Assembly: GCA_035629935.1 (NCBI GenBank)
Contig: DASQLQ010000175.1
Location: 3,606 to 67,605 of the forward strand
DNA from: Actinomycetota bacterium
GTDB taxonomy: Bacteria > Actinomycetota > CADDZG01 > WHSQ01
Reading direction: 5' to 3'
DNA length: 64,000 nucleotides
Of the stretch, positions 1 through 64,000 are shown piece after piece (the stretch's first letter is position 1; each line of letters begins with the position of its first letter). Made by a program: the position numbers and the translations under genes. Below the pieces are notes generated by a model. It was not told the DNA's origin and did no database searches. It saw nothing but the letters and a program-made list of their open reading frames with translations.

Positions 1-69
1 GCGGGTCTTCTGAAGGAACGTGGGCCCCGACGATCATGCCCCGAAGGTACATGGCAAGATGCACCGATC

Positions 70-465
70 ATGAAACTGCTGAGAGACGTCGCCGTACGCC
101 ATCTACTCACGGTCGACCCCCAGGGTTCGCTACGTCGGGCCGCCCAGATGATGACCGACCGAGGAGTCGGATGCGCCGTCGTGATCGACAAGGAGAAAGT
201 CGCAGGGATCATCACCGAGAGGGACATCCTTCTTGCCGTCGCTCACGAGAAGAACGTCGATACGACCAAGGTCGAAGACGTGATGACCAAGGGCGTTGTT
301 TCCGGTGCCCCGGGGTGGGAGATCACTCGTGCCGTGAAGGCCATGACCGACGGTGGATTCCGTCACCTGCTCGTGACTGAGATGGACGACCCGGTAGGCA
401 TCGTTTCGCTACGAGACCTGATGGACTCGATGGCGGAGCTGGTTCAGTCTCAGACCTCGGCCTGA
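70..465 (+). CDS. CBS domain pair protein
   Basis: 131 aa; two CBS-like repeats (GIITERDIL, GIVSLRDLM motifs). Confidence 0.8.
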   Translation: MKLLRDVAVRHLLTVDPQGSLRRAAQMMTDRGVGCAVVIDKEKVAGIITERDILLAVAHEKNVDTTKVEDVMTKGVVSGAPGWEITRAVKAMTDGGFRHLLVTEMDDPVGIVSLRDLMDSMAELVQSQTSA

Positions 466-902
466 CCGGTCAGCGCGTCCAAGACGCGGTCCTGCATCCG
501 GCGCAAACGCCGGCGGAGAAACACCGCCAGGATCCGCCCGGAGAATCCGGTCGGCATGTCCGCCTCCAGCCGGCGAGTGACCAACGACCCCTCCTCTGAC
601 TCCTCCACGCGATAGAGGACGCGCATCCGAACCCCGACGACGACGTCCTCTACGAACTCTTTCTCGTCGGCGGACGTGGTGAGACTCGTTCCCTGGACGG
701 TGAATCCCAGCAGCCGAGCGCGGCCGGTCACCACATCCCCCTCGGCGAGCTTTTCCGGACCCTCGGTGGAGATGATCTCCGGCTGCCAGGACGGCCACGT
801 GCTCGGATCCATCACGCGTTGCATGACGGATCGAGGAGTCAAAACTGAGTGACGGGTGGACTCGACGACGAAGAGTCTGGAGACGGACCGATCCCGAGCC
901 AC
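450..902 (-). CDS. SRPBCC (polyketide cyclase/dehydrase-like) family protein
   Basis: 150 aa; size and pattern (VMDPSTWPSWQPEI...) typical of SRPBCC ligand-binding fold; convergent 16-nt overlap with the CBS gene. Confidence 0.55.
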   Translation of the reverse strand: MARDRSVSRLFVVESTRHSVLTPRSVMQRVMDPSTWPSWQPEIISTEGPEKLAEGDVVTGRARLLGFTVQGTSLTTSADEKEFVEDVVVGVRMRVLYRVEESEEGSLVTRRLEADMPTGFSGRILAVFLRRRLRRMQDRVLDALTGQAEV

Positions 903-939
903 GACCGCATCCTAGGTTCGACCCATTAACCTGCCTTCG

Positions 940-2436
940 ATGAGCAAACCTCACCTTGCCATAGCCGCCGGCAGCCGATTGGGTTGCCATGCCGCCGAGA
1001 AAGTGGCGCGCTCGGGTGGGAACGCGGTCGACGCTTGCCTGGCCTCGGCGGTCACCGGATGGGTGGCGGAACCGTTCTTCGCGTCGCTCGGAGGGTCTGG
1101 CTTCGTGGCCGTAGGCACTCCGGCAGGCGAAGTAGAGGTGATCGACGGCAACAACATGATGCCGCTCACCGTTCCCGACGAACCGGGCCAGGGGATGAAG
1201 CGGATCTTCCTGCCGGACTACGCGGACGGCCTCTACATGGGCATCGGCGGCGGGTCCGTTTCGGTGCCGGGCATCCTTAAAGCGGTTCATCGAGCATGGG
1301 AACGGCACGGCAAGATCGAGTGGGCGGCACTGTTCAGCGATGCGATCGACCTTGCGCGCTCCGGCTTCCCGTTCCCCAAGACCTCGGACTATTACCTCTC
1401 GTGTACGTGGGGCGAGATCTGGTCGAAGTACGACAGCTCGCGTTCGATCTTCATGGTGGACGACCGGCCGATGCGAGAGGGCGACACCCTCGTTCAGCCG
1501 GAGCTTGCCGAGGCCCTGGAAGAGGTCGCCTCGAAGGGCCCCGAAATCTTCTACAAAGGCTCCCTGGGTGCCGACGTCGTTGGATCTATCGCCGACGACG
1601 GAGGGTTCCTCTCTCTCGAGGACCTCGATGGCTACGAAGCCGAGATACGTGCCCCGATCACTACCGAAGCCTTCGGCTGGAAGATCGAATCCAACCCTCC
1701 ACCCGCGGTCGGCGGCGCGGTTCTGATCCACATGCTGGCCCTGATGGACGGCGCCAACCTGAGTGACCCGGTCGAGCGTTTGAGCGCGATCGTAGAAGCT
1801 CAGCGTGCTGCCGTCGGATACCGGCGCGAGCGTTACCAAGACGCGACCGGCATCGCGGCGGCATTCGAGGAAGCCCTTCACGACCTCGGCGCCAGGGCTC
1901 GAAGTGCATCCACGACGCACTCGTCCTCATCCGATGCCGAGGGATACGTCTGCTCACTGACCGAGTCCAATGGTTACGGCGCAGGATTGTCGGTCCGCGG
2001 GATCTTGCTCAACAACACACTCGGCGAGGAAGAGTTGAATCCCCTTGGGGCTCACCGCCTCCCACCGGGAGCACGAACGCACTCGAATATGGCGCCGACG
2101 ATCGCGCTGGGTCCCAACGGCACCGTGGCGATGGGTTCCCCCGGCGCCGACCGTATCGTCGGAGCCATCTCGCAAACGTTCCTGCACCTTGCCGTCGACG
2201 GAGCTCCGCTCGCTGAGGCAGTGGCGGCACCTCGGGCGCACCTCGACCCTCGCCAGGAGGGCGAAACACTGTGCTTCGAGCCCGGACTTCCGGGGGATCA
2301 GTTGGCCTATGCGCCGCGCCCCTACGACGATATCCATATGTATTTCGGCGCCGTGCAGGCGGCATCCGTTACGAAGGACGGAGACGTCGATGCAGCAGCT
2401 GATCCGCGACGCTCGGGAGGAAGCGCACTAGTCTGA
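940..2436 (+). CDS. ggt: gamma-glutamyltranspeptidase family protein
   Basis: 498 aa; GGT-like N-terminus (AGSRLG..GGNAVDA), autoprocessing Thr region (STTHSSSSD), GSPGADRI motif near C-terminus. Confidence 0.85.
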   Translation: MSKPHLAIAAGSRLGCHAAEKVARSGGNAVDACLASAVTGWVAEPFFASLGGSGFVAVGTPAGEVEVIDGNNMMPLTVPDEPGQGMKRIFLPDYADGLYMGIGGGSVSVPGILKAVHRAWERHGKIEWAALFSDAIDLARSGFPFPKTSDYYLSCTWGEIWSKYDSSRSIFMVDDRPMREGDTLVQPELAEALEEVASKGPEIFYKGSLGADVVGSIADDGGFLSLEDLDGYEAEIRAPITTEAFGWKIESNPPPAVGGAVLIHMLALMDGANLSDPVERLSAIVEAQRAAVGYRRERYQDATGIAAAFEEALHDLGARARSASTTHSSSSDAEGYVCSLTESNGYGAGLSVRGILLNNTLGEEELNPLGAHRLPPGARTHSNMAPTIALGPNGTVAMGSPGADRIVGAISQTFLHLAVDGAPLAEAVAAPRAHLDPRQEGETLCFEPGLPGDQLAYAPRPYDDIHMYFGAVQAASVTKDGDVDAAADPRRSGGSALV

Positions 2437-2463
2437 CGACTAAGTCTGGTTAAGGAGGAAATC

Positions 2464-3066
2464 GTGGCACGGTTGTTTTCGTTCAAGCCCAGCCTCACGT
2501 TCAAGGGTCGGAAGTTCAAAGGCATCAGGGGCTTCTCCGGTAAACCGTTCCACCCACCTCTCACCGACATCACCGTCGCGGCCTACTTCTTACTGGCGGC
2601 CTTCGACCTCGTTTCCTACGTCGCCTTCAAGATGGACCGTCTCGAGGTCGCGGCAGACTTCTACGTCTCCGCGACCAACGTGGTCCTGGCCGGCGCGATC
2701 GTCTCCGTTCCGACGATCCTCACCGGGTTCTGGGACTGGTTGAAGTCGACACCGAAACATTCCCAAGCTTGGCGAACGGCCAACGCTCACATGGCGATCA
2801 TGCTGACCGTTTCGATGCTAGTGGCGGCGAACCTCGTCATGCGTCTCGCTTACTACGGCGCCGACCTCAAATACCCGGATCTGACCATCCTCGTTCTGTC
2901 GTTGTTGATCGGTGGGCTCGTTTCGTGGGGTGCCGTCTACGGCGGGACGATGGTCTACGAATACGGGTTCAACGTCGAACAGGACTTCGATCACGCGTAC
3001 TCGGAATCCGAGGTCGACAAGTACCCCGGCCAGAAGGACACTCCTGCACAGGAGCCGAGTTCCTAG
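2464..3066 (+). CDS. DUF2231-like integral membrane protein
   Basis: 200 aa, GTG start 7 nt after AAGGAGG; HPPLTDI motif followed by 4 predicted TM helices. Confidence 0.5.
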   Translation: MARLFSFKPSLTFKGRKFKGIRGFSGKPFHPPLTDITVAAYFLLAAFDLVSYVAFKMDRLEVAADFYVSATNVVLAGAIVSVPTILTGFWDWLKSTPKHSQAWRTANAHMAIMLTVSMLVAANLVMRLAYYGADLKYPDLTILVLSLLIGGLVSWGAVYGGTMVYEYGFNVEQDFDHAYSESEVDKYPGQKDTPAQEPSS

Positions 3067-4040
3067 ACCGCGAACCTGATGTTGAGCACGTCTCCTTCTT
3101 GCACGACGTAGTCCTTGCCCTCGACGCGCAGTAGGCCCTTGGTTTTGGCTCCATCCCACGAACCGCTCTCGACCAGCTGCGCGTAGCCGACGACTTCAGC
3201 TCGGATGAAGCCTCGTTCGAGGTCGGAGTGGATCACTCCGGCTGCCTCAGGCGCCTTCGCGCCCCGGCGCACTTCCCAGGCCCGCGTCTCGTCTTCACCG
3301 GTCGTGAGAAACGTGATCAGGTCCAACGCGCGGTAACAAGCCGCTACGACGCGATCGAGACCCGGCTCCTCGATACCGAAGCCGAGCAGAAGCTCGCGAG
3401 CATCGGTGGGCTCCATCCCGGCGACCTCGGCTTCGAGCGCTGCACTGATCGCTAGCGCGTCGGGTAGGTCCGCCGACTCGGTATCGCCTTCCGCGACGTT
3501 GGCGACAACGACCCAAGGTTTGAGGCTAAGCGGCCCGAATCCCCTCAGGATCTTCAACTCGTCTCCATCGAAACCGCCATCGCGGAGAGGTCGCTCTTCC
3601 GATAGCAGCGCGTGGGCCTTCTCGAGAACGGCTACCTCGGCCGCCCCCTCACCCTTTCCCCTTGCTTTCTTCTTCGCCTTCTCCAAACCGCCTTCGACAC
3701 TGACCAGATCGGCGAGGACCATCTCCGTTTCGAGCGTGGCCAACTCGTCCTTGGGATTCGCATCACTACCGAACGCACGAACGACCATGCACAGCGCGTC
3801 CACCTGCCGGAACTCACCGATCCCCTGAGCCGTCAGTCCACCCGGGACATCGACGAACCGGACCTTGGCGGAGACGACCTTTTTCGAGCTCTCCTGATCC
3901 GACAGGACCTTCAACCGTTCGTCGGGGACCTCGACCACCGCCTGGTTGGACCGCCCCCCCACACCTCCGGAACGGGTCAACGCGGTGAACAGAGTCGATT
4001 TACCCGAGTAGGGCATGCCGACGATGCCGACGTCTTTCAC
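3063..4040 (-). CDS. ychF: redox-regulated ATPase YchF (Obg-like GTPase family)
   Basis: 325 aa; P-loop GMPYSGKSTLFTALT; C-terminal TGS-like GKDYVVQEGDVLNIRFAV. Confidence 0.9.
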   Translation of the reverse strand: MKDVGIVGMPYSGKSTLFTALTRSGGVGGRSNQAVVEVPDERLKVLSDQESSKKVVSAKVRFVDVPGGLTAQGIGEFRQVDALCMVVRAFGSDANPKDELATLETEMVLADLVSVEGGLEKAKKKARGKGEGAAEVAVLEKAHALLSEERPLRDGGFDGDELKILRGFGPLSLKPWVVVANVAEGDTESADLPDALAISAALEAEVAGMEPTDARELLLGFGIEEPGLDRVVAACYRALDLITFLTTGEDETRAWEVRRGAKAPEAAGVIHSDLERGFIRAEVVGYAQLVESGSWDGAKTKGLLRVEGKDYVVQEGDVLNIRFAV

Positions 4041-4082
4041 AGTTTCCTCCTACGCATGCGGGTGAGGGTAGCGTCCCTCGAC

Positions 4083-4853
4083 ATGGAGACGGGTCTCGAA
4101 GGCAAGGTCGTGTTGGTCACCGGTGGAGCAGGTGGCATCGGAACCGCCATCACCCGCGCATTCGCTGCCGAGGGGGCTGTGCCCGTTATCCACTACCGCT
4201 CGAGCGAGGAAAGAGCGCGCGCTCTCGAAAAGGAGACCGGCGGCTTCGCGCTACGAGCGGATCTAACGGTCGAAACAGAGGTCGAGGATCTCTTCGAGCA
4301 GGCGGTCGTGACTGCCGGGCGATTGGACATCCTCGTTGCGAACGCGGGTTGGTGGCCGTCGACGGACGAGCCGGTGTGGCAGATGTCAACGGACCGGTGG
4401 CGTCGAACCCTCGCGATCAATCTCGACGGAACGTTCTTCTGTTGCCGGGCCTTCCTTCGCCATGTCGAGAAGACGGGCAACGGCAACATCGTGCTCGTCT
4501 CGTCGACGGCAGGCGTCCTAGGAGAAGCAGGGCACGCGGACTACGCGGCGGCGAAATCTGCACTCGCCGGAGGCTTCTTGAAGAGTCTCAAGAACGAGAT
4601 CGTCCGCGTGGCCCCGGCGGGCAGGGTGAACACCGTGTGCCCCGGATGGACCCAAACCGAGATGACCAAGGACGAGCTGAAGGATCCGGAGCTCGTTCGG
4701 AAGATCACGCGCACCATGGCCCTAGAAAAAGTGGGGCAAGCGGAGGACGTAGCGCGCGTCGTCGTTGCCCTCGCGTCGGACGAGATCTCGGGTCACGTCA
4801 CCGGCGAAGTCATAACGGTCGCCGGCGGCATGGAGGGGAGATTGCTCCGGTAA
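4083..4853 (+). CDS. short-chain dehydrogenase/reductase (SDR)
   Basis: Rossmann motif VTGGAGGIG; YAAAK catalytic motif; ORF-track start 3612 rejected because it runs antisense through ychF. ATG 4083 chosen, 4056 also possible. Confidence 0.85.
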   Translation: METGLEGKVVLVTGGAGGIGTAITRAFAAEGAVPVIHYRSSEERARALEKETGGFALRADLTVETEVEDLFEQAVVTAGRLDILVANAGWWPSTDEPVWQMSTDRWRRTLAINLDGTFFCCRAFLRHVEKTGNGNIVLVSSTAGVLGEAGHADYAAAKSALAGGFLKSLKNEIVRVAPAGRVNTVCPGWTQTEMTKDELKDPELVRKITRTMALEKVGQAEDVARVVVALASDEISGHVTGEVITVAGGMEGRLLR

Positions 4854-4855
4854 AA

Positions 4856-4885
4856 GAACGCCGGCGGGCTCGGCCGTCGGCGAGA
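4856..4885. repeat. REP-like structured intergenic repeat, copy A
   Basis: GAACGCC flank + stem CGCCGGCGG / loop GCTCGG / CCGTCGGCG, between the convergent SDR and arginase genes. Confidence 0.7.
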
Positions 4886-4887
4886 CT

Positions 4888-5802
4888 TCAAAGGATACGC
4901 GCGCCCAGTGCACTGGCGGAGAGTTCGACCGCCAGCTGTCCGGTCGTGTCCGCGAGGTCGAGCACCGGATTGACCTCGACTACTTCCAACGACGTGAGCA
5001 CGCCGGAATCAGCGATCAGCTCCATCGCGAGATGAGCCTCTCTGTACGACAGGCCCCCGCGGACCGGGGTTCCTACCCCGGGGGCTATCTCGGGATCACA
5101 GACGTCGACGTCGAGCGATAGGTGGAAGAACGCAGCACCCGTAACGACCTCGAGAGCGGCATTGACGACGGTCGCCACGCCCTGGCGGTCGATGTCGGCC
5201 ATCGTGAAGACCTTGAGATCGAGCTCTCTGACCAACTCCTTCTCTCCCGGATCCATCTGCCGCACGCCGACGAGCGCGACGTGTTTGGGATCCACCCACG
5301 GGGGGCCATCGAATCCGTCGAGAGTGAAGCCGCACTGGTCCAGAGCGGCGGCGAGAGGCATGCCGTGCACGTTCCCCGTCGGAGAAGTGTGCGGTCGATT
5401 GAGGTCCCCGTGCGCATCGACCCACAACACGCCGCCCAGGCCGTAAACAGAATGCAACCCGGCGAGGGTTCCCATCGCGATCGAGTGATCGCCGCCGAGG
5501 ACCAAAGGCATCTCGCCGGCCTCGGCGATGGCAGCTACCCGTCGCCCTATCTGTGAACAGGTCGCAAGGATGGCCGGCAGGTAACGGGACTTCTCGTCAC
5601 TCTCGGGTGCGACCTCGGGGATCTCCGTTCCGACGTTTCCGTGATCGTCGACCTGAAACCCCAGACTCTCCAGGCGCTCGGCGAGACCCGCGTAGCGGAT
5701 CGCGCTGGGCCCCATGTCGACACCACGTCTGGTGCTTCCGAGATCCAGTGCCGCTCCCAGGATCGCAACGCTCTTGTCCAGCGTGGAACTATTCGAGCTC
5801 AT
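4888..5802 (-). CDS. rocF: arginase/ureohydrolase family protein (arginase-like)
   Basis: 304 aa; Mn-binding motifs GGDHSIAMG, WVDAHGDLN, SLDVDVCDP. Confidence 0.85.
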   Translation of the reverse strand: MSSNSSTLDKSVAILGAALDLGSTRRGVDMGPSAIRYAGLAERLESLGFQVDDHGNVGTEIPEVAPESDEKSRYLPAILATCSQIGRRVAAIAEAGEMPLVLGGDHSIAMGTLAGLHSVYGLGGVLWVDAHGDLNRPHTSPTGNVHGMPLAAALDQCGFTLDGFDGPPWVDPKHVALVGVRQMDPGEKELVRELDLKVFTMADIDRQGVATVVNAALEVVTGAAFFHLSLDVDVCDPEIAPGVGTPVRGGLSYREAHLAMELIADSGVLTSLEVVEVNPVLDLADTTGQLAVELSASALGARIL

Positions 5803-6712
5803 CGGGTTTCTTCGGGAAAGCCATGGACAACGCGATCGTTGCCGTGAGGACGACGGTGATCACACCCAACGACAAAAGTATCGGGATTTCCACATGGACG
5901 GCCTCTAACAGCATCTTGGTTCCAACGAAACCCAGGATCAGAGCTAACCCGTATTTCAGCAGATGGAATCGGTCGATGACGTCTGCCAGCAAGAAGTAGA
6001 GGGCCCTCAAACCCAGGATCGCGAACACGTTGGAAGTCAGGATGATGAACGGGTCGCGCGTGATAGCGAAGATGGCCGGTATCGAGTCGACGGCAAAGAC
6101 GATGTCGGTCAGCTCGATGAACAGAAGGACGATGAAGAGTGGAGTGGCCACGCGCTTTCCGTTCTCGACGGTGAAGAGTTTCTGGCCGTGGTACTTGGTG
6201 GTCGTGCGGATCCGCTTCTGCGCCCACTTGAGTATCGGATTGTCCTCGGGATGAACCTCGCTATGGCCGAACGCAAATCTGATCGCGGTGATGATGAGGA
6301 AGGCGCCGAAGATGTAGATGACCCACTCGAATCTCTCGATCAAGGCAACGCCGGCCGCGATGAAGATCCCACGGAAGATCATCGCTCCCAAGATCCCGTA
6401 GAAGAGCACCTGGTGCTGGTAACGGAACGGCACTTTGAAATAGCTGAAGACCAGCACGAACACGAACATGTTGTCGACCGACAGAGCTTTCTCGATCAGG
6501 AACCCGGTGAAGTACTGCGCACCGGCGGTGGGCCCTTTCCAAACGAGAACGATCACGCCGAAGACGACCGCTAGTCCTATCCAGATCGCTACCCACAACC
6601 CCGACTCCTTCGGAGTGGGATCGTGTTCGTCCGCGTGGAAGACCTTCAGGTCCACTAACAACATCGCGATCACGAAAGCGATGAAGGCCGCGTACAGATA
6701 CCAGGGGACCAA
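5789..6712 (-). CDS. TerC family integral membrane protein
   Basis: 307 aa; TTG start after GAGGAGG; LSVDNMFVF and DSIPAIFAIT TerC motifs. Confidence 0.9.
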   Translation of the reverse strand: MVPWYLYAAFIAFVIAMLLVDLKVFHADEHDPTPKESGLWVAIWIGLAVVFGVIVLVWKGPTAGAQYFTGFLIEKALSVDNMFVFVLVFSYFKVPFRYQHQVLFYGILGAMIFRGIFIAAGVALIERFEWVIYIFGAFLIITAIRFAFGHSEVHPEDNPILKWAQKRIRTTTKYHGQKLFTVENGKRVATPLFIVLLFIELTDIVFAVDSIPAIFAITRDPFIILTSNVFAILGLRALYFLLADVIDRFHLLKYGLALILGFVGTKMLLEAVHVEIPILLSLGVITVVLTATIALSMAFPKKPDELE

Positions 6713-6789
6713 CGTTCCTCCTCGTCACTTAGGGTCGCAGGCCATCGGCGGCGTCATACCTGCGCTGTTGATTCTCAGGGGAAGGATAG

Positions 6790-7689
6790 ATGACCTCATC
6801 AGGCATCCACCGTCATGAGGTAACCGGTGTGGCTTTCGCCGTTCTGGCCGCCGTCGCCTTCGGCACCTTGGCGATATCGGCGAAACTCGCCTACCGCGCC
6901 GGGGTCGAGGCCTTGCCGTTGCTCGCCGCGCGCTTCACCCTGTCGGCGATCCTCCTTGCGGCATACAACCGGGCTCGAGGGATCAAGATCTCCGTGGACA
7001 AACGTCGTTTCACGCGATTGATCTTCGGTGGTGGGTTCCTATACGGGCTGGAGGCATCTCTGTTCTTCTCTGCGCTCACCCGAGCACCGGCTGCCGTGGT
7101 GGGTCTCGTCTTCTACAGCTATCCCATCTGGACGACCCTCCTCGGCTTCATGATGCGCATCGAGCCTTTCCGCTGGAGCACGATCGCGGCTCTCGTCCTG
7201 GGAGGGAGCGGGGTCGCGTTGGTGTTCTCTCTGCCGGAAACGTCTCTCGCGGGACCTCTGCTGGCAGTCGCCGCGGCGATCATGGTCGCGATCTATCTGA
7301 TCTACATGCAGCTGGTACTACGCGACGTCGAAGCTTCGGTCGCCGCGATGTGGACCACCGCGGGGAGCGCCGTCGCCTTCATCGCTGCAAGCCTCGTCAC
7401 CGGTCAGAGTTTCCCGGCCGCGGCGATCGGACCTTCCCTGTCGCTTGCGTTCGCTTCGTCCATCGCGTTTGTGGCCCTCTTCCAGGCGATCACTCGTATC
7501 GGCTCGGCGAGGTCGTCGATAGCTGCGATGCTCGAACCGGTCACCACGTTGATCCTGGCTGCGATCTTTCTTGGCGAGGAGCTCGGCCCCCGCATCCTCC
7601 TCGGGGGTGCATTGATCGTGGCGGTCCTGCCCGTCCTGGCCGCCTCGGGCAGAGAGGAAAGTGGGATGCCGGCGGCCGACACACTCTAG
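6790..7689 (+). CDS. EamA/DMT family transporter
   Basis: 299 aa; about 10 TM helices in two EamA-like halves. Confidence 0.8.
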   Translation: MTSSGIHRHEVTGVAFAVLAAVAFGTLAISAKLAYRAGVEALPLLAARFTLSAILLAAYNRARGIKISVDKRRFTRLIFGGGFLYGLEASLFFSALTRAPAAVVGLVFYSYPIWTTLLGFMMRIEPFRWSTIAALVLGGSGVALVFSLPETSLAGPLLAVAAAIMVAIYLIYMQLVLRDVEASVAAMWTTAGSAVAFIAASLVTGQSFPAAAIGPSLSLAFASSIAFVALFQAITRIGSARSSIAAMLEPVTTLILAAIFLGEELGPRILLGGALIVAVLPVLAASGREESGMPAADTL

Positions 7690-8627
7690 GGATCGAGGAT
7701 CGAAGCGATCTCGTCGAGGTTCTTGGCCTCGAGCTCCACCGATCCGGCGCCTGCGTTCTCTTCGACGTGCTCGGGCGACCGGGAGCCGGCGATCGCTCCG
7801 GTGACACCGGGCTGGTGCCACACCCACGCGAGCGCAAGCTGCGGCAACGTGATCCCGAGCCGGTCGGCGATCGGACGTAAAGCGTCGACCTTCTCGAGGT
7901 TCTTCTCGTAGTTCCCAGGAGAGAACAGGGGCTCGTAGTAGTGGTCGAGTCCTTGCTTGCCACTGCGCCAGTCGTCATCGGAGAACTTCGTGTCCTTGTC
8001 GAAGACACCCGTCAACAATCCGTAGGCGAGAGGGCCGTAGCAGATGATGCCGATCCCCTTGGATTCGCAATAAGGAAACAGGCTGGTCTTCACGCGCTGG
8101 CGAAGCATCGAAAACTGGGGCTGGAGCGAGTCCACATGTCGCACCGCCTCGCACCGCTCGAGCAGATCCACCCCGAAGTTGGAAACGCCGATGTAGCGCA
8201 CCTTGCCTTCGTCGACGAGAGCGGCGCAGGCCTGCCACGTCTCCTCGATCTCGATCGACTCATCCGGCCAGTGGAGCTGGAAGAGATCGATCACGTCGCG
8301 ACCTAGTCGCTTCAGGCTCGCTTCGGCGGCCGCTCTGATCTCGTCGGGGGCAAATCCTGTTCCCCCGGGCTTCGGGGCCACCTTCGTGAAGACCATCGCC
8401 TCCGGCCGGCCCTTGACCGCTTGGCCGACGAGCTCCTCCGACCGGCCGCCGCCGTAGACCTCGGCCGTGTCGATCCACGTGATGCCGTTATCCAGGGCGA
8501 CCTGCATCGCCCTGATCGTTTGTTCGTCCGGCGGGTTCTCGCCCCACCCCATGCCCCCGGCCTCCCAGGCGCCGAACCCGACGACCGATATCTCCGGTCC
8601 ATCACTTCCAAGCTTTCGTTTCTGCAT
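7686..8627 (-). CDS. aldo/keto reductase
   Basis: 313 aa; GFGAWEAGG, IDTAEVYGGGRSEE, LQPQFSML motifs. Confidence 0.9.
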   Translation of the reverse strand: MQKRKLGSDGPEISVVGFGAWEAGGMGWGENPPDEQTIRAMQVALDNGITWIDTAEVYGGGRSEELVGQAVKGRPEAMVFTKVAPKPGGTGFAPDEIRAAAEASLKRLGRDVIDLFQLHWPDESIEIEETWQACAALVDEGKVRYIGVSNFGVDLLERCEAVRHVDSLQPQFSMLRQRVKTSLFPYCESKGIGIICYGPLAYGLLTGVFDKDTKFSDDDWRSGKQGLDHYYEPLFSPGNYEKNLEKVDALRPIADRLGITLPQLALAWVWHQPGVTGAIAGSRSPEHVEENAGAGSVELEAKNLDEIASILDP

Positions 8628-8629
8628 AT

Positions 8630-9079
8630 CTAGCCTCCCAATTTGGCGTGGTTCCAGGACGCGACCCGTTCGAGAGTCAGAACGATGCCCTTGCGTTTGC
8701 CCGCCTGTCGTCTGATCTCGACCTCGGGCCCCTGCACTGCGAGGCCCGTAGCGGGCAACGTGTAGCGCTCGTAGAGCCTTACCCCGATCGCGTAAACATC
8801 ATCGACGTCTTCCACGAGCCGTGCCTCACCTCGCACGAGGATGCCCCGCAGGTTCGCGTACGTCGTGCCTTCCTCGACCATGAATGCGCAACGAGCATCA
8901 CGCTCGACGTTCCGCACCTTTTGACTCTTGGCGTAAGCCCACATGTGAACCTCCCCCGGCGAACCATCCACGAAGGCGAACCACATGCCGGTGAGATGAG
9001 GGAATCCGTCGACCCCCAAGGTCGATAGCGACGCAGTCAGTGGGGCATCCAGAAAACCTGCGATCTCTTCCCTCGACAT
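8630..9079 (-). CDS. PPOX-class (pyridoxamine 5'-phosphate oxidase-like, probably F420-dependent) split-barrel protein
   Basis: Start moved to ATG 9079 (MSREEIAGFLD..LSTLG.DG.PH), a typical PPOX-family N-terminus; upstream extension is low-complexity. Confidence 0.7.
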   Translation of the reverse strand: MSREEIAGFLDAPLTASLSTLGVDGFPHLTGMWFAFVDGSPGEVHMWAYAKSQKVRNVERDARCAFMVEEGTTYANLRGILVRGEARLVEDVDDVYAIGVRLYERYTLPATGLAVQGPEVEIRRQAGKRKGIVLTLERVASWNHAKLGG

Positions 9080-9105
9080 CGATACGTCTACGCGCGGGCT
9101 CACGC

Positions 9106-9127
9106 GGCGCACTCTATAGAGTGCGCC
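9106..9127. promoter_or_regulatory. perfect 22-bp palindrome (operator or RNA hairpin candidate)
   Basis: GGCGCACTCTATAGAGTGCGCC, ends 1 nt before ATG 9129, in a 49-bp divergent intergenic region. Confidence 0.6.
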
Positions 9128-9128
9128 G

Positions 9129-10790
9129 ATGCTGGCACGCAGAGCCGTCGCACTGGTAGTGGTGATGATGCTCGGCGCCGGGGCCTGGTTCCTGACCCGC
9201 GCTGACGAGCCTCCCCCGGCTACACGGCTGTCGACCTCGGATCGCACGTTCGCTTCGACCGATCCTCTCGAGCGAGCTTGCGCCCTCGACGAGGAATACC
9301 TGGTGCGCCTATGGAGAGGTCACCACCCCGTGCACTCGGAAGACATCACGACCGTGCCTCAGGAACCTAACTACTCGGGGTCGTTCGGGGTCACGAGTCA
9401 TTCGGGACCGTGGGACTACGTACAGACGATCCCGCTGGTGTTCTATGGCCCCAACCACATCACCCAGCAGTCTGCGCCACTGAAGAACGTCACGGCGAGC
9501 ATCACCGACGTCTACGCGACCGTCGGTGACCTCGTCGGCGTCGATCTACCCGCCAGAGACGGGGAGGTACTCGACGTCTCTGCAGGACCTCCCCCACCGA
9601 AGCTGATCGTCACGGTCGTATGGGACGGGGTGGGACGGAACGTTCTGGAACGTCACCCCGACGCGTGGCCGAATCTCGCGCGCATGGAGAAGGAAGGGAC
9701 CTCGTTCCTCGACGCCACCGTTGGTTCGTCTCCATCCATAACCCCCGCGACGCATTCCAGCCTGGGCACCGGCTCCTTCCCGCGGGAGCACGGCGTGACC
9801 GCGATCGAGTTTCGCACCGAGGAGGGCGATGTCCGGAGTGCCTTCGCTGGGAAGGACCCAAGTGACCTCGAGCTAACAACTTTCGGCGACGAGATCGACC
9901 TTGCCTTGAACAACGAGCCCCTCGTCGGGATGCTTGCGTGGAAGTCCTGGCATATGGGGATGTTGAGCCATGGTGTCCTGTCCCCGGGCGGTGACGCGGA
10001 CGAGATGACGCTGATCGATCCGCATGGTGGGCTCACCGGTAACGACGCCCTCTACACGACGCCGCTCCACTTAACGCGTTTGGAACCGAGGCTTGCCGAA
10101 CTCGCCGCCGAGCTCGACCAGGAGGACGGGAAGCTCGACGGCAACTCGATGGGTCACGACATCCTCGAGATGCACGACAACCCTGCATGGGTGGACTACC
10201 AGGGAGAGCTGCTCCTCCAGATGCTCGAGTCGGGTAGCTACGGGCAGGACGATGTGCCCGATCTGTTCATGACGAACTTCAAAGTCACAGACATCGTGTC
10301 GCACCAGTACTCGATGGACTCGGAAGAAGAGGCCATAGCTCTGCGAGCGCAGGACCGTGTGCTCGGCGAACTTGTCGACTATCTCGATGCCAACGTTCGC
10401 GACTACGTAGTGATCGTCACGGCGGACCACGGGAACACGCCGCCCCCCAAACGGACCGGAGCGTGGCCGATCCTCCAGGGTCAACTGCAGGAAGACGTCG
10501 ACGCCCATTTCGAGATCCCCGACGGCTCCTCCTTGATCGAGCAAACCACCGCCGTGGGTCCCTTCGTGAACCGCTCGACGATGAAAGAGTTGGGCGTGAG
10601 GCAGGCCGAGATCGCGGAGTTCCTCAACGGCTACACGATCGCCGACAACTGGAACGAAGAGGAGCTCCCGGCCGGCTACGAGAACCGGGGAGAAGAGAAC
10701 GTTTTCGCGGCCGCGTTCCCCAGCGACTGGATGGAACGTGTGAACCGATGCGCATTCGGGCAAGAAACACCAATTACCGAAGGCAATTAG
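9129..10790 (+). CDS. alkaline-phosphatase superfamily nucleotide pyrophosphatase/phosphodiesterase-like protein, membrane anchored or secreted
   Basis: 553 aa; N-terminal TM/signal; VVWDGVG...SSPSITPATHSSLGTG (nucleophile Thr region) and VTADHGN metal-site motifs. Confidence 0.7.
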   Translation: MLARRAVALVVVMMLGAGAWFLTRADEPPPATRLSTSDRTFASTDPLERACALDEEYLVRLWRGHHPVHSEDITTVPQEPNYSGSFGVTSHSGPWDYVQTIPLVFYGPNHITQQSAPLKNVTASITDVYATVGDLVGVDLPARDGEVLDVSAGPPPPKLIVTVVWDGVGRNVLERHPDAWPNLARMEKEGTSFLDATVGSSPSITPATHSSLGTGSFPREHGVTAIEFRTEEGDVRSAFAGKDPSDLELTTFGDEIDLALNNEPLVGMLAWKSWHMGMLSHGVLSPGGDADEMTLIDPHGGLTGNDALYTTPLHLTRLEPRLAELAAELDQEDGKLDGNSMGHDILEMHDNPAWVDYQGELLLQMLESGSYGQDDVPDLFMTNFKVTDIVSHQYSMDSEEEAIALRAQDRVLGELVDYLDANVRDYVVIVTADHGNTPPPKRTGAWPILQGQLQEDVDAHFEIPDGSSLIEQTTAVGPFVNRSTMKELGVRQAEIAEFLNGYTIADNWNEEELPAGYENRGEENVFAAAFPSDWMERVNRCAFGQETPITEGN

Positions 10791-10801
10791 GCTCGAAAAA
10801 G

Positions 10802-11818
10802 ATGAAAACAGGACTGGTTCTGGGCGGGGGCGGGCTCGTTGGGATGGGCTACCACGCCGGCGCGATCAAGGCACTAGACGAGTGGGGCGTTGATACGAGC
10901 CGGGCCGATCTCATCGTCGGGACCAGCGCAGGTTCCGTTATCGGGTCCTATCTCGCCGCCGGATGGAAGCCCTCCGATTTCTACGCTTACGCGCAAGGCG
11001 AACATCCGAAGGCTCGCCGGGGCGATCAAGACGCCGGCGTCCAGGCGATCTTCACTCCCCTGTGGTCGACACGCTCCGAGCGCGTCCGTCGCTCGATCGG
11101 ATCCTTCTTCGCGCTGGCTTCGTCCCGCGGGTATTGGAGACGCGCTACGAACGGGAGCACGCCCGGCGCGCCCCTACGACACACCTTCCCGGCCGGGATG
11201 TACTCGACTTCCGAAACGCGCCTGCGGCTTCATGAGGATCTTCCCGAAGAGTGGCCCGATCGTGACGTCTTCATCTGCGCGGTCGATCTCTATACGGGCG
11301 GGCGGATCCCCTTCGGTCACCCGGACGCGCCGACCGCTTCCTTCCCGGAGTCGGTCCTTGCATCCGTTGCGATCCCAGGCGTCTTCCCTCCGGTCAAGAT
11401 CGGCGACCGTCAATACGTCGACGGAGGAGCCTTCAGTGCGACCTCACTCGATCTCGCGGCCGATGCGGGCTGCGAGGCGATCATCTGCATCGCGCCACTG
11501 GGCTACAAGAGTGACTTGATAGTCGCCGCCCGCGACCCCAAGTTGTGGGGGCCGATGGCTTTGCGCGGCTTGTTCGCTCGGGCGCTTCGTCGCGAAGTCG
11601 TAGCAGCGCGAGAGCGCGGGATAGAGGTATTTGTCGTCAGGCCGTGGTTGACCGATCTGAAGACTCACGGAACGAACTCGATGCGTAACTTCGACACAGC
11701 GCAGTTCACAGACGAAGCTCGTGAATCCACCCTGAGGTTGTTAGAGGACAATGCAGATCATCCGGCTCTAAAAGCATTCGCAAAGAAGAGGGCTCGGACC
11801 ACAGAGAAGGCGGTTTGA
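10802..11818 (+). CDS. patatin-like phospholipase
   Basis: GGGGLVGMGYHAG oxyanion motif, GTSAGS nucleophile elbow, DGG catalytic Asp motif; ATG 10802. Confidence 0.85.
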   Translation: MKTGLVLGGGGLVGMGYHAGAIKALDEWGVDTSRADLIVGTSAGSVIGSYLAAGWKPSDFYAYAQGEHPKARRGDQDAGVQAIFTPLWSTRSERVRRSIGSFFALASSRGYWRRATNGSTPGAPLRHTFPAGMYSTSETRLRLHEDLPEEWPDRDVFICAVDLYTGGRIPFGHPDAPTASFPESVLASVAIPGVFPPVKIGDRQYVDGGAFSATSLDLAADAGCEAIICIAPLGYKSDLIVAARDPKLWGPMALRGLFARALRREVVAARERGIEVFVVRPWLTDLKTHGTNSMRNFDTAQFTDEARESTLRLLEDNADHPALKAFAKKRARTTEKAV

Positions 11819-13479
11819 TGGGATCAGCTTTGGACGGTCTGCGACAGGTTGCCGAATTCGCCAACCCGAGGAACCTCATGCGTCTAAGGGAGGCAGGAGC
11901 GGTCGACGCCAAGGGGCCGCTGGGCATCGCCGCGGCCTTCCCCTGGCTGATCGGTAGAGGCCCGTCGCTCGGGATCTTGAGCCAGATGCACGCGGTCGTT
12001 CTCGGCGACAAGCCCGCGATCCTCGACCGGAACGGAACGGAGAGCTGGAAGGAGCTCGACCGCAGAGCGAATCAGGTCGCTCGCGCTCTAAAACAAGAAG
12101 GCCTCCGCGGTAACGACCGCGTCGCTCTTTTGCTGCGCAACGGCCGGGAGATGATCGAGGTCGCGCTCGGCACGCAGAAACTCGGCATTGTCGCCTGTCC
12201 CCTGAACACATGGGCGAAGCCGAAGGAGCTCAAGAGCACCATCGAGTCGGCCGACCCCTCGTTGCTTTTCTACGACACGAAGCACGCGGAGCAGGTCGAG
12301 GAGTGCTCGCACCAGGGGATCACTCTCGTCTACGTGGGCTCGAAGGAAGGCGCCCTGCCCGATTCGATCTCGTATGAGGATTGGATCGGGGAGCAGAGCA
12401 CTCTTCCACCGCCGCCCTTCACGCGCGACCGCGGCTCGCCCAAGGTTGTCATCCACACCTCCGGCACCACGGGAACGCCCAAAGGAGCCGAAAGGAATGC
12501 ATCGGCCGCCGGCATCGGAACCCTTGCGAACCTGCTCGGTCGTGTCCCCTATCGACGGGACGACATCGTGTTCTGCCCGGCCCCCCTATTCCACTCGTTC
12601 GGCCTCGCTACTTTCACCTTCGCAAGCGCGTTGGGCTCAACGATGGTGCTCCCCGAGAAGTTCGATCCCGAAGAGTCTCTGAAGTTGATCGACGAGCACA
12701 AGGCAACGGCCGCTTCGTTCGTCCCCGTGATGATCAAACGGATCGTCTCGCTGGATGACGAGATCAAGAAGAAGTACGACCTGTCTTCTCTTCGGGTTGT
12801 TCTGGCCAGTGGCTCCGCCATGTCCCCGGAGTTGAGGAAAGCCGCGATGGAGCTGTTCGGCGACGTCCTCTACGACCTTTATGGCTCGACCGAGATCGGA
12901 TGGGCAACGATCGCCACGCCCGAAGACATGAAGTCCAAGCCGAAGACGGTGGGCAAGGTTGTGGACGGGATCGAGGTTGCCGTCTTCTCGGAGTCGGGGG
13001 ATCGACTCCCGGAAGGCGAAACCGGCGAGCTGTTCGTGAAGAGCAGCATCCTTTTCGAGGGTTACACCTCGGGCGAAACGAAGGATGAGCGCGACGGGTA
13101 CATGTCGATCGGCGACCTTGGTTATCTCGACGGTGATGGGCATCTGTTCATCGAGGGCCGGGCCGATGACATGGTCGTGGTCGGTGGAGAGAACGTCTAT
13201 CCGATCGAGATCGAGGAGCTCATCGAGTCCCTCGATGGCGTGGACGAAGCCGCCGTCCTGGGCGTGAAGGACGATGAGTACGGAGAGGTCCTCGCAGCTT
13301 TCGTTGTGGGATCCACGTCGGAGGACAAGGTGCAGAGCGCGTGCGAGAAGGACCTCGCTTCTTACAAGGTGCCTAAGCGGGTCGAGATCATCGACGAGCT
13401 GCCCCGCACCTCCACCGGCAAGGTCCTGAAGCGTGAGCTCATCGAGAGCCTCGAAAACGTGGAACCGCTAGAGACCTAG
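11818..13479 (+). CDS. AMP-dependent acyl-CoA synthetase/ligase
   Basis: TSGTTGTPKG AMP-binding motif, GYLDGDGHLFIEGR, SYKVPKRV; TGATG coupling to the patatin gene. Confidence 0.85.
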   Translation: MGSALDGLRQVAEFANPRNLMRLREAGAVDAKGPLGIAAAFPWLIGRGPSLGILSQMHAVVLGDKPAILDRNGTESWKELDRRANQVARALKQEGLRGNDRVALLLRNGREMIEVALGTQKLGIVACPLNTWAKPKELKSTIESADPSLLFYDTKHAEQVEECSHQGITLVYVGSKEGALPDSISYEDWIGEQSTLPPPPFTRDRGSPKVVIHTSGTTGTPKGAERNASAAGIGTLANLLGRVPYRRDDIVFCPAPLFHSFGLATFTFASALGSTMVLPEKFDPEESLKLIDEHKATAASFVPVMIKRIVSLDDEIKKKYDLSSLRVVLASGSAMSPELRKAAMELFGDVLYDLYGSTEIGWATIATPEDMKSKPKTVGKVVDGIEVAVFSESGDRLPEGETGELFVKSSILFEGYTSGETKDERDGYMSIGDLGYLDGDGHLFIEGRADDMVVVGGENVYPIEIEELIESLDGVDEAAVLGVKDDEYGEVLAAFVVGSTSEDKVQSACEKDLASYKVPKRVEIIDELPRTSTGKVLKRELIESLENVEPLET

Positions 13480-13512
13480 CCCGAACGCCGGCGGGCTCGA
13501 CCGTCGGCGCAG
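13480..13512. repeat. REP-like structured intergenic repeat, copy B
   Basis: TAG-CCCGAACGCC flank + CGCCGGCGG / GCTCGA / CCGTCGGCG immediately after the acyl-CoA synthetase stop. Confidence 0.7.
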
Positions 13513-13647
13513 AGCAACTTGGCAGCTAGGACAAATCGCCACAAATAGCATTCTGTGAGTCATTAACCACGTAATGTTGCCAAAACGACCCTTCGGCGAG
13601 TAGATTTCCCGGCGACGGCGACCCAGAATCATCCAAGGAGGACCCCC

Positions 13648-14904
13648 GTGGCGCGACGCATCCCCGTATTCATCGCGGCGATGACACTTCTGATGTCATT
13701 CGCCCCTGCAGCACCTGCAGCCGAGGCGGAAGCCAAGACAACGTTCGCTCTCGAGGGTGAAGCGCGCGCGTTGGAAGTCGCGCTCGGAGACCAGGGGATA
13801 ACGCTGGGCCTTGCCATGTCCCGCGCCGATTCCTCGCCTATGGCGATCGGCGTTGCGGCCGGTCAGTGCGCGGTGCTCGCCGACAACCCGGACCCCGACA
13901 ACTTGCCTTGCGCCGAGTCGACCACCGAGAAGTCTTCGACCGACGGGAACAAAGGTGAGGCCGGCGAAACCTGCGCGGCTCCATCCGTCCCCGAGCCACT
14001 GGGCAGCGTCCTCAACGTCGACATCGCCTGCGGGTCGAGCATCTCCGGCATCGTCGGTGGTGAGCTCCCCATCACGACCAACGAAGGCAAGGTTGCGGAC
14101 ATCTCGCTCGGCCTCGACCTAACCGCGCTCGTGCCTCAAGCCGAAGACGTCAAAGAGCAGCTCGTCGATCAGCTCCAGGAGATCATCCAGCAGGCTCCCG
14201 AGCAGGTCAGGAATGCCGTCGATCAGCTCCTCGACTCCGTCGACGAAGGCCAGGCGATCAAGATCGTCGCGGGCCCGGCGACGTCAAACGTCAGCGCCAA
14301 GGGTCCCGCTCTCTCCGTCAGATCGACCGCCGCGGGTGCTCGCATCGGTGTCGTCGGTATCCCCGATCTCGACACCGATGGGATCCCCATCCCGGGCAGC
14401 TCGAACGCCGTCGAAGACGGATTGATCATCATCGAGGTCGGCGCTGCCAGCGCTAGTGCAGAGGTGCTCAAAGCGGACGCTTCTTCGTCTTCAGAGGCAT
14501 CGGCTGCGATCGTCACCGTCAAGGTGCGTGACATCACCAAGCTCGAGCCCACCTATACCGAGATCCCAGTTGCACCGGGACAGACGGTCACGATTCTCCA
14601 AGGAACTCCAGCCGAATCGACGATCTCGGCGGCGGCAGCGACCACCAAGGAAACGAAAGGCTCAGCGGTTGCGGGCGCCGACGCGGTCAGGCTGCACCTG
14701 CTCAAGGGCGTGCAAGGCGGGCTCAAGGTCGGGCTCGGTCGTGCAACCGCCGCCGTCAACGCGAAGCAGGTCCAACCGCAACAGCAGGAACGTCCTCCCG
14801 TCGCCTTGCCGGCAACCGGTGGCACGGACCTGCGGTGGTTGGGTCTCATCTTGGTTGTCGGAGCCCTGGCAGCGCTGGCTCTCCGGCGGCGCTTCACCCA
14901 CTAG
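13648..14904 (+). CDS. LPXTG-anchored cell-surface protein (sortase substrate)
   Basis: 418 aa; GTG after AAGGAGG; signal peptide; C-terminal LPATG + hydrophobic helix + RRRF tail. Confidence 0.8.
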   Translation: MARRIPVFIAAMTLLMSFAPAAPAAEAEAKTTFALEGEARALEVALGDQGITLGLAMSRADSSPMAIGVAAGQCAVLADNPDPDNLPCAESTTEKSSTDGNKGEAGETCAAPSVPEPLGSVLNVDIACGSSISGIVGGELPITTNEGKVADISLGLDLTALVPQAEDVKEQLVDQLQEIIQQAPEQVRNAVDQLLDSVDEGQAIKIVAGPATSNVSAKGPALSVRSTAAGARIGVVGIPDLDTDGIPIPGSSNAVEDGLIIIEVGAASASAEVLKADASSSSEASAAIVTVKVRDITKLEPTYTEIPVAPGQTVTILQGTPAESTISAAAATTKETKGSAVAGADAVRLHLLKGVQGGLKVGLGRATAAVNAKQVQPQQQERPPVALPATGGTDLRWLGLILVVGALAALALRRRFTH

Positions 14905-14922
14905 AACCAACAAGGATCGCCT

Positions 14923-15546
14923 ATGCCGTTCCGCCGGCCATCACCTCGGCTGATCAGCCGCGTGCTCACGGGCGCGGCGATCGTCCTTGCCCTCGCGGGT
15001 ATCGGGGTCGTCGCTTATCCGTTCGCTACCGATCTCTGGGCGGCCCGGATCCAACGGGGCCTGGCCGGAGACCTGGCCGCCAAAGCCGTCGACTACGAAG
15101 CCGGCAGAGTGAAAGTCGGCGAGCCTTTGACGCAACTCGAGATCCCACGCCTGGGTGTCGACGTTGTTGTCGTTGAAGGAACGACTCTCTCCGCGCTGCA
15201 AGCAGGAGCAGGGCACTATCCGAAGACGCCTCTGCCCGGTGAGAAGGGGAACGTCGCCATCGCCGGTCACCGCACGACATACGGCAAACCGTTCAACCGG
15301 ATGGACGAGCTCCAAGAGGGCGACCGCGTGATCTTGACGACGCCGCTCGAACGGCACGTCTACGAGATCGAGGGCCAACCGCGCGTCGTCGAATTGGATG
15401 ACTGGTCCGTGATCAACCGTTATCCCAAGCGAGGTTCCTACCTGACCCTCACCTCTTGCCACCCCGAGGGAAGTGCCGACTATCGGATCGTGGTCCGAGC
15501 AAATCTGATCCAGTCCACCGATGTCGTTGCGGAGGCTGCTCGATGA
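14923..15546 (+). CDS. srtE: class E sortase
   Basis: 207 aa; N-terminal TM; active-site His (IAGHRTTYG), TLTSCHP Cys motif, conserved Arg (RIVVRA). Confidence 0.85.
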   Translation: MPFRRPSPRLISRVLTGAAIVLALAGIGVVAYPFATDLWAARIQRGLAGDLAAKAVDYEAGRVKVGEPLTQLEIPRLGVDVVVVEGTTLSALQAGAGHYPKTPLPGEKGNVAIAGHRTTYGKPFNRMDELQEGDRVILTTPLERHVYEIEGQPRVVELDDWSVINRYPKRGSYLTLTSCHPEGSADYRIVVRANLIQSTDVVAEAAR

Positions 15547-16595
15547 AGCTACGCGCACTTCTCATCGCTGCAGCGCTCCTTGTCGTCTTCGCTCCGCCGG
15601 CCGGTGCACAGCGCGGCGTGACCGTGCAACTCGACGGATTGCAGGATGGCGCAAGTGTCAGCGGCACATTGCCGCTTTCGGTCCATGCCTCTGCAACATC
15701 GGGGATCAGACGGCTCACGCTGACCGTTGATGGCGAGGTCGTCATCGACCAGTCGCCCAACGGCATCAAACAGAACGTCGATGCGTCCTTCGACTGGGAC
15801 ACGACTCGCTATGTGGGGTCGTCCGGTCTGGCGCGAAACAGGGAGTACTCGGTGCAGGTCCGCGCCGTCTCGCACAGTGGAGGCGAGGATCAACTGAGCG
15901 CGCTGGCCATCGTCAACAACCAGCCTGCCGTCCCCAGCGGATTGAGCACCAGCGTTGCCGGCCGCGACGTAACCATCGCCTGGGACGCTAATCCGGAGCC
16001 CGACATAACCGGATACCGCGTCGAGCGCTACTTCGGAAGTGACTATGTCGAGGCAGCAACTGTGACGGAGACGATCTTCACGGAGGCTCCCGGCTCCGGC
16101 CGCTTCTCCTACCGGGTGGTCGCGATCCGGCACAGCGACGCCTCTCCGGAAGGCATCGAGTCGGTGCCGACCGAGCAATTGACGATGACGGTTTCGGCCC
16201 CAGCCCCCGGGTCCGGCGCAGGGGGAGGCGGAACGGGGAAGTCGGGTGGCTCTTCCAAACGCGGAGGGAGTTACTCCACCAACGGGTCCGTCGGTGCGAC
16301 CGGCTTGCCGGGCGGCGCTGCGCTTCCGGGATCGCGTGGTCTCGGCGGCATCCCCGAGCTGCCGGCACCCGAGTGGGGCAGCTTCAAGAAACGTCTTCCG
16401 TACAAGCTCCCGAAAGGCGGAGTCCCGCTGCGCGCATCTGCCGTCAGCCGTTCCGGCGGGCCGCTGAGGATCATCCCGCCCGACGGCCTTCGATGGGTGG
16501 CCTTGGGGCTGCTGTTCCTTTGTATCGCCGGGTTCGCGCGGTTGATGGCCATCCGGATCACTCCTCCGTCCGAACCCGCGAAGATCGAGGCGTGA
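15543..16595 (+). CDS. secreted Ig-like/fibronectin type III domain protein with C-terminal TM anchor
   Basis: ATGA overlap with the sortase gene; signal peptide MKLRALLIAAALLVVFAPPAGA; FN3-like VTIAWDANPEPDITGYRVERY; Gly/Ser linker; C-terminal TM. Confidence 0.7.
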   Translation: MKLRALLIAAALLVVFAPPAGAQRGVTVQLDGLQDGASVSGTLPLSVHASATSGIRRLTLTVDGEVVIDQSPNGIKQNVDASFDWDTTRYVGSSGLARNREYSVQVRAVSHSGGEDQLSALAIVNNQPAVPSGLSTSVAGRDVTIAWDANPEPDITGYRVERYFGSDYVEAATVTETIFTEAPGSGRFSYRVVAIRHSDASPEGIESVPTEQLTMTVSAPAPGSGAGGGGTGKSGGSSKRGGSYSTNGSVGATGLPGGAALPGSRGLGGIPELPAPEWGSFKKRLPYKLPKGGVPLRASAVSRSGGPLRIIPPDGLRWVALGLLFLCIAGFARLMAIRITPPSEPAKIEA

Positions 16596-17080
16596 ATAAG
16601 TTCAAACCCGGCGACCACTTCCACGACCTCGAGAAGTGGGAGGAACGTCGACCCGAGGGGCCCCATATCTGGCGCACGCTCGGCTACAACAGAACACTCT
16701 GGGAGCCGGGACGTCAGGTGATCGAGTGGAAGGCAACCGAGGATTACTCGTTCCCCATCATGTCCGGACACATCGTCCACGGAGGGATGGTCTCGACGAT
16801 CCTCGACACGGCGATGGGTGGAGCGTGCTGGACGCTCTTGAACAACGATGAGGCATTCCTGACGTCCAACCTCAACGTCGAGTTCTTCCGGGCCACCCGC
16901 CCGGGCCTGCTACGTGCCGAAGGTCGCGTCGTAAGTCGAACGAAGCGCGCCATTTTCTGCGCCGCCGATCTATTCGATGAGGACGGCAAGCACACGGCCG
17001 GCGCCCGTTGCACACAGATCGTCCTCCCGTCCGAAACCGCGGGAAGACCCTGGCATGGTAAGGACGAGAAACCGGAATAA
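16592..17080 (+). CDS. PaaI/hotdog-fold thioesterase
   Basis: GTG start overlapping the upstream stop; HGGMVSTILDTAMG motif typical of PaaI-type thioesterases. Confidence 0.7.
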   Translation: MNKFKPGDHFHDLEKWEERRPEGPHIWRTLGYNRTLWEPGRQVIEWKATEDYSFPIMSGHIVHGGMVSTILDTAMGGACWTLLNNDEAFLTSNLNVEFFRATRPGLLRAEGRVVSRTKRAIFCAADLFDEDGKHTAGARCTQIVLPSETAGRPWHGKDEKPE

Positions 17081-17093
17081 GGGGCGGTCCGTC

Positions 17094-17122
17094 GAACGCC
17101 GGCGGTCTCGACCGGCGGCGAG
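17094..17122. repeat. REP-like structured intergenic repeat, copy C
   Basis: CGAACGCC flank + CGCCGGCGGT / CTCG / ACCGGCGGCG (1 mismatch), between the thioesterase and maoC genes. Confidence 0.65.
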
Positions 17123-17136
17123 AAAGAGAGGTAGAT

Positions 17137-17592
17137 ATGCCCACCGAAGTCAGCGTCGAAGAGCTCAAGAGCCTCAGTGGCGAGAAGGATCTCGGGACCA
17201 GTGACTGGCACCGCGTCGAGCAGAAGCACATCGACCTGTTCGCCGATGCAACCGGCGACCACCAGTGGATCCACGTGGATCAGGAGATGGCGAAGCAGGG
17301 ACCGTTCGGCCAGACCATCGCCCACGGTTACCTGTCTCTTTCACTGTTACCCATGTTGATGTCTCAAGTCATGTCGGTCACGGGCGCAAAGATGGGCATC
17401 AACTACGGCACCGACAAGGTGCGCTTCACGAACCCCGTTCCATCGGGATCGGACGTGAGACTCAAGGCCAAGCTCCTGTCCGCGCAACCGAAGGGCGACG
17501 GGCTTCTCTACAAGGTCGGCGTCGAGGTCGAGATCAAGGATCAGGAGAAGCCGGCGATGGTAGGCGAGGTTCTCTACCTGGTCTTTGCCTGA
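17137..17592 (+). CDS. MaoC-like (R)-specific enoyl-CoA hydratase/dehydratase
   Basis: 151 aa; DxNPIH-like motif (GDHQWIHVD), IAHGYL hotdog motif. Confidence 0.85.
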   Translation: MPTEVSVEELKSLSGEKDLGTSDWHRVEQKHIDLFADATGDHQWIHVDQEMAKQGPFGQTIAHGYLSLSLLPMLMSQVMSVTGAKMGINYGTDKVRFTNPVPSGSDVRLKAKLLSAQPKGDGLLYKVGVEVEIKDQEKPAMVGEVLYLVFA

Positions 17593-18754
17593 GGAGAACC
17601 CGCGTCCCGAAAGCCAGCGCCGCGCCGGCGCAGAGTACTGCCGGTAGTCCGTAGCCCACGCCGAACCCGTAACTGTTGGCGATCAGGCCCACCAGGTAGG
17701 TGCCGGCGCCACCTCCGATGTCGAAGAAAACCGTGAACGTTGCGAGAGCGGCTCCTCGTTCGTGATCGCCTACGCGATCAGCCGTGAGAGCGAGCAACGC
17801 CGGGAAGAGAACGGCGAACCCCGCGCTGTAAGCGGCAACCCCAAGATAAGCGGCCCAGGGAAACTGGAAAACGGCGAGAGTAGTCATCCCCACCGTCGCT
17901 CCGATGATGCCCGGCAGCGCAACGCTCACGCGCCCGTGTCGGTCTGCCCACCGGCGGCTCAACAAGCGGATCGCAAGGATCGTGAGCGAGAAAGTGATGT
18001 AAAGACCCGCTGAGGAGCTGAGCCCGATCGATCGCGCGTAGAGCGGCGAGAACGCAGTGATCGCCGTGTATCCGGTGGCCGCACACATGACCACGAGCCC
18101 GGGCCCCAACGCCGCACCGTGAAGTCCGAAGCGAGGATGCACAACATCCGCGTGGGGTGGGTGGGGAACCAATGTCTCGGGAAGCGAGAGAGTGATGGCG
18201 AACGCGACGACAGATAAGACGCTTGCCGTGACCCAAACGCTTCCGAACCCGATCTGCGTCGCGAGCCACTCCCCGAGTGCAGGCCCGGCCGCGAAACCGA
18301 TGTAGAGGAAAAGGCTGAACAACGTCACGGTCTCCGCGCGTCGTCCCGGTGGACTCATATCGGTGGCCATCGTGGCCGCGCCCGTATAGAAAGCGGCCCC
18401 CACTCCTCCACGAACGACGCTGAGAAGGACGATCGCCCAGACCGACCCGGCAGCGAAGTACAGCACCGACAACACCGCAGCCACCGATGTGGCCGCCAAC
18501 AGGGCCGGGCGTCGGCCGACTCGATCCAACGCGACCCCGATGAAAGGACGGGCGAGCACCGCAGCAGGGAAGAAGGCTGCCGTCGCCACCCCTACAACCG
18601 CTCGCGAACCTCCGAGAACGTCATGAACGTAAAGAGGGATCGCCGACATGAACATGCCCATCGCCACGAAGTGAAAGAGGGTCGCGGAGCAGAGGCGCGC
18701 CAGACGCGCTCGGTCCAGAGACTCTGAAGCACCGGCTCGGTTCGTCACGAGCAT
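17534..18754 (-). CDS. MFS transporter
   Basis: 406 aa; 12 predicted TMs; DRVGRRP loop motif; 3' end overlaps maoC by 59 nt (convergent). Confidence 0.8.
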   Translation of the reverse strand: MLVTNRAGASESLDRARLARLCSATLFHFVAMGMFMSAIPLYVHDVLGGSRAVVGVATAAFFPAAVLARPFIGVALDRVGRRPALLAATSVAAVLSVLYFAAGSVWAIVLLSVVRGGVGAAFYTGAATMATDMSPPGRRAETVTLFSLFLYIGFAAGPALGEWLATQIGFGSVWVTASVLSVVAFAITLSLPETLVPHPPHADVVHPRFGLHGAALGPGLVVMCAATGYTAITAFSPLYARSIGLSSSAGLYITFSLTILAIRLLSRRWADRHGRVSVALPGIIGATVGMTTLAVFQFPWAAYLGVAAYSAGFAVLFPALLALTADRVGDHERGAALATFTVFFDIGGGAGTYLVGLIANSYGFGVGYGLPAVLCAGAALAFGTRVLLRQRPGREPRLPSPASPDP

Positions 18755-18792
18755 TTGGTCCTATCATCCAGAGCCTCACGGCACAGGAGGCC

Positions 18793-19701
18793 ATGATGAC
18801 TGCAGGCAGATCGGGCACCGTTAAGACCGTCGACATCGACGGCCCCATCAACTACGTGGACTTCGGCGGCGACGGTCCCGAGATGATCCTTGTCCATGGG
18901 CTCGGCGGATCCGTTCAGAACTGGTTCGCCGTCGCACCCGGTTTGGCCGAGAACTATCGCGTCACCGCCGTTGATCTCGTCGGTTTCGGCCGCACACCGC
19001 GTCCCGAAGGTCGATCGGCCAAGGTCAGGGACAACCGGCTCGTGCTCGATCGATTCGTCGACGAGGTAGCGGGCGGCTCGTCCATCCTGGTCGGCAACTC
19101 GATGGGCGGAGCCATCTCGATCCTCGAAGCCGCGCAGGAACCGGACAAGGTCGCAGCGTTGGTGTTGGTCGATCCGGCGGTCCCGTACCCCGCCGGGCAG
19201 GAAGCCGATCCGGTCGTCGCGATGACGTTCGGCACCTACATGATGGACAACGCCGAAGAGCTGGTGACCGCCTATCTCACGCAAGTGGGCCCCGAAGCCG
19301 CGGTCCGGACGACGATGGAGCTCTGTTGCGTCGATGCCGACCGCGTCCCGGCCGAGGTGCTTGACGCGCAGATCGAGTTGATGAAAGAACGATCGGAGAT
19401 GGAGTGGGCCAACGGTTCGATGGTCGAGGCCGCGCGTTCATTGCTCGAGTTGAACGCGAATGAAGACGACTTCTTCGCGGCGGTGAAGGCGATCACAGCC
19501 CCTACCCTTCTCGTTCACGGCGACAGCGACCGGCTGATCCCGCTGACGGCCGCGCAACAGTTAGCGAACATCCGCCCCGACTGGCGCTTCGAGGTCTTCG
19601 CCGACACCGGCCACGTCCCCCAACTGGAGACCCCCGAGAGGTTCCTCTCGGTTGTCGGCGGCTGGCTCGAGACCGTCCTAACGAAAGAAACGGTCGGCTA
19701 G
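18793..19701 (+). CDS. alpha/beta hydrolase
   Basis: 302 aa; HGLGGS oxyanion region, GNSMGG nucleophile elbow, C-terminal GH. Confidence 0.85.
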   Translation: MMTAGRSGTVKTVDIDGPINYVDFGGDGPEMILVHGLGGSVQNWFAVAPGLAENYRVTAVDLVGFGRTPRPEGRSAKVRDNRLVLDRFVDEVAGGSSILVGNSMGGAISILEAAQEPDKVAALVLVDPAVPYPAGQEADPVVAMTFGTYMMDNAEELVTAYLTQVGPEAAVRTTMELCCVDADRVPAEVLDAQIELMKERSEMEWANGSMVEAARSLLELNANEDDFFAAVKAITAPTLLVHGDSDRLIPLTAAQQLANIRPDWRFEVFADTGHVPQLETPERFLSVVGGWLETVLTKETVG

Positions 19702-19705
19702 GCGC

Positions 19706-20953
19706 TCAGCTGCGCTTGATGTCCTTCCACGGCACACCCTTGTCGGCCGCGGGATCGCGCGGCAGACCAAGGATCCGCTCCGCGAGCTGATTCTTGAGGA
19801 TCTCCGTCGTGCCCCCTTCGATCGAATAGCCGCGCGCTCGCAAGAACGCCCGGGCACGGGCTTCGGCCCCCTTGTCATCGGGAAGCCAAGCGATCGCCCC
19901 CGGACCCGCTGCATTCATCGCGAACGAGGTCTGTCGCTGGTTCAACTCGGCATTGAAGACCTTGCCCACGCCACCCTCGGCACCGGGTGATGCTCCGACA
20001 CGCCGGGCGGCCGCAGCACGGAACGCCGTCATCTCCTTAACCTCGCGCTCGACATGGAAGCGCGCCACGCTCTGGCGTACCAAACGATCGTCGCGGTGAG
20101 GGATCGAGTGAACGAACATCTTCCAGGGATCTTTCCGGGCGCCGCCCATGAAAGCCTCGGGGCTGGTGGACAACCCGGATAGAGCCACGCGCTCGTTCAT
20201 CAACGTCGTGCGGGCTATCTCCCAACCTTGACCAACCTCGCCGACGCGGTTGGCGTCGGGGATGCGCAGACCGTCGAAGTACACCTCGTTGAACTCCGAA
20301 GCACCGGTTATCTGGCGGAGTGGCCGGACCTCGACACCTTCGGCTTTCATCGGACAGATGAAATACGTGAGGCCTTCGTGCTTCGGGAGACTCGGATCGG
20401 TTCGAGCTACCAGCATCCCGAACTGCGCCCACTCGGCGATCGACGTCCAGACCTTCTGACCCTTGATGACCCACTCGTCTCCGTCCTTCTCGGCGCGGGT
20501 CGCGAGCGAAGCCAGGTCGGAGCCGGCCCCCGGCTCGGAGAACAGCTGGCACCAAACCTCTTCGCTGGTGAGAATCTTGGAGAGATATCGCTCCTTCTGC
20601 GCATCCGACGCGTGCTCGATCAACGTCGGCCCGGCGAGCCCTATACCGAGGATGTTGATCCCGAACAGCGGAAGCCGGAGACGAGCCAGCTCCTCGCGGA
20701 CCACGTTCTGCATCCACACCTTGCCCGACAGACCGCCGTACTCCTTCGGCCATAGGGGGGCCGCGTAACCGGCCGCGCCGATCGTGCGATTCCAATCCAT
20801 AACGTCGAAGTGCGACCACGCAGCCTCGAACGCGGTTTCATCGCCCTTCTCGAGCGCTTCGATCCACCCATCGGGAACGTTCGCCTTGACCCAGGACAAG
20901 AACTGTTGACGGAACTCGGCCTGCTCCGGCGTGTCTTCGATCCGCCACCGCAT
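19706..20953 (-). CDS. acyl-CoA dehydrogenase (catalytic-Glu-containing subunit)
   Basis: 415 aa; ACAD fold motifs; C-terminal SIEGGTTEI keeps the catalytic Glu position. Confidence 0.9.
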   Translation of the reverse strand: MRWRIEDTPEQAEFRQQFLSWVKANVPDGWIEALEKGDETAFEAAWSHFDVMDWNRTIGAAGYAAPLWPKEYGGLSGKVWMQNVVREELARLRLPLFGINILGIGLAGPTLIEHASDAQKERYLSKILTSEEVWCQLFSEPGAGSDLASLATRAEKDGDEWVIKGQKVWTSIAEWAQFGMLVARTDPSLPKHEGLTYFICPMKAEGVEVRPLRQITGASEFNEVYFDGLRIPDANRVGEVGQGWEIARTTLMNERVALSGLSTSPEAFMGGARKDPWKMFVHSIPHRDDRLVRQSVARFHVEREVKEMTAFRAAAARRVGASPGAEGGVGKVFNAELNQRQTSFAMNAAGPGAIAWLPDDKGAEARARAFLRARGYSIEGGTTEILKNQLAERILGLPRDPAADKGVPWKDIKRS

Positions 20954-22086
20954 CAGTTATCACCCCCGATGTCCGTCAAGCGGGCTAAGACGTCCCGGTG
21001 ATAGTCACCGTCGCCGAGATAGATCTCAGACGACTTCGCTCTGCGGAAGTACAGATGCACGTCGTGCTCCCAGGTGAACCCGATGCCGCCGAGCACCTGG
21101 ATCGTCTTTCCCGCCACATCGAAGAACGCTTCCGAGCAATAGGACTTGGCCAGCGAAGCGGCAACCGGTAGTTCGCTTTCGTCTTCAGACACTGCCCACG
21201 CCGAGTAGTACGCAGCAGACTTCGCCATCTCGACTTCGATGAGCATCTCGGCGCACTTGTGCTTGACCGCTTGGAACGATCCGATCGGTCGTCCGAACTG
21301 GACTCGCGTGTTCGCGTGCTCCGTGGCCGTGTCCAAGCACCACTGCGCCCCGCCGACCATCTCGGCGGCGAGGCCCACGGCCGCCTGCTGCAACGTGCGC
21401 TCGAGGGCGGCGGCCCCGCCGCCGGCCTGGCCCAACAACGTGGCTGGTGTCGACGAGAAATCGACCTTGGCCTGCTTCCGCGACATGTCGAGCGTATCGA
21501 GCGGCGTTTTCGTCAGCCCATCCGCATCGGCGTCGACAAGGAACAATTCGATGTCATCACCCAACCGAGCAGCCACGACCAGCACGGTCGCGGTGTGGCC
21601 GTCGAGGACGTACATCTTCGTTCCGTTCAGCGCGTACCCGCCGTCCTTCTGTGTAGCGGCAAGCGTTATCCCAGTGGCATCCCAGCGCCCCGACTCCTCG
21701 GTGAATGCGAGCGTAGCGCGCGTCGATCCGTCCGCAAGCTTGGGCAACAGATCCTTTCTCTGTTCCTCGGTGCCCGCATTCAGGACCGCTTCGGCACCGA
21801 GCACGACGGACGAGAAGAAGGGCGCCGCCAGGTTGGCTCGCCCCATCTCTTCCAGAAGCACCCCAAGCTCGGTGAACGTGTAGCCGGCACCCCCGTACTC
21901 CTCGGGGATGGCGATCCCCATCCATCCAAGCTCGGACATCTGCTTCCAGGTCGCTTCATCGAACCCCTCGGTCGACTCCATCGCGGAGCGGATCGCCTCC
22001 GAGCCGGAGTTCTCCTGTAGGAACCTCTTGGCGGAAGCCCGTAGCTCCTGCTGTTCATCGGTGAAGACTCCAGGTGTATTCATCAA
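20953..22086 (-). CDS. acyl-CoA dehydrogenase family protein (lacks Glu at the MCAD-type catalytic position)
   Basis: 377 aa; ACAD fold; position equivalent to IYEGT reads IYLGD; 1-nt overlap with the downstream ACAD gene. Confidence 0.85.
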   Translation of the reverse strand: MMNTPGVFTDEQQELRASAKRFLQENSGSEAIRSAMESTEGFDEATWKQMSELGWMGIAIPEEYGGAGYTFTELGVLLEEMGRANLAAPFFSSVVLGAEAVLNAGTEEQRKDLLPKLADGSTRATLAFTEESGRWDATGITLAATQKDGGYALNGTKMYVLDGHTATVLVVAARLGDDIELFLVDADADGLTKTPLDTLDMSRKQAKVDFSSTPATLLGQAGGGAAALERTLQQAAVGLAAEMVGGAQWCLDTATEHANTRVQFGRPIGSFQAVKHKCAEMLIEVEMAKSAAYYSAWAVSEDESELPVAASLAKSYCSEAFFDVAGKTIQVLGGIGFTWEHDVHLYFRRAKSSEIYLGDGDYHRDVLARLTDIGGDN

Positions 22087-22103
22087 ATGAAATTACCAGG
22101 GAG

Positions 22104-22928
22104 CTAAGTGTCGAAGTTGAGATCGGACTGGTGATGGGCTCGGCCATCGCCCAACGAAGGTGGAGCGATACCTGCTGCTCCTTCGACACGAGGCCCCGGC
22201 ACCCCTCGGAACTCGTAGAGCTCGCACGTTCTGCCCGGTTGGCAGACGAATATCTGACCGGTGCCGTTCGAAGTAGCTATCTGGACCACCGCAGTGGCCA
22301 CATCCTCCGGCTGTAAGAGGGGGAAGTCGTTCCGGCGGAACAGCGGTACCGCCCCCTGGAGCATGGGCGTCTCGACGAATCCGGGGCAGATCGCGTTGAT
22401 CCGGATATTCCGCGGAGCCAGCTGCTGGGCGACCGAGCGAACGAATCCCACTACAGCGTGTTTGGTTAGTCCGTAAACCGGATCGGTGGGATACGGCATC
22501 AGACCCGCGAGGGAAGCGGTCGCGATGATCTGACCCCCTTCGCTCATCGACTGGACGCATGCCTTCGCCCCGAACACCACCCCGCCGACGTTGATCCCCC
22601 AGGCACGTTGGAACCCCTGCACGTCCAGCTCCACCAGATCGACATCACGTTCCACGACGCCCGCGTTCAGATGGGCGATGTCGAGTCGGCCGAGTTCAGC
22701 TCGCGCAGATCGAACGGCTGCCGCTATCTGTTCCGGGTCCGATACGTCCGCTGCAACGAACAATCCATCAACTTCATCCGCAGCCGACTTGCCGCCGGAC
22801 TCGTCGAGGTCCACCACCGCTACCCGTGCACCTTCGGCCGACATGCGCCGAGCCACACTCAGGCCGATGCCCGAGGCGGCCCCGGTCACGAGCGCGACTT
22901 TGCCGGCGAACTGGCTCATCTCATCCAC
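22104..22928 (-). CDS. short-chain dehydrogenase/reductase (SDR)
   Basis: 274 aa; VTGAASGIG Rossmann motif; YGLTKHAV catalytic motif. Confidence 0.85.
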   Translation of the reverse strand: MDEMSQFAGKVALVTGAASGIGLSVARRMSAEGARVAVVDLDESGGKSAADEVDGLFVAADVSDPEQIAAAVRSARAELGRLDIAHLNAGVVERDVDLVELDVQGFQRAWGINVGGVVFGAKACVQSMSEGGQIIATASLAGLMPYPTDPVYGLTKHAVVGFVRSVAQQLAPRNIRINAICPGFVETPMLQGAVPLFRRNDFPLLQPEDVATAVVQIATSNGTGQIFVCQPGRTCELYEFRGVPGPRVEGAAGIAPPSLGDGRAHHQSDLNFDT

Positions 22929-23907
22929 CGAACAATCTGCGTGGGTTATCGGTCAGGATCGAATCGAACGTCGCCCTGTCTACCCCCGCGGCCTCCAGCT
23001 TCGGCCAAAAGTCGGTGAACAGGTAGTCGTGCGGACGACCGACCATCTGCTCGCGCACCCACGGTTCGATCTGATCGAACGTTTCTTCCATGCCCGCAGG
23101 TATCGGATAAGGGAACTTGTGCGAGCGAAGACAGCACATGTGGTCCTGGCTGAGGCACAAGCGCTCTTGATGCCCGGCCTCCAGCATCCCCTTGACCAGT
23201 GAAACGCGGTTCTCTTCGGGCGCGAGCACCTCGAAACCAACCCGATCGACGCCGGCGAATGAGCCCTGCTCGGCGATCTTGACGAGCTGGGTTGCATCGG
23301 TCGCCTGATCCTGATGGCCGATCAGACAGCGAGATAACTCGACGCCTTCATCGGCCAGGATCTCTTGCTGCACGTCCCATCCGTTCGAGTTCTCGCAGTG
23401 CGTGATCACGCTCAGCCCCGAATCCTTTGCCGCGCGTGCGGCGGCTCGAGCCACCTTCTTCTCGAGCTCGGTAGGCGGGTCGCCGGTCGCGATCTTGACC
23501 ACTCCGGGTTTGATGCCCGTGTCACCGATCCCATTCGATATCTCGTCCATGTAGAACTCATGGATCTCATCGATGCTGCGGAGCCGCCAGTAATAGGGGA
23601 TACCGATGTGCTCGTGATAAAAGCCGGTCGAGCAGACGAGCTGCATCCCGGCGCGCTCGGCAACCTCTGCCAGCATCTCCGGATCGCGGCCGAGGTCGAT
23701 CGGACATGGATCCACCCATGTCTTGATGCCAAAGGCTTGGGTTTGTTTCATCCGTTCGACTGCCACACTGATGCAACGTGACCGCTCGAACGTGTCGTTC
23801 GGATCGAGCACGTCGCCGGGATAAGAGATGTAGATGTGCTCGTGCACCAGCGTGGGGCCGAGCTCCGACGTGTCGATCGGCCCGAGCACCGTCTGAAGGG
23901 TCGCCAT
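22921..23907 (-). CDS. phosphotriesterase-like (PTE/PLL) amidohydrolase, probable lactonase
   Basis: 328 aa; binuclear metal ligands VHEHI, VKIATG (Lys), ITHC, IGH, LSQDH. Confidence 0.8.
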   Translation of the reverse strand: MATLQTVLGPIDTSELGPTLVHEHIYISYPGDVLDPNDTFERSRCISVAVERMKQTQAFGIKTWVDPCPIDLGRDPEMLAEVAERAGMQLVCSTGFYHEHIGIPYYWRLRSIDEIHEFYMDEISNGIGDTGIKPGVVKIATGDPPTELEKKVARAAARAAKDSGLSVITHCENSNGWDVQQEILADEGVELSRCLIGHQDQATDATQLVKIAEQGSFAGVDRVGFEVLAPEENRVSLVKGMLEAGHQERLCLSQDHMCCLRSHKFPYPIPAGMEETFDQIEPWVREQMVGRPHDYLFTDFWPKLEAAGVDRATFDSILTDNPRRLFGG

Positions 23908-23941
23908 CCGCCCGAAACTACAGCCCGTTTAGAGTCACCAC

Positions 23942-25015
23942 ATGCTCGAGAAGACGAAGGCGGCGATCGTCGAAGGCGCTGATCCATCGGTGGTCGGTCC
24001 GTATCTTGCCGAACATCTCGGCGACGAGTCCTGGAACACCGTTTCCGTCGAGCTCATCTCCGGAGGCAAATCGAACCTCACCTACCTCGTGACGTCGGGC
24101 GCCGGCGAAGTCATCCTTCGGCGCCCTCCCCTCGGCCACGTACTGCCTACCGCGCACGACATGACCAGGGAGTTCACCGTCCTCAGCGGCCTAAGTGACA
24201 CGGACGTCCCCACCCCCCGGCCCATCCACCTCTGTACCGATCCGGACGTGCTCGGCGTGACGTTCTATGTGATGGAGCGCATGAAAGGTCACATCGTGCG
24301 CAACGAATTCCCACCCGGGTACGCGGACACTCCCGAACAGAAACGTCTCATCGGCGAGGGACTCGTCGACACACTGGTCCGGCTGCACCGTGTGGACTGG
24401 AAGGCGGTCGGGCTCGGCGAGTTCGGTCACCCCGAGGGATTCATGGCCCGGCAGATCCGGCGTTGGAAGCAGCAATGGGAGAAGTCGGTCACGCGACCGC
24501 TCGAGATCATGGATCAATTGATCTCCCAACTCGAGCAGAACCTCCCGGTGTCTCCCTCTCCGACCATCGTGCATGGGGACTTCCGTTTGGACAACGCGAT
24601 CCTCGACGCGACCGATCCCGGCAAAGTCGTGGCTGTTCTCGACTGGGAGATGTCGACGATCGGCGACCCCCTTGCGGATCTAGGCCTGATGCTTTGTTAC
24701 TGGCCGCAACAGGACGATAACGACGAGTTCAAGCGTTCGTTCTCGGGCATCACCGCGACGGCCGCACCTGGGTTCCCCTCGCGCGACAGTGTGCTGGAGC
24801 AGTACGCGCGCCGGTCGGGCCGCGACGTGTCGCAGGTCTACTACTACTGGGCATTCGGCTTCTTCAAGCTCGCGGTGATCCTCGAAGGGATCCACGCGCG
24901 GTTCTTGCAAGGAAAGACATTGGGAGAAGGCTTCGAAGGCATCGGCGAACGGGTTCCACCGCTCGTGATGCTGGGGTTATGGGTACTCGACCGCAAAGAG
25001 GTTTCTGCCATCTAA
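23942..25015 (+). CDS. APH-type phosphotransferase (ACAD10/11 N-terminal kinase-like)
   Basis: 357 aa; ISGGKSNLTY, HGDFRLDN catalytic loop, LDWEMSTIGDPLADL. Confidence 0.85.
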   Translation: MLEKTKAAIVEGADPSVVGPYLAEHLGDESWNTVSVELISGGKSNLTYLVTSGAGEVILRRPPLGHVLPTAHDMTREFTVLSGLSDTDVPTPRPIHLCTDPDVLGVTFYVMERMKGHIVRNEFPPGYADTPEQKRLIGEGLVDTLVRLHRVDWKAVGLGEFGHPEGFMARQIRRWKQQWEKSVTRPLEIMDQLISQLEQNLPVSPSPTIVHGDFRLDNAILDATDPGKVVAVLDWEMSTIGDPLADLGLMLCYWPQQDDNDEFKRSFSGITATAAPGFPSRDSVLEQYARRSGRDVSQVYYYWAFGFFKLAVILEGIHARFLQGKTLGEGFEGIGERVPPLVMLGLWVLDRKEVSAI

Positions 25016-25024
25016 GGAGGCGTC

Positions 25025-26239
25025 GTGGATTTCGAACACAGTAGGAAGTCGCAGGAGTTGCAAGAGAAGCTGCTCGACTTCATGGACAACCACATCTATC
25101 CGAACGAGCGCACCTACGTCGATCAGATGATGGCCCAGGAGGACGTCCACGTGATGCCGCCGGTCATGGAGCAGCTGAAGAAAGAGGCCCGCAGCCGCGG
25201 TCTTTGGAATCTCTTTCTGCCGAACCCGGAGCACGGCGCGGGGCTGAACAACCTCGACTACGCGCCACTGGCCGAGATCATGGGACGAAGCCCGATCGCA
25301 TCCGAAGCCACGAACTGCGCGGCCCCCGACACCGGCAACATGGAGATCCTCGCCGAGTACGGCAACCAGGAGCAGAAGGAGAAGTGGCTGAAGCCGCTCC
25401 TCGAAGGCGAGATCCGATCGTGTTTCAGCATGACCGAGCCGGAGGTTGCGTCGAGCGACGCGACCAACCTCGCTACCCGCATCGAGCGAGTGGGCGACGA
25501 GTACGTCGTCAATGGTCGCAAGTGGTGGTCCTCGGGAGCGGCCGATCCACGCTGCAAGCTCAGTTTGTTGCTCGGGCGTAGCGACTTCTCAGAACCGCAA
25601 GACCGCACGGCCCGGTACCTTCAGCACAGTCTCGTGCTGATCCCGATGGACACGCCGGGCGTGAAGGTCCTTCGCACCCTTCCGGTATTCGGTTTCGATG
25701 CCGGCCACGGTCACTGCGAGATCGTCTTCGAAGACGTTCACATCCCGCTTGCGAACCTACTCGGCGAAGAGGGCGGCGGGTTCGTCATCGGGCAGGCACG
25801 TTTGGGCCCGGGCCGGATCCATCACTGCATGCGTGCTATCGGGATGGCGGAGCGGGCCCTCGAGCTGATGTGCGAGCGCGCCCAGTCACGCGTTGCGTTC
25901 GGCATCCCGCTGTCGAAGCAGGGTGTCATCCGGGACTGGATCGCGGAGGCTCGCATCAGGATCGAGCAAGCGCGCCTGTTGACTCTCAAGGCCGCATGGA
26001 TGATGGATCGCGCCGGCAACAGGGAAGCTCGTATCGAGATCTCGGCGATCAAGGTGGCTGCGGCGGAGCTTGCTACATGGGTCATCGACCGTGCCATACA
26101 GGTTCATGGGGGGGCAGGCGTCTCGAACGACACCCCGCTGGCGATGATGTACGCACATGCCAGGACCCTTCACATCGTCGACGGGGCAGACGAGGTCCAC
26201 AAGATGCTGATCTCCCGCGAAGAGCTAAAGAAGTACTAG
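25025..26239 (+). CDS. ACAD10/ACAD11-like acyl-CoA dehydrogenase
   Basis: 404 aa; GTG after AAGGAGG; [14 protein letters not shown] motif; C-terminal IVDGADEVH (Asp in place of the usual catalytic Glu). Confidence 0.9.
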
Positions 26240-26673
26240 CCGAACTTGTAGATCAGGTGCTGCTCGGTGCGGCCCCCGGGAACGAAGCCGGACTTCTCCA
26301 GCACCCGGATCGAAGCCGCATTGTGCTCGGCGACGTAAGCGTGGAGCGGGCGTTGTTCAACAAGTGCGACGAACCGGGGTAGCACAGACGAAGCTATCCC
26401 CTTGCCCCAATAGGGCTTGCCGATCCAATACCCGATCTCCTGCCCACTATCGGTTGCCCAACTGACGAGGTTGCCGGCTACGGCGCCGCCGACCACGACC
26501 GTCTGCATGAACACAGTTGGGTCCGTCCGTATCTTCTTCAGGTGTGCGAAGTAATCCGCTTCGCTCCGCGGAGGAAAGGCAGCCATCGCTGCCGCATCCG
26601 GGTCCGCTTGCTGCTCGTAGAAGATCGGGACGTCGGTGTCGACGACGTCGCGCAGTGAAGGTTCGTCGCTCAA
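26236..26673 (-). CDS. GNAT family N-acetyltransferase
   Basis: 145 aa; acetyl-CoA binding region YWGKGIAS; [13 protein letters not shown]. Confidence 0.8.
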
Positions 26674-26676
26674 CGG

Positions 26677-28380
26677 CTAGTAACGAGATTGGCCGAACAT
26701 CTCGCCCAGCCTGATCGCCACCTTCGCGTCGCCCAACAACTGGATCCTGCCCTCCATCATCGCGAGGGCGCCGTTCTCCTCCCCGCTGGCGATGCGCAGG
26801 TACGTCGGCGCGCCCATCTGTACGGTCACGGCCGGCGAATCGGCGTGGCCCGGCACGAGCTCAGCGAGCTCCCCGTCAACATGCACGAAGTACTCGTGAG
26901 AAGACCCACCCCCCTCAACGGTCAAGACGTACTGGATGTCTCCATTGAACCCACGCGTGTATTGCGGGTCGAACCCGGCAACCATCCCGTGCAGGATGAG
27001 CTCGAGGACCTGGGTGGTGCGCACCATCTCGAGCAGCTCCGCATCCGTTTTCCCGCGCAGTTGGTCGAGGAACTGCTCCTGCGGTGAAGCGGTGTCCGCG
27101 CGAGGTGCCAGAGTCCAGGTGCGACCCGCGCTCCTCTCACCATCCGGCCGCACGACGTAGTCCTCATCAGCTTCGCGGGCAGGCTCGCGTCGAGCCATAG
27201 CGGCTTCGATCGCGGGAGCCAGTCGTTCCATCTTCTTCTTCTCTGCGGCTTCGGCCCGATCCGCGTAGATCGGAAGGACTTCCTTGCCGAAGAGCTCCAG
27301 TGACTCACAGACCTCTTCGTGCACGTTGTTCCCGCACTGAGCAACGAAGATGACTTGGTCCACCCCGGCCGCCTCGTAGCGATCGATCAGATCCATGATC
27401 TGCTTCGGCGTACCTACCGCCCCTCGCATCGACCCCAGACCTTGTTCGAGCAGCTTGACACCGAGGGTGTCCCCTTCTGCCCGGATGATCTCTCGGGCGA
27501 AACCGAACTTGCCTCGATGCTGTTGGAACTCATTCCACACGTTCGTGCGACCCGGTTGGTGCTCGCCGAAGACGTAGTAGTGCGCCAGCGAATAGCCGAA
27601 GAAGTGCCCGCCGTCGATCCCGCGCTGGATCGCAGTCTCTTCGTCCTCATGACAGAAGAGTGGAACAACGACGGCCAGGTTGGGATTCACGTCGAATCCC
27701 GCCGGCACGCATCTGTCCGACGAGAGGATCGCGTAGTAGTCGTCAACCCATTCCTTCGCATCCTCGGGCTCGACGAACGAGAACGACAACGCGCCGATCC
27801 CCTTTTCGGCCGCCATCAAGATCGTCTCCCGACGCGAGCACGCAACCCATAAGGGCGGATGTGGCTTCTGTTGGGGCTTCGGGACGACGTTGCGTTGCGG
27901 AACCGAGATGAAGTCTCCGTCGTGCCCGGCGAAGGGCTCCTCGACGAACATCCGCGTGATCACATCGAGCGCCTCTGTCCACTGCGCTCGCTTCTGCTCC
28001 CTTTCCACGCCGAAACCGCCGAGCTCCATCTGGGAAGACGCCTCTCCGGTTCCGAAGTCGACGCGCCCGTTGGATACGAGATCCAGGGTCGCGACACGTT
28101 CGGCGATGCGCGCGGGATGGTTGAAGGCTGGAGGCAACTGAACGATCCCATGCCCTAGACGGATGCGCTCGGTGCGCTGACTCGCGGCCGCAAGGAACAC
28201 CTCGGGCGCGCTCGAATGCGAGTACTCCTCGAGGTAATGGTGTTCGACTTCCCAGACGTGGTCGAACCCAAGACGGTCGGCGAGCTCGATCTGGTCCAGC
28301 GCGTTGCGCAACAACTCGCCTTCGGCACCCTCGCGCCACGGTCGCGGCATCTGGTGCTCGTAGAACAGACCAAACCGCAT
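26677..28380 (-). CDS. luciferase-like (LLM class) flavin-dependent oxidoreductase fused to a C-terminal SCP2 sterol-carrier-like domain
   Basis: Start moved to MRFGLFYEHQ (ATG 28380); LLM TIM-barrel motifs over about 400 aa; C-terminal about 110 aa SCP2-like (ALAMMEGRIQLLGDAKVAIRLGEMF). Confidence 0.8.
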   Translation of the reverse strand: MRFGLFYEHQMPRPWREGAEGELLRNALDQIELADRLGFDHVWEVEHHYLEEYSHSSAPEVFLAAASQRTERIRLGHGIVQLPPAFNHPARIAERVATLDLVSNGRVDFGTGEASSQMELGGFGVEREQKRAQWTEALDVITRMFVEEPFAGHDGDFISVPQRNVVPKPQQKPHPPLWVACSRRETILMAAEKGIGALSFSFVEPEDAKEWVDDYYAILSSDRCVPAGFDVNPNLAVVVPLFCHEDEETAIQRGIDGGHFFGYSLAHYYVFGEHQPGRTNVWNEFQQHRGKFGFAREIIRAEGDTLGVKLLEQGLGSMRGAVGTPKQIMDLIDRYEAAGVDQVIFVAQCGNNVHEEVCESLELFGKEVLPIYADRAEAAEKKKMERLAPAIEAAMARREPAREADEDYVVRPDGERSAGRTWTLAPRADTASPQEQFLDQLRGKTDAELLEMVRTTQVLELILHGMVAGFDPQYTRGFNGDIQYVLTVEGGGSSHEYFVHVDGELAELVPGHADSPAVTVQMGAPTYLRIASGEENGALAMMEGRIQLLGDAKVAIRLGEMFGQSRY

Positions 28381-28417
28381 GCGTTTCCTCCCGTTTTGCC
28401 CGTTTCGGGTGGTAAGG

Positions 28418-28432
28418 GTTACTGTTAGTAAC
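28418..28432. promoter_or_regulatory. candidate TetR operator (inverted repeat GTTAC-N5-GTAAC)
   Basis: GTTACTGTTAGTAAC in the 52-bp divergent region between the LLM-SCP2 and tetR genes, ending 1 nt before the tetR ATG. Confidence 0.5.
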
Positions 28433-29170
28433 ATGCCGCGGGCGGAGGGGTCAATCGGAAATGCGACCGGTGAGCAGCGCGCGGGCCGTCGTCAGGAACT
28501 CCTCGATGCCGCCCACCGAGTGATCCGGCGGGACGGGCCCACCGCCTCGATGGACGACGTGGCAGCCGAAGCCGGAATCACGAAGCCGATCCTGTATCGA
28601 CACTTCGGCAACAAGGGCGGACTCTACAAAGCGCTCGCCGAGCGCTACGTGTGGGCCCTGCTCACCGAACGACGACGGATCGTCCAAGACCAGACCGACC
28701 CGCACCTCCGTCTTCGAGCGACGATCGATGCCTATCTCGCCTTCGTGGAACAAGATCCTCAGGTCTACCGATTCCTTGCGCAACACGCCTTCTACGAACG
28801 ACCCGAAGCCCAGGCCGCCCTCACCGACTACATCCGGACCCTCGCCGGCGATGTCGCGGCCGAGTTGGACGAAGGGCTCAAGCGTGCCGGCGGGAACCGA
28901 GCGGCCGCCCAACCGTGGGCGTTCGGGATCATCGGTCTTGTGCAAATGGCGACCGACTGGTGGCTCGAGGACCGGTCGATGTCCCGCGCCGAATTCGTGG
29001 ATCACCTAACGAACCTCTTATGGACCGGGATGAGTCGGCCTGAAATTGGAAGAGCACGGGGGATAGGCTCTGCGCCCGAGGAAGCCAAGTCTTTGGAAGC
29101 CAAGTCCGAACGCCGAACGTCTCGACGTTCGGCGGTAGAAAAGAAGGTCGGGGGGCCTTTACGTGGGTGA
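28433..29170 (+). CDS. TetR family transcriptional regulator
   Basis: HTH MDDVAAEAGITKPILYRHFGNKGGLY; divergent from the LLM-SCP2 gene; low-complexity C-terminal tail reads through a REP-like repeat. Confidence 0.85.
   Translation: MPRAEGSIGNATGEQRAGRRQELLDAAHRVIRRDGPTASMDDVAAEAGITKPILYRHFGNKGGLYKALAERYVWALLTERRRIVQDQTDPHLRLRATIDAYLAFVEQDPQVYRFLAQHAFYERPEAQAALTDYIRTLAGDVAAELDEGLKRAGGNRAAAQPWAFGIIGLVQMATDWWLEDRSMSRAEFVDHLTNLLWTGMSRPEIGRARGIGSAPEEAKSLEAKSERRTSRRSAVEKKVGGPLRG
29106..29136. repeat. REP-like structured repeat, copy D (inside the tetR 3' coding tail)
   Basis: CCGAACGCC flank + perfect stem CGCCGAACGT / CTCG / ACGTTCGGCG. Confidence 0.65.
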
Positions 29171-29843
29171 GACGGCTCTGAAAGAGGCTGTCGTCGAAGA
29201 GTCGCCGGGGGAAGCGAAACCGGGACGACGGCTTCGGCTTCCCTGGCCGCGCAAGGAACGCGCTGCCACCGTCGCCATGGAGAAGGGCGACGACACCGTC
29301 GAGGAAGTCGAGCCTTCACCGCTGGCTTACAGGACCTTCTCGCCCAAGCTGGCTCCCGCGGCCACTGCGATCGGCGGAGCACTCGCCATCCTCGGCGGCC
29401 TCGGTGCATGGGTGCGCGCAACCCAGGTGGAAACCGAAGGGCTCCCCGCCGAACAAGTTGCCGTCCAGATGGGCTACAACGATGCCGAGGGTTTGGCGAT
29501 CGCCGTTTTCGGTGGCCTCGCGGTGCTGACAGCTCTTCTCTGGATCCGGAAGCGGCCCTTGTTCAAAGTCGTCCCGGCGTTCGTCGTGAAACTCGTTCCA
29601 CTATTGCTGTCGTTGGCCATCGTCGGCCTCAGCGCGTGGCAACTGCCTCTGGTCGATCAAGCCGCGCAGGAGTTAGCACGGCAAGCGATCGAGGATGCGA
29701 ACTTCACTAATTTCCACGCGGGCCTGGGATGGGGCGCTTGGTGTTTGGTCGTCAGCGCGGTGGTGCTGTTTCTCGGGTGCGCCGTCGGAACCTTGAGAGA
29801 ACTGGACCTTCGGAGGGCAAAGAAAAGGGGGGCCGAGGGATGA
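29163..29843 (+). CDS. hypothetical 4-TM membrane protein
   Basis: 226 aa; GTG start overlapping the tetR stop (start uncertain, ATG 29277 possible); four hydrophobic helices, Trp-rich loops. Confidence 0.5.
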   Translation: MGETALKEAVVEESPGEAKPGRRLRLPWPRKERAATVAMEKGDDTVEEVEPSPLAYRTFSPKLAPAATAIGGALAILGGLGAWVRATQVETEGLPAEQVAVQMGYNDAEGLAIAVFGGLAVLTALLWIRKRPLFKVVPAFVVKLVPLLLSLAIVGLSAWQLPLVDQAAQELARQAIEDANFTNFHAGLGWGAWCLVVSAVVLFLGCAVGTLRELDLRRAKKRGAEG

Positions 29844-31372
29844 GGCTCAAGCAAGTCGCGTTCATTATGGCTATCGCACTTCTGGTGGCCGGCTGCAACG
29901 GTCATGCGGTCTTGGTCGAACGCAAAGCGGGTGAAGTCGGCGCGGGCGGCGTCGCGCCCGGAACACTCGACGAAGCAGGCGGTGGCGGCAACGCTCTGTC
30001 CGAAGGTGGCAGCGGAAGCGTCGACCTCGGCGACCAGGCGGCCGGAGGATCGGGAGGAGCGAGTGGCGTGCCGGGCACGAAGGACGCCGGCGAAGCGAAC
30101 TGCGCGACCAACTCGAACCCGGAGCAAGGATTCACCGACAAGACTCTGAAACTCGGAACGATCGTCCCCGTGTCGGGCGCCTTAAGGCCCCTCGGCGAAC
30201 AAACAGCGCGCGTGATGAAGGTTTCTGTTGAAGCAACGATGAACCGACAACAGTTCATCCCCGGCCCCTACTCGAACCTGAACTGGGGCTGTCCCACCCG
30301 CCCCGGCATCTTCGGACGGAAGGTCTCGCTGAAGATCTTCTCGCTGCAAGCGAACACACCGGAAGAGGCGCTTGCCGGTATGAGGCGTCTGATCGACGTC
30401 GAGAACATCTTCCTAGTCCGTGACTGCTATCTACAGACGAGCCTTATGGGCCCGGCCACCCAATACCAGGGCTCGAAAGGTGTACCGGGGATCTGGTGCC
30501 ACTTCTCCGAGATGCCCTACCCGGAGCTGGCTCCATGGAACTTCGCTCCCGGGGCCGATCCCCAGGTCCTATCTGCCTTGCACACCGGTTTGTTGGTCAA
30601 ACAGTTCGACAAGGAACGTCTCGCGATCCTTGCGGACCCAACCGCGAAAAGCACGACGGTTCGGGCCGCGCTCGCGACCGCCAAGTATCTGAAGCACCCG
30701 ATCCCCTCGGACTGCGTTGTGTACAAGCGCGCCCAGGAAGCGCCGAATGGGATGAGGTCGGAGATCGCCGCGCTCCGCACCTGCTACGGGGGTCAGGCCC
30801 CCGACGCCGTTATCGCTCTCGATGCACTCAACGGTGTATTCGGCGCGCTCGAGGCAAAACAGCAGGGTTGGCGGCCCGCCGACTCCGGCGTGAAGTGGTC
30901 GTGCACCGGAACCTCTTGTTGGATCACGAGCCTTGCGGAGCTGTGCGCAAACGCGTGCGAGGGGATGTTGACCGACTGCGCGACCCTGCCCTGTGTGCCG
31001 TTCGCGAGTCCGAAGAAATATCCGGCCGTCGAAGCTCTCGAGCGAACCAGAACCCAGAACTTCCCGCAGGAGCCGCAAGACATCCTGACGTATGCCCCCG
31101 CGGCGATCACCGGAGGGATCGCGCTATGGCTCACGATGACCGGCCCCGATCTGTCGCGCGAGAAGTTCCGGGAAACGATGGAGAACGACCTCAAGAACTG
31201 GAGTGCAGGCATCGGACCGGTGATCAACATCACCCCTGACGATCACTTCGGAGCCGCAGCGGGTTGGATCATCGAGTTCACCGGACGAAGCAGCTGGTTC
31301 AAAGACCAGAGCGGCGGATTCCTGACACTCGATGATGTTGGGGTCCCCTACTCGATAGCGGTCGGGAACTGA
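29840..31372 (+). CDS. ABC transporter substrate-binding lipoprotein (LivJ/K-like, type 1 periplasmic binding fold)
   Basis: ATGA coupling; lipobox LLVAGC; Gly/Ser-rich linker; LKLGTIVPVSGALRPLGEQ typical of Leu/Ile/Val-binding family. Confidence 0.8.
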   Translation: MRLKQVAFIMAIALLVAGCNGHAVLVERKAGEVGAGGVAPGTLDEAGGGGNALSEGGSGSVDLGDQAAGGSGGASGVPGTKDAGEANCATNSNPEQGFTDKTLKLGTIVPVSGALRPLGEQTARVMKVSVEATMNRQQFIPGPYSNLNWGCPTRPGIFGRKVSLKIFSLQANTPEEALAGMRRLIDVENIFLVRDCYLQTSLMGPATQYQGSKGVPGIWCHFSEMPYPELAPWNFAPGADPQVLSALHTGLLVKQFDKERLAILADPTAKSTTVRAALATAKYLKHPIPSDCVVYKRAQEAPNGMRSEIAALRTCYGGQAPDAVIALDALNGVFGALEAKQQGWRPADSGVKWSCTGTSCWITSLAELCANACEGMLTDCATLPCVPFASPKKYPAVEALERTRTQNFPQEPQDILTYAPAAITGGIALWLTMTGPDLSREKFRETMENDLKNWSAGIGPVINITPDDHFGAAAGWIIEFTGRSSWFKDQSGGFLTLDDVGVPYSIAVGN

Positions 31373-31373
31373 C

Positions 31374-32840
31374 GTGCGAACAGTGAAGCGCTTGACACTG
31401 GTAGGGATCATCGGGCTGCTCATCACCGCGCTGGTAACGCCGCCCGTTGCCGTTGCCCAATCCGACGATCTGAACTACTCGATCAAGGAGGCGCGGGCGT
31501 ATGCGCAGAAGGCCTCCCTCGACAAGAACGTGGTCGAGGCAGTGCCGAAGTGCAACCCCGACGAGGACAAGTACAAGTGCGACGAAGGACAGTGGAACCA
31601 CAAGCCGAACTGCCCGAAAGAGGTCGAGATCGGCCCTTCGGGAAAGGTTCCGACCCCCAAGCCACCCGATGCCGAGGCAGCAAGCGGCGGGGCGGGAGAC
31701 ACGGCCGGCGGAGAACAACCCCCGCCTCAATCGAGTCCCATCCGATACAACCGATTCGTAGCACTCGGCACCTTGTCGCGCATCGCCGGGTTGAATGAAG
31801 CGCGTGGCTTCGCATCGCGCATCTACGTCGATCTGTCCGGTCGTGACGATGGCGAAGCGCATACCGAGAGCGAGGCCGTGGGCACCCAACGCAGATGGGA
31901 GGAACGTTGCTTCCCCGACGGCGCGGCGAACGACGGCGGCAGCGATTACAGCCACATGTTCTCTCGCTCCAACACGCAGCTCTCGACCTACCACTTCACG
32001 GAATGTCACAAGCGGGATTGCTTCGAGCAAGCAACCGGTCCGGGCACGTTCGGGGCGGACGCCGAGAAGGCCACTGCGATCGTCGACCTTCACGAAGAGG
32101 ACGGGGAGGTCGTCGGTAAGCTCTCTTCCGTTGTCGAGGACCTGAACTATGGCGGAGGCGCACTTACGATCGAATCGGTCGAGACATTCATCGACTTCCG
32201 GTCCGACGGCACACCGCAAGGTCTGAAGTGGTCCGTGAGCTCGACGGCGAATGGCGTGAAGCTCGGCGGCCAGCCCATCACCCTGCCGCCCGGAGAGATG
32301 ATCTCCCAACCCGGCATCGCGGTCGGCATGGCAGCCCCTTACGTGAACGCGTCGGAGGACGGCACGAAACTCACGATCGTCGCCGCCGGTCTGACACTCG
32401 GAACCGACCAACAGGCAGTTTTCGTGGGGGGAGCGGAACTGCTCGCCGGATTCGGCGGTGGCCTGGGTGATTTCGAACTGCCTCCACTCGACGAAACCGA
32501 GCCGCCAACCACGACGGATGTGGGCGGCGGAGGCGGTGACGACATCACCTCTCCCGTCGGTGGCATCGGTTCCGTGGGAGGAAGCAGCGGGTTCGACGTT
32601 GCCGCACCTCTGTCGGAGGACGCGACCGCACCCGTTGCCGCAGGAGAACCCGAAGAGATCCTCATCTATGAGATGGCAACGGGCAGGGGCGCCGTTCCCG
32701 CGATCATCGCGTTGGGGATCGTGATGTGGTTCTTGTTATTGAGCCGCTGGCTGCAACGGTTCACCTGGGGTCGCAAGCTGACGCGCTACCAACCGTTCAG
32801 AACTGTCGACTGGGTCTACCGGGCCTTCGTCAAGACATGA
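31374..32840 (+). CDS. hypothetical secreted protein with C-terminal TM anchor (no recognisable family)
   Basis: 488 aa; GTG 1 nt after the SBP stop; signal peptide; Cys-rich N-terminal region; Gly/Asp-rich linker; C-terminal TM helix. Confidence 0.6.
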   Translation: MRTVKRLTLVGIIGLLITALVTPPVAVAQSDDLNYSIKEARAYAQKASLDKNVVEAVPKCNPDEDKYKCDEGQWNHKPNCPKEVEIGPSGKVPTPKPPDAEAASGGAGDTAGGEQPPPQSSPIRYNRFVALGTLSRIAGLNEARGFASRIYVDLSGRDDGEAHTESEAVGTQRRWEERCFPDGAANDGGSDYSHMFSRSNTQLSTYHFTECHKRDCFEQATGPGTFGADAEKATAIVDLHEEDGEVVGKLSSVVEDLNYGGGALTIESVETFIDFRSDGTPQGLKWSVSSTANGVKLGGQPITLPPGEMISQPGIAVGMAAPYVNASEDGTKLTIVAAGLTLGTDQQAVFVGGAELLAGFGGGLGDFELPPLDETEPPTTTDVGGGGGDDITSPVGGIGSVGGSSGFDVAAPLSEDATAPVAAGEPEEILIYEMATGRGAVPAIIALGIVMWFLLLSRWLQRFTWGRKLTRYQPFRTVDWVYRAFVKT

Positions 32841-33766
32841 TCACTCTCGCGGCGCCCGTAACGGAAGTAACAGTCTTCGGACTGTCGTCGGGCGCGGTGT
32901 ACGCGCTGATCGCCCTGGGACTCGTCCTGATCTATCGCACTACGGGTGTGATGAACTTCGCGCAATGGGCGATCGGTTTGATCGCTCTCGTCATGTATGT
33001 CGTCCTCAGTAACCTCGGCCTTCCGGGACCCGTTGCCGCCGCGATCGGGATGGCGGCGGCTGTGGGGGGTGGTGTTCTTTCCTACCGACTCGTCTTCCGT
33101 CGCATCTCCGGCTCCGGCCAGATCATCGTCATCCTGATCTCCATCGGTATAGCTCAGTTCTTCTCGTCACTCGCGGCCTTCGCTCTCGGCTTCGAACAGT
33201 TCACGCGTTTGCAACCATGGCTGCCGGTGGTCGATTGGCACATCGGGTCGGTTGCCGTCCGGTCTTCCGAGATCATCACTGCGGCAACCGCTATCGGCGT
33301 CGCGTTCGGGTTCCTTCTCTGGTTCCGTTTGTCGCGCACCGGCCGGGCGTTGCGAGCCGTGGCTCAGAATCGCGAAGCCGCGATGCTCGCCGGCATCGAT
33401 GCTGTTCGCTACTCGTCGATCGCATGGGGGATCGGATCTGCACTCGGCGCTCTGGCTCTGCTGCTCGTCCTTCCCCACACGGCGGGCGAACAAGGTGGAC
33501 TGATCACGGTCTTCGACGTAACCCCGTTCGGCACGTTGCTGATCCCTGCGTTCGGGGCAGCGTTGGTCGGCGGCCTCGTGCACCTGCCGATGGCACTAGT
33601 CGGAGGTTTCATTTTCGGCCTCTCACGCGAACTCCTCGTTCTCGCCCCACAACCGTGGAACAACTTGAGGTCTGCCGTTGCCGCGATCCTCATCGTCTTC
33701 TTGTTGCTGCTTAGGACGGAACGCTTCTTCGCCTCGAGACAGGAGCTGGAGGCGCTAGGAGGATGA
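32837..33766 (+). CDS. livH: branched-chain amino acid-type ABC permease (LivH-like)
   Basis: ATGA coupling; YALIALGLVLIYRTTGVMNFAQ motif. Confidence 0.85.
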   Translation: MITLAAPVTEVTVFGLSSGAVYALIALGLVLIYRTTGVMNFAQWAIGLIALVMYVVLSNLGLPGPVAAAIGMAAAVGGGVLSYRLVFRRISGSGQIIVILISIGIAQFFSSLAAFALGFEQFTRLQPWLPVVDWHIGSVAVRSSEIITAATAIGVAFGFLLWFRLSRTGRALRAVAQNREAAMLAGIDAVRYSSIAWGIGSALGALALLLVLPHTAGEQGGLITVFDVTPFGTLLIPAFGAALVGGLVHLPMALVGGFIFGLSRELLVLAPQPWNNLRSAVAAILIVFLLLLRTERFFASRQELEALGG

Positions 33767-34881
33767 CGACCGACGTACTTCAGCCGGTTACAACACAACC
33801 GGCAGAGGAAACCTCCTCCGACGAGAAGGCCGAGCGGCCTAGGTGGCGTCCTACACGCAGTCACCTCATCGCTGCAGCTGCTCTGATCGGTCTGGCCGCT
33901 CTCCCGATCCCGTTCGGAGACTTCGGATTCTTCGTCGGTCAGTACGCGTTGATCTACGCGATCATCGGCCTCTCGGTCGTCGTGGTGACCGGTTACGCAG
34001 GGCTCATCTCGCTCATGCCGTACTCCTTCGCCGGCATCGGAGCGATCATCGTCGGCGTCGCTCTGGGCTCGTGGGGTTGGCCCTTCTGGCTCGCACTTCC
34101 GCTGGGTGCGGTCGCAACCGTGCCGATATCCATCCTCGTAGGGATCTCATCGGTCCGTTTGAAGGGCCTGTACCTCGCGATCGCAACGCTTACGTTCTCG
34201 AATGCTCTCGGCGAAACCTTCTTCAAATGGGACGCGGCCACCGGCGGCGCTGCCGGTTGGGTCGTGGAGCGACCGATCGTCGGCCCGATCGATTTCAGCA
34301 GCGACATCAGCTTCTACGTCTTGTGCCTGGTTGCTGTCGGCCTGCTGGTGTGGATGGTTGAAGGACTACGCACCTCGCGCACCGGCCGAGCAATGCTCGC
34401 GGTGAAGGACAACGAACTCGAGGCGCAGGCCCTGGGCATCAACGTCTACAGGACGAAACTGGTGGCGTTCGTGCTGTCCGGTCTGATCGCAGGCTTCGGT
34501 GGGGGGTTGCTGGCCCTGCTGCTCATCACCGTGACTCCTTCGGCGTTCCAGTCCCCGCTGGCCGAAGCGACTTCTATCCTGCTCGTCACGCTCGTTGCGA
34601 TCGGCGGGATGGATCGGGCGATCGGTCCCTTGTTCGGTGCAGTCGCACTCGTCATCCAGCAACAGGTCTTCCAGGGGGCCGAGTTCTTCTTCGCTTTCGT
34701 CGGTATCTACGCAGCCGTGGTGCTGATCGTCTTCATGATGTTCCGTCCCGGCGGGATCGTTCAGGCAGGCAAGCGGTTGGTCGAGGTGACCAAGGCTCGA
34801 CCCGCACTGGGGCTCGCTATCTGGGCCTTCGTACTCATCACCAACGTCGGAGGAGCATGGCTCTTCCTGGCCCTCTCATGA
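33763..34881 (+). CDS. livM: branched-chain amino acid-type ABC permease (LivM-like)
   Basis: 372 aa; ATGA coupling; GYAGLISLMPYSFAGIGA motif. Confidence 0.85.
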   Translation: MTTDVLQPVTTQPAEETSSDEKAERPRWRPTRSHLIAAAALIGLAALPIPFGDFGFFVGQYALIYAIIGLSVVVVTGYAGLISLMPYSFAGIGAIIVGVALGSWGWPFWLALPLGAVATVPISILVGISSVRLKGLYLAIATLTFSNALGETFFKWDAATGGAAGWVVERPIVGPIDFSSDISFYVLCLVAVGLLVWMVEGLRTSRTGRAMLAVKDNELEAQALGINVYRTKLVAFVLSGLIAGFGGGLLALLLITVTPSAFQSPLAEATSILLVTLVAIGGMDRAIGPLFGAVALVIQQQVFQGAEFFFAFVGIYAAVVLIVFMMFRPGGIVQAGKRLVEVTKARPALGLAIWAFVLITNVGGAWLFLALS

Positions 34882-35663
34882 GTCTCCTTCGAACCCGCGA
34901 CATCAGCATCCACTTCGGGGGGATCGCCGCGCTCGATGAGGTCGACCTGTCGATCGAGGCCGGCGAGATCGTCGGGATCCTCGGCCCCAACGGTGCCGGT
35001 AAGTCGACCCTGTTCAACGTCATCTCGGGTTTCCTCAAGCCCGCCCACGGTCGGATCCTCTACATGGAGGAAGAGATAACCCACCTTTTGCCCTACGAGC
35101 GCGTCGGGATCGGCCTCGGGCGAACCTTCCAGCACGTGCGACTGTTCCGTAACCTGACCGTGTACGAGAACCTGCTGGCAGCGCAGCACCGGCACCTCTC
35201 CAGTGGATCGTTCGCGGCGATGTTGCGGCTGCCGGGATGGCGGCGCGACGAGGACCAAGCCCACGCCCGCGTCGAACAGATCCTCGACGTGGTCAACCTG
35301 CGGCCGTGGAGAGACGCCCGGCCGGGCGAACTGTCCTATGGAACAACCCGTTTCCTGGAGCTGGCCGCCGTTCTGTCGATCAAACCGAAGGTGCTGCTGC
35401 TCGACGAGCCGGCTTCCGGTATCCAACAGAAAGAAGTTGAAGCTCTCGGCCCCCTCTTGAAGCAGATCCGGGACGAGACCGGCGTCGCAATCCTGCTGAT
35501 CGAGCACGACATGGGATTGCTTCTCAAGACTTCGGAACGCATCTACGCACTCGACTTCGGCAAGATCATCGCGGAGGGTACCCCCGACGAAGTCACGGCG
35601 AACGATCAGGTGCTCGAGTCTTATCTCGGCCGCACGAGGAGGAAATCCACTGCTACAGCTTGA
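34878..35663 (+). CDS. livG: ABC transporter ATP-binding protein (LivG-like)
   Basis: ATGA coupling; Walker A GPNGAGKST, signature LSYGTTRFLE, Walker B LLLLDEP. Confidence 0.9.
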   Translation: MSLLRTRDISIHFGGIAALDEVDLSIEAGEIVGILGPNGAGKSTLFNVISGFLKPAHGRILYMEEEITHLLPYERVGIGLGRTFQHVRLFRNLTVYENLLAAQHRHLSSGSFAAMLRLPGWRRDEDQAHARVEQILDVVNLRPWRDARPGELSYGTTRFLELAAVLSIKPKVLLLDEPASGIQQKEVEALGPLLKQIRDETGVAILLIEHDMGLLLKTSERIYALDFGKIIAEGTPDEVTANDQVLESYLGRTRRKSTATA

Positions 35664-36375
35664 GCGGATCGACGCGTTCTACGGCCCGATAAAGGTTCTG
35701 TTCGACGTGAACCTCGAAGTGGGGGAAGGCGAGATCGTCGCGCTACTCGGTACCAACGGCGCAGGCAAGACGACGATCCTTCGAGTGATCTCCGGGATCC
35801 TGCGACCGACCGTCGGCGACGCCACCTGGAAAGGTGAGTCGATCATCGGTCAGCGCCCTTCCGAGATCGTCAGGAAGGGGATCGTTCAGATGCCCGGGGG
35901 CCGCGGGGTCTTCCCCGGGATGACCGTGTACGAGAACCTCGAGATCGCAGGCTTCCTGTATGGACGGGATAACGCAAAACGCAAGCACATGATCGACAAG
36001 GTGTTCGAGTTCTTTCCCAAGCTCGTCAAGAAACGCCGTCAGGCGGCCGGGAGCATGTCGGGGGGCGAGCAACAGATGCTCACGTTGGCGAAGTCGTTCA
36101 TCATGGACCCCGACCTTCTGCTCATCGACGAGCTCTCGTTGGGTCTGGCACCCAAGGTAGTGCAAGACCTGCTCGAGATCATCCGCAAGTTCAACTCCGA
36201 AGGGGTAGCAGTCGTGATCGTCGATCAGCACGTCGATCTGGCGCTCGACGTTGCCTCGCGCGCGTACTTCATAGAGCGGGGTGAGATCCGTTTCTCCGGA
36301 CCGGCGGAGGAGCTACGGGGCCGCGACGACCTGCTGCGCTCGGTGTTCCTGAGAGGAGAGATGACGAAGGCATGA
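35650..36375 (+). CDS. livF: ABC transporter ATP-binding protein (LivF-like); probable CTG start
   Basis: Walker A GTNGAGKTT, signature MSGGEQQML, Walker B LLLIDE. First canonical start (GTG 35707) would remove the conserved N-terminal strand/A-loop (RIDAFYGPIKVLFDV); CTG 35650 lies 7 nt after GAGGAGG. Confidence 0.8.
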   Translation: MLQLERIDAFYGPIKVLFDVNLEVGEGEIVALLGTNGAGKTTILRVISGILRPTVGDATWKGESIIGQRPSEIVRKGIVQMPGGRGVFPGMTVYENLEIAGFLYGRDNAKRKHMIDKVFEFFPKLVKKRRQAAGSMSGGEQQMLTLAKSFIMDPDLLLIDELSLGLAPKVVQDLLEIIRKFNSEGVAVVIVDQHVDLALDVASRAYFIERGEIRFSGPAEELRGRDDLLRSVFLRGEMTKA

Positions 36376-36797
36376 GCACGGTCACCGCACCGGTCGGGCT
36401 TGCGACCTCGAACGCAGCCAGACTCAAGTTCCTCAGGTTCGTTCTGTTCGCCGCCGCCGTCGGCCATCTCGTCGTTGGGCTGTCGTTCTGGTTCGCACCG
36501 GAGCTCGCTGTAGAAGAGATCCTGGCGTGGGGGCCGGCCTCGGGATGGACGACCATCCTCGGTTCGTACGATCTTTCGGTCGCGTTCGCTCTATTGCTGG
36601 CGTTCCGCGACCCGCTTCATAACCTTGGGATAGTCCGATTCGTTGGGTTCCTCCTCGTGCTGCATGCCGGAACGCACGCTTACTACACGGCTTTCGGAGA
36701 TTCCCCGCCACGGTTCTGGTTCGTGATCTCGTATCTGGCTGCGACGGGCATCGTTCTGCTGTGGCTCGCATCGGCCGTACAGAAGAGCGAGACCTAG
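36372..36797 (+). CDS. hypothetical 4-TM membrane protein
   Basis: 141 aa; ATGA coupling to livF; four hydrophobic helices. Confidence 0.5.
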   Translation: MSTVTAPVGLATSNAARLKFLRFVLFAAAVGHLVVGLSFWFAPELAVEEILAWGPASGWTTILGSYDLSVAFALLLAFRDPLHNLGIVRFVGFLLVLHAGTHAYYTAFGDSPPRFWFVISYLAATGIVLLWLASAVQKSET

Positions 36798-37829
36798 GTG
36801 CTGGCAGCAAGATTCCATGCGTCCGATCGGGCGCTCAAACTCGAAGACGTTCCGATACCCGAGCCAGGCCCCCTCGACGTCGTCGTGAAGGTCGAGGCGT
36901 GCGGCATCTGCCTCTCCGATGTGCATCTGATCGACGGGTCGTTCCCCGCACTAACCGAGGTCGTCACGATGGGCCACGAGTCGGCCGGGACCGTTCACAA
37001 GACCGGCGAGATGGTTCAGGGTTGGAAGCCCGGTGACCGCGTCGTCTTGATGGCAGGGCGTCCTTGCATGAAGTGCACGCGCTGCACCCAAGGACGCGTA
37101 GATGCATGCCTGCAGCTCGAGCTGATGGGCTTCCACTACGACGGGGCCTGGGCTGAGTACATCTCGGTTCCCTATTTCACGCTGACCCCTGTGCCGGACG
37201 GGATCGACCTCGAGCAAGCTGCGATCCTCGTAGATGCCGTCGCCACGCCTTACGCCGCCATCACGGAGCGAGCGGAGCTCAAGCCCGGCGAGAGCATCGG
37301 TCTGTGGGGCATCGGTGGGCTCGGCACCCACGCGGTTCAGACGGCTCGCTTGATCGGTGCCGGCCTGATCGTGGCCGTCGACCCGTTACCGAGCGCCCGC
37401 GATCGGGCACTCAAACTCGGAGCCGACGTGGCTCTCGATCCACTCGAGGTCGACGTGGTCTCGGAGGTTCAACGAATCACCGGGGGCACGGGTCTCGACG
37501 TGACACTCGATCTAGTCGGATCGAACAGGGTTCTCCAACAGTGTGTGCAGTGTCTTGCAGCCGGGGGCCGCGCGGTGATCGTTGGAATATCGATGGACCA
37601 ACTCGAGCTCGGTCCGACCATCCTCCTGACGGTGCAACGCCAAACGATCATGGGCCATCTCGGGTATTCGAAGAAGAACCTGGACGACTTGGTGAAGCTT
37701 CTACACAGTGGGCGGCTCGACCTAACCGCTTCCATCTCGGACGTGATGCCGTTGGAGGAAGTGCCCGAAGGCGTGCGCCGGCTCAGCGAGAAGGACGGGG
37801 ATCCGGTCCGATTGGTGGTGAAGCCATGA
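36798..37829 (+). CDS. zinc-dependent alcohol dehydrogenase (MDR family)
   Basis: 343 aa; GTG immediately after the upstream TAG; GICLSDVH, GHESAG zinc motifs, structural Zn Cys cluster CMKCTRC, GIGGLG NAD motif. Confidence 0.85.
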   Translation: MLAARFHASDRALKLEDVPIPEPGPLDVVVKVEACGICLSDVHLIDGSFPALTEVVTMGHESAGTVHKTGEMVQGWKPGDRVVLMAGRPCMKCTRCTQGRVDACLQLELMGFHYDGAWAEYISVPYFTLTPVPDGIDLEQAAILVDAVATPYAAITERAELKPGESIGLWGIGGLGTHAVQTARLIGAGLIVAVDPLPSARDRALKLGADVALDPLEVDVVSEVQRITGGTGLDVTLDLVGSNRVLQQCVQCLAAGGRAVIVGISMDQLELGPTILLTVQRQTIMGHLGYSKKNLDDLVKLLHSGRLDLTASISDVMPLEEVPEGVRRLSEKDGDPVRLVVKP

Positions 37830-39130
37830 CTGACGCCGCCGACATGATGACCAATCTGGCCGAGCAGATGATCTCGATCGACCTCGCTCCGGAGGAGATC
37901 GACATCTTCCAACCGGGAGTGGCCGAGATGGCGCTGTTCTCGCCGATGGCGCCGAAGGTCCGGGCGAACCCATGGCCCATCTATCACGCCCTGCGCGAGC
38001 AGGACCCGATCCACTTCAGCCCATTCGGCACCTGCTTGCTCACGCGCTACGAGGATGCCGTTTCGGTCCTGCGCGACAAGCGTTTCTCCGTCGAGCACCG
38101 CAACTACGCCGAGGATCGACAGGGAACGATGATGGGCGACACGTTCGGCCCGGCCCCCAGCGAACGCGATCTATCGAACGTGATGCTGTTCATAGACCCG
38201 CCTCGGCACACCCGTTTGCGAACCTTGGTGAACAAGGCATTCACACCCCGGGTCGTCGAGCGGTTGCGAACGCGTGTGGAAGAGATCGTGGACGAGTTGC
38301 TCGACCGGGCCGAGGGCACCGGCTCGATGGACGTGATCTCGGACTTCGCCTACCCGCTGCCCGTCCAGGTGATCTGCGAGATGCTCGGGGTTCCCGCAGA
38401 GGACCAGGATCGCATCCGCGTGTGGTCCCGGAAGATCGCCCCGATCCTCGATCCGATCGTGACGGCAGAAGCGCAAGCCGGGATCGAGGAAGCCGCCGAC
38501 TATCTCGATACCTACTGGGACGAGTTGATCGAGACGCGGCGGAAAGACCTGCGAGACGATCTGTTGAGCGAGCTGATCCGAGCCGAGGACGAGGGTCACC
38601 GGCTCGACCACGCCGAGCTCCGGTCGACCTGCAACCTCGTTCTGATCGCCGGACACGAGACGACCATGAACCTGATCGGCAACGGCCTCCTCGCGTTGCT
38701 GCGGAACCCGAGCGAGAAAGACAAGCTCCGGGAGCGTCCCGAGCTCGCCCGCAGCGCGGTCGAGGAGCTCCTGCGCTTCGACTCTCCCGTTCACCTAACC
38801 GCGCGCTCGGCAAGCGAGCCTTTGGAAGTCGGCGGTGTCGAGTTCGAACGCGGGCAACTAGCCGTGATCGCGATCGGCGGTGTGAACCGCGATCCATCGC
38901 AGTTCCCCGACCCCGACAGGCTCGACATCGAACGCGACCCCAACCATCACATCGCGTTCTCCGCCGGCGCGCACTTCTGCGTCGGAGCCCAGCTTGCCCG
39001 CCTCGAAGCCCAGATCGCATTCCCGAAGTTGCTGCAGCGGTTCCCGAGCATCGAGCTGGCCGTGGAACAGCCTGAGTACCGCGAGACGATCACGTTACGG
39101 GGCCTGCAGGAACTTCCCGTCGCGTTCTGA
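37826..39130 (+). CDS. cytochrome P450
   Basis: ATGA coupling; EELLR (ExxR) and heme loop FSAGAHFCVGAQLA; ORF-track extension to 37304 lies inside the ADH gene. Confidence 0.9.
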   Translation: MTDAADMMTNLAEQMISIDLAPEEIDIFQPGVAEMALFSPMAPKVRANPWPIYHALREQDPIHFSPFGTCLLTRYEDAVSVLRDKRFSVEHRNYAEDRQGTMMGDTFGPAPSERDLSNVMLFIDPPRHTRLRTLVNKAFTPRVVERLRTRVEEIVDELLDRAEGTGSMDVISDFAYPLPVQVICEMLGVPAEDQDRIRVWSRKIAPILDPIVTAEAQAGIEEAADYLDTYWDELIETRRKDLRDDLLSELIRAEDEGHRLDHAELRSTCNLVLIAGHETTMNLIGNGLLALLRNPSEKDKLRERPELARSAVEELLRFDSPVHLTARSASEPLEVGGVEFERGQLAVIAIGGVNRDPSQFPDPDRLDIERDPNHHIAFSAGAHFCVGAQLARLEAQIAFPKLLQRFPSIELAVEQPEYRETITLRGLQELPVAF

Positions 39131-40389
39131 TGCTCGACTCTCCTCTCCAGATCGGCACCTGCACGGTCCGAAACCGGTTGTATCGCGCGCCGGTGCTGGA
39201 GGGCGCCGGCGATGGTCCCGATGCACCCGGCGTCTACGCCGAAGCATTCGAGGCCAACTCCAAGGCCGGGGTCGGACTGATCATCCAAGGCAACTCGTGC
39301 ACGACGGAGGAAGGTCGCTCCTCGCCGGGGATGACGCTCGTCAATACCCGCGCAGCAACGATGCGTTTGAAGACAGTGACGGAAGCGGTTCACCGTTGGG
39401 GGGGCCGGATCTTCCTGCAGATAGGGGGAGCCGGCATCTATGCGATGGAGGGCTGGCACGCGATCTATGCGGCCCAACGCAAGCAGCCGCTGACTGCCGT
39501 GTCTCCCCCACCGATCCACGTCCGGCCGGCTTTGCGCGGCGTGCGGGTGAAGGTCCTGACGACGGAAGACGTTCGACACCTCATCCAGACGTTCGCCGAC
39601 AGCGCTGCTTGGGCCCGCGAGGCCGGTTACGACGGGGTACAACTTGCGTCATCGAACGCGAAGCTGATCCACCAGTTCCTCTCGCCGTACTACAACAGGC
39701 GCGGTGACGAGTTCGGCGGCAGCCTGCGAAACCGGGCACGTATCCTCGAAGACATAAGCGTTGCCATCTGGCAGAAGGCCGGTGACGACTTCCCACTGAC
39801 GGTGAAGATCCCGATCGGCGAAGACGCGCCACCCCTGGCACCCAGAACCACCTTCGACGAAGGCATCCAGCTCTGCAAGATGGCCGAGGACTTCGGGTAT
39901 CAGGCGATCACGCCTGTTGGCTTATCGGTTTTCCCGCACGCATCGTTGTGTCGGGGAGCCGATCCCAAGGACATCCTCGAGGTGAAGTCGATCAAGAAGC
40001 GATTCGAGCAAGCGCTCGGCGGCTCCAAGCTCAAGCTCGCGGTTTTGCGTTGGGGATATCGCCGTGCGGCGAAGGACTATCCGTTCGAGCCGGTGTGGAA
40101 CCGTCGATACTTCACGGCCGCCAAGACTGCCGTGTCGATACCCGTCTTCGCGGTCGGCGGCATCCGGTCGCTGGACGACTGCCTCTCGGTCCTCGAACCA
40201 AACCAAGCCGACATGGTGGGGATCGGACGGCCCTTCTACGCAGAGCCCGACCTGCCCGCTCGCCTACTCGCCGGGGACCGAACTCCGGCGTTCTGCGAAT
40301 CATCGAACCGGTGCGTGCCGGCTCAGCAACTGGGGATGAAAGCCCGTTGTTACAACTCGAACGTCGCCCGTCGACTGGCGGACCATTAA
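39130..40389 (+). CDS. NADH:flavin oxidoreductase (Old Yellow Enzyme-like TIM barrel)
   Basis: 419 aa; TGATG coupling; GYDGVQLASSNAKLIHQFLSPYYNRRGDEFGGSLRNR motif. Confidence 0.85.
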   Translation: MLDSPLQIGTCTVRNRLYRAPVLEGAGDGPDAPGVYAEAFEANSKAGVGLIIQGNSCTTEEGRSSPGMTLVNTRAATMRLKTVTEAVHRWGGRIFLQIGGAGIYAMEGWHAIYAAQRKQPLTAVSPPPIHVRPALRGVRVKVLTTEDVRHLIQTFADSAAWAREAGYDGVQLASSNAKLIHQFLSPYYNRRGDEFGGSLRNRARILEDISVAIWQKAGDDFPLTVKIPIGEDAPPLAPRTTFDEGIQLCKMAEDFGYQAITPVGLSVFPHASLCRGADPKDILEVKSIKKRFEQALGGSKLKLAVLRWGYRRAAKDYPFEPVWNRRYFTAAKTAVSIPVFAVGGIRSLDDCLSVLEPNQADMVGIGRPFYAEPDLPARLLAGDRTPAFCESSNRCVPAQQLGMKARCYNSNVARRLADH

Positions 40390-40522
40390 CTAGTCCGAAA
40401 AAATAGTCCGAATCTCTTGCGCACATGGACATGGGTAATCATCCCGCTGTCCTAAAGTCCCGCCCTTAGGTGCCGACGTAACAACAAGCAAATGTCGCCA
40501 ACCCGACACTCTGGGAGGAACA

Positions 40523-40963
40523 ATGAAGTCGTTTTTCGCTAGAACCACGCCCGTGATCCTTTGCCTGTCCCTCATGGCATCCCCTGCGCTGGCTCGCACT
40601 GCCGAAGAGCCGGTCGCCGACGGCGAGGTAGCTCCGGCCAGCATCGCCGTGGACTCCTTCGTAGAGGCCGCCTACACGAACAACCTGCTCGAGGGCCGGG
40701 TCTTCGTGACCGAGGTCAACGAGAGCAACCGGATGTGTGCCGCCTTCCGCCGCGTCAACCTGGTGCAGTCCACCAAGACCAAGCGCGGGTGGAAGAACAA
40801 GGTCGCCGGCTGGGACGCATCCACGGCAACCGGAGCCTTCAAGTTCCGTGTATCGAAGGGTTTCTGGACGGTCAAGGTCCCTGCCCACTCCTACGAAAAC
40901 AACGACGGCACCGAGGTGCAGTGCAAGGCCGTCAAGCTGACCAAGCGCATCAAAGTCTCGTAA
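40523..40963 (+). CDS. hypothetical small secreted protein
   Basis: 146 aa; GGGAGG RBS; Sec signal peptide ending ALA-RT; no recognisable family. Confidence 0.5.
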   Translation: MKSFFARTTPVILCLSLMASPALARTAEEPVADGEVAPASIAVDSFVEAAYTNNLLEGRVFVTEVNESNRMCAAFRRVNLVQSTKTKRGWKNKVAGWDASTATGAFKFRVSKGFWTVKVPAHSYENNDGTEVQCKAVKLTKRIKVS

Positions 40964-40975
40964 AGCAGTACCTCT

Positions 40976-42490
40976 CTATAGGAGCTTGCGCAGCTCCTTA
41001 CGGTCGATCTTGAAGACCGGGGTCAGGGGCACGTTGTCGACGACATGAACCTCGCGTGGGTACTTGTACTTGCCCAGCTTGGTCTTGGCGAACTCAACGA
41101 GTTCCTCCCCGGTCACTTCTTGTCCCGGGTTGAGCTGAACGAACCCAACAACCTCTTCTCCCTTGACCGGATCGGGTTTGCCGACGACCCCCGCTATGGC
41201 CACCGAAGGATGCTGAACGAGCACATCCTCGATGTCGCGGGGATAGACGTTGAAGCCTCCGCGAATGATCAGGTCCTTCTTGCGATCGAGGATGTATAGG
41301 TAGCCCTCACTGTCGAGCTTTCCGATGTCCCCGGTGTAGAACCAGCCGTCCTTGATCGCCTCGGCCGTGGCGTCTTCCGACTTCCAGTAGCCCTGCATGA
41401 CCATCGGGGACCGACAGATGATCTCGCCTTCCTCGCCGGTTGCCAGGTCCTTGCCTTCGTCATCGACGATGCGGACCTCGGAACCGGGTACGAGCTTTCC
41501 GACCGAGCCGAGCTTGCGCTCACCCGGCGGCGTCGTCGATACCAACGCAGTGGTTTCCGTCAGTCCATAGCCCTCACGGATCTGTGCACTCGGGACGCGA
41601 CGCTCGAATTCGTGCACGACGTCGGCAGCCAGAGGCGAGGCGCCGGAAACGACAAACTGCAACGAGGAGAGGTCGTGATCCTCGAGCGGAAGCGCCAGGA
41701 GCATCTGGAGCATCGAAGGAACGACGGCAGCGAGTTGCAGCTTGTGCTCCTCGATTAGCTCGAGGAAGTTCGGCCCGTCGAACCAGCGTTGTATGGCGGC
41801 GACGCCTTGCTCTTCGCCATGCAATCCGACGGCCGTCACCAACAATCCATACGAGTGCGACAACGGCAGTGGAACCAGGTTGCGGTTGATGCCTTCACGG
41901 TGACTCGCATCGTGTCCGGCCTTGCCCGCGCGCCATAGGTTCTCGTGACTGATCATCACGCCCTTCGCTCGCCCGGTCGTTCCGCCGGTGTACATGAGAG
42001 CGGCAAGATCGGAATCCTCCCGGGGGACGATGTCCCCAGGTCCCGCGTTTTCGAGAGAGTTGAGCGACATGATCCCGTTACTCTCTTCACCGACGCACAG
42101 GATCCACTTCAACGTGTCGATGCCTTCCGCTGCCGTCTTCACCGTCTCGAGGAACTCGGGGGTGGTGATGATCGCTCTCGCTCCAGAGTGTTCGAGGATG
42201 TGCCGCAGGTCGTCTGCCTGGAGCAAGAAGATCGCCGGGGTGATCACGGCACCGGCGCGCCACAACGCGGTGTAGCAGATCCCGACCTCCGGGCAGTTCG
42301 ACATCATCACGACCACCCGGTCGTTGGGCTCGATCCCCAGCTCTACGAAGCCTCGGGACATCCGCGCAGACCGATCCCTGAGCTGCCCGGTCGAATGCCA
42401 CTGTCCTTCGAAGAACAGAGCCTGATGATCACCGTTGCGTTCGAAGGCCCGCTCCGACAGCACTGCCAGGTTGTGCTCGCCGAGTCCCAT
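40976..42490 (-). CDS. fadD: long-chain fatty acid-CoA ligase (AMP-dependent synthetase)
   Basis: Start moved to MGLGEHN (ATG 42490, GGGAGGG RBS); YTGGTTGRAKGV, GYGLTE, TGDIGKLDSEGYLYILDRKKD motifs. Confidence 0.9.
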   Translation of the reverse strand: MGLGEHNLAVLSERAFERNGDHQALFFEGQWHSTGQLRDRSARMSRGFVELGIEPNDRVVVMMSNCPEVGICYTALWRAGAVITPAIFLLQADDLRHILEHSGARAIITTPEFLETVKTAAEGIDTLKWILCVGEESNGIMSLNSLENAGPGDIVPREDSDLAALMYTGGTTGRAKGVMISHENLWRAGKAGHDASHREGINRNLVPLPLSHSYGLLVTAVGLHGEEQGVAAIQRWFDGPNFLELIEEHKLQLAAVVPSMLQMLLALPLEDHDLSSLQFVVSGASPLAADVVHEFERRVPSAQIREGYGLTETTALVSTTPPGERKLGSVGKLVPGSEVRIVDDEGKDLATGEEGEIICRSPMVMQGYWKSEDATAEAIKDGWFYTGDIGKLDSEGYLYILDRKKDLIIRGGFNVYPRDIEDVLVQHPSVAIAGVVGKPDPVKGEEVVGFVQLNPGQEVTGEELVEFAKTKLGKYKYPREVHVVDNVPLTPVFKIDRKELRKLL

Positions 42491-42554
42491 GAGAATCCCT
42501 CCCCGATTTAGCCTCTGTGCCGAGATTCTAGGCATTTCAACCAAGGAGGACCTC

Positions 42555-42965
42555 TTGACCAATCTTCGTCTCGATCACGTTGCCGTAGCGGTGCACGCCA
42601 TCGACCCGGCCCTCAAGCTTTTCCGGGACGCACTGGGGGCCGAGTACCTGAGCGACGGCCCCATCGATGCGGGCGATGACCGGGGCAGCTGGCGCTGGTA
42701 TCAGATGAGGCTTCCGGGTGGAGGGAAGATCGAGCTACTCGAGCCCATCACGGACGGCTTCCTCACGAAGTTCCTGGCACAGAGGGGCGAAGGCCTCCAC
42801 CACATCACCCTCAAGACCGACGACATCCGGGCATCCATCGAGCGAGTTCGCTCCTACGGCTTCGAGCTAGTCGACGTGAACCTCGAGAGTCCGCATTGGA
42901 AGGAAGCCTTTTTGCGTCCCAGCCAAGCGCACGGAACGTTGATCCAGTTGGCACAATCCACCTAG
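42555..42965 (+). CDS. VOC/glyoxalase family protein (methylmalonyl-CoA epimerase-like)
   Basis: TTG start 6 nt after AAGGAGG; LDHVAVAV and GEGLHHITL metal-binding motifs. Confidence 0.65.
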   Translation: MTNLRLDHVAVAVHAIDPALKLFRDALGAEYLSDGPIDAGDDRGSWRWYQMRLPGGGKIELLEPITDGFLTKFLAQRGEGLHHITLKTDDIRASIERVRSYGFELVDVNLESPHWKEAFLRPSQAHGTLIQLAQST

Positions 42966-43996
42966 GGGCGGGCCGCGACCCTGACTTCGAGCTTCACGTC
43001 ACGGTCGGGGGCGTGCACGTTGCAGGCGACGACGATCTCGGTGTAGCGCGGGCGCTCGGTTCCACACTCCGGTGGCGCTAAGCCCTGGCCGTCTTCCTTG
43101 GGTAGGAACTGCAGCCCCGCCTCGCCGTTGACCGGACCTTCATCGCCCACGTAGAGGTGGTAGCCGTTGCCGGGGTCGCCGGCCGCTCCCTTGTGCGCGG
43201 AGTCACGAACACGGCTTCGTCCCGAGACCGCCTCAGCGACACCGGGGCCCGAAGCCGGTCTGTCCTCAACCGCAAACCGCGGTGCGAACGAACGGCTCTC
43301 GCTCCCGGAGGTTTCTCCCTCTGAGGACGGAGCTGTGGTCGCTTGCAACGGAACCATCAGAACCGCAACAACTCCGCAGAAAGCGACGACCGCGCCGGCT
43401 GGTAGCTCGGCTGGGATCGCGTGCCGCCGGACGCCCGAGGACACGCGCCAGCCGAACCGCCGAAGCTCGAACCCCATTACAAAGATCCCGGCGGACGCGC
43501 TCTCCATAAGTGCCGTCAGCTTGCGACGGGCTCGCATGCGCAGCATCTTCAAAGCGTCACCGCTGGAGATGGCCGGTTCGGGCCCACCGATCTCGGCTAG
43601 CAACACGGAACGCTGACTGGACTTAAGGCGAGGCAACAGGCGATAAACACGGCCGAGCTCTTCCCGCGCGATCCCGGATCGTTCCACGTCGTGGCTACCG
43701 GGCACATCCGGGATAAGGCCAAGCACCTCGCCGGGAGCCTTGCGATGCTGCTCGTCCCATAGGAGATTGTGCGCGATCGTCAGAGCAAGGCCGCTGGGAG
43801 AACGTTGGACGTCGACCTGATCCCACATCCGAAACAACCGCAGCGCTGTCTCCTGAATGATGTCGTCTCGCACCCAGGAGGACGCGCCTCGCGCGGTCAA
43901 TGAATTCCGAACACGGCGCGACAGCTCCGGCCACTCTTCCTCGAACGAGCGGTCGGACCCCATCCCGTCATCACGTCTAGTCATGAGTTCAGTCAT
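42962..43996 (-). CDS. ECF-like sigma-70 family protein fused to a TM helix and an extracytoplasmic C-terminal domain
   Basis: Region 2-like DDIIQETALRLFRMW, region 4-like LKMLRMRARRKL, then TM (AVVAFCGVVAVLMV) and about 140 aa of unknown domain; start ATG 43996 (43984 possible). Confidence 0.55.
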   Translation of the reverse strand: MTELMTRRDDGMGSDRSFEEEWPELSRRVRNSLTARGASSWVRDDIIQETALRLFRMWDQVDVQRSPSGLALTIAHNLLWDEQHRKAPGEVLGLIPDVPGSHDVERSGIAREELGRVYRLLPRLKSSQRSVLLAEIGGPEPAISSGDALKMLRMRARRKLTALMESASAGIFVMGFELRRFGWRVSSGVRRHAIPAELPAGAVVAFCGVVAVLMVPLQATTAPSSEGETSGSESRSFAPRFAVEDRPASGPGVAEAVSGRSRVRDSAHKGAAGDPGNGYHLYVGDEGPVNGEAGLQFLPKEDGQGLAPPECGTERPRYTEIVVACNVHAPDRDVKLEVRVAARP

Positions 43997-44096
43997 CCGC
44001 TTCAGCCACAAGTACGTCACTCGGGCTAACTGGTAACGCAGAGGGCTCGAAGATCCCGATTCCGTTACCGGGGGCCGGGCCAGAAGTAATAGAGGC

Positions 44097-44468
44097 ATGC
44101 AGACAGAACCGGAAGTCACAGCACACGTAGAGACAGACGTACAGGGGCCAGAAGGCTGGCTATTCCTCCGACCCAGCGCGGTGCCCGAGCGGTGGCGCAG
44201 CCGAGCGATCCCCATGTCATTCGTCCCTTTGTTGCCGGAAGAGGCCGCTGCTCTAACGGCAGGAGACGACGCTCAACAAGCTCCGCAGCAGCCCGGAGGG
44301 GAAGAGTTCCTCAAGCTCGTCGCCCGAGGTCTCTCCGCCCGGGTGATCGCGAGACAGTTGGGCATCTCCCCCCGGAGCGTTCATCGAAGAACCGCGCGGT
44401 TGAGAGACAGCCTCGGGGTCGGTTCGACCGCAGAGCTCGCGGCCGAGCTATCGAGACGGGGGTTCTGA
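44097..44468 (+). CDS. LuxR-type HTH DNA-binding protein (no receiver domain)
   Basis: C-terminal LKLVARGLSARVIARQLGISPRSVHRRTARLRDSLGV; start uncertain (ATG 44097 or 44214). Confidence 0.6.
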   Translation: MQTEPEVTAHVETDVQGPEGWLFLRPSAVPERWRSRAIPMSFVPLLPEEAAALTAGDDAQQAPQQPGGEEFLKLVARGLSARVIARQLGISPRSVHRRTARLRDSLGVGSTAELAAELSRRGF

Positions 44469-44500
44469 TTTTCAGACGGCTAGGAAAGGAAGTGAGCAGC

Positions 44501-45706
44501 ATGGGGACCAGACGATTCACGGCGGTAGCGGCGGGGCTGATGTTGATCCAGACGATGTTCGCTCCGAGTGCGTTCGGAGCCACCCTTTGCGGCGGCCAGA
44601 ACACGACGGTAGAGGGCACGGACGACGCGGACACCCTCGAGGGGACAGAAGGCGACGATGTGATCGCGGCCCTTGGTGGGGACGACGTGATCAACGGCAA
44701 CGGCGGTAACGACATCCTGTGCGGGGATGCAGGTGCAGACACTCTCAGGGGCGGGGCGGGCGACGACCTGCTGCTCGGAGGTGATGGTGACGATTCCACC
44801 TCGACCTTCGTGAACGTGAACGTTGGCGGCGAGCCGATGGGCATCGATCTCGAAACAGGTGGCCTCGCCGGCGGCAAGGGAAACGACAAGCTCATGGGCG
44901 GCGCGGGGGACGACTCCCACTTCGGCCAAGCTGGTACCGACACGCTTCAAGGTGACGGTGGCGGCGACTACTACGAAGGCGGAAAGGGCAACGACACCCT
45001 CACCGATGACGCCGGCGAAGACGGCATGTGGGGAAACGCGGGTAACGACTCTCTACTCGCGGGGGCCGAAGACGATCACCTCAACGGTGGTGCGGGTAAC
45101 GACAGCTTGAATGCAGGTGCCGGCGAGAACGATGTTTACGGCGAAGACGGACGCGACGCCATCACGAGTGGTGATCAAGGTGATTACATCAACGGTGGCA
45201 AGGGCAACGACCGGATCGATGCGGCCGGAGGCGAGAACACGCTCCTAGGAGCGGCCGGAACCGACTCGATCACAGCCGGAAGCGCCGACGACTACATCAA
45301 CGGTGGCGGAGGAGCCGACCTTCTGAATGCCGGTAACGGCGAGAACTCTGTTTACGGAGAAGGCGGGAAAGACGTCATGAGTGCCGGCTCGGCGGGCGAC
45401 TTCATGAGCGGCGGTGGCAGTGGCGACCGGATCGAGGCTGGGGCCGGCGAGAACAGTCTTCACGGTGGCAATGGCAATGACGAGATCGAGGCAGCCAACG
45501 GCCCCGATTTCCTGTACGGCGAGGGTGGGTCCGACATCATCCGGGCCGCGGGGGGCAACGACAACCTTTACGGAGGGGATGGGAACGACAACCTCTACGG
45601 AGAGGCCGGTGACGACCGCATCGATGGAGGCGGAGGGAAGAACCTGGCGGACGGCGGCAATGGCAACGACGAATGCAACAACGTCGCTACCGCTAAGAAC
45701 TGCTGA
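44501..45706 (+). CDS. secreted hemolysin-type (RTX-like) calcium-binding repeat protein
   Basis: Signal peptide; more than 20 GGxGxD nonapeptide repeats (GGDDVINGNGGNDILCGDAGADTLRGGAGDD...). Confidence 0.8.
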   Translation: MGTRRFTAVAAGLMLIQTMFAPSAFGATLCGGQNTTVEGTDDADTLEGTEGDDVIAALGGDDVINGNGGNDILCGDAGADTLRGGAGDDLLLGGDGDDSTSTFVNVNVGGEPMGIDLETGGLAGGKGNDKLMGGAGDDSHFGQAGTDTLQGDGGGDYYEGGKGNDTLTDDAGEDGMWGNAGNDSLLAGAEDDHLNGGAGNDSLNAGAGENDVYGEDGRDAITSGDQGDYINGGKGNDRIDAAGGENTLLGAAGTDSITAGSADDYINGGGGADLLNAGNGENSVYGEGGKDVMSAGSAGDFMSGGGSGDRIEAGAGENSLHGGNGNDEIEAANGPDFLYGEGGSDIIRAAGGNDNLYGGDGNDNLYGEAGDDRIDGGGGKNLADGGNGNDECNNVATAKNC

Positions 45707-45713
45707 GGGATCT

Positions 45714-45755
45714 GGCATGGCCGCCGGCGGGAACAAAATAAGCTGCGGCCATGCC
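45714..45755 (+). other. 11-bp perfect inverted repeat spanning the RTX-like/hydrolase junction
   Basis: GGCATGGCCGC-N20-GCGGCCATGCC; the right arm contains hydrolase start codon ATG 45751. Confidence 0.6.
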
Positions 45756-46560
45756 CCACTTCAGTTATGACGGGTTCAAGATTGCCTTCGAGCAACGCGG
45801 GCGTAAACAGGGAGCCGCCGAGCGCCCGATAGTCCTGATCCACGGGCTCCTGCTCCCCCGGACCCATCACTATCCCCTCGCCGATGCCCTGGCCGACCGC
45901 GGAAACAGGGTGATCCTCGTCGACCTCTTGGGCCACGGCGACAGCGACGCTCCGAACCACTCCCGCTTCTATTCGATGGAGATCTTCGGTCGCCAGGTGA
46001 TCGGTCTCCTCGATCATCTCGACATCTCGGAGGCCGTGATCGGCGGTACCTCTCTGGGGGCCAACGTCACGCTCGAGGCCGCGGGTCACGCGCCCGATCG
46101 ATGCAGGGCGATGTTCCTCGAGATGCCGGTTCTGGAACGGGCTGCCCCTGCGGCCGGCGCTATGTTCCTCCCTCTAACGATCGCTTACTCACAAGCAGCA
46201 CCTGTCTTCCAGTACACGTCTGCTTTCTTGCGCCGCCTCCCCAGAGGACTGTCTCTGTACGCAGACGTCGTACTAGACGTGTTGTCGCGCGACCCGGTTC
46301 CATCAGCCGCGATCCTGCACGGGCTGTTGACCGGCCGCATGGCTCCGCATCCGACCGAGCGCGAGAAGATGGAAGCTCCCACGCTGATCATGGGCCACAA
46401 CAGGGACCTTCTTCACCCATTCTCGGATGCAGAGGCTCTCGCACGCGAACTGCCGAACTCAGAGCTGATCCAATCGACGTCCTTCTTCGAGCTTCGCTTT
46501 CCTCCGAACCGTTTGTCGGACCTCATCTGTGAGTTCCTCGATGAAACGTGGGCCAGCTGA
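45751..46560 (+). CDS. alpha/beta hydrolase
   Basis: 269 aa; HGLLL oxyanion region, GTSLGA nucleophile elbow. Confidence 0.8.
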
Positions 46561-48008
46561 GAAAACCTGACCCATGCGTTTGCGTGATCTTCGGCGCCTC
46601 CGGCGACCTGGCAAGCCGCAAGCTGTTCCCGGCGCTGCACAACCTCCAAGCCGAAGGACTGATCCCCTCCGAAACGGCGATAGTCGGCACCGGTCGCACG
46701 GAGTTCACCGATAGCGCGTTCGCCGAACAGATCCGCAAGGCGGTCGACGAGCACTCGCGAATGAAACCAACGACCGGCTCGTGGGACGTATTCGCGAGCG
46801 ACATCCACTACGTCACCGGCGACGTCGCCGATGACGATTTCTTCAGACGGTTGAAGGAACAACTGGAGGAGCTCGACGCGAAGGCCGGCACGAAAGGGAA
46901 CCGGGTCTGGTACCTCGCCACTATGCCCGCATTGTTCGGACCCATCGCGGAAGGGATCGGCAAGTCCGGGCTTCTCGATACGAGTGGATGGCACCGTCTC
47001 GTGGTCGAGAAACCGTTCGGCACCGATCTCACCTCGGCTAAAGACCTCAACGCAACGATCGGATCCAGCTTCGCCGAGGACCAGATATTCCGCATCGATC
47101 ATTACCTCGGCAAAGAGACGGTCCAGAACCTCTTGGTGTTTCGCTTCGCGAACGCCATCTTCGAACCGATCTGGAACCGTCGTTACGTCGATCACGTACA
47201 GATAACCGTGGCCGAGACCCTCGGTGTCGAGAGCCGGGCCGCGTTCTACGAGCAGACAGGCGCGTTACGAGACGTTGCCCAGAATCACTTGCTGCAGCTC
47301 CTCACGTTGATCGCTCTCGAACCCCCCGTCTCCTGGGACGCGGACGCGATCCGAAGCGAGAAGGTGCAGGTGCTGCGTGCGGTACGGCGATGGGCCTCGG
47401 ACGAATGCAGCGAGCGCGTCGCTCGAGGGCAGTACGAGGGGTATCTACAGGAGAAAGGGGTGGACTCCTCTTCCTCAACGGAGACGTTCATCGCGATAAA
47501 GCTTCTCATCGACAACTGGAGGTGGGCCGGAGTCCCGTTCTACGTGCGGACCGGCAAACAACTTCCCGCAAAGATGACCGAGATCGCGATCCAGTTCAAA
47601 GAGGTGCCCCACCTCATGTTCCGTAAGACCGCCGTCGAAGAGTTGGACCCGAACGTGCTGAGCGTGCGCATCCAACCCAACGAAGGTATCTCGCTCACTT
47701 TCGGAGCCAAGGTCCCGGGCCCCGAGGTCAACGTGACAACCGTCGACATGGAGTTCGACTACGAGCAGGACTTCGGGTCGGGCACCCCCGAGGCATACGA
47801 ACGACTCCTGCTCGATTGCATGCTCGGCGATGCCACTTTGTTCACTCGCGCCGATGAGATCGAAGAAGCGTGGGAGATCATGCAGCCGATCCTCGATCTC
47901 TGGAGCCGGGGTGGGAGGCCGGGGCCTTACGACTCCGGGTCGTGGGGGCCGCCGCGTGCGGACGAGCTCCTCAGCAAGGACGGTAGAGCCTGGCGGAATC
48001 CAGACTGA
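46548..48008 (+). CDS. zwf: glucose-6-phosphate dehydrogenase
   Basis: [20 protein letters not shown] motif, RIDHYLGKE active-site motif; start GTG 46548 (GTG 46587 possible). Confidence 0.92.
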
Positions 48009-48679
48009 TGGCGTTCAAGGTCGAGGTGCTGAACGACCATCCGAAGGAAGCCGCCGCGCGCATCGGCGCCGATTTGCCTCCCCGGGGATCCGTCGTACTG
48101 ACCGGAGGCACAACCGCCGAGAAGATCTATCCGTTCCTTGCCCTCCAGCAGAGGGATTGGTCCCGGATCGAAGTCTTGTTCTCCGACGAACGTTGCGTCC
48201 CACCGGATGACCCCGCCAGCAACTTCAAGATGGCTACCGACCTGTTACTCAATCGAACCTCCCCCGGGGCCGTTCATCGGATGCGCGGAGAGGACGAGCC
48301 CGCCGCCGCCGCGATCGCGTACCACGATGAGATCGCTTCCCTCGTGGACGCAGGCCTCGACCTGATGTTGCTCGGCATGGGCGCCGACGCGCACGTCGGT
48401 GCCAACTTTCCCGACTCCCCTGCCGTGAAGAGATCCAAAAATCTCTGCAGAGCAGTCGATCGACCAGATGGGATGAAGGGGCTAACGCTCACTCCGCGGG
48501 CGATCCTGTTCGGAGTGAAGGTCCTTCTCTTGGTAACGGGTAACGCCAAAGCCGACACCGTCCGCCGAGTCATCGAGGGCGACGAGGACCCGACAACCTG
48601 CCCGGCGCGTCTACTAGCAGGTCATCCTGATGTGACTTTCCTTCTCGATCAAGCTGCAGCTAGTCGTCTGTCGCGCTGA
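48008..48679 (+). CDS. pgl: 6-phosphogluconolactonase
   Basis: 223 aa; TGATG coupling to zwf; LTGGTT, FSDERCVP, LLGMGADAH motifs. Confidence 0.85.
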   Translation: MAFKVEVLNDHPKEAAARIGADLPPRGSVVLTGGTTAEKIYPFLALQQRDWSRIEVLFSDERCVPPDDPASNFKMATDLLLNRTSPGAVHRMRGEDEPAAAAIAYHDEIASLVDAGLDLMLLGMGADAHVGANFPDSPAVKRSKNLCRAVDRPDGMKGLTLTPRAILFGVKVLLLVTGNAKADTVRRVIEGDEDPTTCPARLLAGHPDVTFLLDQAAASRLSR

Positions 48680-49818
48680 TCCTCCGACGGGTTCGGCGGC
48701 GAACGCCCCGGCTCGAACCGCCTACCGTCCGGCCGATACCAGGAGACTTCGTTGCCTTTGAGTGCCACGTTCCAGTTGCCTTCGTGCACGAGCTTGTGAT
48801 GCCAGTGGCAGACGAGAACCAGGTTGTCCAGATCGGTCGGCCCACCTTTGATCCAGTGCCTGATGTGGTGTGCGTGCAGGAACCACTTCGCTTCGCAGCC
48901 CGGAAACGTGCAACGACCGTCGCGGTAACGAAGTTGGCGTTGGAGCCAGCTAGCCACCGTGCGCGAAGCACGCCCGATCCCAACGACCTTGCCGCCCCCG
49001 TTAAGCACCACGGTCTGCAGCCGGGCATCACAACAGAGTCGAAGAGCGGTGTCGGCATGGATCACAGGCCCGTTCTCGATCTTGCACCCGCTCGTCGCTG
49101 CGACGAGTGCACCGAGCTCCGCCTGCACCACGATCGTGGCCCGGTCCGCATCCTGGTCCTCGGCGATAGCTCGGGAGCACATCGCGTAAAGGGCATCGGC
49201 GCGTCGAGCGTCGAGCGTGCCTTCTGGTAGTGGGGTGTCGTCTTCGTCGTCCTGCACGATGTCGGGGAGTCGTCCGGCGAGACGGTCGAGCGCTTTAGCT
49301 ACGACCGCTCCCTGATCTGCCGGTAGCACTCCCTGCAGGGCCAACACCTTCTGGTCGTCGGTCCACCAGTAGTGGAGGTAGCGCTCCTTGTCCCTGTCAA
49401 CGGCATCCTGCTTCGATGTGGCGACCGCGACATTTGCTGTCTCGCGCACACATGCGGGAGAGACACGTCGCGCCCAGGTAATCAGCTTCCGTTCGGTGGT
49501 AGGTGTGGCGAAACGACACAGATCTAGGACCTTGTCGAGACTGAGGCTCCCGGCTCCGAACGCAGCAGCTAGACGAGGAAGGGAAGGGAGCGCATGAGCT
49601 GCAATGATCCACCGCCGTGCGGTCCATGAAGAGATACCCAGCTCGGTGGCCAGCCAGTGAGGGAAGTCACGGGCCGCCCCGTCGTCCCAGATCCGTTCGT
49701 CGTCGCAAGCAACGATGTCTTGGAGTAGCTCACGGTGGGCCGCCATCGCCTTGGCGTAGCCGGCCTGGAGCCGGTCGACGGGGTGTATTCGGTTGTCGTG
49801 CTGAGTGGCCGACTCCAT
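48649..49818 (-). CDS. DUF222 domain HNH endonuclease (REP13E12-like, putatively mobile)
   Basis: 389 aa; N-terminal DUF222-like region; C-terminal HNH (CTFPGC...HAHHIRHW...NLVLVCHWHHKLVHEG); 3' end overlaps pgl by 31 nt. Confidence 0.85.
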   Translation of the reverse strand: MESATQHDNRIHPVDRLQAGYAKAMAAHRELLQDIVACDDERIWDDGAARDFPHWLATELGISSWTARRWIIAAHALPSLPRLAAAFGAGSLSLDKVLDLCRFATPTTERKLITWARRVSPACVRETANVAVATSKQDAVDRDKERYLHYWWTDDQKVLALQGVLPADQGAVVAKALDRLAGRLPDIVQDDEDDTPLPEGTLDARRADALYAMCSRAIAEDQDADRATIVVQAELGALVAATSGCKIENGPVIHADTALRLCCDARLQTVVLNGGGKVVGIGRASRTVASWLQRQLRYRDGRCTFPGCEAKWFLHAHHIRHWIKGGPTDLDNLVLVCHWHHKLVHEGNWNVALKGNEVSWYRPDGRRFEPGRSPPNPSEDQRDRRLAAA

Positions 49819-49864
49819 AGAGCACCTCTAAGCCGGACCGGTGAAGCGCGGAGTGACCAGAGTA

Positions 49865-49880
49865 TCGAACGTATGTTCGC
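49865..49880. promoter_or_regulatory. candidate LexA SOS box (TCGAAC-N4-GTTCGc)
   Basis: TCGAACGTATGTTCGC, 47-62 nt upstream of the HNH/DUF222 start codon; 11/12 match to the mycobacterial-type SOS box. Confidence 0.6.
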
Positions 49881-49938
49881 TTGTCAAGCTATTTCTGGCC
49901 CCCACACTGGGATAGAGGCAGCACCGCCCGAACACATC

Positions 49939-50045
49939 TAGTTCCCGCCGAACGTCTCGACCCGAGTGGCACCTAGCCCGAACGCCGAACGTCTCGACCC
50001 GAGTGGCACCTAGCCCGAACGCCGAACGTCTCGACGTTGGGCGAA
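49939..50045. repeat. tandem array (about 2.8 x 37 bp) of REP-like units
   Basis: Units 49939-49973, 49974-50010 (TAGCCCGAACGCCGAACGTCTCGACCCGAGTGGCACC), and 50011-50045 ending in hairpin CGCCGAACGT/CTCG/ACGTTGGGCG. Confidence 0.85.
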
Positions 50046-50066
50046 AGAACAAACTGTGGATGAGCT

Positions 50067-50104
50067 TTTACGGCCGGGAAACCGACGCGAAACAAACCCG
50101 AAAC
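50067..50104 (+). promoter_or_regulatory. candidate GlnR binding site (two a-n6-b boxes)
   Basis: TTTAC-ggccgg-GAAAC-cgacgc-GAAAC-aaaccc-GAAAC, 111 nt upstream of the amt start. Confidence 0.65.
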
Positions 50105-50214
50105 ACCTCCCCCTGAATCTGTGCCCGTAAAGAAAGTCCACTTCCCCCGGTGACGGGGTCGACTGCGACGAAGGCGACGCAGCAGACGCCTGATCCAGCG
50201 GCCCAAAGAGAGGG

Positions 50215-54312
<4,098 letters not shown>

Positions 54313-54340
54313 CCCCCCGGGCATCGGGTACAAGCAACCC

Positions 54341-55816
54341 ATGCCTACGGAAACAGCCCGTCTTGTCGGGGAGCGCTACCGCCTGCTCGAGCCTTTGGGC
54401 CGGGGGGGCATGGGCCTCGTTTGGCGGGCCGACGACACACTCCTGAACCGACCCGTAGCGGTCAAAGAGGTCGAGATCCCAACAGGCCTTCCCGACCAAG
54501 AGAAGGAAGCCCTCCAGGCGCGGGTCTTGCGTGAGGCGCGCGCAGCGGCGCGTCTCAACCATCCGAACGTCGTAACGGTTTTCGATGTGGTCGAGGACGA
54601 AGGACGCACCTTCATCGTCATGGAACTGATCGAGGCCCCCACCCTTGCCGAGATGGTCGAGCACCAGGGTTCCCTCTCGCCGGCACGAGCCCGTGAGGTC
54701 GCCCTCGAGGTCCTTAGCGCGATCGAGGCGGCCCATGCGGAAGGGATCGTCCATCGCGACGTCAAACCCGGAAACGTGATGATCCCGCCGGCCGGTCGGG
54801 TGAAGCTCGGGGACTTCGGCATCGCGTCGGTCAAAGGTGATCCCAAGCTCACGTCAACGGGACTGATCCTTGGCTCACCCTCGTACATGGCGCCCGAACA
54901 AGCGACGAGCGCGACGAGTGGGCCCGAGGCCGATCTATGGGCACTCGGAGCGTTGCTGTACTTCGCCGTCGAAGGGGAACCGCCGTTCGACAAGGGCCAG
55001 GCATTGCCGACGCTCGCGGCTGTGGTCGGTGAAGAACCGAAGCCGCTCGGTGACGGGCCTCTCCGAACCGTCGTCGAGGCTCTGATGAGGAAGGAGCCGG
55101 CAGCTCGACCCAGCATCGCCGAAGTGCGCAGCATGCTGTTGATCCCGTCCGGCGCCCCCACCGTCGGCCCGACTAAGCCGATGATCCAACCGGACCCGCA
55201 GCAGACACACACTGCCGCCCGATCCAAGAGGCCATGGGCGGTCGTCGGCGCCCTGGGTGCGCTGCTACTCGCAGCCGCCCTCCTCATGATCACCCTCGAC
55301 CGGAACGAAGCACCCCCGACAGAACCGCGAGCAGGGCAGAACGGGGAGCCGGAGAAGGCGGTTATCCCCCCATCGTGGGTCACCTATAAGCAGGAGGCGA
55401 TCGGCTTCACGATCGCCCACCCCGGGGGATGGCAGGTAGAGGAGAACTCCATCGATGATTCGAGTATCGACTTCCTGGATCCCGATTCCAGCACCTATCT
55501 GAGGCTGGACTGGACCGACACCCCGGGGGACTCCCCTGCGGGGGCCTGGCGCTCCCTCGAGCAGTCCTTCGAGGCCGCACACAGTGGGTACAGCCGGATC
55601 GGCATCACCCCCACCACCTTCAAGGGGATGGATGCGGCCACATGGGAGTTCACCTACGTGGACGGCGGGGTCACCCTCCATGCGATCGACCTCGGCTTCG
55701 TCACGAGCGATGGCTCCTATGGGTTCGCCCTGAACTTCCAGACCCTCGAGGAGGACTGGGCGGCTTCCCAGCCGATATTCGAGCAGCTCAAGGCCAGCTT
55801 CCAGGCGCCCGGCTAG
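54341..55816 (+). CDS. Ser/Thr protein kinase with TM helix and extracellular C-terminal domain
   Basis: GRGGMGLVW..VAVK, HRDVKPGN, DFGIA, SPSYMAPE; TM about residues 295-315. Confidence 0.9.
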   Translation: MPTETARLVGERYRLLEPLGRGGMGLVWRADDTLLNRPVAVKEVEIPTGLPDQEKEALQARVLREARAAARLNHPNVVTVFDVVEDEGRTFIVMELIEAPTLAEMVEHQGSLSPARAREVALEVLSAIEAAHAEGIVHRDVKPGNVMIPPAGRVKLGDFGIASVKGDPKLTSTGLILGSPSYMAPEQATSATSGPEADLWALGALLYFAVEGEPPFDKGQALPTLAAVVGEEPKPLGDGPLRTVVEALMRKEPAARPSIAEVRSMLLIPSGAPTVGPTKPMIQPDPQQTHTAARSKRPWAVVGALGALLLAAALLMITLDRNEAPPTEPRAGQNGEPEKAVIPPSWVTYKQEAIGFTIAHPGGWQVEENSIDDSSIDFLDPDSSTYLRLDWTDTPGDSPAGAWRSLEQSFEAAHSGYSRIGITPTTFKGMDAATWEFTYVDGGVTLHAIDLGFVTSDGSYGFALNFQTLEEDWAASQPIFEQLKASFQAPG

Positions 55817-55975
55817 GAGTCTAGAAATCACCCCTAACCGCTCAAGGCGGCTACCCGGAGTGCCGAATTAGTACTCAGTAACACCCAACGAACAGGCAAA
55901 CCTGCGGCAACGCAGGGGCGCAAAGCCAGGGGCCCCCCAGGGGTCGCCCAGCTACCGAACTGGGAGGAACGTGCC

Positions 55976-56458
55976 GTGAGCGCTACCAAGCGTTATGTCG
56001 CCGGGGCGGTGGCATCGATCTTGATCTTCTCTCTCTTTCCCGCCATCACTGCGTCGGCGGCCTGCTACTCACCCACGCGCAAAGAACGCCAGTTCGTGCG
56101 CAAGATGAATCAAGAGCGCAGAGAAGCCGGTAAGTCTCCCCTCAAACTCGACCTCGAAGTCTCGAAGGTGTCGAAGACCCACACCCGCGCCATGGCCAAG
56201 AACGCCAGCCTGTATCACACGGCCTCTGACGTTCTCAGTCGTCGCGTCACCAACTGGATACTTCTGGGTGAGAACGTCGGCGTCGGCGGCAGCGTCGGAT
56301 CGCTGCACCAGGCCTTCATGGATTCCCCCGCGCACCGCGCGAACATCATGCTCACCTCGTTCAAGTACGTCGGAGTCGGCACCGTTCAAGCCGGCGATCG
56401 CCTGTGGGTAACCGTCACATTCGAGGCAAAATCGAATCCAGGCTCCCCGCTCTGCTGA
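55976..56458 (+). CDS. secreted CAP/SCP (YkwD-like) domain protein
   Basis: 160 aa; GTG after GGGAGG; signal peptide; HT..M......HT...GENVG...FM.SP.HR.NI motif series. Confidence 0.8.
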   Translation: MSATKRYVAGAVASILIFSLFPAITASAACYSPTRKERQFVRKMNQERREAGKSPLKLDLEVSKVSKTHTRAMAKNASLYHTASDVLSRRVTNWILLGENVGVGGSVGSLHQAFMDSPAHRANIMLTSFKYVGVGTVQAGDRLWVTVTFEAKSNPGSPLC

Positions 56459-56636
56459 TTCTGCTCACCCGTAAGGCCCGACCTCATTTCCCGCTAGGGG
56501 AAGCCCGCTAACCCGAACGAGTTTTCGCTACGTACCAACGCCTACGCACCTCTCCTTACGCACAGCGCCCCATTTAGAGGGCCATCGAAATGTCCGACAT
56601 TCATTTCATCGACCCGTGATGCCTGGGAGGCACTAG

Positions 56637-57173
56637 ATGAAGACACTTCGCCAGATCGTGACCGTTGCGACAACCGCTGCGCTACTCGTGATCTTCGTTC
56701 CGGCATCGACTTCTACGGCGTCTGCAGCCTGCTCGCGTGGGTGGGCGTATCGCGATGCGGAGACTTCCTTCGCTGCGAGGATCAACCATGCACGCGCTAC
56801 GGCGGGACAAGGCAACCTCCGACTCGACAAAGAGTTGTCGAAGGCAGCTCGACGTCACACGAGGGAGATGCTCGAGAGCAACACGCTGTATCACACGCCG
56901 GCTCCCGCTCTCAAGAACCGCGTGACCAACTGGACATGGCTGGGTGAGAACGTCGGCGTTGGAAACACCGTCGATTCGCTGCACGTCGCCTTCATGAACT
57001 CACCCGACCACCGCGACAACATCTTGTTCTCGAAGTTCCGTCACATTGGGATCGGCACCCGGATGCAGGGTGGACGCATGTGGGTGACGGTTCTTTTCGA
57101 AGCCAAGACCGATCCCGGCACGACGTTGCCGATGCCGACCTGCAAGGGCCTGATCTCCCTGAAGAGGAACTAG
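56637..57173 (+). CDS. secreted CAP/SCP (YkwD-like) domain protein, paralogue
   Basis: 178 aa; same motif series as 55976..56458 (LGENVGVG, AFM(D/N)SP(A/D)HR(A/D)NI, LWVTV.FEAK). Confidence 0.8.
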   Translation: MKTLRQIVTVATTAALLVIFVPASTSTASAACSRGWAYRDAETSFAARINHARATAGQGNLRLDKELSKAARRHTREMLESNTLYHTPAPALKNRVTNWTWLGENVGVGNTVDSLHVAFMNSPDHRDNILFSKFRHIGIGTRMQGGRMWVTVLFEAKTDPGTTLPMPTCKGLISLKRN

Positions 57174-58885
57174 AGGTCGACGACGAACACCACGGGATCG
57201 GAGCTGGAAGAACCGTGATCCTTGTCCCGCCGGAAGAGTGCCGACGCCCGGAAGGTTCCGCCCTCGGTGGGAACGCCGAACTCGAATCGATAGCCACTGC
57301 CTTTGTCGAGAGGAACGCTCTCTGTGACCATGGGGACGTATTCCGAGCCGTCGAAGTGCTCGATCTTCACGACCACCTCTTGATTGACGTGAGCCGGGGC
57401 TACCGCCCCGCTCAGGACGACTGCCTCGGTCCCCGGCGGATGGTGCGAGACGCCCGCGGTATCGGGAGTGCCTCCCTCCGCCTCTATCGTGACCGAAGGA
57501 TCGATCAGCACGCGGGCAACGTCGCTCTGATCTCCCCAATGGTTGGTGTCTCCATCGTAGGCCGCGACCGCCTGAACGTTCCTTTCGGTGGCGATCTCGA
57601 ACGCGAAAGCACCGTCGGAATCCGTGACCGTCTCGGGCCCCTGTCGCCACCGGCCTCCCGCGACCCGGTAGTAGACGTTCACCGGCCGGGCGCCCATGGG
57701 CGCCAGCTTCACGTCCGTGAGCGATCCCTCGAAAACAGCCGGGTCGCCGTAGTCGGCATGCAGTGACCCAGATCTCAACTCGAGGAGCGATCCCGGCTTG
57801 CCTTTGCCCTTCAACGTCGCCACCTCTCGCCTGATCGTCGGTAAGCCTCTGTAGACAGTGGTGCCCGGGCATGCGGTCTGACCGGCGTCCCGGTGCCCCG
57901 AGATGTAGTGAAGCCTTCTGGCTCCGCCCCCTTCGGGATTGCGATACACGTGCCTTGCCTGAGGCACCAGATCGTGTCGATCGGTCTCCCACGCGAGGAG
58001 CTCTACGAGGGTCCGGCGCGCTGCCGGCTGAAGGTCGACCTGCGAGTAGTTGCCCATGAGGCTGATCCCGAGACTGCCCGAGTTGTAGTTGGCAACGTGT
58101 GCGCCCGCGACGACCTCCTGGTTGCCGTTCTCCGCGTCGTGTTTCTCCCACGGCCGGTACGGTCTCGCCCAACGTCCTTCGTACAGCGATCCATCGGGGG
58201 CGATGACGAAGTTGTATCCAACGTCACACCACCCTTGCCGGACCACGTGGTACCAGTAGATGGCTCGCATCGTCGCCTTCGGATGTTGGTCGAAGTTCTC
58301 TCCGGCGGTGTGATGAACGAAGATCTGCTGCAAGTCGAAGAACCGGCGCTTGCAACCTCCGGACTTCCGTTTGAGGGATTCGTCGGCCCCCCACTCCGCG
58401 CGCGTGATTATGCGCGGTTCGTTCGCGGCAGCCGCGGCGACCCTGGGGATGGTCACTTCACGTCGGGGCCCGTCCATGGTGTTCAGGTAGTCGAGGATCA
58501 CGTCGGACACCCGGCCATGTGCCTTCCAATCGACGCTGACGGCAGCGTCCACGGACAACACTGCGGAGTAGTGACGGCCAAGCTTCTCCGCTGCCTCCGA
58601 TCCGTGCACCTCCCGTGCGCGCTGCCAGAGCGATACCTCGCCCGCCTCGGACACGGTGCGGAAACGGACGGTGGTGGAGCGGGGGCCGCGCCAGCTGAAC
58701 ATGATGTGCGTAGCCGAGAAATCCAGCGCCACGGGGTCCGGCGAACCGGTCGCGGACAGGTGCACGCTGCGCGACAGAGTGACCGGCACCGTTAACGTCC
58801 GTGTGGGAGCTGCCCACGACGTGGTCAATTGCCCCCCGACGAGGGCAACCACCAACCCGACTCGAACCACCAACCACGGCCTCAT
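57170..58885 (-). CDS. N-acetylmuramoyl-L-alanine amidase (PGRP/amidase_2 domain) with C-terminal Ig-like domains
   Basis: 571 aa; signal peptide; FVHHTAG...GWCDVGYNF...ISGHRDAGQTACPG zinc-amidase motifs. Confidence 0.85.
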   Translation of the reverse strand: MRPWLVVRVGLVVALVGGQLTTSWAAPTRTLTVPVTLSRSVHLSATGSPDPVALDFSATHIMFSWRGPRSTTVRFRTVSEAGEVSLWQRAREVHGSEAAEKLGRHYSAVLSVDAAVSVDWKAHGRVSDVILDYLNTMDGPRREVTIPRVAAAAANEPRIITRAEWGADESLKRKSGGCKRRFFDLQQIFVHHTAGENFDQHPKATMRAIYWYHVVRQGWCDVGYNFVIAPDGSLYEGRWARPYRPWEKHDAENGNQEVVAGAHVANYNSGSLGISLMGNYSQVDLQPAARRTLVELLAWETDRHDLVPQARHVYRNPEGGGARRLHYISGHRDAGQTACPGTTVYRGLPTIRREVATLKGKGKPGSLLELRSGSLHADYGDPAVFEGSLTDVKLAPMGARPVNVYYRVAGGRWRQGPETVTDSDGAFAFEIATERNVQAVAAYDGDTNHWGDQSDVARVLIDPSVTIEAEGGTPDTAGVSHHPPGTEAVVLSGAVAPAHVNQEVVVKIEHFDGSEYVPMVTESVPLDKGSGYRFEFGVPTEGGTFRASALFRRDKDHGSSSSDPVVFVVDL

Positions 58886-58969
58886 GAAGTCGTGAATGCT
58901 ACGGAAATGGTGCTCATACCGATAGAGACATGTGGGGAAACGCCAGGCTCGGCCTGCTTGTGGCGAACC

Positions 58970-58998
58970 CTCTTATAGGAGTGCTAAAAGGGTGAGTG
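58970..58998. promoter_or_regulatory. conserved upstream motif of transporter-RHH module 1
   Basis: CCTCTTATAGGAGTGCTAAAA then GGTGAGTG; aligns with 60382-60401 (CCTCCTATAGGAGTGTTATAA); two GAGTG copies about 14 bp apart. Confidence 0.5.
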
Positions 58999-60108
58999 CA
59001 AACTAACCGAGCCAATGCGCGAAGCGACGGCGCTCGATATCTGAGATTGGTCATCGGGATCGGACGTTGGGCCGCTACCCTCTTCCTCTTCATCGGAGCG
59101 ATCCAGGTTCTCAAGACGGGCGCAGGCGAGCTCGACATCCTCGACGCCGGCGGCCGCTTTACTGCCAGCGCTCTCTCGACCTTGGGGTTGGGCTGGATCG
59201 GTGCCATGCTCACGCTCTCGGGCTCACCCGCGGTGGCCACTGCTCTGACTCTCCGCGCTACCGGAGCCATCGGCGAAGTACAGGCATTCACCATGGTGAC
59301 CGGGGCGCGGATGGGGGCCGCCTTCGTCGTTCTACTGGTGGCTGTTCTCTTCGCCTCCCGCCGAGCGGAGGGCCAGCGGATGGCCCCGATATCCACCGCC
59401 GTGATGACGCTCGTGATCACTGCAACCATGTACGTTCCCGGAGCCTTGATAGGCCTAGGGATCCTGGGATGGGATTCCTTCAAAGGCGTCCGTCTCCAAT
59501 CGCCTCCTACCTTCACGGGATTCCTGGATGCCGTCTACGACCCCATCCTCAGCCGGATCGAATCGTGGCCTCCGGCCATCCTGTTCGTGGGGGGCCTTGT
59601 CTTATTGGTCGTTTCGTTCAAGTTGCTCGATTCCATGGTTCCCGAGTTCGACGAGAAACGACTGTCCGACTCGGTTATGAAGCGCCTGCGATCCAAGTGG
59701 CCGATGTTCTTCCTCGGGATCGGGATCGTGATCGCGACGTTGTCCGTGTCGGTCGCGTTAACCGTTCTGATCCCGCTTGTCGGGAAGGGTTACCTCAAGA
59801 GGGAAGACCTAGTGCCCTACATCATCGGGGCCGATATCGGGACCCTGGTGGACAAGCTCCTGATCGCCTTTTTGGTCGGCGCGGGGACGATCAATCCGGC
59901 GTCCCCCGTTCGAGTCATACTCGCCGAGTTGGTAGGTGTAACCATCATGGGTCTAGTGATCATGGGCTTCATCTATATCCCGTTCCGAAGGGCCATCTGG
60001 AGGTTCCAGCGGCAGATGGTCCGAAGCAAACCTCGACTTGCAGCCTTTACGGGCGCTCTCTTCGTCATACCGATCGCTCTGATCGTGGTGGGTGTCGTCA
60101 CGACATGA
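58996..60108 (+). CDS. Na/Pi-cotransporter-like (PNaS family-like) membrane protein, copy 1
   Basis: 370 aa; two internal repeats resembling Na_Pi_cotrans signature regions (LSGSPAVATALTL..MVTGARMGAAF and LSVSVALTVLIPL..IIGADIGT); start GTG 58996 (TTG 59047 possible). Confidence 0.5.
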   Translation: MQTNRANARSDGARYLRLVIGIGRWAATLFLFIGAIQVLKTGAGELDILDAGGRFTASALSTLGLGWIGAMLTLSGSPAVATALTLRATGAIGEVQAFTMVTGARMGAAFVVLLVAVLFASRRAEGQRMAPISTAVMTLVITATMYVPGALIGLGILGWDSFKGVRLQSPPTFTGFLDAVYDPILSRIESWPPAILFVGGLVLLVVSFKLLDSMVPEFDEKRLSDSVMKRLRSKWPMFFLGIGIVIATLSVSVALTVLIPLVGKGYLKREDLVPYIIGADIGTLVDKLLIAFLVGAGTINPASPVRVILAELVGVTIMGLVIMGFIYIPFRRAIWRFQRQMVRSKPRLAAFTGALFVIPIALIVVGVVTT

Positions 60109-60359
60109 AGAGAGACGCCGACGCACACGTCACCCTGAAGATCCCGAGACCCCTCTACGAGGCCCTCAAGCAGGTGATCGAAGGATCGGGTTTCCACTCG
60201 GTCACCGAGTTCGCCGTCTACGTGCTGCGAGACCTGGTCTCGCACCGGCGAGACCCCTCCGCCCCGGCCCTCAAAGCGCCGGAGAGTGACGTGGAGGCCC
60301 TGAAGCCGGACGAGATAGAGGCCATCCGCAAGCGTCTGGAGTCCCTCGGTTACCTGTAA
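60105..60359 (+). CDS. ribbon-helix-helix (CopG/Arc/MetJ-like) small protein, copy 1
   Basis: 84 aa; ATGA coupling to the transporter; beta-strand VTLKIP + two helices ([30 protein letters not shown]); acidic linker; C-terminal [11 protein letters not shown]. Confidence 0.7.
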   Translation: MKRDADAHVTLKIPRPLYEALKQVIEGSGFHSVTEFAVYVLRDLVSHRRDPSAPALKAPESDVEALKPDEIEAIRKRLESLGYL

Positions 60360-60382
60360 AGACTGAGGGTCGAGAACCACCC

Positions 60383-60407
60383 TCCTATAGGAGTGTTATA
60401 ACACTCC
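60383..60407. promoter_or_regulatory. overlapping perfect palindromes upstream of transporter-RHH module 2
   Basis: CTCCTATAGGAG (60383-60394) overlapping GGAGTGTTATAACACTCC (60390-60407), ending 1 nt before ATG 60409. Confidence 0.55.
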
Positions 60408-60408
60408 G

Positions 60409-61458
60409 ATGCGCTTCGCTTGGTGGGTCCTCAAGTTTCTCCTCGCCTTATTCCTCTTCGTCGGGGCTCTGCAGGTGATGAAGACGGGCGCCGGAGGGAT
60501 AGGCGCCTTGCAACACGGGGGCCTACTGGTGAAGAACGCCGGTTCCACGTTGGGGCTTGGCTGGTTGGGCGCGCTCCTGGTCCTATCGGGCTCCCCGATC
60601 GCAGCTTCCGCCCTTTCCCTCGTCGCCTCGGGCGCCATCGACGAGATCGAAGGTTTCACGATGGTCACCGGGTCGAGGCTGGGCGCGGCGTTCGTCGTGC
60701 TGCTCGTCGCTGTGATCTACGCGTTGCGCGGAGGCGAAGGCAAGCGGATGGCTCCCGTGTCCACCGCGGTGATGGCGTTATCGACGACGGCATTGATCTA
60801 TGTCCCCGGCGCAGTGGTCGGCTTCGCTCTGTTGAAATGGGGGCCGTTCGCACAGCTGAAGCTGACCTTCCCCGGTCAATTCAGCGATCTGGTGGATCTC
60901 GTGTTCGGCCCCCTGCTCGAGCGGATCGAAAACCTTCCAGCGATCCTCCTCTTCGTGGGCGGGCTGGGGCTGCTCTTGGTCGCCTTCAAGTTGATCGACT
61001 CCGTAGTTCCCGAGATGTCGGGAGAATCGATCGAGCGGAACCGATTGTCCTGGCTCAGTGGCAAATGGACGATGTTCGGACTCGGCTGTCTCGTTGCCCT
61101 GATCGCGATGTCAGTGTCGGTCGCGCTGACCGTGCTGGTCCCCCTTGTAGCTAAGGGATACGTGAAACGCGAGGACATACTTCCGTACATCATGGGCGCG
61201 AACATCACGACATTGGGAGACACACTCTTGGCGGCGTTCCTGCTCCATTCACCGGCCGCGGTCAGGATCGTCCTCGCCGGGATCATCGGGACGAGCCTCA
61301 TCAGCATCCTGATACTCGCCTTCGCTTATCCACAGATCCGCCGAGGGATATGGAAGTTCCAACGACAGGTAGTGAAGAGCAAGCCGCGCCTGGCAGCCTT
61401 CACTGCGGCCTTATTCGCAGTTCCTGTGGCTTTGATCGTCATAGCGGGGGTGGTCTAG
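60409..61458 (+). CDS. Na/Pi-cotransporter-like (PNaS family-like) membrane protein, copy 2
   Basis: 349 aa; collinear with 58996..60108 at roughly 55-60% identity by eye. Confidence 0.5.
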   Translation: MRFAWWVLKFLLALFLFVGALQVMKTGAGGIGALQHGGLLVKNAGSTLGLGWLGALLVLSGSPIAASALSLVASGAIDEIEGFTMVTGSRLGAAFVVLLVAVIYALRGGEGKRMAPVSTAVMALSTTALIYVPGAVVGFALLKWGPFAQLKLTFPGQFSDLVDLVFGPLLERIENLPAILLFVGGLGLLLVAFKLIDSVVPEMSGESIERNRLSWLSGKWTMFGLGCLVALIAMSVSVALTVLVPLVAKGYVKREDILPYIMGANITTLGDTLLAAFLLHSPAAVRIVLAGIIGTSLISILILAFAYPQIRRGIWKFQRQVVKSKPRLAAFTAALFAVPVALIVIAGVV

Positions 61459-61706
61459 TGCCGAAAGAAGGAAGCGACAACCAGGTCACTCTGAAGATCC
61501 CACGACCTCTGTACGAGGCTCTGAAACAGGTCATCGAGGGCTCGGGGTTCCATTCCGTGACCGAGTTCGCCGTTTACGTCCTCCGCGATCTCGTCTCTCA
61601 CCGGAAGGGCGTGACCGACAAGGCCCCCGAGGCCGACGTGGAGGCCCTCAAGCCGGACGAGATCGAGGCCATCCGCAAGCGCCTCGAGTCTTTGGGGTAT
61701 CTCTAG
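61458..61706 (+). CDS. ribbon-helix-helix (CopG/Arc/MetJ-like) small protein, copy 2
   Basis: 82 aa; GTG overlapping the transporter TAG by 1 nt; 40-aa RHH core and 23-aa C-terminus identical to copy 1. Confidence 0.7.
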
Positions 61707-61731
61707 CTATTCCGCTACACTCCGCGAACCA

Positions 61732-62484
61732 ATGGCGGTACAAAAAAACGGGCATCTGGTCGAGATCGACCACGTCACGAAGAGCTTCGGGTCGAACGTC
61801 GTTTTAGACGACGTCAGCCTGTCGATCAGTCGCGGGGAAGCGATCGTGATCGCAGGAGTCTCGGGCTCGGGGAAATCGACGATGCTGCGCTGCATCAACG
61901 GTCTCGAGACGGTCGATTCCGGCGACGTTCGGTTCGACGGGCAATCCATCACGGGGGCCGGCAAGGGGATCTTCGCCCTGAGGGCCGAGATGGGGATGGT
62001 GTTCCAGCAGTTCAACCTCTTCCCTCACAAGACCGTCTTCGACAACATCACCCTGGGCCCCATCGAGGTGAAAGGCGTCTCCGAGAAGGAAGCCGCCGAG
62101 CGGGCCAAGAAGCTCTTGGAGCGCGTTGGCATCCCGGAGAAGGCAGACCAGTATCCTGCGGACCTATCCGGGGGACAGCAGCAGCGGGTCGCCATCGCTC
62201 GGGCGCTTGCGATGGAACCGAAGCTGATGCTGTTCGACGAACCGACGTCGGCGCTCGACCCCGAGATGATCCGGGAGGTCCTCGACGTGATGCGGGACCT
62301 GGCGCGCGAGGGCATGACGATGATCGTCGTGACTCACGAGATGGGATTCGCTCGGGAGGTGTGTGACCGGATCGTGTTCATCGACGAAGGAAAGATCGTC
62401 GAGGAAGGGAGCCCGGAGGAGTTCTTCAACAACGCCCAGAGCCAGCGGGCACGAGATTTCGTAGACAAGATCCTGCATCACTGA
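61732..62484 (+). CDS. glnQ: polar amino acid ABC transporter ATP-binding protein
   Basis: 250 aa; Walker [37 protein letters not shown]. Confidence 0.92.
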
Positions 62485-62515
62485 TGATGAAGGAAGAAAT
62501 GGAAGGGGGAATCGC

Positions 62516-63433
62516 ATGCAGAGTGTAAGGAAATGGCGTGGGCTCGTAGCCGCGCTGTCCATGGTCGCGCTTCTTGGTGTGGCCTGTGGTGGAGGTGAAG
62601 AGGAGCCGACGGATCCCGGCGCTGGAGCAGAGGAGCCGGAAGAGTTCCCGGCCGGTTCCACGATGGCGAAGTTGCAGGAAAAAGGCACGATCAAGGTGGG
62701 CGTCAAGTACGACGTTCCGCTCTTCGGATTCAAGAACCCGCAGTCGGGTGAGGTCGAAGGTTTCGACGTCGATCTCGCGCAGCGGGTGGCAGACGAGCTG
62801 GGCGTCGAGCTTAAGACGGTCGAGGCCATCTCGGACAACCGCATCCCCTTCCTCCAGGAAGGTACGGTCGACCTCGTCTTCTCCACCATGACGATCACGA
62901 CCGACCGGGATGCAGAGATCGACTTCTCCCGGCCGTACTTCATCGCTCACGGACGGGTCCTGGTACCCGGAGATTCCGACGTTAAGAGCATCAAGGACCT
63001 CGGCGAAGGGACGACGACCTGCACGGCCCTCGACTCGACCTACGAGACGACGGTCATTCCCAAGCAGGCGCCCGACACCGAGATCAAAGCACTCGGCAGC
63101 TACTCGGAGTGCTTCGCACAGCTGCAGCGGGGCTCGGTCGACGCTCTGATCACCGACAACGTGATCCTGGCCGGCTTCCTACAGCAGGACGACAGCATGG
63201 CAATCGTCGGTGAGGACCTCACCACGGATCCATACGGTGCCGGCATCAAGGAAGGCGACACCGAGTTCGCTGACTTCGTTTCGGGCGTGCTGGACGAGAC
63301 GCTCGAGGACGGCACGTGGCAGGACCTGTACGACAACTGGGTCGGCCAGTACACCGGTGATGAAGCAGAAGACCCCACCGACTGGACGCTCGAGCAAGCA
63401 CTAGAGACGTACCCCTGCGTCGAGACCTGCTAG
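62516..63433 (+). CDS. polar amino acid ABC transporter substrate-binding lipoprotein
   Basis: 305 aa; lipobox LLGVACG; type 2 SBP motifs (IKVGVKYDVPLFG, GFDVDLA, DLVFSTMTIT..R). Confidence 0.85.
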   Translation: MQSVRKWRGLVAALSMVALLGVACGGGEEEPTDPGAGAEEPEEFPAGSTMAKLQEKGTIKVGVKYDVPLFGFKNPQSGEVEGFDVDLAQRVADELGVELKTVEAISDNRIPFLQEGTVDLVFSTMTITTDRDAEIDFSRPYFIAHGRVLVPGDSDVKSIKDLGEGTTTCTALDSTYETTVIPKQAPDTEIKALGSYSECFAQLQRGSVDALITDNVILAGFLQQDDSMAIVGEDLTTDPYGAGIKEGDTEFADFVSGVLDETLEDGTWQDLYDNWVGQYTGDEAEDPTDWTLEQALETYPCVETC

Positions 63434-63462
63434 CAGCAGCCTCGACAACGGACTAAGAGACG

Positions 63463-64000
63463 ATGGAATTCTGGGAGGTGCTGCAACGGCACCTCCCAGA
63501 ATTCGTTTCGGGGTTCTTAACAACACTCAAGATCGTCGCGGCGGCATTCCTGATCGCCGTGGTGGTCGGAACGTTCGTCGCGGCCTTCCGCGTAGCGCCA
63601 TCGAAGTGGCTCAATCGCATCGGCAGCCTGTACGTCGAGTACTTCCGCAACATCCCTCTGTTGATCCTCGTTTTCATAATCTTTTACGGGCTCCCGGCCG
63701 AGCTGAACATCGACGAGACGATCGCCGGAATCGTTGGCCTGGGCCTCTACACCGCCGCCTACGTCGCCGAAACGGTTAGGTCGGGCGTCTTCGCGGTCGG
63801 TAAGGGCCAGATCGACGCGTCTCTCTCACTCGGCTTCACCTATTCGGCAACCCTGAGGCGCATAGTTCTCCCGCAAGCTTTTCGCACCGTCATCCCACCT
63901 CTGGGAAGCCTCACGATCGCCATGATCAAGAACTCCGCGGTCATCGGAGGGGCGCTTGCCGTGGCCGACCTATTGCACACCGCCCGCTTAGTGAACTCCG
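63463..64000 (+). CDS. polar amino acid ABC transporter permease (partial, runs off the window)
   Basis: Open frame from ATG 63463 to the window end; HisM/GlnP-like (YVEYFRNIPLLILVF, EAA-loop region SLSLGFTYSATLRRIVLPQA). Confidence 0.85.
   Translation, partial: MEFWEVLQRHLPEFVSGFLTTLKIVAAAFLIAVVVGTFVAAFRVAPSKWLNRIGSLYVEYFRNIPLLILVFIIFYGLPAELNIDETIAGIVGLGLYTAAYVAETVRSGVFAVGKGQIDASLSLGFTYSATLRRIVLPQAFRTVIPPLGSLTIAMIKNSAVIGGALAVADLLHTARLVNS
63466..63504 (+). other. 16-bp perfect stem, 7-nt loop hairpin at codons 2-14 of the permease gene
   Basis: GAATTCTGGGAGGTGC-TGCAACG-GCACCTCCCAGAATTC, verified base by base. Confidence 0.8.

What the first reader, a model, noticed from the sequence alone, without database searches (positions are those of the whole stretch)
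31374..32840. Orphan 488-aa secreted, C-terminally anchored protein wedged between the SBP and permease genes of an ABC importer
The gene starts 1 nt after the SBP stop and overlaps livH by ATGA, so it is a stoichiometric part of the transporter operon. The protein is built as:
- a signal peptide
- a Cys-rich N-terminal segment (CNPDEDKYKCDEGQWNHKPNCP)
- a Pro/Gly linker
- a central domain of about 250 aa with no motif I recognise
- an acidic Gly-rich linker
- a single C-terminal TM helix

The position and topology suggest an accessory extracytoplasmic component, for example for substrate capture or processing. Standard Liv-type systems have no such part.
Basis: inference. Interest (0 to 1): 0.6.

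Follow-up and report, generated by a model that had tools for sequence, protein, structure and literature searches.

The report
Extra anchored subunit of Liv-type importer
The 488-residue gene is real. It is not an orphan but an unannotated surface protein that is always encoded between the binding protein and the permease of one actinobacterial nutrient importer, so it is probably an undescribed extra part of that pump, with unknown role.

Summary
ORF 31374-32840 starts 1 nt after the binding-protein stop and overlaps livH by ATGA. The protein has a signal peptide, six invariant Cys, a new-looking all-beta ectodomain, a disordered acidic linker of about 74 residues and a C-terminal TM helix.

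"Orphan" is wrong. There are 76 clusters at 90% identity and 58 representatives at 50%, all in uncultured Actinomycetota and all unnamed.

In all 25 related loci examined, the gene lies between a divergent Peripla_BP_6 lipoprotein and livH. Where the fetched flank allows, the full order is 4-TM protein, SBP, X, LivH, LivM, LivG, LivF. Among 41 related genomes, X and the SBP orthologue occur in the same seven.

There is no Pfam, NCBIfam, PDB-sequence or Foldseek match. Profile-profile comparison (96%) links residues 227-345 to a larger set of C-terminally anchored proteins that follow livF in other actinobacterial Liv operons (20 of 24 checked). Those in turn relate to NCBIfam choice-of-anchor P.

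Best reading: a dedicated accessory subunit, docked by its TM helix and tail, whose ectodomain works with the tethered SBP. The mechanism is inferred only. Earlier notes of this scan describe similar accessories on other genomes.

The parts
29163..29843 (+). TM4a: about 200-aa membrane protein with four hydrophobic segments by my reading, first gene of the conserved cassette. Start uncertain; its stop overlaps the SBP start.
   Evidence: tblastn finds an orthologue (37-51% identity) directly upstream of the SBP in every related locus whose flank reaches that far. The three-way alignment has conserved YRTFSxKLAP and FHAGxGWGAW motifs. No reproducible Pfam hit in 10 orthologues; the weak Rhomboid and Trp_oprn_chp hits are not reproduced.
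29837..31372 (+). Substrate-binding lipoprotein: lipobox LVAG|C, then a Gly/Ala/Ser-rich tether of about 80 aa, then a divergent Peripla_BP_6 domain. I count 12 Cys in the mature protein.
   Evidence: Pfam PF13458, E 1.6e-11. No PDB sequence hit at E<=0.01. Orthologues (E<1e-170) occur only in the seven related genomes that also carry X, always adjacent to it.
31374..32840 (+). X: the 488-aa secreted, C-terminally anchored protein (the finding).
   Evidence: ORF. Junctions. 76 homologous clusters. AF2 model with mean pLDDT 75.5 and most core blocks above 85.
31374..31457 (+). Sec-type signal peptide (aa 1-28; cleavage probably AVA|QS).
   Evidence: Basic n-region followed by a hydrophobic helix at residues 2-21 in the model. 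Least conserved N-terminal region, 20% identity.
31458..32459 (+). Ordered ectodomain (aa 29-362). Contains a long N-terminal strand (YSIKEARAY), a three-Cys segment (60/69/80), an ordered Gly/Pro segment (83-122), and an up-and-down beta meander with the EERC motif (176-179) and invariant H194, S197, S199, C211, C216, D278, D329, Q347, E355.
   Evidence: Alignment A1. AF2 secondary structure and pLDDT. No Foldseek hit at E<0.001 in PDB or BFVD, TM<=0.24. No Pfam, NCBIfam or PDB-sequence hit.
32052..32432 (+). Sub-region aa 227-353, homologous to the Liv-operon-terminal anchored proteins and, through them, to choice-of-anchor P domains. Shared motif: GGALTIESVETFIDFRSDGTP...GVKLGGQPI.
   Evidence: hhalign A1 vs A3: 96.6%, E 4.9e-10. 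A1 vs A4: 96.4%, E 1.3e-9. Reversed and shuffled controls below 1%. A4 vs canonical choice_anch_P domains: 96.4%. A1 vs canonical: only 30%, in the same register.
32460..32681 (+). Disordered acidic Gly/Pro/Thr-rich tether (aa 363-436).
   Evidence: pLDDT 26-34. Net charge -15. Sequence poorly conserved (32% identity), but length is 67-80 aa in 30 of 33 homologues.
32682..32753 (+). C-terminal TM helix (aa 437-460). The cytoplasmic half, WFLLLSRW, is strongly conserved.
   Evidence: Helix 440-460 in the model. Per-column conservation.
32754..32837 (+). Basic cytoplasmic tail (aa 461-488), LQRFTWGRKLTRYQPFRTVDWVYRAFVKT. Proposed docking element.
   Evidence: Most conserved region, 73% mean identity, with W465, D479, W480, R483, F485 and K487 invariant; R458 and W459 at the end of the TM helix are invariant too. 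Net charge of residues 458-488 is +7. Two short predicted helices, the second amphipathic.
32837..33766 (+). LivH-type permease.
   Evidence: PF02653, E 9e-25. 62-82% identical in the X cassettes. These permeases form one clade with 100/100 support.
33763..34881 (+). LivM-type permease.
   Evidence: PF02653, E 4.5e-33; NF008450 LivM, E 1.8e-31.
34857..35663 (+). LivG-type ATPase. The real start is probably ATG 34878, read from the ORF translation, which would overlap the livM stop.
   Evidence: ORF. Orthologues are 70-83% identical and align from query residue 7-10. L001 orthologue carries PF00005 and PF12399.
35650..36375 (+). LivF-type ATPase. The start lies upstream of the first canonical start, GTG 35707.
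   Evidence: In nearly all loci, orthologues align from residue 1 of the frame extended to 35650. L001 orthologue carries PF00005.

Best explanation
X is a dedicated accessory subunit of a seven-gene HAAT/Liv-type ABC importer found in uncultured soil Actinomycetota.

**Proposed working**
1. X is exported by Sec and its signal peptide is cut off.
2. It stays in the cytoplasmic membrane through its C-terminal helix.
3. The conserved inner half of that helix and the 28-residue basic tail dock on the LivHM(GF) core.
4. The all-beta, disulfide-stabilised ectodomain floats on a flexible acidic tether of about 74 residues. The SBP lipoprotein floats on its own tether of about 80 residues at a similar height.
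5. The two cooperate on the extracytoplasmic side, in substrate capture and hand-over or in keeping the SBP at the permease.

**Shown**
- Gene reality.
- Domain anatomy and topology, from sequence and model.
- Strict synteny and co-occurrence with this SBP and permease lineage.
- Remote homology of residues 227-345 to other Liv-operon-linked anchored proteins.

**Inferred**
- Physical docking by the helix and tail.
- Any contact with the SBP or the substrate.
- The disulfides.
For: - **Coupling.** X is translationally coupled on both sides: a 1-nt gap to the SBP stop and an ATGA overlap with livH.
- **Synteny.** In all 25 related loci, X lies between the SBP gene and livH. Where the flank allows, the order is TM4a, SBP, X, LivH, LivM, LivG, LivF, down to 27-35% identity.
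- **Co-occurrence.** X is in 7 of 41 related genomes, and SBP orthologues (E<1e-170) are in exactly the same 7, adjacent to it.
- **Single origin.** The cassette's LivH proteins form one clade with 100/100 support.
- **Topology.** The ectodomain has net charge -20, the linker -15 and the tail +7.
- **Tail conservation.** The tail and the inner half of the TM helix are the most conserved parts (73% against 54% in the core). That is not expected of a mere anchor.
- **Linker.** Its length is held at 67-80 aa in 30 of 33 homologues although its sequence drifts.
- **Relatives in other Liv operons.** A distantly homologous class (hhalign 96%, controls below 1%) has the same signal peptide, beta domain, linker and C-terminal TM plan. 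It lies directly after livF in 20 of 24 loci checked.
- **Contrast.** Three of the four related proteins without Liv neighbours end in sortase-like signals instead.
Against: - There is no experimental or structural evidence of any contact between X and LivHMGF or the SBP.
- The fold matches nothing in PDB or BFVD, so no function can be transferred.
- X evolves faster than the other cassette proteins (35-52% identity against 51-83% in the same loci). That also fits a surface protein under diversifying pressure.
- The long flexible tether argues against a rigid conduit fixed on the permease.
- Invariant polar residues (EERC, H194, S197, S199, D278, D329) could instead mark a catalytic or metal-binding site.
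Confidence: 0.6

Rival explanations
1. X is an extracytoplasmic enzyme or metal-dependent processing protein. It releases the transported molecule from a larger or conjugated precursor next to the importer, and has no structural role in the pump.
For: Polar residues are invariant within the beta core: E176, E177, R178, C179, H194, S197, S199, D278, D329, Q347, E355. The fold is unknown, so an active site cannot be excluded. In this window the neighbours are catabolic: TetR, Zn-ADH, P450.
Against: No match to any hydrolase, lyase or oxidoreductase family at sequence or fold level. The homologous Liv-linked relatives lack these residues yet keep the operon linkage. The strongly conserved cytoplasmic tail is unexplained by a purely extracellular enzyme.
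Confidence: 0.13
2. X is a trans-membrane regulator. The ectodomain senses substrate or SBP occupancy, and the conserved tail contacts the LivG/LivF ATPases or the coupling helices to gate ATP hydrolysis.
For: The tail is the best conserved region, basic, and predicted as two short helices. The bitopic topology fits a signal relay.
Against: A disordered tether of about 74 residues between ectodomain and helix is a poor transmitter of conformational change. The Liv-terminal relatives have short, variable tails, so gating by the tail cannot be the ancestral role.
Confidence: 0.12
3. X is an ordinary surface or wall-associated protein (adhesin-like, as choice-of-anchor domains usually are) that is merely co-transcribed with the transporter.
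For: X is remotely related to choice-of-anchor P domains, which occur as tandem repeats in very large surface proteins. X evolves faster than its neighbours.
Against: The position inside the operon, between SBP and permease, is kept in all 25 loci. X co-occurs perfectly with the SBP lineage. It is single copy in the genome. Overlapping start and stop codons on both sides make hitch-hiking unlikely.
Confidence: 0.07

Closest known systems
Liv-operon-terminal, C-terminally anchored proteins of Actinomycetota (for example the protein after livF in Nitriliruptor alkaliphilus, which NCBI names 'choice-of-anchor P family protein')
   Same: They share the plan of signal peptide, long-stranded all-beta ectodomain, low-complexity tether of 50-75 aa and C-terminal TM helix. 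They are encoded inside Liv/HAAT-type operons. Homology over about 120 residues is demonstrable (hhalign 96%). Like X, they have no PDB fold match.
   Different: They follow livF, whereas X lies between the SBP and livH. They lack X's six Cys, the EERC motif and the long conserved tail. X gets no NF040603 hit. Their function is equally unknown.
NCBIfam NF040603, choice-of-anchor P family (uncharacterised surface-protein domain with alternative C-terminal anchors)
   Same: The relationship is transitive: X to the Liv-terminal class (96%), and that class to canonical domains (96%). The direct X-to-canonical alignment falls in the same register. Anchors vary among relatives: a plain TM helix in Liv-linked members and sortase-like signals in others.
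   Different: X does not reach the model at any threshold tried. Direct profile-profile probability is only 30%. Canonical members are often tandem arrays in proteins of up to about 2,500 aa.
LptC of the LptB2FGC lipopolysaccharide ABC transporter (comparison from general knowledge)
   Same: Both are bitopic proteins with an all-beta extracytoplasmic domain that serve as an extra subunit of an ABC transporter. In LptC the single TM helix packs against the transporter's membrane domains.
   Different: LptC has an N-terminal helix, a rigid beta-jellyroll bridge and an export role in diderms. X has a C-terminal helix plus tail, a long flexible tether and an importer context, with no significant fold match in PDB. 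This is an analogy of logic only.
Canonical LivJ/K-LivHMGF and UrtABCDE (HAAT family, TC 3.A.1.4)
   Same: All have two BPD_transp_2 permeases, two ATPases and a Peripla_BP_6 binding protein.
   Different: To my knowledge, the textbook systems have five components and no bitopic accessory or 4-TM partner. Two literature searches found no description of one.

Membership tests
HAAT / Liv-type ABC importer (the cassette as a whole) | Two BPD_transp_2 (LivH/LivM-type) permeases | tested here: met
   PF02653, E 9e-25 and 4.5e-33; NF008011 and NF008450 hits below the equivalog cut-offs.
HAAT / Liv-type ABC importer (the cassette as a whole) | Peripla_BP_6-type binding protein and two LivG/LivF-type ATPases | tested here: met
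   SBP matches PF13458 at 44.9 bits against a cut-off of 31.7. The ATPase orthologues in L001 (71-75% identical to the window's) carry PF00005, and the LivG-type one also carries PF12399. The window's own ATPases were not scanned directly.
NCBIfam NF040603 choice-of-anchor P | Score at or above the curated cut-off (27 bits) against the family HMM | tested here: not met
   No hit for X at E<=1. No hit anywhere in the genome at E<=10.
NCBIfam NF040603 choice-of-anchor P | Profile-level homology to bona fide members | tested here: inconclusive
   Direct A1 vs 20 canonical domains: 30% probability, E 5.5e-4. Transitive route: X to the Liv-terminal class at 96.4%, and that class to canonical domains at 96.4%. 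This supports superfamily-level kinship for residues 227-353 only.
Liv-operon-terminal anchored protein class | Signal peptide, beta ectodomain, low-complexity tether and C-terminal TM helix, encoded within a Liv-type operon | tested here: met
   architecture; operon context; homology.
Liv-operon-terminal anchored protein class | Position directly after livF | tested here: not met
   X lies between the SBP and livH in all 25 loci.
Sortase substrates (LPXTG / LAXTG sorting signal) | LPXTG-like motif, TM segment and a short basic tail | tested here: not met
   No LPXTG or LAXTG motif, only a conserved A/P-T-G before the helix. The tail is 28 aa and is the most conserved region, which makes no sense for a cleaved signal.
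LptC-like ABC accessory | N-terminal TM helix and a beta-jellyroll fold | tested here: not met
   The helix is C-terminal. No Foldseek hit reaches E<0.001; the only Lpt entries listed (LptDE-YifL) are at E 0.34-0.44.
Second substrate-binding protein (Peripla_BP fold) | Two alpha/beta lobes matching a periplasmic binding protein family | tested here: not met
   The model is all-beta. No SBP family hit.
Rhombosortase / GlyGly-CTERM system, with TM4a as the protease | A rhomboid-family protease next to a GlyGly-CTERM substrate | tested here: not met
   The single weak Rhomboid hit of TM4a (E 0.045) is not reproduced in 10 orthologues. X has no GlyGly-CTERM-type short tail.

The most novel reading that the evidence does not exclude
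The ectodomain is a new fold that itself binds the probably hydrophobic substrate in the cell-wall zone and passes it to the tethered SBP. The helix and tail hold it at the permease. That would make this the first three-station extracytoplasmic relay described for a binding-protein-dependent ABC importer. The Liv-terminal choice-of-anchor-P-like proteins would then be the widespread, simpler version of the same device across Actinomycetota.
Probability: 0.2. Interest if true: 0.8.

Novelty: new variant of a known kind. Interest (0 to 1): 0.62.

Why it matters
Binding-protein-dependent ABC importers are textbook five-part machines. Here a sixth and a seventh protein (X and the 4-TM protein) are inherited with the pump as one unit. 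A related anchored protein accompanies many other Liv-type pumps across Actinomycetota. If these are true subunits, they change the parts list of a major transporter family in a phylum that dominates soils. They would also give a first functional context to the uncharacterised choice-of-anchor P domain, and they add a beta fold with no solved counterpart. Nitriliruptor alkaliphilus is a cultured organism that carries the related post-livF form, so the question can be tested at the bench.

Tried and rejected
- **Family scans of X.** Pfam and NCBIfam scans of X and of all 33 aligned homologues gave nothing reproducible.
- **PDB by sequence.** Profile searches with A1 and A4 gave zero hits. The SBP alone also gave zero.
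- **Foldseek.** The X model against PDB and BFVD, and the X-like model against PDB, gave only generic porin-like beta-meander hits at E>=0.007 and TM<=0.24. I rejected these as non-specific.
- **Rhomboid idea.** A rhomboid or rhombosortase role for the upstream 4-TM protein is rejected, because the weak hit is not reproduced.
- **Sortase anchoring.** Rejected: no motif, and the tail is conserved.
- **L028 homologue search.** The third-last homologue search, with the L028 protein, returned only 2 hits and added little.
- **LivH tree.** It shows the X cassettes as one clade, but too few accessory-free systems were sampled to say whether the accessory is ancestral to a HAAT subclade.
- **Literature.** Searches for an accessory of Liv/HAAT systems, and for choice-of-anchor, found nothing relevant.
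- **Model coordinates.** I could not inspect them, so Cys pairing and any groove or cavity remain unknown.
Full report
**1. The observation**

The ORF listing gives a 488-aa ORF at 31374..32840 on the + strand, starting with GTG. The sequence shows the SBP stop TGA at 31370-31372, one base, and then the GTG. ATGA at 32837-32840 joins the X stop to the start of the first permease.

Pfam identifies the neighbours:
- The SBP is Peripla_BP_6 (E 1.6e-11).
- Two BPD_transp_2 permeases follow X.
- NCBIfam gives LivH/LivM-type and UrtB/UrtC-type hits for the permeases, below the equivalog cut-offs.

The real SBP start is most likely ATG 29837. That start gives MRLKQVAFIMAIALLVAGC, a lipoprotein signal with lipobox LVAG|C.

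Three corrections are needed:
- **Not an orphan.** See section 2.
- **The 'Pro/Gly linker' (83-122) is not a linker.** It is conserved, with G105, G108 and P117 invariant, and it is predicted ordered (pLDDT 90-95).
- **There is a tail after the TM helix.** It is basic, 28 residues long, and was not noticed.

**2. A small, coherent, unannotated family**

- The 5.8-billion-protein collection returns 76 clusters. Most are full length and 40-85% identical to the window protein. Where named, every one is 'hypothetical protein' from Actinomycetota MAGs.
- An exhaustive phmmer search of 1.84 billion representatives returns only 58 proteins.
- The genome has one copy.
- In a sample of 401 genomes of the phylum, X proper occurs in 14 genomes of four families.
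- In the 41 closest genomes, it occurs in 7.

Alignment A1 (33 sequences) has these invariant positions:
- six Cys (60, 69, 80, 179, 211, 216)
- the EERC motif (176-179)
- H194, S197, S199, D278-G279, D329-G330, Q347, E355
- R458, W459, W465, D479, W480, R483, F485, K487

By region, mean identity to the window protein is as follows:

| Region | Mean identity |
|---|---|
| Signal peptide | 20% |
| Beta core | 54% |
| Disordered linker | 32% |
| TM helix | 62% |
| Tail | 73% |

The linker keeps a length of 67-80 residues in 30 of 33 homologues. Net charges are -20 for the ectodomain, -15 for the linker and +7 for the tail. This fits an outside/inside topology with the tail in the cytoplasm.

**3. 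Synteny**

In L001 (42% identity to X) and L002 (50%), the called genes are, in order:
- an unannotated protein of about 190-210 aa
- Peripla_BP_6
- X
- two BPD_transp_2 permeases
- two ATPases

In L001 the genes overlap by 4 nt from the first gene through the first ATPase.

tblastn with the window's proteins against the first 25 loci shows X between the SBP gene and livH in every one. The full order TM4a, SBP, X, LivH, LivM, LivG, LivF appears wherever the flank is long enough.

Identity ranges in those loci:

| Protein | Identity to the window's protein |
|---|---|
| X | 35-52% |
| TM4a | 37-51% |
| SBP | 51-70% |
| LivH | 62-82% |
| LivG | 69-83% |

X and TM4a are therefore the fastest-evolving members of the cassette.

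The divergent subfamily in family f13 (L032) has the same order. The most distant detectable members, P0123 and P0128, are 29-30% identical by phmmer and 27% by tblastn. They still sit between an SBP C-terminus and a BPD_transp_2 permease.

Across 41 relatives, strong SBP orthologues (E<1e-170) occur in exactly the seven genomes that have X, always adjacent to it.

The cassette's LivH proteins form a single clade with 100/100 support on a long branch. The flanks beyond the seven genes vary. A Zn-dependent ADH (62-68% identical) follows the cassette, directly or within a few kb, in five other loci.

**4. Structure**

AlphaFold2 on A1 gives mean pLDDT 75.5 and pTM 0.67. Most blocks of the core (residues 30-362) score 85-97, with dips to 60-77 in loops. 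Its elements are:
- a long N-terminal strand (35-48)
- an up-and-down meander of strands mostly 9-15 residues long
- a disordered stretch at 363-436
- a helix at 440-460
- two short tail helices (464-469 and 475-487)

Foldseek finds nothing at E<0.001 in PDB (best 9e-3) or in BFVD. All TM scores are 0.24 or lower, and the top hits are porins and other generic beta meanders. A PDB profile search by sequence gives zero hits. I could not inspect the coordinates, so disulfide pairing and the presence of a groove are not established.

**5. A wider kinship**

The phylum search also gave weak hits (E 1e-4 to 1e-5) in three genomes. These hits lie in open frames of 477-533 aa (proteins of about 436-498 aa). 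All four such ORFs lie directly after livF in other Liv-type operons. All have a signal peptide, a large ectodomain, a Pro/Gly/Ser-rich tether and a C-terminal TM helix.

NCBIfam NF040603 (choice-of-anchor P) hits one of them above its cut-off and two below it. X itself has no hit.

NF040603 occurs in 71 of 401 genomes of the phylum. Hits are of two kinds:
- full-length tandem domains, often in very large proteins
- partial hits, mostly in open frames of about 390-690 aa

I fetched 20 of the partial-hit loci, with these results:
- Sixteen lie immediately after livF.
- Three without Liv neighbours end in sortase-like signals followed by a TM segment and a short basic tail (IPTTG in two, a less clear ...RTG in the third).
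- One could not be resolved.

Profile-profile comparison gives:

| Comparison | Probability | E-value |
|---|---|---|
| X (A1) vs five such proteins (A3) | 96.6% | 4.9e-10 |
| X (A1) vs 20 such proteins (A4), X residues 227-345 | 96.4% | 1.3e-9 |
| A1 vs reversed or column-shuffled A4 (controls) | below 1% | 0.06-0.98 |
| A4 vs 20 canonical choice_anch_P domains | 96.4% | 1.1e-9 |
| A1 vs 20 canonical choice_anch_P domains (same register) | 30% | 5.5e-4 |

An AF2 model of one Liv-terminal protein (pLDDT 77) has the same overall plan and again no PDB match.

One of these proteins is from Nitriliruptor alkaliphilus, a named species with a single-contig genome. NCBI names it 'choice-of-anchor P family protein'.

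The window's own genome has five Liv-type systems:
- one with X
- one that ends at a contig edge right after livF; a C-terminal fragment of a Liv-terminal-type protein lies at the edge of another contig and may belong to it
- three with no such accessory

**6. Interpretation**

The data show that X is a conserved, co-inherited and translationally coupled member of one HAAT-type importer lineage. Part of its ectodomain shares ancestry with a broader set of anchored proteins that Actinomycetota repeatedly encode inside Liv-type operons.

I infer a dedicated accessory subunit, for three reasons:
- The conserved inner half of the helix and the tail suggest a specific protein contact on the cytoplasmic side, most simply with LivHM or the ATPases.
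- The length-conserved flexible tether mirrors the tether of about 80 residues on the SBP lipoprotein.
- That match suggests the two ectodomains meet at some distance from the membrane.

Whether X binds substrate, binds the SBP, or has a catalytic or regulatory role is open. I give the accessory-subunit reading 0.6 and the rivals smaller shares:

| Reading | Confidence |
|---|---|
| Accessory subunit | 0.60 |
| Processing enzyme | 0.13 |
| Regulator | 0.12 |
| Unrelated surface protein | 0.07 |

The catabolic neighbours are TetR, a luciferase-like monooxygenase, Zn-ADH and P450. Together with the recurrent ADH, they hint at a non-amino-acid, possibly hydrophobic substrate. This is only a hint.

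**7. Comparison and novelty**

- The cassette meets the defining features of HAAT importers.
- X fails the NF040603 membership test but is a remote relative at superfamily level.
- X is not a sortase substrate, not LptC-like in fold or topology, and not a second SBP.
- Two literature searches found no description of an accessory subunit of Liv/HAAT importers.
- Papers that mention choice-of-anchor domains concern other subfamilies.

Earlier notes of this scan describe similar unannotated accessory proteins of Liv-type operons in other genomes. I reached the post-livF class independently. My 20-of-24 count agrees with the 37-of-38 count in one of those notes. What this report adds is the homology link between the mid-operon X family, the terminal class and choice-of-anchor P.

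I rate this a new variant of a known kind: a HAAT importer with additional, uncharacterised subunits.

**8. Limits**

- All X-bearing genomes are MAGs.
- The genome samples are samples, so 'not found' means not found in those searched.

Noticed in passing
window 29163-29843: An unannotated membrane protein of about 200 aa, with four hydrophobic segments by my reading (motifs YRTFSxKLAP and FHAGxGWGAW), is the conserved first gene of the cassette in every related locus whose flank reaches that far. It has no reproducible Pfam family.
   Followed up: partly
window 36372-37829: A Zn-dependent alcohol dehydrogenase (62-68% identical) recurs downstream of the cassette in five other loci (L011, L013, L014, L015, L019). 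In L011 and L015 the small membrane protein at 36372-36797 is also present. This may be a hint to the substrate class.
   Followed up: partly
window 35650-35707: In nearly all loci with enough flank, LivF orthologues align from residue 1 of the frame extended upstream to 35650. The true livF start therefore lies before the first canonical start, GTG 35707, as another first-stage note proposed (CTG start).
   Followed up: partly
window 29837-31372: The SBP is unusual: a lipoprotein with a Gly-rich tether of about 80 aa, 12 Cys in the mature chain by my count (six of them clustered near the C-terminus), and no PDB relative by sequence at E<=0.01.
   Followed up: partly
G000 contigs C121 (13926-17224) and C80 (21616-22149; L073): A second Liv-type operon ends at a contig edge right after livF. 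A C-terminal fragment of a Liv-terminal anchored protein lies at the edge of contig C80, followed by a 175-aa protein with a hydrophobic segment and several C-terminal Cys. These are probably one locus split by the assembly.
   Followed up: partly
L037 6618-8105 (Nitriliruptor alkaliphilus): A cultured actinobacterium encodes a 496-aa 'choice-of-anchor P family protein' starting 3 nt after livF. It is a possible experimental entry point for the whole class.
   Followed up: partly
L042, L047, L049: Proteins of similar size with partial choice_anch_P hits but no Liv genes within about 7 kb end in sortase-like signals followed by a TM segment and a short basic tail (IPTTG in L042 and L047, a less clear ...RTG in L049). 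Liv-linked relatives have plain TM anchors instead.
   Followed up: no
window 32679-32690 (aa 436-439): A conserved A/P-T-G-x-G motif lies just outside the TM helix of X (ATGRGAV). It might be a relic of an ancestral LPXTG-type sorting signal. This is speculative.
   Followed up: no

Follow-up and report, generated by a model that had tools for sequence, protein, structure and literature searches.

The 64,000-nt stretch of actinomycetotal DNA analysed here (the window) contains two consecutive modules, each pairing a PF02690-superfamily membrane transporter (T) with a small ribbon-helix-helix (RHH) protein (R), and each headed by a copy of a conserved operator-like element. It appears rather probable, from comparison across genomes, that these T-R operons are controlled by R as an autoregulated RHH repressor responding to sulfur status, with T bringing sulfate, or a sulfur oxyanion related to it, into the cell.

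Organization and selection of the two modules

The open reading frames and start/stop overlaps of both modules (Table 1) agree with those described in the first-pass annotation, with the GTG start of T1 assigned by analogy with loci L034 and L056. T1 and T2 share 55% identity across 348 aligned residues, where 55-60% had been estimated by eye. R1 and R2 are 85% identical, and their core and C-terminus are the same in amino acids. The 40-codon core (VTLKIP...VSHR) contains 22 nucleotide differences, 22 synonymous and 0 non-synonymous, and the 23-codon C-terminus differs in nine codons (10 nt) with no amino-acid change, reproducing the earlier counts. Nei-Gojobori dS is saturated at about 1.5 for both pairs (1.55 for R, 1.56 for T), with dN values of 0.115 (R) and 0.40 (T). 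The absence of non-synonymous changes in the core at this dS bears out the very strong purifying selection previously proposed for R. Since the core and C-terminus of R1 and R2 differ only synonymously at saturated dS, the identity reflects selection and not recent gene conversion; as read from the sequences, R1 and R2 are functionally one and the same protein, held identical by family-wide constraint.

Table 1. Features of the modules and of related sites in the window.
Feature	Position	Strand	Description
24-bp perfect palindrome CGGCGCACTCTATAGAGTGCGCCG	9105..9128	.	CACTC-TATA-GAGTG core; abuts ATG of gene 9129-10790
Alkaline-phosphatase-superfamily protein	9129..10790	+	553 aa; PF01663 Phosphodiest; weak Sulfatase and PafA-like matches
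Module 1 putative promoter/operator region	58968..58990	+	CCCTCTTATAGGAGTG; imperfect copy of clade consensus CACTCCTATAGGAGTG
T1	58996..60108	+	370 aa; PF02690 (Na_Pi_cotrans) superfamily membrane protein; GTG start; divergent paralogue
R1	60105..60359	+	84-aa RHH protein; ATGA overlap (4 nt) with T1
Module 2 putative promoter/operator region	60380..60407	+	CCCTCC-TATA-GGAGTG-TTATAA-CACTCC; three half-sites, two overlapping palindromes
T2	60409..61458	+	349-aa PF02690-superfamily transporter; mainstream orthologue
R2	61458..61706	+	82-aa RHH protein; GTG start; 1-nt overlap with T2 stop codon (taGTG)
-10-like TANNNT element TACACTCC	61716..61723	+	10 nt before ABC ATPase start
Polar-amino-acid-type ABC transporter	61732..63433	+	Syntenic; ATPase 61732-62484, SBP_bac_3 binding protein 62516-63433

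The modules do not appear to have arisen by recent tandem duplication, as had been suggested: identity clustering of the transporters places T2 with the mainstream orthologues (64-92% identity elsewhere) and T1 as a divergent paralogue. None of the 82 other loci has more than one module. Co-conservation of the pair, which the first reading expected, holds at about 45 of the 82 loci, with a 4-nt overlap at 34 of 40 T-to-R junctions, but R also occurs without T, at about 45% of Actinomycetota loci and at all sampled loci of other phyla. The idea that R replaces a PhoU-like domain finds no support, since R occurs without T. The constant partner of R is therefore a DNA motif and not the transporter.

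Genomic context and the substrate of T

R adjoins sulfur genes in all nine of the non-Actinomycetota clades sampled (sat, cysC, PAPS reductase, cysA, Na_sulph_symp or TauE). Genes for APS kinase and ATP sulfurylase, PAPS reductase, an Na_sulph_symp transporter and TauE/SafE are found directly beside it, that for a CysA-like ATPase overlaps it by 4 nt, and Planctomycetota show the arrangement R-sat-X-cysC, with sat present in 73 loci. Because the relatives of R outside these Actinomycetota adjoin genes for sulfate activation, reduction and transport, the signal sensed via R would most likely be sulfur status. None of the Actinomycetota loci has a gene for sulfur assimilation in the 4-6 kb around R, and tblastn searches with Sat, APS kinase and the product of gene X returned no match near R in Actinomycetota loci or in the window; the sulfur link for the window is therefore purely an extrapolation from the family.

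Both transporters pass the Pfam gathering score for PF02690 (37.3 bits for T1 and 35.9 bits for T2; cut-off 29.1), with two matched stretches each, so that their assignment to this family stands. The two inverted PF02690 repeats are backed by an internal repeat alignment, and T2 can be aligned to the SLC34A2 structure 9z60 (E=1.1e-6) with both SLC34A2 repeats covered. Orthologues of T share 50-78% identity, as against a mean of 91% for the R core, and T homologues are labelled SLC34 sodium-dependent phosphate cotransporters by JGI. T falls far short of the NCBIfam cut-offs for Na/Pi symporters (TIGR00704, 25.6 bits vs 210; NF037997, 19.2 vs 50). QSSS in both repeats, the signature of SLC34, is not found in T: the second repeat of T2 has MSVS aligned to the QSSS of both SLC34A2 repeats and the first has LSGS at the equivalent position, and both replacements are kept across 47 T-family members. 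QSSS lines the sodium and anion sites (PMC6325988). No Pfam match to a PhoU domain (PF01895) was found in T or R.

These features bear on whether T is a genuine Na+/phosphate cotransporter, with R a dedicated regulator standing in for the PhoU-like domain in phosphate homeostasis. The PF02690 score, the SLC34A2 alignment, the JGI label and the lack of PhoU in T are what such a system would show, and several clades have genes of the alkaline-phosphatase superfamily in linkage with R, with a related palindrome at 9105 in the window. It nevertheless appears unlikely, given that both QSSS motifs are replaced, the NCBIfam cut-offs are missed by a wide margin and the nine clades outside Actinomycetota adjoin sulfate and not phosphate genes. 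The frequency of R without T, which includes all Planctomycetota and other clades sampled, further means that the conserved R C-terminus cannot be a T-specific docking module. Phosphate as the substrate is doubtful: the QSSS motifs are replaced, and relatives of R at large belong to operons for sulfate assimilation and transport. With the non-Actinomycetota clades adjoining sulfate genes and T being without QSSS, T becomes a candidate sulfate importer, and it plausibly imports sulfate or a related sulfur oxyanion.

A conserved element at the operon start

The motif CCTCYTATAGGAGTGYTA, reported earlier ahead of both modules, is present in exactly two copies in the 64 kb (58969 and 60381; 0.03 expected). 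The palindromes described with it are perfect in module 2 (CTCCTATAGGAG; GGAGTGTTATAACACTCC, 60390-60407), whereas the module 1 copy is imperfect. Each departs slightly from a consensus shared across the clade, their left half-sites (CCCTCC, CCCTCT) differing from CACTCC. The module 1 element is followed by C and TAAAAG (consensus TATAAG), with the GTG start 5 nt downstream, and the module 2 ATG comes 6 nt after TATAAC. The full consensus, CACTCCTATAGGAGTG-Y-TATAAGAG with ATG or GTG 5-9 nt further on, was found at 50 of the 82 related loci and at both window modules. Without exception it precedes the operon's first gene, be that T or R: where T is absent (L014, L039, L050, L058) it stands before R itself, and where R comes first and T second (L015) it precedes both genes. 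Further loci have variant elements built of the same GGAGTG hexamer.

Planctomycetota relatives carry three to four tandem GGAGTG repeats, with same-strand spacings of 11 bp (n=137), 22 bp (n=61) and 33 bp (n=10), any other spacing being seen at most three times. Phased GGAGTG/CACTCC repeats go with the R gene in three clades, and the hexamer is missing in clades in which the β-strand of R is other than VT[ILV]KIP. The upstream palindromes are operator-like elements whose conservation tracks the R gene in dozens of species, in keeping with the autoregulation proposed in the first-pass annotation. T-R operons have a conserved operator-like element at their own putative promoter, kept together with the regulator gene, and from this an autoregulated promoter-operator can be inferred. 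Scanning for consensus sigma-70 promoters detected none at the modules, and the promoter assignment derives from comparative positioning only; the -10-like hexamers (TATAAG, TATAAC, TAAAAG) are without the usual final T.

The element could also be viewed as a mere strong promoter, or as an RNA hairpin for translation control or read-through termination, with R, say, a nucleoid-like or accessory protein. It holds TATA-rich, -10-like sequence, its GGAG might serve as a Shine-Dalgarno sequence given a leader, and the module 2 palindromes could fold in a transcript reading through from module 1, as a terminator scan found none between R1 and the module 2 element. This is very unlikely: the element accompanies the R gene with T present or not and in either gene order, the hexamer disappears where the RHH β-strand differs, GGAG is too far from the start codon (16-20 nt) for a Shine-Dalgarno sequence, and Rfam at gathering thresholds identified no RNA family at 58-62 kb. 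The strictly 11-bp-periodic hexamers of Planctomycetota are direct repeats, which cannot base-pair into hairpins; the element therefore acts at the DNA level.

The R protein family

R belongs to a large uncharacterised cross-phylum family, with members in the genomes of 285 Actinomycetota species as well as in Planctomycetota and archaea. For the metagenome scan the narrower alignment A4 served, a very diverse one (A3) being too variable. On their own, R1 and R2 have no Pfam, NCBIfam or PDB sequence match, and the RHH fold is seen only with family-level profiles. At that level the proposed fold is upheld: 24 of 62 members match PF01402 (best E=7.8e-6), and the A2 family profile matches the RHH domain of NikR (2bj1; E=0.0047, profile positions 7-51). 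Core identity to the window protein averages 91% over 69 species, 46 homologues all agree at 45 of 84 positions, and G82 and Y83 at the extreme C-terminus are invariant in 62 diverse members.

R1 consists of an RHH core (9-48), a variable Pro/Ala linker (49-66) and a conserved C-terminal helix (68-84) ending in LGYL. An AF2 monomer model of moderate quality (pLDDT 72; 84-87 in the strand-helix-helix blocks) is extended at 9-14, helical at 15-25 and 33-48, disordered at 49-66 and helical again at 68-81, where I71, I74, L78 and L81 form a conserved hydrophobic face; DSSP assigns no strand, as the sheet takes shape only in the dimer. The best Foldseek matches of the monomer were the RHH proteins VapB, Reg576, ParD, NikR and Arc, none of them significant (E >=0.6). 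No ligand-binding domain is evident in R. A weak resemblance of its C-terminus to that of an archaeal APS kinase (7yq0, E=0.18) was set aside as a generic helix followed by G-Y/L-I after inspection of four other APS kinases.

It is highly improbable that R is an antitoxin-like or partner-sequestering protein whose C-terminal helix binds a protein (T, an enzyme of sulfate activation or some other conserved partner) that, in place of a small molecule, modulates DNA binding through conditional cooperativity: an RHH with a disordered linker and a short conserved C-terminal helix is the layout of many RHH antitoxins, VapB and ParD are among the structural matches, the terminal G-Y pair is invariant and the C-terminus faintly recalls APS kinase, but that likeness is generic, no toxin gene stands next to R (transporters, binding proteins or sulfate enzymes do so at all inspected loci), and neighbours vary by clade (three transporter families, Sat, APS kinase, PAPS reductase) with no single adjacent partner kept.

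Related sites and neighbouring genes

The site flagged earlier at 9106-9127 is real, and is part of the longest perfect palindrome in the window (9105-9128), that at 60390-60407 being the second longest. It contains TAGAGT 6 nt before the ATG, and its half-sites stand 2 bp closer together than those of the T-R operators; this may be another operator, recognised by the same regulator or by a related one. R operons of two other clades include enzymes from the superfamily of the 9129-10790 product, though they are not its close homologues. Such alkaline-phosphatase-superfamily enzymes, recurring in R operons and present at 9129, would alongside an SLC34-like transporter also be compatible with a theme of phosphate starvation.

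Downstream of R2, the ABC operon probably has a promoter of its own, marked by TACACTCC; TAGACT(CC) or TACACT(CC) is conserved at this position in other loci. TACACTCC happens to include one CACTCC hexamer. NCBIfam substrate models for cystine, Lys/Arg and Gln all scored far below cut-offs on the SBP_bac_3 proteins.

Proposed model and significance

In the favoured model of sulfur-responsive repression, each module would form a short operon of T followed by R, with the promoter directly against the first start codon. This would leave no room for a Shine-Dalgarno leader, so that the mRNA probably starts at or very near the start codon, with little or no leader. R dimers are predicted to bind GGAGTG/CACTCC half-sites about one helical turn apart, which would overlap the -10 and spacer region, and the conserved amphipathic C-terminal helix probably either links adjacent dimers, in the manner of Mnt, or conveys the signal. 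Once bound, R would shut down T along with its own gene, constituting negative autoregulation, and ATGA translational coupling may tie the output of R to that of T. Without the QSSS phosphate/sodium motifs, T would most likely import sulfate or a related sulfur oxyanion.

A bolder version, offered tentatively and with more doubt than confidence, makes R the founding example of an unrecognised family of sulfate-assimilation repressors, MetJ-like on 11-bp phased GGAGTG repeats, and T a new sulfate or sulfur-oxyanion importer derived from the SLC34/Na-Pi fold by replacement of QSSS. The family would then span Actinomycetota, Planctomycetota, other bacteria and DPANN archaea, and might sense sulfur status by the invariant GSGF loop or the basic C-terminal LGYL helix, with sulfate, APS/PAPS or a cysteine-pathway metabolite as candidate signals.

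Sulfate uptake and activation are core metabolism, and to our knowledge their regulators are known only in a few model lineages (LysR, Rrf2 and ROK types). R adjoins sat, cysC, cysH-like and cysA genes and three kinds of anion transporter in organisms that include soil Actinomycetota, Planctomycetota and archaea and are mostly uncultured; an RHH protein so small and so nearly invariant, whose operator can be recognised, would be a ready handle for predicting sulfur regulons in such hosts. The PF02690 subfamily routinely annotated as sodium-dependent phosphate cotransporters is probably mis-annotated, and its context suggests that the SLC34 fold can carry sulfate. Should the sulfur link fail, there would still be a clean, well-conserved and translationally coupled transporter-repressor operon with a predicted promoter-embedded operator.

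Comparison with known systems

The original statement that no described system matches still holds: literature searches on RHH proteins with PF02690, on the motif sequence, and on RHH proteins with ATP sulfurylase, sulfate assimilation, cysC or cysteine biosynthesis returned nothing relevant. Regulators of sulfate assimilation include CysB/Cbl (LysR), CymR (Rrf2) and CysR (ROK or Crp), with which R presumably shares a role in transcriptional control of sulfate uptake and activation genes. Their folds and families are unrelated to R, and we know of none that is an RHH protein or has a GGAGTG 11-bp repeat operator. On the transporter side, the phosphate:Na+ symporters SLC34/NptA/YjbB (PF02690, TC 2.A.58) have the two inverted PF02690 repeats in common with T; T, in contrast, is half the size, has no PhoU-like tail, carries LSGS/MSVS for QSSS, lies far below the NCBIfam family cut-offs and has a genomic and regulatory context that points to sulfur.

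Among RHH proteins, NikR (PDB 2bj1, 1q5v) is the best sequence-profile match of the R core. It carries an ACT-like nickel-binding tetramerisation domain of roughly 90 aa, whereas R has only a 17-residue helix after its disordered linker. Mnt of phage P22, some 82 aa long, starts with an RHH and ends in a helix that makes the protein a tetramer, bound to two operator half-sites. R matches it in size and in the order of domains, its helix at 68-81 being predicted. Neither Mnt nor Arc of the same phage, the latter among the non-significant Foldseek matches, has sequence similarity to R, which is chromosomal and conserved across phyla.

MetJ, the methionine repressor of E. coli, is a small RHH protein over a sulfur-metabolism regulon that uses SAM as co-repressor and binds as dimers side by side on short tandem promoter-overlapping repeats, the 8-bp met-boxes. 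In general terms R resembles it in being a small RHH protein with a sulfur theme and side-by-side binding to tandem repeats (both predicted in R) and without a separate ligand-binding domain. There is no detectable sequence relationship between the two beyond the fold, and R differs in its linker and C-terminal LGYL helix, in repeats of 11-bp period with a GGAGTG core in place of 8-bp met-boxes, and in usually being encoded within the operon that it appears to control.

Organization and divergence of the transporter-RHH modules

The window encodes two PF02690-type membrane transporters (T1 and T2), each followed directly by a gene for a small ribbon-helix-helix (RHH) protein (R1 and R2), with all four genes arranged head to tail. 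T1 and T2 are 55% identical, and R1 and R2 85% identical overall. The 40-residue core shared by R1 and R2 is identical in protein and differs at 22 of 120 DNA positions, and their last 23 residues are likewise identical, with 10 of 69 DNA positions differing; every one of these changes is synonymous. Nei-Gojobori estimates of dS are saturated for both pairs (R, 1.55; T, 1.56); dN is 0.115 between the R genes and 0.40 between the T genes. The first-pass annotation had counted synonymous and non-synonymous changes exactly, and its attribution of the R1/R2 identity to selection rather than gene conversion is upheld by the synonymous-only differences and saturated dS.

The tandem duplication initially proposed does not look recent. 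T2 is the mainstream orthologue, sharing 64-78% identity with the transporter in the majority of related genomes and as much as 92% with proteins from metagenomes. The identity of T1 to any other protein does not rise above 55-60%, and it groups loosely with a minority clade. Given this divergence and the finding of two modules in none of 82 related loci, T1-R1 and T2-R2 represent an old paralogy set side by side.

Among the 82 related loci, T is directly upstream of R in 44, and the order is reversed in 1 more; 34 of 40 T-R junctions show a 4-nt overlap, and the pair is partly co-conserved. Where T is missing, R is a lone first gene, and an orphan SBP_bac_3 lipoprotein gene often overlaps its 3' end; other T-less loci carry a polar-amino-acid-type ABC transporter after R, an arrangement also seen in the window, and Gaiellaceae-like genomes carry GT4 glycosyltransferase and PF01663 enzyme genes after it. 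The orphan lipoprotein start overlaps the R stop codon in many Actinomycetota loci (L004, L011 and similar), with no permease or ATPase gene alongside; its best NCBIfam matches, far below cut-off, are a cystine-binding protein (L011) and the TIGR01096 Lys/Arg/Orn-binding subfamily (L004).

Table. Coordinates of features in the window and in related loci carrying R
Feature	Position	Strand	Description
T1	58996-60108	+	370 aa, GTG start
R1	60105-60359	+	84 aa, ATG overlapping T1 stop as ATGA
T2	60409-61458	+	349 aa
R2	61458-61706	+	82 aa, GTG sharing one base with T2 TAG
ABC-operon element	within 61707-61731		TACACTCC, ~10 nt before ABC ATPase start codon
Longest perfect palindrome	9105-9128		CGGCGCACTCTATAGAGTGCGCCG, 24 bp, abuts ATG of 9129-10790
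Second longest perfect palindrome	60390-60407
Phosphatase-type gene	9129-10790		Alkaline-phosphatase superfamily (PF01663, PafA-like)
amt and glnD-type genes	50215-54312		Ammonium transporter, then PII uridylyltransferase
Ser/Thr kinase gene	54341-55816
c-di-GMP-I riboswitch	55885-55959	+	57 bits (gathering score 35)
Small secreted protein genes	55976-56458, 56637-57173		Tandem, mutually similar
Orphan SBP_bac_3 gene, L004	4285-5162
Orphan SBP_bac_3 gene, L011	4294-5175
Gene X, L093	5674-6624		~316 aa
R-like genes, L168	3257-3439, 3501-3716		Tandem

The R family

Queried alone, R1 and R2 gave no Pfam, NCBIfam or PDB sequence match. Their family comprises 1320 proteins at 90% clustering (216 representatives at 50%), with relatives in 285 species-level genomes, all of uncultured Actinomycetota including Gaiellaceae, and its proteins are named CopG family transcriptional regulators by NCBI. 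A profile of 62 diverse members matches the RHH domain of NikR (2bj1; E=0.0047), and PF01402 is matched by 24 of the 62. The AlphaFold model (pLDDT 72) contains an extended segment (residues 9-14) and helices at 15-25, 33-48 and 68-81, with a disordered Pro/Ala-rich linker; in Foldseek searches with this model RHH proteins rank top, none significantly. The RHH assignment made at first pass is accepted on this family-level evidence. Conservation is exceptionally high: 45 of 84 positions are invariant across 46 homologues, core identity to the window protein averages 91% in 69 species, and the C-terminal G82 and Y83 are invariant family-wide.

The second PDB match of the family profile is the extreme C-terminus of the APS kinase 7yq0 (EEEVEAVLKKLMELGYL; E=0.18); other APS kinases also end in a helix followed by G-Y/L-I, so the resemblance is probably generic. 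P0221, a 220-aa protein, joins an R-family N-terminus to sequence resembling the PUA-like N-terminal part of ATP sulfurylase; it may represent a gene fusion, or a gene call that runs through the R-sat junction because of a frameshift.

A putative promoter-operator element upstream of R operons

The motif first noted ahead of both modules occurs in the window at 58969 and 60381 only, in copies with slight degeneracy in the left half (CCCTCT and CCCTCC). Its consensus in related genomes, CACTCCTATAGGAGTG-Y-TATAAGAG with a start codon 5-9 nt later, is found in 50 of 82 loci, always upstream of the first gene of the operon: ahead of T where T is present, ahead of R itself where it is absent (e.g. 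L014, L039, L050, L058), and ahead of both genes in L015, where R precedes T. Hexamer-built variants occur in L011-type loci (GAGTGTTATAAGAGTG) and in Gaiellaceae-like loci (ACACTCC-N4-ACACTCC...GAAGTGT). The constant companion of R is this DNA motif and not T, which speaks against R serving the transporter as a PhoU-like regulatory subunit. A PhoU domain is absent from T1 and T2, and the suggestion that R takes its place is unsupported, since R often stands without T.

Planctomycetota relatives, about 50% identical to R, carry three to four tandem GGAGTG repeats upstream of R, often with an inverted CACTCC ahead of them. Between repeats on the same strand the spacing is 11 bp in 137 cases, 22 bp in 61 and 33 bp in 10; every other spacing occurs at most 3 times. 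Direct repeats are unable to form hairpins, which argues that the element works as DNA. The hexamer is missing from clades whose RHH strand differs from VT[ILV]KIP, as expected if this strand reads it. A TG-N-TATAAG-like element stands within 5-9 nt ahead of the start codon, often with TTG about 17 bp upstream; this suggests that the operator occupies the spacer of a promoter whose transcript has no leader or almost none. The -10-like hexamer is without the usual final T, and a generic promoter scan found nothing.

The ABC operon after R has its own conserved TAGACT/TACACT element. This R-to-ABC intergenic element, CCGCTAGACTCC, is kept in many loci (e.g. L003, L010, L036, L041, L046) and resembles a separate promoter of the TANNNT type whose leader would be very short.

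Palindromes are not unusually numerous in the window as a whole; the longest perfect one precedes the PafA-like gene. Its core, CACTC-TATA-GAGTG, matches that of the operator except that each arm is a base shorter, and the palindrome includes a good TAGAGT hexamer, placed 6 nt ahead of the ATG; it may be a further target of R or a related protein. This reading is tentative, as the half-sites are spaced differently and the downstream gene is not closely homologous to R-linked enzymes elsewhere; the site could belong to an R regulon or be an unrelated leaderless promoter.

Sulfate gene context and transporter substrate

Outside Actinomycetota, all nine R clades placed in gene context directly adjoin sulfate genes. 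The Planctomycetota order is R, ATP sulfurylase, gene X (alkaline-phosphatase superfamily) and APS kinase, with sat found in 73 Planctomycetota loci among those retrieved. In other clades, R is followed by APS kinase (P0142), PAPS reductase (P0263 and P0279, the latter from Aenigmatarchaeota), a Na_sulph_symp (DASS) transporter (P0277) or a TauE/SafE permease (P0135); APS kinase is divergent from R in P0271 and, followed by ATP sulfurylase, in P0260. A CysA-like ABC ATPase (TOBE_2 and CysA_C_terminal domains) precedes R with a 4-nt overlap in P0170, the same coupling as between T and R in the window. By association, the R family would be a regulator of sulfate assimilation, and a transporter translationally coupled to R most simply a transporter of sulfate or a related oxyanion. 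No sulfur genes were found near R in the Actinomycetota loci, and alkaline-phosphatase-superfamily genes recur near R, which would fit a phosphate theme too.

Gene X, from 44 Planctomycetota-like loci (e.g. L093), is kept between sat and cysC of the R-sat-X-cysC operon and belongs to the alkaline-phosphatase/sulfatase superfamily, with a weak STM4013-family match. In the aenigmatarchaeotal locus L168, a 60-aa protein ending ...KVKSRLRSLGYLD is encoded directly upstream of a 71-aa R homologue, and both R-like genes lie upstream of a PAPS-reductase-domain gene.

T1 and T2 both score above the Pfam gathering threshold for PF02690 (Na_Pi_cotrans), each through two matched stretches, in agreement with the Na/Pi-cotransporter-like family initially proposed; both are far below NCBIfam cut-offs for Na/Pi symporters. 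In the SLC34A2 cryo-EM structure 9z60, both repeats align with T2 (E=1.1e-6). Both SLC34 halves contain a QSSS motif, which modelling places in the sodium and anion sites (PMC6325988); T2 has LSGS at this position in the first repeat and MSVS in the second, both kept in 47 T-family members. Judged by sequence, T forms a subfamily that has diverged within the SLC34 fold, which implies re-annotation, and because QSSS is replaced, phosphate should not be assumed as its substrate. SLC34 is thought to have the same fold as DASS carriers (PMC6325988), making a switch to sulfate structurally plausible. Sulfate is tentatively put forward as the substrate, and phosphate is considered unlikely.

Neighboring features of the window

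The c-di-GMP-I riboswitch lies just upstream of the two small secreted protein genes; CAP-domain genes (PF00188) are called at the corresponding place beside T in loci L001 and L002. The amt and glnD-type genes, an ordinary nitrogen-regulation pair, lie upstream of the Ser/Thr kinase gene.

Proposed mechanism and parallels with known systems

Dimers of R would bind phased GGAGTG/CACTCC sites overlapping the promoter core and repress T-R. The amphipathic C-terminal helix (I71, I74, L78, L81, GYL) may link adjacent dimers, as in Mnt, or carry a signal. Translational coupling would fix the R:T ratio, and two modules with identical R proteins would supply one common regulatory pool. By analogy with MetJ, the effector could be a small sulfur metabolite.

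Pfam includes no model specific to the R family, and literature searches turned up no paper that connects an RHH protein with either sulfate assimilation or PF02690, consistent with the first-pass statement that the pair matches no described system. The interest of the family lies in the cross-phylum conservation of both protein and operator, in the consistent sulfur context and in the re-annotation that it implies for a transporter subfamily. R is uncharacterised as a family and known as a kind of system: autoregulated RHH repressors with promoter-embedded repeat operators are well known, and Arc, Mnt, CopG, MetJ and omega are systems of the same kind as proposed for R.
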